Shown here: positions 1-29,017 of the stretch, one piece after another
How the letters are laid out: every line of letters begins with the position of its first letter
Position numbering within the stretch: position 1 is the first letter of the stretch
IMG/VR virus record: IMGVR_UViG_3300009152_000158
Location: 1 to 29,017 of that record
Strand: one strand, 5' to 3'
DNA from: a virus
Taxonomy: Duplodnaviria; Caudoviricetes
Length of the DNA stretch: 29,017 nt
The notes under the pieces: generated by a model
Database searches by the model: none
What the model saw: only the letters and a program-made list of their open reading frames with translations
What the model was told of the DNA's origin: nothing
Position numbers and translations under genes: made by a program

Positions 1-1
1 A

Positions 2-751
2 GCAATTTCAACCGCAGTAGATTCATTAGTAGATGGTGCACCAGCACTTCTTAATACATTAAATGAATTAGCAGCAGCAATTAATGATGATGCTAATTAC
101 ACAACAACTCTTACATCAGCATTAGCAACAAAAGCTAACTCAGCAGATGTAACTGCAAGTCTTGCAACTGCCGCTTCAAATGCATCAGCAGATGCAACAT
201 CAAAGGCTAACGCAGCACAGTCTGCAGCAATTACAGCAGCAGCAACAGACGCAACCACTAAGGTAGCAGCAGAAGCAGCACTTAGAGTATCAGGAGATGC
301 AGCATCAGTTGCAACTGCAGCAGCAGACGCAACTACAAAGGCTAACGCAGCGCAAGCAGCAGCGGAAGCAACAGCAGCAGCTGCTAATACAGCGCAGCAA
401 GCTGGAACTACATCATTTACAGCATTAAACATTAATGATGAGGCTAAGCAAATTGCAGCATCATCAACCTCACTTGGATCAGTTGTTGTAACTGCCTACG
501 AGTGGCCAAAGGCGAATTACCGCTCAGGAAAGTTTGTTGTTAAGATTGACAACGGAACACACAATGAAATATCAGAAATTCTAGTAACTCTAGATTCATC
601 AGACAACGTAGCAATTACAGAATATGCAATTGTCGGAACTAATGGGTCAAGAGGAACAGTTACAGCAGATGTTTCAGGATCAAATGTACGCATAAGAGTA
701 AATCCAGTAAATGATTCAACAATCAAAGTATCTGGAACGCTTATTAAATAA
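2..751 (+). CDS. Tail fibre-like virion protein, 3' part (5' truncated by the window edge; not in ORF track)
   Basis: Frame 2 is open from base 2 to TAA 749-751. It reads AISTAVDSLVDGAPALLNTLNELAAAINDDANYTTT (tail-fibre motif, also in 1219..3966), then Ala-rich ADATxKANAAQ coiled-coil repeats and a beta-rich C-terminus (YRSGKFVVKIDNG...EYAIVGTNG). Confidence 0.75.
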   Translation, partial: AISTAVDSLVDGAPALLNTLNELAAAINDDANYTTTLTSALATKANSADVTASLATAASNASADATSKANAAQSAAITAAATDATTKVAAEAALRVSGDAASVATAAADATTKANAAQAAAEATAAAANTAQQAGTTSFTALNINDEAKQIAASSTSLGSVVVTAYEWPKANYRSGKFVVKIDNGTHNEISEILVTLDSSDNVAITEYAIVGTNGSRGTVTADVSGSNVRIRVNPVNDSTIKVSGTLIK

Positions 752-765
752 TTAAATAAAGGTTT

Positions 766-790
766 TGGGGGATTCCTTAAAAATCCCCCA
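766..790. terminator. Intergenic stem-loop (possible terminator or RNA processing/stability hairpin)
   Basis: TGGGGGATT-CCTTAAA-AATCCCCCA is a perfect 9-bp stem just after the stop at 751. There is no canonical U-tract downstream on +. Confidence 0.5.
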
Positions 791-821
791 CAAAAAACAA
801 TTAGGGGATATGTGAACTTAA

Positions 822-1178
822 ATGGCAACAGCAAATAAGAACTTTAAAGTAAAGAACGGATTAAATGTAGCAGGCAATGCCACATTTGACTCTGGAGTCA
901 CGCTAGGCTCAACACCCCTAAGATTTGATACAGTAACAAATAAACTACAAATCCAGTTAAATGGAACTTGGAGTCCTATAGCTTTTGTCTCAGATATTCC
1001 AGACAACTCAACAGAAATTGGGTTTATGGATGTTGGATTAGCAATAGATTATAATGGACTTCCAATATACACAGTACAGGCAAACGGAGTAAGCACCACA
1101 GCAACTAAATTTGCTGACGGTGGATCTCCATCGACTTCAGTATATGGAATTATATTTGATTCTGGGGTTCTAGTTTAA
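822..1178 (+). CDS. Small hypothetical virion/tail-fibre-associated protein (118 aa)
   Basis: The ORF lies between two fibre genes, has an AGGGGA purine tract upstream, and is beta-rich (KNFKVKNGLNVAG). Confidence 0.65.
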   Translation: MATANKNFKVKNGLNVAGNATFDSGVTLGSTPLRFDTVTNKLQIQLNGTWSPIAFVSDIPDNSTEIGFMDVGLAIDYNGLPIYTVQANGVSTTATKFADGGSPSTSVYGIIFDSGVLV

Positions 1179-1187
1179 ACAAAATAA

Positions 1188-1196
1188 TGCTATAAT
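1188..1196 (+). promoter_or_regulatory. Extended -10 promoter (TGnTATAAT)
   Basis: TGCTATAAT at 1188-1196, followed by SD AAGGGG and ATG 1219. Confidence 0.6.
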
Positions 1197-1218
1197 TAGC
1201 AAATAAGGGGTAATAAAT

Positions 1219-3966
1219 ATGTCAACAGTAAGAATTCAAGTAAGAAGAGGCACAGCAGCAGAGTGGACCTCAGTAAATCCTACTCTAGCAGCAGGAGAAA
1301 TGGGTGTTGAAACAGACACTCGTAAGTTAAAAATTGGAACTGGCAACACAGCATGGACTAGTCTTTCATACATAGCCTCTGACTCGCCAGCCATTACCGA
1401 AATTGCACAAGATGCAATTGATCAAGCTCTTTCAATGGGCTCAGGTCTTGCAAAGTCTTACAATGACGGTACAAATACAATTTCTATTACAGTTGATACA
1501 AATGTTATTGCCACAAATTCATACGTAGATAACGCAGTTGGCGGATTACAAAATACAGTAACATCTGATTATGTTCTACTAGCAGATGTAGGAAATGCAG
1601 GCGGGCCTGCAAAGCTAGACGTAGACGGAAACCTACTAGTTCCAAAGTCAAGCATCATATTAGAAGGCGCAACAGCAGATGCTTTTGAAACCACACTTAG
1701 AGTAACAGACCCAACAGCAGATAGAACCATCACATTCCCTGATGCAACTACAACAGTTGTTGGAACAGATACAGCACAAACTTTATCAAACAAAACTCTA
1801 ACTACTCCAACAATTAATGGAGGAGAGATTACTGCTACTGGTGGAACTCCACGTATTCATGGTATTTACCTTCCAGATGCACACTTTATTACTTTTGAAG
1901 GCACAACAAACAATGAATTTGAAACAGTATTGGAAGCTGGGGACCCAACAGCAGACCGCACAGTTACTTTGCCAAATGCTTCAGGTACACTAGCCTTAAC
2001 TTCATATGTAGACAACGCAGTTTCTGGTCTAGTCGACTCAGCACCAGCAACACTTAACACTTTAAATGAGCTTGCAGAAGCGCTAGGAGATAATCCTAAT
2101 TATGCAACAACCATAACAACTATACTAGGAACTATGTCACAAGCTGGATCAGATCACGCTGCAGCATCAACAAGCGTTCACGGAATTGCTAACACAGCAG
2201 ACTTAATGTTAAAGTCTGGCTCAACAATGACTGGACGATTAACTTTAAGTAGTGGCCCAGAAAATAATTTACACGCAGCTACTAAGAAGTATGTAGATGA
2301 CAATGATTCATTACATGCAGGTTTAAATCTAAACGTTCACGGAATTTCTAATACACAAGACTTAGTGTACAAGTCTGGCTCAACAATGACTGGACCATTA
2401 GTGCTTAGTGGAAATCCAGTAAGCAATCTAGAATCAGCAACAAAGCAATATGTTGATGCTCAAATTGATAATACAGAGATTTATGCAGACGACTCTGCAG
2501 ATGCAGCAGTACTAGCGCACACAGCAATAGTTCAGAATGTGCATGGAATTGCTGACACATCACTTCTAGCAACAAAGTCATACGCTGATACAGCAGAAGC
2601 AGACGCAATTACAGCAGCAGGAACAGCAGCAGATACAAAGATTGCAAATGCAGTTGCAGCACTTACAAAATCTTCAGTAGGCCTTGCAAATGTTGATAAT
2701 ACTTCAGATGCTAATAAGCCAGTCTCATCAGCAACCCAAACAGCACTTGATCTTAAACTTGCTTCAGCAACTGCAGCATCAACCTATGCACCAATTGCAA
2801 GCCCAACATTTACTGGTACTGTCTCAGGTATTACAAAGAGCATGGTTGGTCTTGGAAACGTAGATAACACTACAGATGCAAACAAGCCCATCTCTACAGC
2901 AACACAAACAGAACTTGATTTAAAACTTGCCTCTGCAACAGCATCTTCTACATACGCACCCTTGGCTAACCCAACTTTCACAGGAACAGTTTCTGGTGTA
3001 ACAAAGTCACACGTTGGTCTTGGAAACGTAGACAACACAGCAGATGCATCAAAGCCAGTTTCAACAGCACAGGCAACAGCAATAGCAACTGCTAAGTCAG
3101 AAGCAATCGCAGATGCAACCTCACAGGTTACAGCAGTCATTAATGGTGCACCAGCAGCATTTGACACTTTGAAAGAAATTGCAGACTATATTGCAACAGA
3201 TCAGACTGCTGCATCAGCAGTTACATCATCACTTGCACTAAAGGCACCACTTGCTTCACCAACTTTCACAGGAACTGTCTCAGGTATTACAAAGAGCATG
3301 GTTGGACTTGGATCTGTAGACAACACAGCAGACTCAGCAAAGCCAGTATCAACTGCTACACAAACAGCACTTGACCTTAAACTTGCTTCTGCAACAGCAG
3401 CAACAACTTATGCACCACTTGCTTCACCAACATTTACAGGAACAGTCTCAGGCGTAACTAAGTCTCACGTAGGGCTAGGAAACGTTGACAATACATCAGA
3501 TGCAAATAAACCAGTCTCAACCGCTGCTCAAACTGCCCTTGACCTTAAACTTGCTTCTGCAACAGCAGCAACAACTTATGCACCACTTGCTTCACCAACA
3601 TTTACTGGTACAGTAACAGTTGCAGCATCAGGTGTAGCATTTACTGATGGAACTCAAACAAAAGCTGGTGTTCCTTCAATTACTAACATTCCAACTGCAA
3701 TTGAAGCAGGAGCAATCACACTTGCATCAGGACAGGCAGATCAGTTTATTCCGCTAACTGGAGCGGTAGTAATTACTCTACCATCATCAGGATATTCAAC
3801 TGGACAATCAATTGATTTCTACCAAGAATCATCTACAGGAGCACGTTTTGAATCAACTAATGGAGTTGTTGGTACACCAGGACTTAAATTTAGATCAACA
3901 AACTCAGTAGTAACAGCAATGAAAACTCCAAGCGGTTGGTTAGTTTTCGGAGATCTTTTAGCTTAA
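1219..3966 (+). CDS. Long tail fibre protein with Mtd_N/hyaluronidase-N-like anchor and internal repeats (915 aa)
   Basis: N-terminus RIQVRRGTAAEWTSVNPTLAAGEMGVETDTRKLKIGTG resembles the major tropism determinant N-terminal domain. It also has APATLNTLNELAEALG, duplicated DPTADRT and HGI...ATKxYVD motifs, and five VGLxxVDNT repeats. Confidence 0.85.
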   Translation: MSTVRIQVRRGTAAEWTSVNPTLAAGEMGVETDTRKLKIGTGNTAWTSLSYIASDSPAITEIAQDAIDQALSMGSGLAKSYNDGTNTISITVDTNVIATNSYVDNAVGGLQNTVTSDYVLLADVGNAGGPAKLDVDGNLLVPKSSIILEGATADAFETTLRVTDPTADRTITFPDATTTVVGTDTAQTLSNKTLTTPTINGGEITATGGTPRIHGIYLPDAHFITFEGTTNNEFETVLEAGDPTADRTVTLPNASGTLALTSYVDNAVSGLVDSAPATLNTLNELAEALGDNPNYATTITTILGTMSQAGSDHAAASTSVHGIANTADLMLKSGSTMTGRLTLSSGPENNLHAATKKYVDDNDSLHAGLNLNVHGISNTQDLVYKSGSTMTGPLVLSGNPVSNLESATKQYVDAQIDNTEIYADDSADAAVLAHTAIVQNVHGIADTSLLATKSYADTAEADAITAAGTAADTKIANAVAALTKSSVGLANVDNTSDANKPVSSATQTALDLKLASATAASTYAPIASPTFTGTVSGITKSMVGLGNVDNTTDANKPISTATQTELDLKLASATASSTYAPLANPTFTGTVSGVTKSHVGLGNVDNTADASKPVSTAQATAIATAKSEAIADATSQVTAVINGAPAAFDTLKEIADYIATDQTAASAVTSSLALKAPLASPTFTGTVSGITKSMVGLGSVDNTADSAKPVSTATQTALDLKLASATAATTYAPLASPTFTGTVSGVTKSHVGLGNVDNTSDANKPVSTAAQTALDLKLASATAATTYAPLASPTFTGTVTVAASGVAFTDGTQTKAGVPSITNIPTAIEAGAITLASGQADQFIPLTGAVVITLPSSGYSTGQSIDFYQESSTGARFESTNGVVGTPGLKFRSTNSVVTAMKTPSGWLVFGDLLA
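2665..3620 (+). repeat. 56-aa (168-nt) tail-fibre repeat, 5 copies
   Basis: TKSxVGLxxVDNT units start at 2665, 2833, 3001, 3289 and 3457. A 68-nt exact DNA duplication lies at 3370-3437 and 3538-3605. Confidence 0.9.
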
Positions 3967-3990
3967 AGAAAATAATAGAGGAGAGTATAC

Positions 3991-5322
3991 ATGTCAAAAC
4001 AAGCAGGTAGAATGAGCCAATCGGCTAATGACTTTTTAGAGCCAAAAAAACCAACGGTTACATCAATAACAGATGTTGGAACTGATAGACCGTTTGGAAA
4101 TGGAGCACTTACTGTTTCATTTACTTTACCAGCAGATTCTCCTGCAGCAACTTCTTTTACGGTATCAGGATTTTGTAGTGTACATAACACAACTCACACA
4201 GCAACTGGATCGTCATCGCCGATAACAGTATCTGGTTTTGAATCAAACACAACATCACCAATTACTGTAGTTGCAATTAACGCTGCAGGCTCTTCACCAG
4301 TGTCAGATGAAGTTACTTCACCGCTTATTACAACAGTTCCTCAAACACCAAATGCTCCAAGTGTTTCAAATAATGGGCAGGAAAATAACTATGTAACTTG
4401 GTCATCAACCTCTAATGGAGGAAAAGATATCACTGGATACTTTATTATTGATCATGAAAGTGACTACTACTCATACAACTCAAGCACATTTGCAGCAAAT
4501 ATTAGTGAAAATTCAAATGAAAACTTTTCTGTAAGAGTAAGAGCTCAAAACGGAAACGGATTCTCAGCGTACAGTGGTAGTTCAAATACGATTACTACAA
4601 CACCATTTAGCTTTAGCCCATTCGGGTTTACACCATTTGGTTTCACACCATTTGGATTTACTCCGTTTGGATTCACGCCATTTGGATTTACCCCATTTGG
4701 ATTCACCCCATTTGGTTTTACACCGTTTGGATTCACACCTAAGTCCGTAGGAGCAGAAACAATTATTAAGTCTAAGGTGCCAGAAGGATTAATTCTAGCT
4801 CACAACTTGAGCGTAGGAGATGTTCTTTATTCTGCAAATATTGAAGGCATCGATGTTTCAAATACAGCAATAATAGAATATTTACAAAATTGGTCTTCAA
4901 ATAGCGCAAATATATCTCAGGATGCAGAAACAACTATTGTTGCAATGGCAGCAAGAGTTTCGTCAGATGGCGCTGTAGTTATTAATGGAAATAAATATTC
5001 AAAACAGCACTTTGTGCTAATTAAAAGAAATGAAGAAATTCAGTTCTGCCCAGCAGCAGATGTTTTGGAAACAGATTTAATATTTTCTCCAATGGAGTCA
5101 GGATGGGTAGAAGTTGTTGATTATAAGGTAACAGACCAAAGGGAATTGTTGATTTCAATTGACGTTGAGCCATATGATGTATACTTTACAGATAACGCAT
5201 TAGTTCATGACTCTTATAGAGCTACCGACGATCCAAATGCACTCTTGTCCAGCGACGAAACATTTACAGACAAGCTAGATGCAATGTACCAACAATGGAG
5301 AGATTCTCAAGACCAACAGTAG
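3991..5322 (+). CDS. FN3-FN3-(FGFTP)n-Hint domain protein (443 aa); putative self-processing virion surface protein and modification substrate
   Basis: Two FN3-like domains (LTVSFTLP...VVAINAAGSS; VTWSSTSNGGKDITGY...VRAQNGNGFSAYS) are followed by a pentapeptide repeat and Hint-like motifs (SVGAETII...LSVGDVLYS; SKQH; IDVEPYDVYFTDNALVHD). SD GAGGAG lies upstream. Confidence 0.85.
   Translation: MSKQAGRMSQSANDFLEPKKPTVTSITDVGTDRPFGNGALTVSFTLPADSPAATSFTVSGFCSVHNTTHTATGSSSPITVSGFESNTTSPITVVAINAAGSSPVSDEVTSPLITTVPQTPNAPSVSNNGQENNYVTWSSTSNGGKDITGYFIIDHESDYYSYNSSTFAANISENSNENFSVRVRAQNGNGFSAYSGSSNTITTTPFSFSPFGFTPFGFTPFGFTPFGFTPFGFTPFGFTPFGFTPFGFTPKSVGAETIIKSKVPEGLILAHNLSVGDVLYSANIEGIDVSNTAIIEYLQNWSSNSANISQDAETTIVAMAARVSSDGAVVINGNKYSKQHFVLIKRNEEIQFCPAADVLETDLIFSPMESGWVEVVDYKVTDQRELLISIDVEPYDVYFTDNALVHDSYRATDDPNALLSSDETFTDKLDAMYQQWRDSQDQQ
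4600..4740 (+). repeat. 15-nt / 5-aa tandem repeat TPFSF-SPFGF-(TPFGF)x7-TP
   Basis: 4621-4740 encodes eight consecutive perfect FGFTP units, each with a different codon combination. Confidence 0.97.
4744..5211 (+). other. Hint (Hedgehog/intein) autoprocessing domain, about 156 aa, no homing endonuclease
   Basis: Block A-like S252-VGAETIIKSKVPEGLILAHNLSVGDVLYS, block B-like S337xxH340, and block F/G-like ISIDVEPYDVYFTDNALVH406-D407, followed by S408. Confidence 0.8.
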
Positions 5323-5334
5323 TCAGGATTTAAT

Positions 5335-5982
5335 TTGTTCAAACAATTAAAGAAACTGCGCCTAATGGGGCTTTCTGGTGTAAAATATTTTAAGGGTAAA
5401 CCAATTCCTAAATTTAGGAAGTACCCAGAGTATATTAAAGGAACCTGGTCTCAATATACCGTTTTTATGGACAGAGGCAATCACTTAGCAATAGAGTGTT
5501 TGTATAAAGATGATAATAATGAATCTGGAACAATGGTTATGTCCAACTTTATTAATAACGATTACCCTGTTTCTTGGGCAACAATTATTATAGACGGATA
5601 TGATAAAGACCATTACACTGCAATAACAGATAGATACTACACAAACCCATTAAGTAGAAGAAAAAAATATCTAGAGTCATTGTCACTAATAGGATATCCA
5701 GTTTGGTGCACATTTTTTAACATATTGCCAAGGCTAGGACCAGGATATACTGAGGGCACACAAAAGATGGCCTTGAGCGGTTTAACAATGATCTCGTCAG
5801 CAGCTAAAAAAAGAATAATTTTAAATAGCGACAAAGCAGAAAAAGTTGTAAAGGGAGGCATTGTTGAAGGAGAAGTTCCCGCTATAAATATGCCAGAAGA
5901 TCTAGCGGTATACAAAGATCCAGTATTCCCAGCATTATTTCACTCTATGAGCATTTGGGAGCCAAATGATAAAAAATATTAA
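5335..5982 (+). CDS. Hypothetical protein, weakly GNAT-like (215 aa; TTG start uncertain, ATG 5365 alternative)
   Basis: First gene of the coupled cassette. DRYYTNPLSRRKKY loosely resembles GNAT motif A but lacks its glycines. Confidence 0.6.
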   Translation: MFKQLKKLRLMGLSGVKYFKGKPIPKFRKYPEYIKGTWSQYTVFMDRGNHLAIECLYKDDNNESGTMVMSNFINNDYPVSWATIIIDGYDKDHYTAITDRYYTNPLSRRKKYLESLSLIGYPVWCTFFNILPRLGPGYTEGTQKMALSGLTMISSAAKKRIILNSDKAEKVVKGGIVEGEVPAINMPEDLAVYKDPVFPALFHSMSIWEPNDKKY

Positions 5983-6529
5983 ATCAATCAAAAATAACAT
6001 GATGATTTCAGATTACAATAGAATGGTTTCTGAGATGTACGAGCATGTGTACAAATTTAGCCCAGGATTAAAACTTGGATTTAAGCCCAAAAAAGTCTCT
6101 TTAGTAGATTACAAAACATTTAATTTTTTTTCAATGTATAACAAGAATATACATACTTTGTACAAAGAAATTAGTCAAGCAACAAAAGATTTATGTAAAG
6201 AAAATAATATTAACTTTGAAAGAAATTGTTTTTATCTTCTAGGAAACATTGTTAAAAATGAAAAATTGCCAATAGGGACATATATCAATTTTGCTCCAAA
6301 TTACAAAACAACTTTTATGGGGCTATATATAATTAATTCAGATAATGATAAAATGTATCTAGAAGATAAATTAATTGAATTGGAGGCTGGGCAACTAATT
6401 ATGGTAAACTCCTCCTCAAAAATTTTATTTGAAAATATAAGCGACAATCTAATAATTTTGTCATTTAATATTTCCCCAATCGAGTATCTTTATAAGCAAT
6501 ACTATCAAAAATGGATACCAATTTTATGA
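5966..6529 (+). CDS. Degenerate 2OG-Fe(II) oxygenase-fold protein (paralogue of 8704..9348 lacking metal ligands)
   Basis: FNFFSMYNKNIHTLYKEISQATKDLC..INF aligns with YNVFQFYHESIHKLYKSISDTIKEAC..INF, and the C-termini QKWIPIL and QHWIPLL match. There is no HxD/H motif. Confidence 0.65.
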   Translation: MIKNIKSIKNNMMISDYNRMVSEMYEHVYKFSPGLKLGFKPKKVSLVDYKTFNFFSMYNKNIHTLYKEISQATKDLCKENNINFERNCFYLLGNIVKNEKLPIGTYINFAPNYKTTFMGLYIINSDNDKMYLEDKLIELEAGQLIMVNSSSKILFENISDNLIILSFNISPIEYLYKQYYQKWIPIL

Positions 6530-7242
6530 TTAAAATAGAGTTTGTTCCCAAGTACAGACTGTACAGCAAAGTTTTCCCAGAGCCAGTAAGTGTTGCATCA
6601 GCAATACCAGAGTGGTGGAAAACACAAGAAAGTCATTTGAATAATGATCAAAATGTGTATAGTGGAACAATGATGCTCACAGTAAAGAAGTGTCAATCAG
6701 TATTTGATGCTATGACATTTGGATATTACTTAAAATGCCCAGCAGACATATCAATAGATGCGACAGGAGAAAATCTGCAGGTTCAGCTGACCGCAGACAT
6801 AATGGGAATGCAGCAACATCTTGTTGCTAACCATTTAAAAGAACAGATGGCCAAGTATCCAATACCAGACTACTTTCACCCAGAGGTTGTAAGAATACAT
6901 CCAATGTGGCTGGTTCAAACAGAGGCGGGACACAGCTCTTTATTTGTCGCTCCAATGCACGGAGAGGATTCTCCAATTAAAGCGGTCCCAGGAGTCATAG
7001 ACACAGACGAATATCCGTCAGATGGATACTTATCCTTTTTTGTAAAAAAGGGATTTAAAGGAATAATTAAACAGGGTACTCCAATTATTCAAGTAATTCC
7101 TTTTAAAAGAGATGATTGGGAAAGTTCTATTAATAAAGAAAAAGACTCTGACTTTAAGATAAAAGAAAAAAATTTAGGAGTAAGGTCAGTTTTTCAAAAT
7201 GGATATAGAATGAAGTTTTGGAAAAAGAAAACCTATAAATGA
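6526..7242 (+). CDS. DUF6065-like / dUTPase-fold-like beta protein (start more likely ATG 6526 than 6511)
   Basis: Motifs IPEWWK, TVKKCQSVFDAMTFGY, PGVIDTD and IIKQGTPIIQVIPFKRDDW. ATGA overlap with the upstream stop. Confidence 0.65.
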   Translation: MIKIEFVPKYRLYSKVFPEPVSVASAIPEWWKTQESHLNNDQNVYSGTMMLTVKKCQSVFDAMTFGYYLKCPADISIDATGENLQVQLTADIMGMQQHLVANHLKEQMAKYPIPDYFHPEVVRIHPMWLVQTEAGHSSLFVAPMHGEDSPIKAVPGVIDTDEYPSDGYLSFFVKKGFKGIIKQGTPIIQVIPFKRDDWESSINKEKDSDFKIKEKNLGVRSVFQNGYRMKFWKKKTYK

Positions 7243-7970
7243 GCGCTAAAGTAATTAACAGGGTTCCATTCGAGTCAGAATCTTGGGGTTTAATGTCTAA
7301 TATTAGCTTTGAAGAAATAGTTAACTTCTCTAATCTTTTGCCAAAATGGAAAAATTGGTCGTATGTAAAAAGTAATAGTCTATATAAGCAATCAATACTT
7401 AAGCCAGTAAACATGTATGTTGCTAATTTCTCAGAGCCTCCTGAGATCATAAAAATTTCAGACACACAGGTTTATTTGAGATATACAAATTACGCAGACA
7501 TACTGATACAGGTAGCCGATCCAATGATGGGTCACAAAGGAATATTTAAATCTAATCCAATAAACAGCTTACTCTACGCTACAGATAAATGCTGGCTAAG
7601 ACAGTTTTATCCATCTGCAAATGTATACAATATAGATAAAAAGAATCCGATGTCAGATAGAGTTTTTAAAATGTTTATACCTTGGTTTTTAGATATGGAC
7701 ATAAAGTATACAGTTGAAACAAATAAAGAAAATTCTTCTATTGTAGTCATAAAAAAAGAAGATTGTTTTACAAAAACAAATGAAGGTGTTATAATAAAAG
7801 AGGCCAATTTTGTTGATTTTTATTTTACAAAATCTGATGTGCATATGGAAGACAACATATGTGGCTTAATAAAAAGAGGGTCCTACTTATTTGATATACA
7901 AATAGAGGCTGATAGAAAAACAATTAAAAGAATTATAGGGGAGTATGAGAAAAAAAGAACTAAAGGTTAA
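7239..7970 (+). CDS. Hypothetical protein, possibly a divergent member of the same DUF6065-like family
   Basis: ATGA overlap. C-terminal GLIKRGSYLFDI resembles GIIKQGTPIIQV and GIIPKGTPIFQM of its neighbours. Confidence 0.6.
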   Translation: MSAKVINRVPFESESWGLMSNISFEEIVNFSNLLPKWKNWSYVKSNSLYKQSILKPVNMYVANFSEPPEIIKISDTQVYLRYTNYADILIQVADPMMGHKGIFKSNPINSLLYATDKCWLRQFYPSANVYNIDKKNPMSDRVFKMFIPWFLDMDIKYTVETNKENSSIVVIKKEDCFTKTNEGVIIKEANFVDFYFTKSDVHMEDNICGLIKRGSYLFDIQIEADRKTIKRIIGEYEKKRTKG

Positions 7971-8703
7971 GTTCTCCCCAGCATTTGTCACAGATATAAA
8001 TAGCTTAACAGACTATAGTAATTTTAATGAGCCACAAGAATCAAAAAGATATATCCCCTCTTGGTACAAGAAGCTATCTAAATTTCATAAATCAAACAGC
8101 ATCAGCAAGCTCTACCCAGTAAATGATAGAGGCACAGATGGAAGCGCAGCCTCAACAAAATTATGTATGCCATTTTTTGACGCATTGACTTCTGGGTACA
8201 TGTACACACTAGATTACGATCTCCATGTAAGCCAAGATAAGAGTGGCTTCCCAGTACTTTCCTGGGAGGGTGACAATATGATAGTGGATAAGAGATTAAT
8301 GATAGATGTCCCAGTGCCCACCCAACATCATCCAATGCATTATGGGTGGAAGGTTAACTGGTACTCAGAGACGCCAAAAGGGTATTCTTTATTAATAACA
8401 CACCCGCTAAATAGGCATGATTTGCCATTTACCACAATGAGCGGGATTATAGACTCAGATTTATGGCACACCCCAGTATTTACATCCTTCTTCCTAAAAC
8501 GCAACTTTATTGGTATAATACCTAAAGGAACTCCTATATTTCAAATGATTCCTATTAAAAGAGAAGAGTGGTCTCTTGAAATAGATTATTCAAATGAAAA
8601 TATAGAGCAAAACCAGATCAAGGATGAAAAAAGAAGATCTTTAATATATGCATATTATAAAAATATAATATGGCAACGTAAACAATATAGAGGGAAAATA
8701 TAA
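7945..8703 (+). CDS. DUF6065-like / dUTPase-fold-like beta protein (paralogue of 6526..7242)
   Basis: Motifs IPSWYK, TKLCMPFFDALTSGY, TPKGYSLLITHPLNR, SGIIDSD and IIPKGTPIFQMIPIKREEW. Confidence 0.7.
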   Translation: MRKKELKVKFSPAFVTDINSLTDYSNFNEPQESKRYIPSWYKKLSKFHKSNSISKLYPVNDRGTDGSAASTKLCMPFFDALTSGYMYTLDYDLHVSQDKSGFPVLSWEGDNMIVDKRLMIDVPVPTQHHPMHYGWKVNWYSETPKGYSLLITHPLNRHDLPFTTMSGIIDSDLWHTPVFTSFFLKRNFIGIIPKGTPIFQMIPIKREEWSLEIDYSNENIEQNQIKDEKRRSLIYAYYKNIIWQRKQYRGKI

Positions 8704-9348
8704 ATGGAAAATATGTATATGAATAAACCAACAGGTAAAGAGCATAAGTTTTTTGAAAGGTACCTGGACAATGACTTGCCAGAGCTTGCGGAGTTTTTAC
8801 AGAATCAATATTCTAATATAGAAAACCTTAAGCTATCTGGTGTAACAAAGGTTACACCAAGAGACAACTGGCTGTCTTCTGACAGCGTGTCTACAATCAA
8901 ATGGAGAGAATACAATGTATTTCAGTTTTATCATGAATCAATACATAAGCTATATAAAAGCATATCAGATACGATTAAAGAGGCGTGTGAATACTATGAA
9001 ATTAATTTTGATGAACAAAGATACATGGTTCAGGGTTGGTTTAATATTAATTACAACCATAGTGGTAAGCTTGATTGGCATGATCATGGTGGCCCATATG
9101 CCCCCTATTTTCACGGTTACTATTCAGTAAATGCAGAGCCTTCAACTACATACTATAGCGTTTTTGGGAATCAAGTAGATAACCATAACAAAAACAATAG
9201 AATGATTATTTCGGAAATGGGACACCCACATGCAATGGGAGACTGGGATTGGGAAGGACCTAGAGTGACTATTGCTTATGACATAATGCCTCTAAAAAGT
9301 TTAATTGCAAATAGAGCAGAACCACAACACTGGATACCATTGCTGTGA
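8704..9348 (+). CDS. Putative 2OG-Fe(II) oxygenase (DSBH fold)
   Basis: Motifs GWFNINY, WHDH (HxH), FHGYYSV, distal HPH and RVTIAYDI (2OG-binding Arg). Confidence 0.75.
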   Translation: MENMYMNKPTGKEHKFFERYLDNDLPELAEFLQNQYSNIENLKLSGVTKVTPRDNWLSSDSVSTIKWREYNVFQFYHESIHKLYKSISDTIKEACEYYEINFDEQRYMVQGWFNINYNHSGKLDWHDHGGPYAPYFHGYYSVNAEPSTTYYSVFGNQVDNHNKNNRMIISEMGHPHAMGDWDWEGPRVTIAYDIMPLKSLIANRAEPQHWIPLL

Positions 9349-10163
9349 CAAGTAATATAGGGATCTGCATATACTCATATCAAAACAAAAAGCTATTAGA
9401 CTTGATAGAAGAGATAAAAGAAAAGTCTAGTAAGAAGAACATGTTGTATTTCTATGTCATAGATCAAAATAATTTGGACAGGACAAGAAGTTTTTCCGAA
9501 CCAGATTTCTATCAATCTATTTCTTACAATTATGTAAAATGGGATTCAATTAAAAGCCCAATTGAGTATAAACAGCAAGCCTTAAATATTTTAAACAAAA
9601 CATATTATATGCAGGCTGGAGATGATTTAAACTTAATACAAAATTGGGATGAGTATGCAATCAATTTTATATCAAAAAATAAAAATTCAATTATAACTGG
9701 AAACTCCACAGTCTCTTTATCTAATAAAAACTGGTTTCAATTAGAATCCACCAGAACACCATCAAAAAAATTTAATGAAATAAATTATATAGATAGAAAT
9801 TTTTTATTTGGTCTTACTGAAGATTTTAAAAAGATAGACTATCCTAAGTATTTAAAATACAATGGAGAAGAAGAGGCCATTTCAATAGATATGTTAAATA
9901 ACGGAATAAAGATGTACAACTTCCCAGATGAATACTTATTAATAAATAGATCTAATATAGAAGAAGAATATGTGCCATTTTCTTTAAACCATAATTATAA
10001 TAAATTTGTTAATTTATATAAAGATGAGGTTAAAAAGAATTTTGGTTTGGATATAGAAGAATTTCCATTTGAAGACAACGATGTCTCATACGACCCAGCG
10101 CAATCTCAAACTGATAAAATTGGTGGGTTAAGATACATTAATAAAGTTAAGGAGCTTAGATAA
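9345..10163 (+). CDS. GT-A glycosyltransferase, GT60 (Skp1-hydroxyproline GlcNAc transferase)-like, divergent
   Basis: Motifs ICIYSYQN, YFYVIDQ, YYMQAGDD...NWD, NFLFG and YNGEEEAIS..L.NG...Y occur in the order recalled for GT60 (IASYRD, YLQIDSH..F...WD, F.GEE..S). Confidence 0.6.
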   Translation: MTSNIGICIYSYQNKKLLDLIEEIKEKSSKKNMLYFYVIDQNNLDRTRSFSEPDFYQSISYNYVKWDSIKSPIEYKQQALNILNKTYYMQAGDDLNLIQNWDEYAINFISKNKNSIITGNSTVSLSNKNWFQLESTRTPSKKFNEINYIDRNFLFGLTEDFKKIDYPKYLKYNGEEEAISIDMLNNGIKMYNFPDEYLLINRSNIEEEYVPFSLNHNYNKFVNLYKDEVKKNFGLDIEEFPFEDNDVSYDPAQSQTDKIGGLRYINKVKELR

Positions 10164-10705
10164 TGTTAATAAAAATAGTAGAAAACTTTATAACAGAAGA
10201 AGACGCAAATGTTCTAATCAACGAGATGAGGAGACCCTCAGAAATAAATGAGTACCCATCTTACTACAAGGACAGAAATGGTGGAACTGCCTTGCCTTAC
10301 AACAAAACAGTTATGTCATTATTAAAAAAATATGCATTACATGCAAATAGCATACAGAAAAAATTTTTTGACTTAGAAAAAGATGTAATTATTACAAAAG
10401 CTTTTGGATCTTTTTGGAATCCTGGTCAAAGCGGGGCACCACACATTGATGCAATAGAAAAAGAACCTTTTATTGAGTATAGTACTGTAATATATTTAAA
10501 CGACGAGTATGAAGGTGGAGAGATTTATTTTCCAAAACAATCCTTTGAACACAGACCAAATAAGTACTCAGCAATATTTTTTCCAGGTAACAGCTTGAGC
10601 TATATACATGGAGTAAAAGAAATAACAAGTGGTAATAGATTTACAGCTCTTTATATGCAGTCTACAAAAAAAGAGTTCATGGATCCAGATTTTGAGGGGT
10701 GCTAA
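10163..10705 (+). CDS. Prolyl 4-hydroxylase-like 2OG-Fe(II) oxygenase
   Basis: Motifs PHID (HxD), VIYLNDEYEGGEIYFP and HGVKEITSGNRF (distal His and Arg). Confidence 0.88.
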   Translation: MLIKIVENFITEEDANVLINEMRRPSEINEYPSYYKDRNGGTALPYNKTVMSLLKKYALHANSIQKKFFDLEKDVIITKAFGSFWNPGQSGAPHIDAIEKEPFIEYSTVIYLNDEYEGGEIYFPKQSFEHRPNKYSAIFFPGNSLSYIHGVKEITSGNRFTALYMQSTKKEFMDPDFEGC

Positions 10706-11359
10706 ATGAATTACGAAGAGTTAGCCCTAGGAGCCGTTTATTATAAAAATATAATAGACAACCCAGCAGATTTAATTAACAAAATAGAAGACTTAGAGGA
10801 GAAAAGAAGCAACGCTGATTCCTATAGATCTGAGTCTGTGAAGCCATGGCAGGCATGGGACTATGACCATGGCAATAAAGAAAAAACAGTTTTCTGTTGG
10901 CAAAAGTTTTTACCAAAGCCAGAAGACATTCAAAAAACAGATTTGTTTTATGAAGAACAATTTGAAATATCCTCAACTCTTTTTAATGGATTAGAGAAAG
11001 GACTCAAGCACTATTTTTCACTATACCCATACGCAGAAAAAAATATTAAATCTAGAGAAAAAACAATGCACGTTTTAAAATATAAAGAAAGTGGATTCCT
11101 TCCAGCGCATTCTGACCATGGAATAAGCAGTAGGGTTTTGTCTGCTCTTTTGTATTTAAATGATGACTATGAAGGTGGAAATATTAGATTCCCTCACGCA
11201 GGAATAGACATGAAACCAGAAGCTGGAAGCCTATTATTTTTTCCTTCAAATTTTGTATATGTTCATGAAGTAGATGCCGTAACAAGCGGAACAAGATACT
11301 CTTTGCCAAATTGGTATCACAATAGAAAAAATGCTTACTACTCGGACGGAACAGAGTAG
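10706..11359 (+). CDS. Prolyl 4-hydroxylase-like 2OG-Fe(II) oxygenase
   Basis: Motifs AHSD (HxD), LLYLNDDYEGGNIRFP, KPEAGSLLFFPS and HEVDAVTSGTRYS. Confidence 0.9.
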   Translation: MNYEELALGAVYYKNIIDNPADLINKIEDLEEKRSNADSYRSESVKPWQAWDYDHGNKEKTVFCWQKFLPKPEDIQKTDLFYEEQFEISSTLFNGLEKGLKHYFSLYPYAEKNIKSREKTMHVLKYKESGFLPAHSDHGISSRVLSALLYLNDDYEGGNIRFPHAGIDMKPEAGSLLFFPSNFVYVHEVDAVTSGTRYSLPNWYHNRKNAYYSDGTE

Positions 11360-12048
11360 TGTTTATTGTTACAGGGTCAAGTAAAGGAATTGGAAATGCT
11401 ATAGCAAATAGGCTTTTAAAAAATGGACATGAGGTGTGCGGAATATCAAGAAGCTTACCAGAAGGAAATTCTCTTTTTAAAACATATTTAGCAGATGTTT
11501 CAGACAAAAAATCTTTAATAGAAATTGCAAATACATTGAAGTCTGAAAAGATAACAGTCGATGGTCTAATAAATTGCGCTGGCGTTATGCAAAAGCCTTT
11601 TATGGACTGGTCAAGAATTCAAGAAGAGGAACTCCAGTCAATCTTTTTAACAAACGTTATTGGCACAATAAATGCATGTCAATCCTTTATCCCACTAATG
11701 AATATTAGAAAGCACACCCCAGTCATAAACATATCTAGTCTTTCTGCCCATGCAAATACAGAACTTTCTGTTTATGGATCAAGCAAGCATGCAGTTAAAG
11801 GCTTTACTAGCTCTTTGGCAAAAATCTTGCAGGCCACATCTATAAGGCCCAACTGCATTGCACCAGGCCCAATTAAAACAGAAATGACAAGTATGCTCTC
11901 AGATGACATGCTTAAAATGTTTGCTTCCCCACAAATTATAAACAGTAAAGTTTTTACTTCTGAGGATATATGCGACATAGTTGAGCTATTAATAGATAAT
12001 AGGTCAAACAGTTTAACTGGACAGACATTTCACGTAGGCGGGCACTAA
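11359..12048 (+). CDS. Classical short-chain dehydrogenase/reductase (FabG-like)
   Basis: Motifs TGSSKGIG, NCAG, NISS, YGSSK (YxxxK), PGPIKTEM and LTGQTFHVGG. GTG start overlaps the upstream TAG. Confidence 0.92.
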   Translation: MFIVTGSSKGIGNAIANRLLKNGHEVCGISRSLPEGNSLFKTYLADVSDKKSLIEIANTLKSEKITVDGLINCAGVMQKPFMDWSRIQEEELQSIFLTNVIGTINACQSFIPLMNIRKHTPVINISSLSAHANTELSVYGSSKHAVKGFTSSLAKILQATSIRPNCIAPGPIKTEMTSMLSDDMLKMFASPQIINSKVFTSEDICDIVELLIDNRSNSLTGQTFHVGGH

Positions 12049-12057
12049 CCCACAAAA

Positions 12058-12066
12058 TGGTATAAT
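12058..12066 (+). promoter_or_regulatory. Extended -10 promoter, probably leaderless transcript
   Basis: TGGTATAAT ends 6 nt before ATG 12073; no SD. Confidence 0.65.
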
Positions 12067-12072
12067 TTTTAA

Positions 12073-13803
12073 ATGTCATACTACTACAAAGTTCTTAAAG
12101 ATAGCCCAATTGGTTTTTGGAAGCTAGACGATAACACTACGACAGCAATAGATTATTCTGGCTGTCAAAATAATGGATCCTATTTGGGCGCACAGGATAA
12201 AAAAAATCCAATTGTTAGTGGCAGTTTGTATTCTTCAAAAATAACATCTTCTTCTAGTATTGTATTGTCATTAAATAAAGATTACTACGGACAGACAGCA
12301 AAGGGTGGATTTGCAAATATTAATGACGGAGACAATGATTTTTCAATAGAGTGCTGGGTATTGCCACAAATAGAAACAAACAACCTTACTCCCATAGTTG
12401 CGGACAAAGAAAAAAATATAGGAATTTTTTGGGACAAGGGTAATATATTGTTTGGGCTAGGAACTGACTACCTAGAGTATTCAGTGCCAGATTTTAATAA
12501 ATCTTTGCACATAGTCTGTACTTATAGCGTAAACAAAGCATTTATTTATGTAGATGGAGTTCTTTGTGTTAGTAAAACAATAGAATCTAATCCATTTACA
12601 AATACATCGATCTTATTAAAGTCTGGACCAACAGAAAATGCACTTGATAAATTTTTAATTAACAACATTGCAATTTATAGATACGGTCTACCTGAAAGAC
12701 AGATACACTCTCACTATATCAATAACAACAAAATAACTCCGATACAGATATCCTACCCAGAAAACGGAGAAATATTTTATATATATGACAACGGAATGAG
12801 AAAATCTTTTTCATTTACATATCCTAAAGATAAGTCCTGGGAGTATTTTTTAAATGAAGACATTACTTTAAATAGGCAGGAAAACTATATAGAGCTATCA
12901 AGAACAGAAACCCAGCAATTAAAAGAAGTTATTTTAAATGACATAATCTCAATGCCTTCTGGAATCTCAATGGACTCCTCAAAAATATCATGGGCTGGCA
13001 ATAATGGAGTTAGAGTCTATACAAGCCTAGATGATGTAACTTACCTAGAGTGTAAAAATGGAGAATCTATCCCACAATTTAAGCTCTCAGGATTTAGTAG
13101 TCAAAAATTCTTTTATTTAAAAATTATACTAAGATCTACAGACTCATCAAAATATTTGCCAAAGCTACACAACCTAGAAATTAATTTCTACAGTAATCAA
13201 ATACTATATTCTAAAAATGGAGGCAGCTATATTTCAAAAATTGACAATCTTGATTCAAATTTTGGACAAGAAGCGTATCCTATTTTAAGTAATAATAGCT
13301 TAAATGGAATATTAGTTGATTCTGACTCTGGGTTCAAATTAAACACATTGAGGTCAATTTCTACTATAGAGTTTTTCTATACCCCAAGCACCGTATCAAG
13401 TGGTTCCCTTATTTCAGCGATTGGAACGAATCTGACTTGGGATAGCAATAACTCTATTTATAAAAACAATATATCTGGACTATATGTAAATGGAGTTGAC
13501 AGAACATCCGAATCCCAAATGTCCAATATATTTAAGCCAAAAGACTTGCACCATGTGGTAATCACCCTCACCTCCCCAGTAACCGAAGAAATTATTTTTA
13601 ATTGGAAGACAGGTGGGTCTGAGAAATCACTATATCAATACATAACAATATATCCATATACTATGCAACTGAATATAATTAAAGAGCATTATGCTATATA
13701 TATGGGGCAGTCAGGATACCAGTCTAGCGGATCAACACTTAGGCTGTCAGAAAATACAGTAAATGTATATAATAACGACTGGGTTGTGCTACAAAACTCA
13801 TAA
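12073..13803 (+). CDS. LamG/concanavalin-A-like lectin domain virion protein (576 aa)
   Basis: Motifs VLKDSPIGFWKLDD, FSIECWV, HIVCTYS...IYVDG and IAIYRYGL...I.SHY. A second partial LamG-like region lies at the C-terminus (TIEFFY, LYVNG, HHVVIT). Confidence 0.75.
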   Translation: MSYYYKVLKDSPIGFWKLDDNTTTAIDYSGCQNNGSYLGAQDKKNPIVSGSLYSSKITSSSSIVLSLNKDYYGQTAKGGFANINDGDNDFSIECWVLPQIETNNLTPIVADKEKNIGIFWDKGNILFGLGTDYLEYSVPDFNKSLHIVCTYSVNKAFIYVDGVLCVSKTIESNPFTNTSILLKSGPTENALDKFLINNIAIYRYGLPERQIHSHYINNNKITPIQISYPENGEIFYIYDNGMRKSFSFTYPKDKSWEYFLNEDITLNRQENYIELSRTETQQLKEVILNDIISMPSGISMDSSKISWAGNNGVRVYTSLDDVTYLECKNGESIPQFKLSGFSSQKFFYLKIILRSTDSSKYLPKLHNLEINFYSNQILYSKNGGSYISKIDNLDSNFGQEAYPILSNNSLNGILVDSDSGFKLNTLRSISTIEFFYTPSTVSSGSLISAIGTNLTWDSNNSIYKNNISGLYVNGVDRTSESQMSNIFKPKDLHHVVITLTSPVTEEIIFNWKTGGSEKSLYQYITIYPYTMQLNIIKEHYAIYMGQSGYQSSGSTLRLSENTVNVYNNDWVVLQNS

Positions 13804-13828
13804 ATTTGAACATTGTCCTGACAGAATG

Positions 13829-13857
13829 TGGACATTAACTAAAAAGAATGGTAAAAT
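13829..13857 (+). promoter_or_regulatory. Sigma70/SigA-type promoter
   Basis: TGGACA-N17-TAAAAT with TG extension, 9 nt before ATG 13867; no SD. Confidence 0.65.
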
Positions 13858-13866
13858 TAATACATA

Positions 13867-14202
13867 ATGGACATCAAAAGAATAAATCAAAAGGTTATAG
13901 AAGAAACCACGCTTGGAATCTACGTCTGGGAAATGCCAGATGGAAGATGGATTGGCGATGACGATGGAAACTTCTTATCCATTACAGCTAAAAAGGGAAA
14001 CAGATCAAAGATAGCCCTACTAGCAGATGCAGTTAGAGCACATGGCATACAAGAAGGCCAGCCTAAGTTTTTGTCAGGACGTAGAAAAATTAATGACGAA
14101 GAGTTCCAGCATCAAAAGCAAAGATTAGAATGGGGACTAACACCAGACCCTCTAGATATTGGCGTGTACAAAGATTCTTTAAAAAATGGAGGTCTGAGAT
14201 AA
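13867..14202 (+). CDS. Hypothetical protein upstream of portal (111 aa)
   Basis: The ORF has its own promoter and abuts the portal start (TAAATG). Confidence 0.75.
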   Translation: MDIKRINQKVIEETTLGIYVWEMPDGRWIGDDDGNFLSITAKKGNRSKIALLADAVRAHGIQEGQPKFLSGRRKINDEEFQHQKQRLEWGLTPDPLDIGVYKDSLKNGGLR

Positions 14203-15789
14203 ATGGAATTTATTAACGACGATCAAGGCAGCGCAGAAACTATTGACATATCAAATTCAGCAGACTGGTTTAAATTTAACAACAAAGAGATAGTTGTAGA
14301 TACAGACCCATTTAACATAGAAGCTCAAGAATTAAAAAAGGTAAATGGACTTAGCCCAACATTCCGTAGAAAAGTTTCAAGAGATATCCAAAAAAGACTT
14401 ATTGGTCAGGATGGAACTGGTACCCAGCAGAACCTACTTCAACAAGCAGTCACGGGTTATGCCATGTTCGACCTTGTTCAGCCAGTTTATAATTTAGAAT
14501 ATCTATCAAAGATATATGAGATATCTCCATATAATTACGCAGCAATTAATGCAAAGGTTGCCAACATAGTTGGACTTGGATATACTTTTGTAGAAACAAA
14601 AAAGGCAAACGATGCTTTAGATAGCATATCTGATACCAAGCAGCTAGAACGTGCTCGCAAGAAATTAAATAAATTAAGACAAGACCTAGACTCTTGGCTT
14701 GAAGAGACAAACGAAGAAGAAACATTTACAGAAACATTAATCAAGGCTTACACAGACTTGGAAGCAACTGGAAACTCTTATATTGAAATAGGAAGAACCG
14801 TTGCTGGTAATATAGGATATATAGGACACATTCCATCTAAAACAATGCGTGTCAGAAGACTTCGTGATGGCTTTATTCAATTGCTATATGGCAAGGCCGT
14901 TTTCTTTAGAAACTTTGGAGATCAAGAAACTCCAAACCCAATAGACGGTGGACTAGAAAGACCAAATGAAATTATTCATTTAAAGAAATATACACCAATG
15001 AATAACTACTACGGCATACCAGACATCATTGCAGCACAAACAGCTATGGCTGGAAATGAATTTTCTGGAAAATATAACTTAGACTATTTTGAAAACAAAG
15101 CAGTTCCAAGATATATCATTACCGTAAAAGGAGCCAAACTTTCGCCAGAATCAGAAAGAAAACTTCTTGAGTTTTTTCAGGTTGGCTTAAAGGGAAAAAA
15201 TCACAGATCCCTGTATGTCCCACTTCCACCAGATACCTCAGACTCTAAGGTTGAATTTAAGATGGAGCCAATTGAAGCTGGAAGTCAAGAGGGCTCGTTT
15301 GAGAAATACCGTAAATCAAATAGAGATGAAATATTATTAGCGCATAGAGTTCCAATTAATAAAATTGGTGTCCCAGAGGGAGTAAGCCTAGCATCCGCCA
15401 GAGATGCAGATAAAACATTTAAAGAGCAAGTATGTCGGCCTGCCCAGGATATTCTAGAAAAGAAAATTAATAGAATTGTTTCAGAAAAAACAGATGCCCT
15501 ATTGCTTAAATTTAATGAATTGACTTTGACTGACGAAGACACTCAATCTAAAATTGATGAAAGATATTTAAGAATGCAGGTAATTACTCCAAATGAAGTA
15601 AGAATCCGAAAAGGAATGATTCCTATGGATGGTGGAGATGAAGTTGTAGAATTAAAGCCACAGGCAGCAGCAGAGCAAAGAGCCCAAGCTGGTAATTCAA
15701 GACAAAGAACCCAAGAAAGATCTGCAAATTCCCCAGATATTTCTGGGGAGGCCAGAAATCCAAAAGGTGAAGGAAGAATCACTTCTTAA
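14203..15789 (+). CDS. Phage portal protein
   Basis: Motifs DLEATGNSYIEI, EIIHLK, YYGIPD, YFENKAVP, ILLAHRVP..KIG and ITPNEVR..KGM.P..GGD. Confidence 0.93.
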   Translation: MEFINDDQGSAETIDISNSADWFKFNNKEIVVDTDPFNIEAQELKKVNGLSPTFRRKVSRDIQKRLIGQDGTGTQQNLLQQAVTGYAMFDLVQPVYNLEYLSKIYEISPYNYAAINAKVANIVGLGYTFVETKKANDALDSISDTKQLERARKKLNKLRQDLDSWLEETNEEETFTETLIKAYTDLEATGNSYIEIGRTVAGNIGYIGHIPSKTMRVRRLRDGFIQLLYGKAVFFRNFGDQETPNPIDGGLERPNEIIHLKKYTPMNNYYGIPDIIAAQTAMAGNEFSGKYNLDYFENKAVPRYIITVKGAKLSPESERKLLEFFQVGLKGKNHRSLYVPLPPDTSDSKVEFKMEPIEAGSQEGSFEKYRKSNRDEILLAHRVPINKIGVPEGVSLASARDADKTFKEQVCRPAQDILEKKINRIVSEKTDALLLKFNELTLTDEDTQSKIDERYLRMQVITPNEVRIRKGMIPMDGGDEVVELKPQAAAEQRAQAGNSRQRTQERSANSPDISGEARNPKGEGRITS

Positions 15790-15808
15790 TTATTAGGCAA
15801 CCAGTTAT

Positions 15809-15837
15809 TTGCCTTTTTACGAATACGAAGATAAAAT
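15809..15837 (+). promoter_or_regulatory. Sigma70/SigA-type promoter, probably leaderless
   Basis: TTGCCT-N17-TAAAAT ends 7 nt before ATG 15845. Confidence 0.65.
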
Positions 15838-15844
15838 TAGGCAT

Positions 15845-17155
15845 ATGAATATTGAAAAATCTTTATGGTCTAGTCATGGCGATAACATCACCTTATCCGT
15901 TCCTTTTACAAAGGTTAATCGTGAAAAGAGAACTGTTTCGGGTTTTGCTACCCTAGACAATGTTGATCAAACTGGTGATGTAGTAACATCAGAAGCAAGC
16001 CTTGGAGCATTTGAAAATTTCCGTGGCAACATACGTGAGATGCATGGATCAAATGCAGTTGGCAAGATGGTTTCCTTTAGACCAGAAGCATACTATGATG
16101 CAAAAAGCGGAGAATTTTACAATGGAGTTTATGTAGACGCTTACATATCAAAGGGATCACAAGATACTTGGGAAAAAGTTTTAGATGGTACATTAACTGG
16201 ATTTTCAATTGGCGGAAAAATTATTGATTCAGAGAATGAAGTAAACAAGTCCACTGGACAACCAGTTAGATTTATTAAACAATATGCGCTTATGGAGTTG
16301 TCAGTCGTTGACTCTCCAGCAAATGAACTTTGTAACATTTTGTCTATTCAAAAAATGAATGGTCAGTTAATGTTTAAGGGAATAGCTGCAGAGACAGTAA
16401 CAGAAAATATTTTTTACTGTGAAGAAAGCGACTCCGTTTTTATGTCATCGGAGAAATCCTACGACTCACCAGTAACTGGAAAACCAGCAGTTCTAATTGG
16501 ATGGGTAGAAAGCAAAGACATAAACAAAGCAAAAGAAATAGAAAAGATTCTTGCTTCATTTAAGAAGTCAAGATTTACGTTGCCTGAAATACAAACAATT
16601 GCAAAACAGGCAAACGCAGAAGGAGGTAATGAAGTGTCAGATAACACAGAAACAGTAGCAGTCGAAGAGACTGCTCCAGTAGAAGTTTCAGCTCCTGCAG
16701 AAGATGTAGTAGTTGAAGAAACTGTTACAGAAGATGTAGTAGCAGATGCTTCTGCCGAAACCGTTGAAAAAGCATCAAACGTCTCAGAGGTCGTTGTTGA
16801 TGAACCTGATTTTGCAAAAATGTTAGGTGATTTAAAAGGCTTTTTCTCAGATACTCTAAGCAAGGCTTCAGAAGTAAATGCTGCACAGGTATCAACTATT
16901 AAAGAAACAGTTGAAACTTTCAGCAAGAGCGTAGAAGCGCAAATCTCAGAGTTGGCAGACAAACACACAGAGCTCAGCAAAACAGTTGAGAATATCAAGA
17001 ACACGATTGATACTGTAGAAAAGCGTGTCGACGCAGTAGAATCAGAGACTGCAATCAAGAAGTCCTCAGACCTTGGCGGGTCACAGGATGTAGTAATAAC
17101 AAAATCAAAATGGAACGGTTCTTTCCTCGGTTCCGTAAACGAACTATTTAAGTAA
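15845..17155 (+). CDS. Prohead (maturation) protease with C-terminal scaffold region (start ATG 15845 rather than TTG 15809)
   Basis: HK97-type protease motifs RTVSGFAT.D.VDQTGD, IREMH, TGFSIGG and ELSVVDSPAN, followed by an acidic linker and coiled coil. Confidence 0.88.
   Translation: MNIEKSLWSSHGDNITLSVPFTKVNREKRTVSGFATLDNVDQTGDVVTSEASLGAFENFRGNIREMHGSNAVGKMVSFRPEAYYDAKSGEFYNGVYVDAYISKGSQDTWEKVLDGTLTGFSIGGKIIDSENEVNKSTGQPVRFIKQYALMELSVVDSPANELCNILSIQKMNGQLMFKGIAAETVTENIFYCEESDSVFMSSEKSYDSPVTGKPAVLIGWVESKDINKAKEIEKILASFKKSRFTLPEIQTIAKQANAEGGNEVSDNTETVAVEETAPVEVSAPAEDVVVEETVTEDVVADASAETVEKASNVSEVVVDEPDFAKMLGDLKGFFSDTLSKASEVNAAQVSTIKETVETFSKSVEAQISELADKHTELSKTVENIKNTIDTVEKRVDAVESETAIKKSSDLGGSQDVVITKSKWNGSFLGSVNELFK
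16634..17155 (+). CDS. Putative nested in-frame scaffolding protein (173 aa)
   Basis: Perfect SD AGGAGGT at 16621-16627, 6 nt before in-frame GTG 16634, at the start of the acidic/coiled-coil region. Confidence 0.6.
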   Translation: MSDNTETVAVEETAPVEVSAPAEDVVVEETVTEDVVADASAETVEKASNVSEVVVDEPDFAKMLGDLKGFFSDTLSKASEVNAAQVSTIKETVETFSKSVEAQISELADKHTELSKTVENIKNTIDTVEKRVDAVESETAIKKSSDLGGSQDVVITKSKWNGSFLGSVNELFK

Positions 17156-17175
17156 AGGGTAGGTGAAATAATATA

Positions 17176-18228
17176 ATGAGCAATGAATTATTAGAAAAGG
17201 CTATAGCTGCTGATACAACAGCTACAGGTACATTTGCTTCAAACCCTGGAGGTACAGGAATTCACCGTGCATCAGAAGATGGCAACGGAGGATTACTTAA
17301 TCCAGAACAATCAGCCCGATTCCTAGACTACATGTTCGACGCTACCGTAATTGGTAAGGTCGCACGTACAGTCCGCATGAAATCGGATACAACTGAAATT
17401 GACCGCATGGGAGTAGGCGAAAAGCTTATGAAACTTGCGACAGAAGGAGATAATGCTAACAGTGGAAACGCTGCAGTAACATTCTCAAAGATTTCTTTGT
17501 CAACAAAGAAGTTACGTCTAGACTGGGAACTATCAACAGAGTCTTTAGAAGACAACATTGAAGGCGCAGACCTAGAAGATCACATTGCCCGCTTGATGGC
17601 AACACAAGCAGGTAACGATATTGAAGATGTAGTCCTAAACGGAGATACATCACTATCATCAGATCAGCTTTACAAGGCATTTGATGGTGTAGTAAAGAAG
17701 GCTAAGGCAAACGCTCACGTAGTTGACGCTGGTGGAGCTGCAATTTCTCGTGCTGTATTTAACAGCGCATTGAAGTCGCTTCCACGTAAGTACAAGCAAC
17801 GTCGTACAGACCTTCGCTTCCTAGCAGGATCAAACCTGATTCAGGATTACTTATACTCAACATCACAAAACATTCAGAACGTTAACCCACAAGATATTGC
17901 TTCTGGCATTATCCGTGGTGAGGTTGCGCCTGTTTCAGGTCCAGCAGGATATGTAGCTCCATACGCATTTGGTATTCCAATCGTTGAAGTTCCACTCCTA
18001 AACGAGACACAGAACGGTACATACTCAGCAGCATCAGGTTCACACGGTGACGTACACTTGACATTCCCAAATAACGTAGTTATTGGTATCAAGCGTGACG
18101 TAACTGTTTACCGATTCTTCTGGCCAAAGAAGGACTCAATCGAGTACACAATGTATACTCGTGTTGGTGTTCAAATTGAGCAAGCAGACGCTTGGGTAGT
18201 TGTAAAGAACGTTAAGATTGCTTCCTAA
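17176..18228 (+). CDS. Major capsid protein (HK97 fold)
   Basis: Position after the protease; motifs GGLLNPEQS.RF, ELSTESLEDNIEG, GNDIEDVVLNGD and FGIPIVEVP; highly biased codon usage. Confidence 0.92.
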   Translation: MSNELLEKAIAADTTATGTFASNPGGTGIHRASEDGNGGLLNPEQSARFLDYMFDATVIGKVARTVRMKSDTTEIDRMGVGEKLMKLATEGDNANSGNAAVTFSKISLSTKKLRLDWELSTESLEDNIEGADLEDHIARLMATQAGNDIEDVVLNGDTSLSSDQLYKAFDGVVKKAKANAHVVDAGGAAISRAVFNSALKSLPRKYKQRRTDLRFLAGSNLIQDYLYSTSQNIQNVNPQDIASGIIRGEVAPVSGPAGYVAPYAFGIPIVEVPLLNETQNGTYSAASGSHGDVHLTFPNNVVIGIKRDVTVYRFFWPKKDSIEYTMYTRVGVQIEQADAWVVVKNVKIAS

Positions 18229-18247
18229 TTAGGAATTAATCCAAATA

Positions 18248-18282
18248 GAGGCCCCCAATTAATTTTGGGGGCTTCTCATTTT
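18248..18282 (+). terminator. Intrinsic terminator after capsid gene
   Basis: GAGGCCCCCAA-loop-TTGGGGGCTTC followed by TCATTTT. Confidence 0.75.
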
Positions 18283-18292
18283 AATTTAGTAA

Positions 18293-18301
18293 TGATATAA
18301 T
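18293..18301 (+). promoter_or_regulatory. Extended -10 promoter
   Basis: TGATATAAT, followed by SD AAGGAG before ATG 18328. Confidence 0.6.
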
Positions 18302-18327
18302 TAAACAACCTAGACTAAGGAGAATAT

Positions 18328-18723
18328 ATGTCATTTGAGACATTAAAATTAGCTGAGATTAAGAAGATCGCCGAAGACTTTGGCGTAGATATAAACAGCC
18401 TTAAGAGCAAGACAGATATAATTGCAGCACTATCTGAAGAAGGAGTAAGCTGGTCAGTTTATTCTAAAACAATAAAAGATTTAGATGATGCAAAAGAAGA
18501 AATTGAAGTTTTGCCAAGATTTGATCCTAAAAAAGTTCAAGATAAAGATATGGTTCTGGTTAGAATGACTAGAGCAAACTTTAGATACGACACAATGGGA
18601 TTTACATTTACAAATGATCACCCTTTTGTAGCAATGTCTGAAGAGGCAGCACAAGAAATTTTTGATAAGGAGGAGGGTTTTAGATTAGCCACACCAAAGG
18701 AAGCACAAGACTTCTATAACTAA
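18328..18723 (+). CDS. Hypothetical head-associated protein with Rho-N/HeH-like N-terminal helical motif
   Basis: FETLKLAEIKKIAEDFGVDINSLKSKTDIIAAL; located directly after the MCP gene. Confidence 0.65.
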   Translation: MSFETLKLAEIKKIAEDFGVDINSLKSKTDIIAALSEEGVSWSVYSKTIKDLDDAKEEIEVLPRFDPKKVQDKDMVLVRMTRANFRYDTMGFTFTNDHPFVAMSEEAAQEIFDKEEGFRLATPKEAQDFYN

Positions 18724-18737
18724 TTTAAACCTTTAAT

Positions 18738-19724
18738 ATGGCAGAGATACACATAAATACAAACTCGTCGGTATCCACTAAGATTATATACGGAGGAGAA
18801 ATTGTTAATGCAGACGGAGACCTTGTAACGGCAACCGTTTACGACATAACAGAAGACCCTACACTAGAGATCCCTGTAAACCCACAAACTCCTTTATTTT
18901 CCTCACAGACCATAAAAATAGAAAACGATAACGGTTCATATAAATTAAATATCCCTTATCATCAAACATCAAGATTAAAAAATTTAAAGGTTAGATGGAC
19001 ATATGGCATTAATGGAACGGCACAGGAACATTTTTCTACCGTAGATATTATTCAACCATACTGTTCTTTAGCAGAAGCAATAGAAGATTTAAATTTTGGA
19101 ACAGACCCATCTGATCCAAATTATAAAACATATCATGACCTAGTCATGGCAGAAAAATATGCAAGAAAAACAATTGATAATTTTACTGGACAAAAATTTT
19201 CTTTATATGATGACGTCTATATAGTTTATGGATCAGGATCGGATGTTCTTCCTTTGCCATATAAATTAAATACATTACATGAGCTTTATTCTAACGACAT
19301 ACTGCTTATAAGTAACCCAGAAGAAATAAATAATTGGGGAAGAAATGTACGTATATCAGAAACTGGTTTTGGATTAAGAGTAAACAGAGCAGACGTCATA
19401 GATAATAGTGTATATTCTGCAAACGGAATGGTGCCTCCAAGCATTAATGATATTGGTAATGGTTCATTTGTAAAAGATTATACATATCGTGTCCAAGGAA
19501 GATTTGGATGGAGCTCTGTTCCAGATGAAGTTGAGCAAGCATGCATACAATTAATGGGACACTTTTTTGACAAAGATAGAATCTGGAAAGATCAGTATAT
19601 AAAAAATATATCTACTTTTGACTGGAAATTTGAATATAATCAAGATGTAAATATTGGCACAGGATGCGCCTATGCAGACAAATTGCTAGCTCCATATGTT
19701 TTAAATCAAATGGTTGTGATATAA
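18738..19724 (+). CDS. Head-tail adaptor / head completion protein
   Basis: Motifs YCSLAE, A...IDNFTGQKF and GRFGWSSVPDEVEQACIQL; synteny. Confidence 0.75.
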   Translation: MAEIHINTNSSVSTKIIYGGEIVNADGDLVTATVYDITEDPTLEIPVNPQTPLFSSQTIKIENDNGSYKLNIPYHQTSRLKNLKVRWTYGINGTAQEHFSTVDIIQPYCSLAEAIEDLNFGTDPSDPNYKTYHDLVMAEKYARKTIDNFTGQKFSLYDDVYIVYGSGSDVLPLPYKLNTLHELYSNDILLISNPEEINNWGRNVRISETGFGLRVNRADVIDNSVYSANGMVPPSINDIGNGSFVKDYTYRVQGRFGWSSVPDEVEQACIQLMGHFFDKDRIWKDQYIKNISTFDWKFEYNQDVNIGTGCAYADKLLAPYVLNQMVVI

Positions 19725-20153
19725 GTGTATTCCCTCATAGACTCAATATTGTCTATGAAGATGGACGTTTATAGGCAGACGGACAGGCAGAACCCAGATA
19801 CTGGAGCGATAGAAAAAGAGTGGAACTATTATAAAACTGTAGACTGCCATGCAAAAGGAATGATAACAAATTCATCTTCAATCAGATCGAGTGACAATCA
19901 AACATTTAATAATAAATATTCTAATGAGCAAAACATACAGGTTAGAACTTCAGAGCGCATAACCTCAAGAGAAAAAATTACAAATATTAGAGATAGCAAA
20001 AATAATGTTATCTGGACAGAAATAAATTTCCCAACAGAAACTCCTACGGTTTTTGAAGTGGTGGGCACGACACCAATAACCGATCCATTTGGAACAATAA
20101 TAGGATACAACTCAGCGGTAAAAAGATCGGAGAATCAGCAAATTGGCCTCTAG
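19725..20153 (+). CDS. Putative head-closure (stopper) protein
   Basis: Synteny, size and beta-rich pattern (MDVYRQ...DTGAIEKEW). Confidence 0.6.
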   Translation: MYSLIDSILSMKMDVYRQTDRQNPDTGAIEKEWNYYKTVDCHAKGMITNSSSIRSSDNQTFNNKYSNEQNIQVRTSERITSREKITNIRDSKNNVIWTEINFPTETPTVFEVVGTTPITDPFGTIIGYNSAVKRSENQQIGL

Positions 20154-20931
20154 CGTAGCATTACTACAAGCAGCCTCTGGTCTTGAAAGGCTGATGGTTG
20201 GACAATCCCAAAACGCCTTAATAAAAGATAGCAATGTTGCACAGATATCTGCAGCCTTGTATTACGAGGCAAATGTTATTGCTAAATTTAATAAAAGCAA
20301 GAAGTTTAAAAAAGCATTTAAACAAACTATTTTTACTCAAATAAATAAAGATTTTGGAGAGCATATAGACGCCCAAGCTAGGTCAAAGCCAAAGTCATTA
20401 CATCATGTGTATGAGTGGAAAAAGGTGGGAAACAAAACAGCTAGACTTTTTAAATTAAGATCAATAGACGGAGAAGGCATTTCATTTAAAATAGATTATG
20501 ACCTACAGCCATCTAAATCATTTGTTCCTTCTCCAAAAAACAGAAGAAAGCATGTCTTTATTAATAAAGCCTCTATCATGGAAGCTGGGATGCCTCTAAT
20601 AATTGCTCCACGCCATTCTGAGAGACTTGTATTCGAATCTAATGGTATGACAGTCTTTATGCCCAAAGGGGCTACAGTGACCGTTAAAAGGCCTGGAGGG
20701 CCTGGTGTCAAAAATCAATTTAGATTATATTACTCTAGATTCTTTAGCGGTAATTTAGTTAATAATTCAATTAAAAAATCTGGATTTCAAAGACTATTTA
20801 ATTCAGAAATTACAAAGGCTTTAATGATCCCATCAACAATTAAAAGAGTCCAATACTCTTTTTCCCCTAACTCAATTAGAGGTATGGCGGACTCAGCAGT
20901 AGAATCTTCATTTGGAGGGTCAATGATATGA
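20143..20931 (+). CDS. Putative neck / tail completion protein
   Basis: Basic protein located between the stopper and the tail terminator; synteny only. Confidence 0.55.
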   Translation: MASSVALLQAASGLERLMVGQSQNALIKDSNVAQISAALYYEANVIAKFNKSKKFKKAFKQTIFTQINKDFGEHIDAQARSKPKSLHHVYEWKKVGNKTARLFKLRSIDGEGISFKIDYDLQPSKSFVPSPKNRRKHVFINKASIMEAGMPLIIAPRHSERLVFESNGMTVFMPKGATVTVKRPGGPGVKNQFRLYYSRFFSGNLVNNSIKKSGFQRLFNSEITKALMIPSTIKRVQYSFSPNSIRGMADSAVESSFGGSMI

Positions 20932-21440
20932 CAGCAAATTATAAATTAGACGTTATGTTTGAAATCAGAAAATACCTATGGGACAATCTGGTAAATTATA
21001 AAATTTTTGATGAAGATGACTATTACAGCGATAACCTAGGTCAGAACATAATACCCATAATCCCAGTCCAGCAGTCGGCTGAAATGAATCATTTTTTAAG
21101 CGGAAAAAAACATGTAGTGTATGACAAGGTAGGTTTATCCTACGAAGACAATTGGCTGATATGCTGCGAGCAAATTTTATTTACAGCATACGCAACAGAC
21201 GTACAAGACATATCAGAAATTAGAAACGTAATGACCGACCTATTTAGAAGGATGGACGACTCAGCAAAAGACATAAATAGGTCTGGACTAGTAAATGATA
21301 AATTTAAATTTCATAGCGTACACATAGCAGACATATCCCCTACGGCCCCATCCGAAGAAATACAGGGTTTCTTGTCATCAGATATTACCCTAGAGGTTAA
21401 ATATTCAAGAATAACAGACAAAGATGGCAGATTCTTATAG
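20928..21440 (+). CDS. Putative tail terminator protein
   Basis: Acidic 170-aa protein immediately before the tail tube gene; ATGA overlap. Confidence 0.6.
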   Translation: MTANYKLDVMFEIRKYLWDNLVNYKIFDEDDYYSDNLGQNIIPIIPVQQSAEMNHFLSGKKHVVYDKVGLSYEDNWLICCEQILFTAYATDVQDISEIRNVMTDLFRRMDDSAKDINRSGLVNDKFKFHSVHIADISPTAPSEEIQGFLSSDITLEVKYSRITDKDGRFL

Positions 21441-21441
21441 A

Positions 21442-21470
21442 TTGCTTTATATTCCAATATCCCGTATGAT
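21442..21470 (+). promoter_or_regulatory. Sigma70/SigA-type promoter of tail tube gene
   Basis: TTGCTT-N17-TATGAT; SD AGGAGG at 21535-21540. Confidence 0.6.
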
Positions 21471-21550
21471 TGGGTAAGAGGAAAGAAGCCTAGCCAGCTT
21501 TGGTATTAAAATATATATATATAGTTTAAAACACAGGAGGTAGTAAAAAC

Positions 21551-22270
21551 ATGGCACAAGTACAAGGTAATGCTAAAAATATTCTTGTTGGTGCGTCCCC
21601 ACTGTTTCTTACAGTAGACGACTCAACAGTAACAGGTTATGTTGACAATATGGAGCCAGGAACCGCTAAAGCGGGAACTGCACTAGTTGGTCAAGCAACA
21701 ACTGGACCATCTACAAAGGTACCAGCATATTCAACATCAGCATCATACACAACAACATTAAATACATTAGATACTAATGCAAACGGTGGAGAGGCTGCAG
21801 CAGCTTATCGTAACGTAGGTTTTACAAATAACGGTCTTCAGATCACTTATAACCCAACATACGATTCAGTAACTGTAGATCAGCTACTTGATACAGCTAA
21901 GCTGTTCAAGTCTGCGATGGAAGTTATGATTGCAACAGAAATGTCAGAAGGCACACTAGAAAATACTCTAGTTGTATTCGGACAGAAGAAGTCAACACTA
22001 TCTGCGGGAACTCTCGGTCTTGCAGGTGGAGCACTAGGTGAAGCTCCAACAGAGCGTCAATTAATTGCAGTTGGACAAGCTCCAACCACAACCTCACCAA
22101 ATTCAGAGCGTGTATACTATGCACGTCGTGTTCTTTCTGTTCAACAGTCACAGTTCTCTTTGGCTCGTACAACAGCAACAACATTCCCTGTAACCTTCCG
22201 TCTGCTCCCAGACGCAAGTTACAGCGGTTCAGAATACGGTAAGATTATTGACCGCACATGGACAGCATAA
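21551..22270 (+). CDS. Major tail (tube) protein
   Basis: Motifs NILVGA, VGFTNNGLQITY.P...VTVDQL, EGTLEN and FPVTFRLLP; followed by a terminator and chaperone genes. Confidence 0.88.
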   Translation: MAQVQGNAKNILVGASPLFLTVDDSTVTGYVDNMEPGTAKAGTALVGQATTGPSTKVPAYSTSASYTTTLNTLDTNANGGEAAAAYRNVGFTNNGLQITYNPTYDSVTVDQLLDTAKLFKSAMEVMIATEMSEGTLENTLVVFGQKKSTLSAGTLGLAGGALGEAPTERQLIAVGQAPTTTSPNSERVYYARRVLSVQQSQFSLARTTATTFPVTFRLLPDASYSGSEYGKIIDRTWTA

Positions 22271-22287
22271 TTTAATTTATTAAATTA

Positions 22288-22319
22288 GAAAGGCCCCCAG
22301 AAATGGGGGCTTTTCATTT
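22288..22319 (+). terminator. Intrinsic terminator after tail tube gene
   Basis: GAAAGGCCCCCA-GAAA-TGGGGGCTTTTC-ATTT, with the same core stem as 18248. Confidence 0.8.
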
Positions 22320-22337
22320 GTGGTGATAAGAGCTATA

Positions 22338-22346
22338 TGTTATAAT
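22338..22346 (+). promoter_or_regulatory. Extended -10 promoter
   Basis: TGTTATAAT with TTGTGG 17 nt upstream of the hexamer; SD AGGAGG before TTG 22373. Confidence 0.6.
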
Positions 22347-22372
22347 AATTAAGACAATCCTAGGAGGATAAA

Positions 22373-22705
22373 TTGGCTACAACAGTATACAATGTAGAAG
22401 AAATTGAACTACAAAATGGTTCAAAGGTTAAACTAAAGCCGTTAAGCATTAAGGCTTTGCGCTTATTTATGGCAGAAATTCAAAAGACACAATCGGCAGA
22501 AAACGAAGACGAAACATTAACAATTCTAATTAACGCATGTGGAATTGCAATACAGTCACAGTTGCCAGACTTAGTAGCAGATAAAGATGCTTTAGAAGAT
22601 GCTTTGGATATGCCAACAATCAACCGCATTCTTGATGTTTGCGGAGGAATTAAACTTGACGACCCAAACCTTCTAGCGGCAGCGGTTCTGGCTGGTCAGA
22701 ACTAG
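22373..22705 (+). CDS. Tail assembly chaperone (lambda G-like)
   Basis: Located between the tail tube and TMP genes, with a strong SD and a slippery site near the 3' end. Confidence 0.85.
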   Translation: MATTVYNVEEIELQNGSKVKLKPLSIKALRLFMAEIQKTQSAENEDETLTILINACGIAIQSQLPDLVADKDALEDALDMPTINRILDVCGGIKLDDPNLLAAAVLAGQN

Positions 22706-22716
22706 ATTTAGCCGCT
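22663..22716 (+). other. Programmed -1 ribosomal frameshift signal C CCA AAC plus downstream stem-loop
   Basis: In-phase X XXY YYZ heptamer at 22663-22669. The -1 frame is open from 22660. Stems AGCGGC/GCCGCT and GTTCTG/CAGAAC follow a 5-nt spacer. Confidence 0.8.
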
Positions 22717-23031
22717 TTGCTTGGGGAAGTTTTTCTTTTAGGTAATTGGAAAAATTACGAAGAACTAGAAGAAAGCCTTTCAATGCCAGAGTTAATACAA
22801 ACGTTTAAGTCTATGCAAAAAACAGAAGAAGAAAAAAGAAAGTTTTTAGCTTCTCTGCAAGGCGTAGACCTAGGCACAGAAGAAAAAAAAGAAGGTCCTA
22901 CCTTCGAAGATATACAAAGAAGAGCTTTAGGAATAGAAACATCCTCAGACGATGTTGTTTCTTTACAAGGCCCACTTGCAGAAGAGCAAGGATTTGGTAT
23001 CGGAGCTGGTTTGGGATATATAAAGGGGTAA
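22669..23031 (+). CDS. Tail assembly chaperone -1 frame extension (G-T fusion, about 219 aa in total)
   Basis: The -1 frame reads PSSGSGSGWSELDLAALLGEVFLLGNW... The annotated TTG 22717 has no SD. Confidence 0.8.
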   Translation, partial: PSSGSGSGWSELDLAALLGEVFLLGNWKNYEELEESLSMPELIQTFKSMQKTEEEKRKFLASLQGVDLGTEEKKEGPTFEDIQRRALGIETSSDDVVSLQGPLAEEQGFGIGAGLGYIKG

Positions 23032-23041
23032 AATATAGTTA

Positions 23042-26000
23042 ATGGCTGAAGAACAAATAGTAACTAACATAGTTGCTAAATCTGATTTTTCAAATCTTAT
23101 TACAGATCTTAATAAGGTATCTTCAGCATTAACTGGCCTACAAGAAAAACTTCAAACAACTAACAAAACATTAGCAGCACAAGTTGCTGTAATGAATAGA
23201 TCCTTTGCTGAAACAATGAGAAGCACTGGACAATTTTCTACTCATTTCGTAAGCTTAAGTTCTGACGTTGATAAATTTGGTACGCAGTTAGATAAGGGCC
23301 AAATGAAGCTTGGTAAGTTTTTTCAAACTTACAGTCAGCATGTTAAATCAAACGGTGGTCTAATAAGAGATTTAGCAAAACAGCAGGTACAGTTACAAAA
23401 CTCAATATTACAGCCTTTAGGTAGAAACGCTGAAGGATTAATGCAATACAATGTTCATATTCCAAGAGGTCTCGATTTAGTAAAAAATAAAACTGCTATT
23501 GCAAAACAGGAACTGATGATCATGAACAAGGTCATTCAAGAAGGTGCAAATCAATTAATTAACTGGGGTAAGAATACACAGTGGGCAGGTAGACAGCTAA
23601 CCGTTGGACTCACAGTACCGCTAGCAGCATTTGGAAAAGCAGCAGCAGATGCATTTAAAGAAGCAGATCAACAACTAGTTAGATTAACAAAAGTTTACGG
23701 TGGCCTCTCTGCAGTTTCAGCAGTAGAGCTTGCTAAGGTAAGAAAAGATGTTACCGATACAGCTGCAGATCTTTCAAAATCATATGGAACTTCTTTCTCA
23801 GATACAATTGCACTTGCAGCGGACATAGCGGCTACTGGAAAGCAAGGCAATGAGCTTCTTGGTTCTATTAGAGAAACAACAAGACTCTCAGTACTTGGTG
23901 AAGTGGATAGACAAGATGCCATGAAGGCTACTCTTGCAATACAAACAGCATTTAAACAAAATACAGAAGAGCTAACACAATCAATTAACTTTTTAAACGC
24001 AGTAGAAAACCAAACATCTACAACTCTAAACGATTTAGTAGAAGCAATTCCAAAAGCAGGACCAATTGTTAAGGGCCTTGGAGGAGATGTAAAAGATCTT
24101 GCTTTATATCTAACTGCAATGAGAGAAGGCGGAATCAATGCGTCAGAAGGCGCAAACGCATTAAAATCTGGTTTAGCTTCGTTAATTAATCCAACAAAAG
24201 TTGCAAAAGGAATGTTTGAAGGATTTGGAATTTCCCTAACAGATATTGTTGAAAGAAATGCTGGTAATACCACAGCAACTATTTTAGAGCTACAGTCTGC
24301 TTTAGAGACATTAAACCCTCTACAAAAGCAACAGGCACTAGAACAATTATTTGGAAAGTTTCAATTTGCAAGAATGAATGCTCTTTTTGAAAACCTTGGA
24401 AAGCAAGGCAGCCAAACACTTCAAGTAATGGACTTGATGAAAGCAAGCTCAGAAGAGTTAACAAATTTAGCTGGTCGAGAATTGTCACAGGTTACAGAGT
24501 CAGCTTCTGGTAAATACAGAAGAGCCATAGAAGGATTAAGAGCAGACCTTGCTGGAATTGGAGAACAGTTCCTAAAGATTAACACCACCTTGATTCAATT
24601 TGTAAATGGAATACTTAACTTTGTACAATCTCTTCCAAACCCAATTAAGCAAGCATTAGGATTTTTAGGAATGATAACAGCAGCAGCTGGACCGCTTATC
24701 ATGTTAACTGGTGTTCTTGGAAACTTTTTTGGATATATAATAAAGGGAGCTTCTCACTTTAGAGCTTTATTTAAAGGTGGAGAAGGATGGAAACTACTAA
24801 CACCAGAAATTTTGGCTGCACAAAAAGCTGGAAATTTAGTAGAGCAAACATTTTATAGCGACGCAAAAGCAGCATCAGTATTAAAACAATCTATAGCAAC
24901 ACTGGCTGCAGAATTTGCAAACCTAGAACAAAAAGCAATGGCTGCTGCGATATCTGTAAATCCAGTAGTTTCAAGTGGCGGAACCGTTGTAATGGGAGGA
25001 CAAAGAGTAGTAAATGCATCGCACCCATTAGCAGGACAACAGGGAACAAGATCAGCCGCCCACCATAACCCAAGATCTTTAATGACTCCTGGCCAAAGAG
25101 ATTCACAAACTATACACTCGTTTACGCCAGCACCAATTCCTTTAAATCAAAAAATAGGAGCTGTTCCACAAATATTTATGGAAGGCGACTTGCCAAGAAT
25201 TGAAGGATTGACAACATCTAAAGGTGCTTCAACTGGTATTGTTGCTGGAGAGGCAGCAAAATGGCATGCCATGATGGGTTCTTTGTCCATGATGACAAAG
25301 CAAGAAGTTGCAACCCTTAAACAAGAAATTGCAAGAACTGGAACATTCAGCGCAGAAATAAATCAAACCTTCGGACAGCTTCTACCAGCAATGACTAGAT
25401 TAACAAGTAATGCCGCAGCAGAATCACAATTAATAGTTCAACAGCTTCAAGCTGGAAAATTAACAGTAGATGCAGCTCGTGTAAAAATTATTGCAATTAA
25501 TGCAGAGCTAGAAAGAATGATGGCTCAAACAACTACACAAGTTGCAACAAGTCTTGGAAGAACCGCAAATCTAACTCAAGTTCCATTAATAGGACAGCCA
25601 ATTGTAAGCAGCACAGGAAAGTCAAACATTAAAGAAATATTTAGACCTAAAAGAGCAGCTTCAGGTATTATTGATAAAATAGCAAGAGGGCTTGGAGTTA
25701 GAACATGGGGAGGCGGATACTCAACAGAAACTACAATGCCTAAAAAGTTTGCAAGTGGTGGACAAATTTATGGACCAGGTACTGGAACATCTGACTCTAT
25801 TCCAATCATGGCTTCTGCTGGAGAATTCGTAGTTAACGCAAAAGCAACTAGAGAAAATCTACCACTGCTTGCAGCCATCAATGGCGGAATGGGAAATCAA
25901 GATAACAAATACAAAGATGGCGGATTCCTACCAGCAACAATGTTGTGGCAAGGAAGTCAGATGAATGCAATATTAGCACACCCAGATCAAGCTGGAAGAA

Positions 26001-29000
26001 GAAAATCTTTAGGCCTTGATACACCACTACCAACTGGAAATACAATTCCTGGCTCAATGTTTGCAAAAGATTTTCAGCAAATGCGTAGAACTGGAGTACA
26101 TCCAGGCGGAATACTATACGAAATAGGATCACAGCTAGGGTATTCCTCAAAAGATTTGCAATTTGCAATAAACCCAATGGAGAAAGAAATAAGAGAGACT
26201 TTAATGAAGTCTGGAAATATAACTCCAAAGCAATACGATGAAATTGTTTCTAGAATAATGCACAGACATTTACAAAGAGTTACTAGAATGAGTGCTGCAA
26301 AGGGAAGAAGGGTTTCCCTAACAGAAGAGATTGGCTCATTAGGCTTTAAAAGAAATGAAAAAAATAAAGGTGTATTAAAAGGAAGCGTAAGAAATATTGG
26401 TTTTGATGGACAAAAAGTGGCACAACCATTTGTTTCAACTGGTGGCGGAATACCCGCAGACTCAATGGCGGGCAAGCATTTTGAAAGAATGCAAGATCTT
26501 TACCCAGAAGAACAAAGAAAGGCAACACCAGCATTTGGTAGAGGAAAAACATTCAAATCAATTTTTGGAGCAGAACGAGGTCACGTTGGAGCATCTTTAC
26601 CATTTGGAGGAATGCCATACAACTCTGCAGCAAGAGGGATACACCCAGATAAATATTCAATAAATGCTCATGGAAGAAAAACATTTTTAAAAATGCCACT
26701 TCAAAAGTTGGCAAAGGGTTGGGCTAACCCAAGGTACGTAGCACCAGATCCAAGATCAATAGCCTTAACAGAAAAATGGAAGCGTGGCTATAAAAATGGA
26801 GGAGTAGTAGGACGAGTATATTCCCCAAGAAAATATGCTGAAGGTGGAATAATTAAATCACAAATTGCTCCAATGCTAGGTGGAACCGCTGGCTGGATGG
26901 GTGGACAAGCATTAGGATCAATGGTTGGTGGAGATATTGGCGGAATGGTTGGAGGAATTGCTGGTTCTATAGCTATCCCTGCAATGATGACAAGAACAGC
27001 AAAGTCTGCGGACGCAGCTATACCAAAACTAGATAGATTTAAAAATGCAATAAAAGCAGTAACAATGCTACCAGGACCAGTTAAATTACTTGCAGCAGTA
27101 CTGGCTGTTGGCGCAGCAGTTAAAACAGTTAATGATAAAATTAATGAACATCGTAAAATAATTAATTTAGCGTTCGGCCCAACAGAAGAGTCTGCACAAA
27201 GGCTTGGAATTAAATACAATTCATTAACAAAGCAAATGAAAGACTTTGCTGAGCAAACAAAATTAACTAAAGCAAAAATAGAAGAGTTCTATGCTGCAAC
27301 ACAAAATTCTGGTGTGGCTGGGCTAAACCTAACAATTAAGCAACTATCGGAATTAAAAGAAACAGTACTCAAAGACTTCCCAGACTATGTAAAAATGTTT
27401 GACAAGGCAAGCCCTAAAGAAGTTATAATTAAAGCACAGCAATTAAAGGCACAATTTGTTGCAGGCGGAATGAGTGCAGAAGAAGCAACTAAAAAGATAT
27501 ACGCAATGGTTTCAGTTTCTAATAAAGCAAACCTAGCAGTACAAGCAATAGCCAACGAAGGCTTTGCTAGTATTAAAGATAAAGCAACAGCTGCAGTTCA
27601 GTCTGTTAAGGTATTTAATGCTTTGCTAAAAGAAGGAAACACTGATCAGCTAGCGATATCATTTGATACTGTTATAACTTCTTTGCAAGAAGCTGAAAAA
27701 GCTCTTATCGGAACAAAAAATGCTCAAGGGCAATTAATGACAAGTGGGGAAGCATTTGAAAAGACATTAGAATCAATTAACGGAACCCGTCTTGGAAACC
27801 TTGCATTAGAGAAGCAAGGAGTAGAGGCTTTATCTAAGCAAAACGTAATAATGGGACTTATATTAAATGAAGCAGATACAGTCGCTGGCGCTTATTCAAA
27901 AATGAAATTGTATTTAAGTGGTATAGACATTGATCTTAAATCTATGAATTCAGAGATGGCTGGACTTGCAGCAAAGGCAGTAAACCTTGCAACTCAAAAT
28001 TTAATTGGCGGAAAGTATAAGGGAATATCTGACGAAATAAAAAGATTAAGTGAATCTGGATCATCACAAAAAGCAATCAAAACACAGGCAAATATTCAAA
28101 AGAACCTAGATGATCAAATTAAAAAACATCAAAAGATAATTGATCAAATAAAAGAACAAGCTGACGCTAAGGTAGAAGCACTAAATAGACAGAACGACGC
28201 AGAAGATTATAACCTTCAAATTCAAAAGCTACAGATACAGTATCAAGAAAAACTTGCTTCTGGAGACATGGCTGGTGCAGCACAATCTCAAATAGATATA
28301 CAGCTATTAAACTCATCTAGACAAAAAGATTTAGCAGTTAGTGCTATTAGAGATAAAGAAAAAGCAGACGTAAAGGCACAAGAATTAATTATTGAGGGTC
28401 TACAAAAGAAGATTGATGGCTCTCAAAAAGCAGTAGAAAAAGCAACCGCTGCTGCCGATGCTTCTTTGAAGAAAGCTGGCGAGCTTCAGATAACATTAAA
28501 TAATTTAATAACTACAACTTTAAATGCAGCAAATGGAGATATTAACTATAAAGAAGTTGCAAACCTGCAAACACAATTAAAAAAGCTTGGCTTTACTAAA
28601 GAAGCAAATGCAATTGGTGGAGTTGGTCCAAATATACCATTTAAGGATGGGCTAAGACCTGGATCAACAGGAATAGAAGCAATTGGAAAATCCGCACTCT
28701 CAGAAGTTATAAACGGTAATAAAGAGCTAAAGACAAATGATAAAGGTCTTCTTGAATACTTTACTAAAACAAAATTTGGACAAACTGCGGTATCACCCAC
28801 TACATTAACTTTAAATAAAGGAACTAAATATCAATCAACTGGACAGTTTGTACAAGCATCTGAGCTAGCAAAATCTGGAGTTAAGCCTGGCAAGAATGGA
28901 TATGTTGGACAAACATTTGTTGGGTCAGACGGATCTACATATGAGGTTACAGCAGATGCTGGGTACTACGGACTGTCAGTTAAAAAGAAAATGGCAACTG

Positions 29001-29017
29001 GAGGATTTATATCAGGA
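23042..29017 (+). CDS. Tape measure protein (>1992 aa, runs off the window; not in ORF track)
   Basis: Frame 2 is open from ATG 23042 to the end. It has a TP901-type TMP core (WAGRQLTVGLTVP...LNAVENQT...GANALKSG), hydrophobic segments, a GPGTGTSDSIP motif and long coiled coils. Confidence 0.93.
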   Translation, partial: MAEEQIVTNIVAKSDFSNLITDLNKVSSALTGLQEKLQTTNKTLAAQVAVMNRSFAETMRSTGQFSTHFVSLSSDVDKFGTQLDKGQMKLGKFFQTYSQHVKSNGGLIRDLAKQQVQLQNSILQPLGRNAEGLMQYNVHIPRGLDLVKNKTAIAKQELMIMNKVIQEGANQLINWGKNTQWAGRQLTVGLTVPLAAFGKAAADAFKEADQQLVRLTKVYGGLSAVSAVELAKVRKDVTDTAADLSKSYGTSFSDTIALAADIAATGKQGNELLGSIRETTRLSVLGEVDRQDAMKATLAIQTAFKQNTEELTQSINFLNAVENQTSTTLNDLVEAIPKAGPIVKGLGGDVKDLALYLTAMREGGINASEGANALKSGLASLINPTKVAKGMFEGFGISLTDIVERNAGNTTATILELQSALETLNPLQKQQALEQLFGKFQFARMNALFENLGKQGSQTLQVMDLMKASSEELTNLAGRELSQVTESASGKYRRAIEGLRADLAGIGEQFLKINTTLIQFVNGILNFVQSLPNPIKQALGFLGMITAAAGPLIMLTGVLGNFFGYIIKGASHFRALFKGGEGWKLLTPEILAAQKAGNLVEQTFYSDAKAASVLKQSIATLAAEFANLEQKAMAAAISVNPVVSSGGTVVMGGQRVVNASHPLAGQQGTRSAAHHNPRSLMTPGQRDSQTIHSFTPAPIPLNQKIGAVPQIFMEGDLPRIEGLTTSKGASTGIVAGEAAKWHAMMGSLSMMTKQEVATLKQEIARTGTFSAEINQTFGQLLPAMTRLTSNAAAESQLIVQQLQAGKLTVDAARVKIIAINAELERMMAQTTTQVATSLGRTANLTQVPLIGQPIVSSTGKSNIKEIFRPKRAASGIIDKIARGLGVRTWGGGYSTETTMPKKFASGGQIYGPGTGTSDSIPIMASAGEFVVNAKATRENLPLLAAINGGMGNQDNKYKDGGFLPATMLWQGSQMNAILAHPDQAGRRKSLGLDTPLPTGNTIPGSMFAKDFQQMRRTGVHPGGILYEIGSQLGYSSKDLQFAINPMEKEIRETLMKSGNITPKQYDEIVSRIMHRHLQRVTRMSAAKGRRVSLTEEIGSLGFKRNEKNKGVLKGSVRNIGFDGQKVAQPFVSTGGGIPADSMAGKHFERMQDLYPEEQRKATPAFGRGKTFKSIFGAERGHVGASLPFGGMPYNSAARGIHPDKYSINAHGRKTFLKMPLQKLAKGWANPRYVAPDPRSIALTEKWKRGYKNGGVVGRVYSPRKYAEGGIIKSQIAPMLGGTAGWMGGQALGSMVGGDIGGMVGGIAGSIAIPAMMTRTAKSADAAIPKLDRFKNAIKAVTMLPGPVKLLAAVLAVGAAVKTVNDKINEHRKIINLAFGPTEESAQRLGIKYNSLTKQMKDFAEQTKLTKAKIEEFYAATQNSGVAGLNLTIKQLSELKETVLKDFPDYVKMFDKASPKEVIIKAQQLKAQFVAGGMSAEEATKKIYAMVSVSNKANLAVQAIANEGFASIKDKATAAVQSVKVFNALLKEGNTDQLAISFDTVITSLQEAEKALIGTKNAQGQLMTSGEAFEKTLESINGTRLGNLALEKQGVEALSKQNVIMGLILNEADTVAGAYSKMKLYLSGIDIDLKSMNSEMAGLAAKAVNLATQNLIGGKYKGISDEIKRLSESGSSQKAIKTQANIQKNLDDQIKKHQKIIDQIKEQADAKVEALNRQNDAEDYNLQIQKLQIQYQEKLASGDMAGAAQSQIDIQLLNSSRQKDLAVSAIRDKEKADVKAQELIIEGLQKKIDGSQKAVEKATAAADASLKKAGELQITLNNLITTTLNAANGDINYKEVANLQTQLKKLGFTKEANAIGGVGPNIPFKDGLRPGSTGIEAIGKSALSEVINGNKELKTNDKGLLEYFTKTKFGQTAVSPTTLTLNKGTKYQSTGQFVQASELAKSGVKPGKNGYVGQTFVGSDGSTYEVTADAGYYGLSVKKKMATGGFISG

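Follow-up and report, generated by a model that had tools for sequence, protein, structure and literature searches.

Our analysis of the window, i.e. the whole 29,017-nt stretch of DNA from a tailed phage that is uncultured, suggests that iron/2-oxoglutarate (2OG) oxygenases hydroxylate the aromatic repeat of a predicted virion appendage. We lean towards this reading because the enzyme set tracks the repeat sequence across related phages; if it is true, puzzling phage oxygenase clusters gain a testable substrate. The repeat gene and its enzyme cassette sit inside a tail-fibre gene block, and a tail-fibre-like Mtd_N gene usually lies directly 5′ of the repeat gene in relatives, as judged by synteny.

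ORF, domain and junction data bore out the arrangement described in the earlier note, namely a protein with two FN3 domains, eight FGFTP units and a Hint domain that is followed after 12 nt by ten abutting genes (g2 to g11; Table 1). Pfam detects two fn3 stretches (E 8.6e-7), titin FN3 is the top PDB match for this part, and AlphaFold2 pLDDT is ∼90–98 over both domains; the repeat (aa 207–250) has no confident fold, with pLDDT under 50. One FSFSP precedes exactly eight FGFTP units (aa 211–250, nt 4621–4740), and when the protein was shuffled 10,000 times, no shuffle contained more than one FGFTP. All eight units are distinct as DNA. Because 78 of 78 pairwise differences between them fall at codon position 3 and 0 at positions 1–2, the repeat is kept by protein-level selection. 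Scoring of 8000 candidates yielded 337 homologues of the FN3-repeat-Hint protein.

Table 1. Features of the tail-fibre gene block in the window.
Feature	Position	Strand	Basis
Upstream tail-fibre-like protein, Mtd_N domain, 168-nt repeats	1219..3966	+	Pfam PF18454 (E 5.4e-16); PHROG tail fibre/minor tail matches
FN3-FN3-repeat-Hint protein, 443 aa, candidate substrate	3991..5322	+	ORF, Pfam, PDB, profile, AlphaFold2 model
Two FN3 domains, ∼aa 18–204	4042..4602	+	Pfam fn3, PDB FN3 matches, predicted beta-sandwich strands
Aromatic repeat P-FSFSP-(FGFTP)8, aa 205–250	4603..4740	+	Sequence; pLDDT under 50
Atypical Hint domain (predicted)	4744..5211	+	Profile matches to inteins and BIL domain; family alignments; Pfam Hint-clan matches in Cys-type relatives
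C-terminal tail after Hint, Ser408 onward, 36 aa, predicted helix 426–442	5212..5322	+	Sequence and model
g2, possible GNAT-fold protein	5335..5982	+	Weak GNAT match via relatives
g3, pseudo-oxygenase, g7 paralogue	5966..6529	+	Clusters with g7; motif table
g4, DUF6065-like, predicted dUTPase fold, Syn9 gp43 homologue	6511..7242	+	Pfam, Atlas, model, structure match
g5, probable diverged DUF6065 paralogue	7239..7970	+	hhalign to g4/g6 profile
g6, second DUF6065-like protein	7945..8703	+	phrog_7084 (E 1.5e-37); alignment
g7, predicted 2OG-Fe(II) oxygenase of PF13759 type, Syn9 gp47 homologue	8704..9348	+	Atlas cluster, motifs
g8, GT60-related protein	9345..10163	+	PF11397 in relatives; alignment with canonical GT60-like phage proteins
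g9, prolyl-hydroxylase-like 2OG-Fe(II) oxygenase (predicted)	10163..10705	+	Motif H-I-D...H...R; profile comparison
g10, prolyl-hydroxylase-like 2OG-Fe(II) oxygenase (predicted), H135, D137, H187, R197	10706..11359	+	Pfam PF13640 (E 4.2e-16)
g11, classical SDR, TGSSKGIG, Y139-x3-K	11359..12048	+	Pfam adh_short (E 2e-38)
Downstream LamG/lectin-domain protein closing the cassette	12073..13803	+	Pfam PF13385 (E 4.5e-9); synteny

A short repeated core next to tailoring-type enzymes, with copy numbers from ∼2 to >20 units in related genes, could also represent a RiPP-like core array, cleaved to yield free modified pentapeptides; the earlier note had offered a released RiPP-like peptide as one product. 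Release found no support, because the repeat remains on the two FN3 domains (on other fibre-like bodies elsewhere) within the tail block and neither a peptidase nor a transporter was detected among the ten cassette genes. The repeat in the window also lacks spacers or cleavage motifs between its units, and we regard this reading as hardly probable at all.

The Hint domain, as predicted from sequence, is real but atypical. A profile of 32 family members matches the gp41-1 intein (E 1.2e-7) and the BIL domain 2lwy (E 5.3e-7), and Cys-type relatives match Pfam Hint-clan models; the window protein alone matched no Hint model in Pfam. Its key residues are Ser252 (position 1), SKQH with His340, Ser389 at the block-F Asp position, Asp396 and His406-Asp407. 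Like BIL/Hedgehog-type Hint domains (2lwy; gp41-1 intein 6riz), it combines a C-terminal Hint fold with a position-1 nucleophile, a block-B His and a penultimate His, but it departs from canonical Hint domains in having Ser1, Ser in place of the block-F Asp, Asp in place of the block-F His and a His-Asp end. Relatives with Cys1...His-Asn-Lys-stop are canonical BIL-like. The lack of the block-F Asp and of a terminal Asn counts against a release step by Hint. The proposal that Hint removal exposes the repeat gained support because 14 of the 86 related repeat genes (a count that leaves out L128, treated as a frameshift) have no Hint, and their products terminate with the repeat or no more than ∼20 residues from it.

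The successive junctions from g2 to g11 are −17, −19, −4, −26, 0, −4, −1, 0 and −1 nt. Three intact oxygenases and a dead paralogue had been claimed here: g7, g9 and g10 keep their iron-binding motifs and are predicted oxygenases, 'intact' referring to these motifs, and g3 lacks the iron-binding histidines as well as the 2OG-binding Arg. g7 gave no match in a direct Pfam search; it has an Atlas score of 0.96 to a cluster that is 79% PF13759, and its motifs (H-x-H...H and Arg) are found in 42 of 54 members. Every one of the 45 P4H-like proteins checked retains HxD...H and R/K. Of the two or three DUF6065-like proteins, g4 and g6 held up, but g5 is at best a distant paralogue (E 0.0032 at 10% probability in an hhalign comparison with the g4/g6 profile). 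g4 matches DUF6065 in Pfam below the cut-off (E 8.5e-4) and also in the Atlas, and carries an invariant Cys61; its model (pLDDT 88.7) has dUTPase 3h6x as top structural match (Z 10.3, rmsd 3.2, 120 aligned), and g4 and g6 are predicted to share the dUTPase fold. The GT60 likeness of g8 comes via relatives only (PF11397 in 5/15, 3 of those above cut-off), and the protein reads G-D-D where canonical GT60-like proteins read D-S-H. Because the DxH motif is lost, glycosylation of the repeat did not hold as it had been put forward; it is possible but weakly supported. The possible GNAT assignment of g2 is likewise weak (1/8 relatives, E 0.014, below cut-off); g2 carries the loop RRKKY where distant relatives have an R-x-x-G-x-G-like loop, and in every case (32/32) the gene after g2 is of the ligand-less g3 type or belongs to F70. 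The SDR was confirmed as g11 and is present in 21/86 cassettes.

dUTPase-fold enzymes, oxygenases, a glycosyltransferase and an SDR might instead form a base-modification pathway that works on nucleotides or DNA. Besides the g4 fold, this would fit the neighbours of g4 homologues in cultured viruses, i.e. thymidylate synthase, polymerase or ribonucleotide reductase (RNR): in haloviruses they adjoin thymidylate synthase and in S-RIM4 the homologue comes after RNR, a repeat of this kind being absent from the neighbourhood, which also counts against hydroxylation of the repeat. It would also fit the class II RNR that comes 3′ of the cassette in many relatives and a weak Tet_JBP match of g10 (E 0.004). 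However, g9/g10 are ten orders of magnitude nearer to peptide hydroxylases (peptidyl-prolyl hydroxylases, E 3e-14) than to Tet/AlkB (Tet-like 4e-4, AlkBH8 1e-3). dUTPases carry RSG and C-terminal glycine-rich motifs, and the g4/g6 family alignment contains neither. Moreover, the cassette is missing at the same site in 13 close relatives and varies with the protein repeat, and we consider a nucleotide pathway very improbable.

Hydroxylation of the repeat is favoured by the joint presence of repeat and enzymes. A sample of 38 loci was picked by portal gene alone, blind to repeat and enzymes, each locus having 9 kb or more of upstream sequence. Of these, 21 have both a repeat/Hint gene and at least two oxygenases, 13 lack both, none has only the repeat and 4 have only oxygenases; extension put a repeat just upstream in three of these four, and the fourth is a contig end. 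The co-variation called for in the earlier note was also observed in 86 de-duplicated complete cassettes, where the enzyme set shifts with the repeat sequence. Cassettes with Pro-Pro repeats carry 5–7 P4H-like genes and neither g7 nor g8 (19/19); those with FxFTP repeats have g7 in 45/57 and g8 in 32/57; and Pro-poor (FGA)n repeats adjoin neither an active oxygenase nor g8 (10/10). P4H number follows Pro content over several distinct Pro-Pro repeat types, and oxygenase-like genes also come after Hint proteins that bear unrelated NPGP-rich and YNN-rich repeats. In the sole complete Pro-Pro genome, searched throughout, we found no g7 and no close g8; g7 is present in 9/9 near-complete genomes. 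Counting against hydroxylation, 11 of the 57 FxFTP cassettes have no adjoining active oxygenase, three loci (L067–L069) have a repeat-Hint gene without any enzyme behind, and second-copy repeat genes adjoin no enzymes either. Phages of this group also hold several further P4H-like genes at other sites.

Tree-corrected tests were all concordant and none was significant. On the portal tree, Pro-Pro repeats versus at least five P4H genes gave two independent pairs, both in the same direction (p 0.5), and FxFTP versus g7 gave seven pairs (3.3 in the same direction, 0 in the opposite one and 3.7 without a difference); the FN3 tree gave p 0.06–0.125. A recombination block that carries neighbouring genes along together would yield the same pattern, and the cassette could thus be a general virion- or surface-modification island whose enzymes have other tail fibres, glycans or small molecules as substrates. 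In line with an island, a g5-g4-g6/g7-g8-P4H(-P4H) module travels as a unit: it lies elsewhere than the repeat in 24 of 80 g4-anchored loci and in two further genomes, often near a ∼475-aa putative carbamoyltransferase gene and also near APS-kinase-like and sugar genes. G042 and G043, with Pro-poor repeats, carry the module, which in G043 lies away from a repeat with one Pro unit and no Thr. A fixed, dedicated ten-gene operon found no support: besides this displacement, the exact gene order of the window occurs in 6/86 cassettes and cassette size ranges from 1 to 12 genes. Against an island, the portal sample holds no repeat without oxygenases, P4H number tracks Pro content, unrelated Hint-protein repeats precede oxygenase-like genes as well, and g7 genes can remain with the repeat when the module moves; in each of two complete genomes whose g4/g8/P4H module is displaced, a Hint-less FN3-repeat gene is still present, with two to three g7 genes and a P4H-like gene after it. 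We consider an island unlikely, though worth serious weight.

The most constant neighbours are g4-type genes (74/86 cassettes), which are the sole intact gene in many. The neighbours might therefore chiefly aid folding or assembly, with DUF6065 trimers and pseudo-enzymes binding an aggregation-prone Phe repeat and any oxidation being incidental. This would suit the lost or altered catalytic motifs of g2, g3, g5 and g8 and the absence of a confident fold for the repeat alone. The viral proteins pp71 and ORF10, which have a dUTPase fold in non-enzymatic roles, are among the structural matches of g4. Nevertheless, full catalytic motifs are kept in g7, g9, g10 and every P4H-like protein checked, oxygenases are amplified to up to seven copies, and 12/86 cassettes have no g4-type gene, so that we judge this reading improbable.

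If the oxygenases do modify the repeat, its protein would be made alongside the tail-fibre genes and anchored in the virion by its N-terminal FN3 part. g9/g10 would hydroxylate Pro, and g7 may oxidise another position (Phe or Thr) of the F-x-F-[T/S]-P unit. Hint might cap the sticky repeat while synthesis runs and then undergo an N-O acyl shift at Lys251-Ser252 with release; with Hint released, the mature chain would terminate in ...FGFTPK. The dUTPase-fold proteins and the ligand-less g2, g3 and g8 could serve chiefly as scaffolds or repeat-binding helpers, and the decorated repeat may mediate adhesion or surface protection.

Profile matches indicate that the cassette is homologous to the tandem dioxygenase array gp41–gp54 of the Synechococcus phage Syn9 described by Iyer et al. 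2010 (PMC2938197). Window profiles against 17 Syn9 proteins retrieved three common families: gp43 (g4/g6, E 2.9e-18), gp47 (g3/g7, E 6.9e-10) and gp50 (g9/g10, E 7.1e-6). Both sets contain several tandem 2OG-Fe(II) oxygenases that are unrelated to one another, together with a dUTPase-fold protein bearing a conserved Cys, and the Syn9 array too sits directly 3′ of Gly-rich tail-fibre-type genes. In contrast to Syn9, no tryptophan halogenase or JmjC member was detected in the window, which has GT60-like, SDR and GNAT-like genes instead. In its passages on phage arrays, PMC2938197 proposes secondary-metabolite synthesis, a reading that favours an island, and mentions neither a repeat nor a Hint protein as substrate there. 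The logic of co-encoded repeat hydroxylation is not unprecedented, as the same paper, in its passages on bacterial operons, pairs 2OG-Fe(II) hydroxylases and sulfotransferases with collagen-like/tail-collar proteins as predicted substrates. In both cases, which are predictions, hydroxylases and a transferase for a second step are encoded together with a low-complexity or fibre-type protein. Unlike the Gly-X-Y proteins of these operons, the window repeat is Phe-rich, Hint-capped and placed in a phage tail block, and its enzyme set varies with the repeat.

The Dictyostelium Skp1 pathway combines a prolyl 4-hydroxylase with a GT60 enzyme; the P4H-like genes of the window likewise adjoin a GT60-related gene, but g8 lacks DxH. 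Chlorovirus PBCV-1 also encodes a P4H, which hydroxylates Pro-rich peptides in vitro; according to PMC7019647, no hydroxyproline was detected in PBCV-1 virions, an absence that counts against hydroxylation. Unlike both systems, the P4H-like genes of the window are predicted to use Arg for 2OG binding, and the candidate substrate is a phage repeat. Work by Freeman and colleagues in 2023 is said to have found that mycobacteriophage glycosyltransferases glycosylate virions, which would be a similar case of phage-encoded enzymes modifying their own virion proteins; to our knowledge, that system has no oxygenases, repeat substrate or Hint and uses other GT families. Finally, gp112 of Erwinia phage Alexandra joins collagen repeats to a homologous Hint domain of the Cys/His-Asn type.

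All long ORFs of the 29-kb window lie on the same strand, and the repeat gene is positioned among tail genes, 3′ of a tail-fibre-like Mtd_N protein and 12 nt upstream of ten genes, g2 to g11, that overlap or abut throughout. The protein comprises two FN3 domains, a stretch of P-FSFSP-(FGFTP)8 at aa 205-250, which AlphaFold2 leaves without confident structure (pLDDT <50), and a C-terminal Hint domain matching phrog_38766, 'virion structural protein' (E 1e-8). No two of the eight FGFTP units share the same DNA: pairwise comparison gave 78 differences at codon position 3 and 0 at positions 1-2, and shuffles of the protein never gave more than one unit. Promoter and terminator scans of the window stayed at chance level (50 vs 52.7; 7 vs 7.8).

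Coordinates of features in the window and in fetched relative loci (L numbers)
Sequence	Position	Strand	Feature
Window	2683-3069, 3244-3614	+	168-nt (56-aa) tandem repeats, upstream tail-fibre-like protein
Window	3991-5322	+	FN3-repeat-Hint gene
Window	5335-5982	+	g2
Window	5966-6529	+	g3
Window	6511-7242	+	g4
Window	7239-7970	+	g5
Window	7945-8703	+	g6
Window	8704-9348	+	g7
Window	9345-10163	+	g8
Window	10163-10705	+	g9
Window	10706-11359	+	g10
Window	11359-12048	+	g11
Window	14203 onward	+	portal, prohead protease, major capsid, major tail, tape measure (sequence inspection only)
L128	2329-3640		repeat and Hint out of frame
L093	3511-4686		Hint-less repeat protein, Cys-rich tail
L097	3992-5047		same
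L118	2-466		same
L235	1100-1636		same
L283	1-657		same
L291	16900-17817		same
L075	6909-8351		Erwinia phage Alexandra gp112
L134	12223-13728		displaced module beside carbamoyltransferase-like protein
L138	10899-12344		same
L192			same
L193			same
L074	5893-6783		haloarchaeal DUF6065-like gene, annotated hypothetical
L078	5893-6762		same
L290	9371 onward		Hint protein with NPGP-rich repeats, then g2, g3-like, P4H-like genes
L294	6414 onward		Hint protein with YNN/YSN-rich repeats, then g2, g3-like, P4H-like genes
L310	344-2328 and 6055-13145		Syn9 gp38, gp39 and the array directly 3′
L018	2967-5801		second repeat(-Hint) protein
L004	4157-5239		same
L299	2016-4898		same
L305	2269-4926		same
L158	18553-19032		same

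By fold and sequence blocks, the C-terminal domain is assigned to the Hint superfamily (BIL/intein). A profile of 32 family members matched the gp41-1 intein (E 1.2e-7), 9hth (E 1.9e-7) and the BIL 2lwy (E 5.3e-7) in the PDB, and the predicted model is all-beta with pLDDT mostly 80-89. The position-1 nucleophile is Ser252 and block B reads S-K-Q-H340 (Ser for the Thr of T-x-x-H), both nearly invariant across 60 homologues; Asp396 is invariant. A block-F Asp and a C-terminal His-Asn are the Hint motifs for canonical splicing. In the window the block-F Asp of 9hth is matched by Ser389 and the domain ends with His406-Asp407-Ser408, making canonical splicing unlikely; N-terminal cleavage would be possible. 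Relatives with Cys1 and a His-Asn-Lys-stop end give weak Pfam Hint-clan matches and align with the window form.

Among the repeat genes of 86 de-duplicated complete cassettes, 15 scored as Hint-less, one of them by frameshift (L128). The remaining 14/86 stop at the repeat or shortly beyond, e.g., ...FNFTPR or ...PPGFWD, matching what Hint release would leave and fitting a predicted cleavage. The L128 frameshift falls within the repeat, as an assembly error or slippage. Some Hint-less repeat proteins carry short Cys-rich tails (e.g., CRPPCSAPYFCYNGSCIY), often with a small gene of family F44 next; in L093 and L097 a gene of family F87, whose member in L037 matches PF05118 (Asp/Asn beta-hydroxylase), also lies 3′. 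The full FN3-repeat-Hint protein occurs in no cultured phage among 50,697 records. Erwinia phage Alexandra gp112, in a virion gene block, joins collagen G-X-Y repeats to a homologous Hint of the canonical Cys...His-Asn form, with no annotated oxygenase within 8 kb; its annotation omits the Hint.

The oxygenases g9 and g10 retain an intact H-x-D...H triad and a basic 2OG ligand, the nearest solved relatives of their profile are peptidyl-prolyl hydroxylases (E 3e-14), with Tet-like and AlkB enzymes much more distant, and g10 lies above the PF13640 cut-off in Pfam. Both are classed as prolyl-hydroxylase-like (P4H-like) 2OG-Fe(II) oxygenases with a predicted activity on peptidyl-proline, and the iron/2OG ligands are kept in 45/45 P4H-like proteins checked by profile alignment. 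For g7 the Atlas score for a PF13759-type protein was 0.96, H-x-H...H and Arg motifs are present in 42/54 family members, and the family profile matches Syn9 gp47/gp48; the PF13759 Pfam model itself matched 0/54 members directly. A ligand-less paralogue of g7 is encoded by g3, and hhalign found no similarity of g3/g7 to g9/g10.

Two further genes, g4 and g6, are DUF6065-like, and g5 as a third paralogue is doubtful. The top 22 fold matches of the g4 model (pLDDT 88.7) were dUTPases, dCTP deaminases or dUTPase-derived viral proteins (best dUTPase: Z 10.3, rmsd 3.2, 120 aligned), a modelled beta fold that places g4/g6 in the trimeric dUTPase superfamily. The catalytic motifs of dUTPases are RSG, G-x-I-D-x-D-Y and a C-terminal Gly-rich loop. 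Judged by eye against these motifs, the fetched loci having yielded no canonical dUTPase to align, g4/g6 keep G-[VI]-I-D-[TS]-D and lack RSG and the C-terminal loop. That the cassette serves a nucleotide pathway is very unlikely.

PF11397 (GT60) does not match g8 of the window but is matched by 5/15 relatives, three above the cut-off (best E 8.6e-7). At the metal-binding D-x-H, where canonical GT60-like proteins of phages read I-D-S-H, g8 has A-G-D-D, and this position is variable throughout the family. Given this altered metal motif, the glycosylation proposed in the earlier note was too strong; addition of sugar to the product by g8 is conceivable and rather doubtful. The g2 GNAT profile gave one weak match (1/8 relatives, E 0.014), and for the acetyl-CoA loop R/Q-x-x-G-x-G a loop-like sequence was seen in three distant relatives, with RRKKY in the window, so that g2 is at best weakly GNAT-like. 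Both TGxxxGxG and YxxxK are present in g11, a classical SDR. Judged by motif state, four of the ten genes look degenerate. Single-sequence Pfam, PHROG and NCBIfam scans returned nothing for g2, g3, g5, g7 and g8, and PDB profile searches with g2, g3/g7, g4/g6 and g8 gave chance matches only.

At least 337 homologues of the repeat protein were found among 8000 candidates scored; the aromatic repeat-Hint system is real and widespread. In 73 viral loci, from the best 80 of 114 matches, a gene of g2-, g4-, g7- or P4H-type nearly always comes directly 3′ of the main repeat gene, the exceptions being L067-L069 and second-copy repeat genes. The 86 complete cassettes represent 131 closed rows of 164 after de-duplication and leave out these exceptions and loci truncated by a contig end; their g4 counts are biased upward, part of the set having been fetched with g4. 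Cassettes contain 1-12 genes, and the exact gene order of the window recurs in 6/86. A nucleotide pattern designed to detect the repeat failed to pick up 2/4 control genomes and was discarded.

The repeats fall into three classes, each at least one-third aromatic with a detector that selects for aromatics. Pro-Pro repeats (GFFAPP, FFPPYFPP, PPHFPPFF) go with 5-7 P4H-like genes and neither g7 nor g8 in 19/19 cassettes, and the only complete Pro-Pro genome has no g7 and no close g8 genome-wide. FxF[T/S]P repeats are accompanied by 0-4 P4H-like genes, by g7 in 45/57 and by g8 in 32/57; in 11/57 no active oxygenase lies next to them. Beside Pro-poor (FGA)n repeats neither an active oxygenase nor g8 occurs (10/10). 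g7 was present in 9/9 near-complete genomes examined. Proline fraction and P4H number correlate strongly (raw Spearman 0.92), which is not proof of co-variation since kin share both traits. In the portal tree the FGFTP clade of the window is sister to Pro-Pro loci, indicating that repeat and cassette were exchanged together. Few tree-corrected independent pairs are available; Pro-Pro versus P4H number was concordant in 2/2, no pair was discordant in any test, and p 0.05 was not reached at the median in any. Co-variation of repeat and enzymes, as expected from the earlier note, is visible in the class counts and falls short of significance after tree correction. Block recombination of adjacent genes is a possible source.

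In the reverse direction, g4 and the portal served as anchors for asking whether the enzymes occur without the repeat. From 80 loci fetched with a portal alignment, 38 whose upstream sequence reached 9 kb or more were kept, some of them near-duplicates: 21 had a repeat or Hint with at least two oxygenases, 13 had neither, 4 had oxygenases alone, and none had the repeat alone. Extension of the four revealed the repeat in three, and the contig of the fourth ends. In 2 of the 13 loci with neither, Hint proteins with NPGP-rich or YNN-rich repeats lie farther upstream, followed by g2 and oxygenase-like genes; these proteins, in L290 and L294, look like additional repeat classes built to the same plan. 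The link between repeat and oxygenases has good support as an association and moderate support as a relation of substrate to enzyme.

In 24/80 loci fetched with a g4 alignment, no repeat gene lies near the g5-g4-g6 genes, which are accompanied in most cases by g8 and P4H-like genes and adjoin putative carbamoyltransferase, kinase and sugar genes (named by inspection). The 0/24 records matching the Hint profile, most of them fragments, looked at first like a refutation of the repeat link, an impression overturned by Hint-less repeat genes in two complete genomes: at another site, both complete records carry an FN3-repeat gene that lacks the Hint and precedes two or three g7 genes and one P4H-like gene. 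In genomes G042 and G043 the repeats are Pro-poor and g4 is their only cassette-type neighbour, a g5-g4-g7-g8-P4H-P4H module being encoded at a different site. Among cultured viruses, haloviruses encode a g4 homologue flanked by thymidylate synthase and the tail block, and S-RIM4 one after RNR, in neither case with such a repeat nearby. The ten genes are thus not one dedicated unit, and the dedicated operon proposed before does not hold in that form. That they belong to a general modification island, linked to the repeat by position, is possible and on balance unlikely.

In L134, L138, L192 and L193 the displaced g5-g4-g6/g7-g8-P4H module adjoins a ~475-aa NodU/CmcH carbamoyltransferase-like protein (by inspection), with RsmI-like methylases and APS-kinase-like genes also beside it, and may represent a separate hydroxylate-then-carbamoylate pathway. 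In haloarchaeal tailed viruses, which make up 49 of the 50 records matched, the DUF6065-like gene is conserved at the position given for haloviruses; by g4 homology it would have a dUTPase-type fold.

According to the available text of Iyer et al. 2010 (PMC2938197), the Syn9 array comprises ten dioxygenases and a dUTPase-fold Cys protein, with secondary-metabolite synthesis proposed, and bacterial hydroxylase-sulfotransferase operons are predicted to modify co-encoded collagen-like or tail-collar proteins. The window shares with Syn9-type arrays the tandem oxygenases of different families and the dUTPase-fold Cys protein; in contrast, Pfam, PHROG and NCBIfam scans detected no counterpart of their tryptophan halogenases and JmjC member among the ten genes. 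Window profiles match Syn9 gp43, gp47 and gp50, of which gp43 is probably the dUTPase-fold protein of that study. The Syn9 array lies directly 3′ of two Gly/His/Asn-rich tail-fibre-type genes, gp38 and gp39, whose products are candidate substrates from a phage in culture; the gp39 sequence seems to contain a frameshift or an assembly error. By analogy, the repeat-Hint-oxygenase design would be a variant of the hydroxylase/co-encoded-substrate logic, itself only predicted. A chlorovirus P4H is active on peptides, yet the accessible part of its description reports virions without detected hydroxyproline (PMC7019647), an analogous case that urges caution towards virion hydroxylation. The literature searched, with most subscription papers outside its scope, does not describe the aromatic repeat-Hint system, and searches on DUF6065, phage Hint and FN3 tail fibers, phage prolyl hydroxylase/glycosyltransferase virions and BIL cleavage in virions found nothing.

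We lean slightly towards a reading in which the repeat protein is a component of a virion appendage. Under the Hint cap, its repeat would be oxidised by matched oxygenases, g9/g10 acting on Pro and g7 on another position, and the Hint would then be released. Degenerate members and dUTPase-fold proteins would be likely scaffolds; a chaperone role of the cassette proteins is quite improbable. The released RiPP-like peptide of the earlier note was overdrawn and is highly improbable: two FN3 domains would carry its core, and Pfam, PHROG and NCBIfam scans gave no peptidase or transporter among the ten genes. More broadly, and only tentatively, a large family of aquatic phages might build a programmable decorated peptide polymer on the virion, an adhesive or protective hair with interchangeable aromatic repeat classes, a Ser/Asp-type Hint mask, class-matched Pro-, Phe- and Thr-directed oxygenases and possible glycosylation or Hint-ester ligation, with oxygenase arrays including that of Syn9 acting as virion-tailoring enzymes.

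Clusters of 2OG-Fe(II) oxygenases are widespread among phages. In the available text of two studies (PMC9602691, PMC9599517), genes of this kind count as auxiliary metabolic genes whose function is untested, one cyanophage carrying 24 copies whose functions were 'not specifically investigated' (PMC9602691). The repeat loci supply a named candidate substrate, and the naturally occurring range of repeat classes, each with an enzyme set to match, makes the substrate question unusually testable. If the appendage reading is true, many phage oxygenase genes would move from host metabolism to virion modification, a Ser/Asp variant would be added to Hint chemistry, and new sequence-specific peptide hydroxylases would be at hand.

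The cassette of the window (5335-12048) has a GC content of 0.28-0.36, below the upstream fibre genes at 0.38-0.44, and the upstream tail-fibre-like protein with its tandem repeats differs widely in length between relatives (about 420-1200 aa). Many genomes encode a second repeat(-Hint) protein upstream with another N-terminal body, whose repeat mostly resembles the main one and differs from it in L300 and L305 (FPT/FPS).
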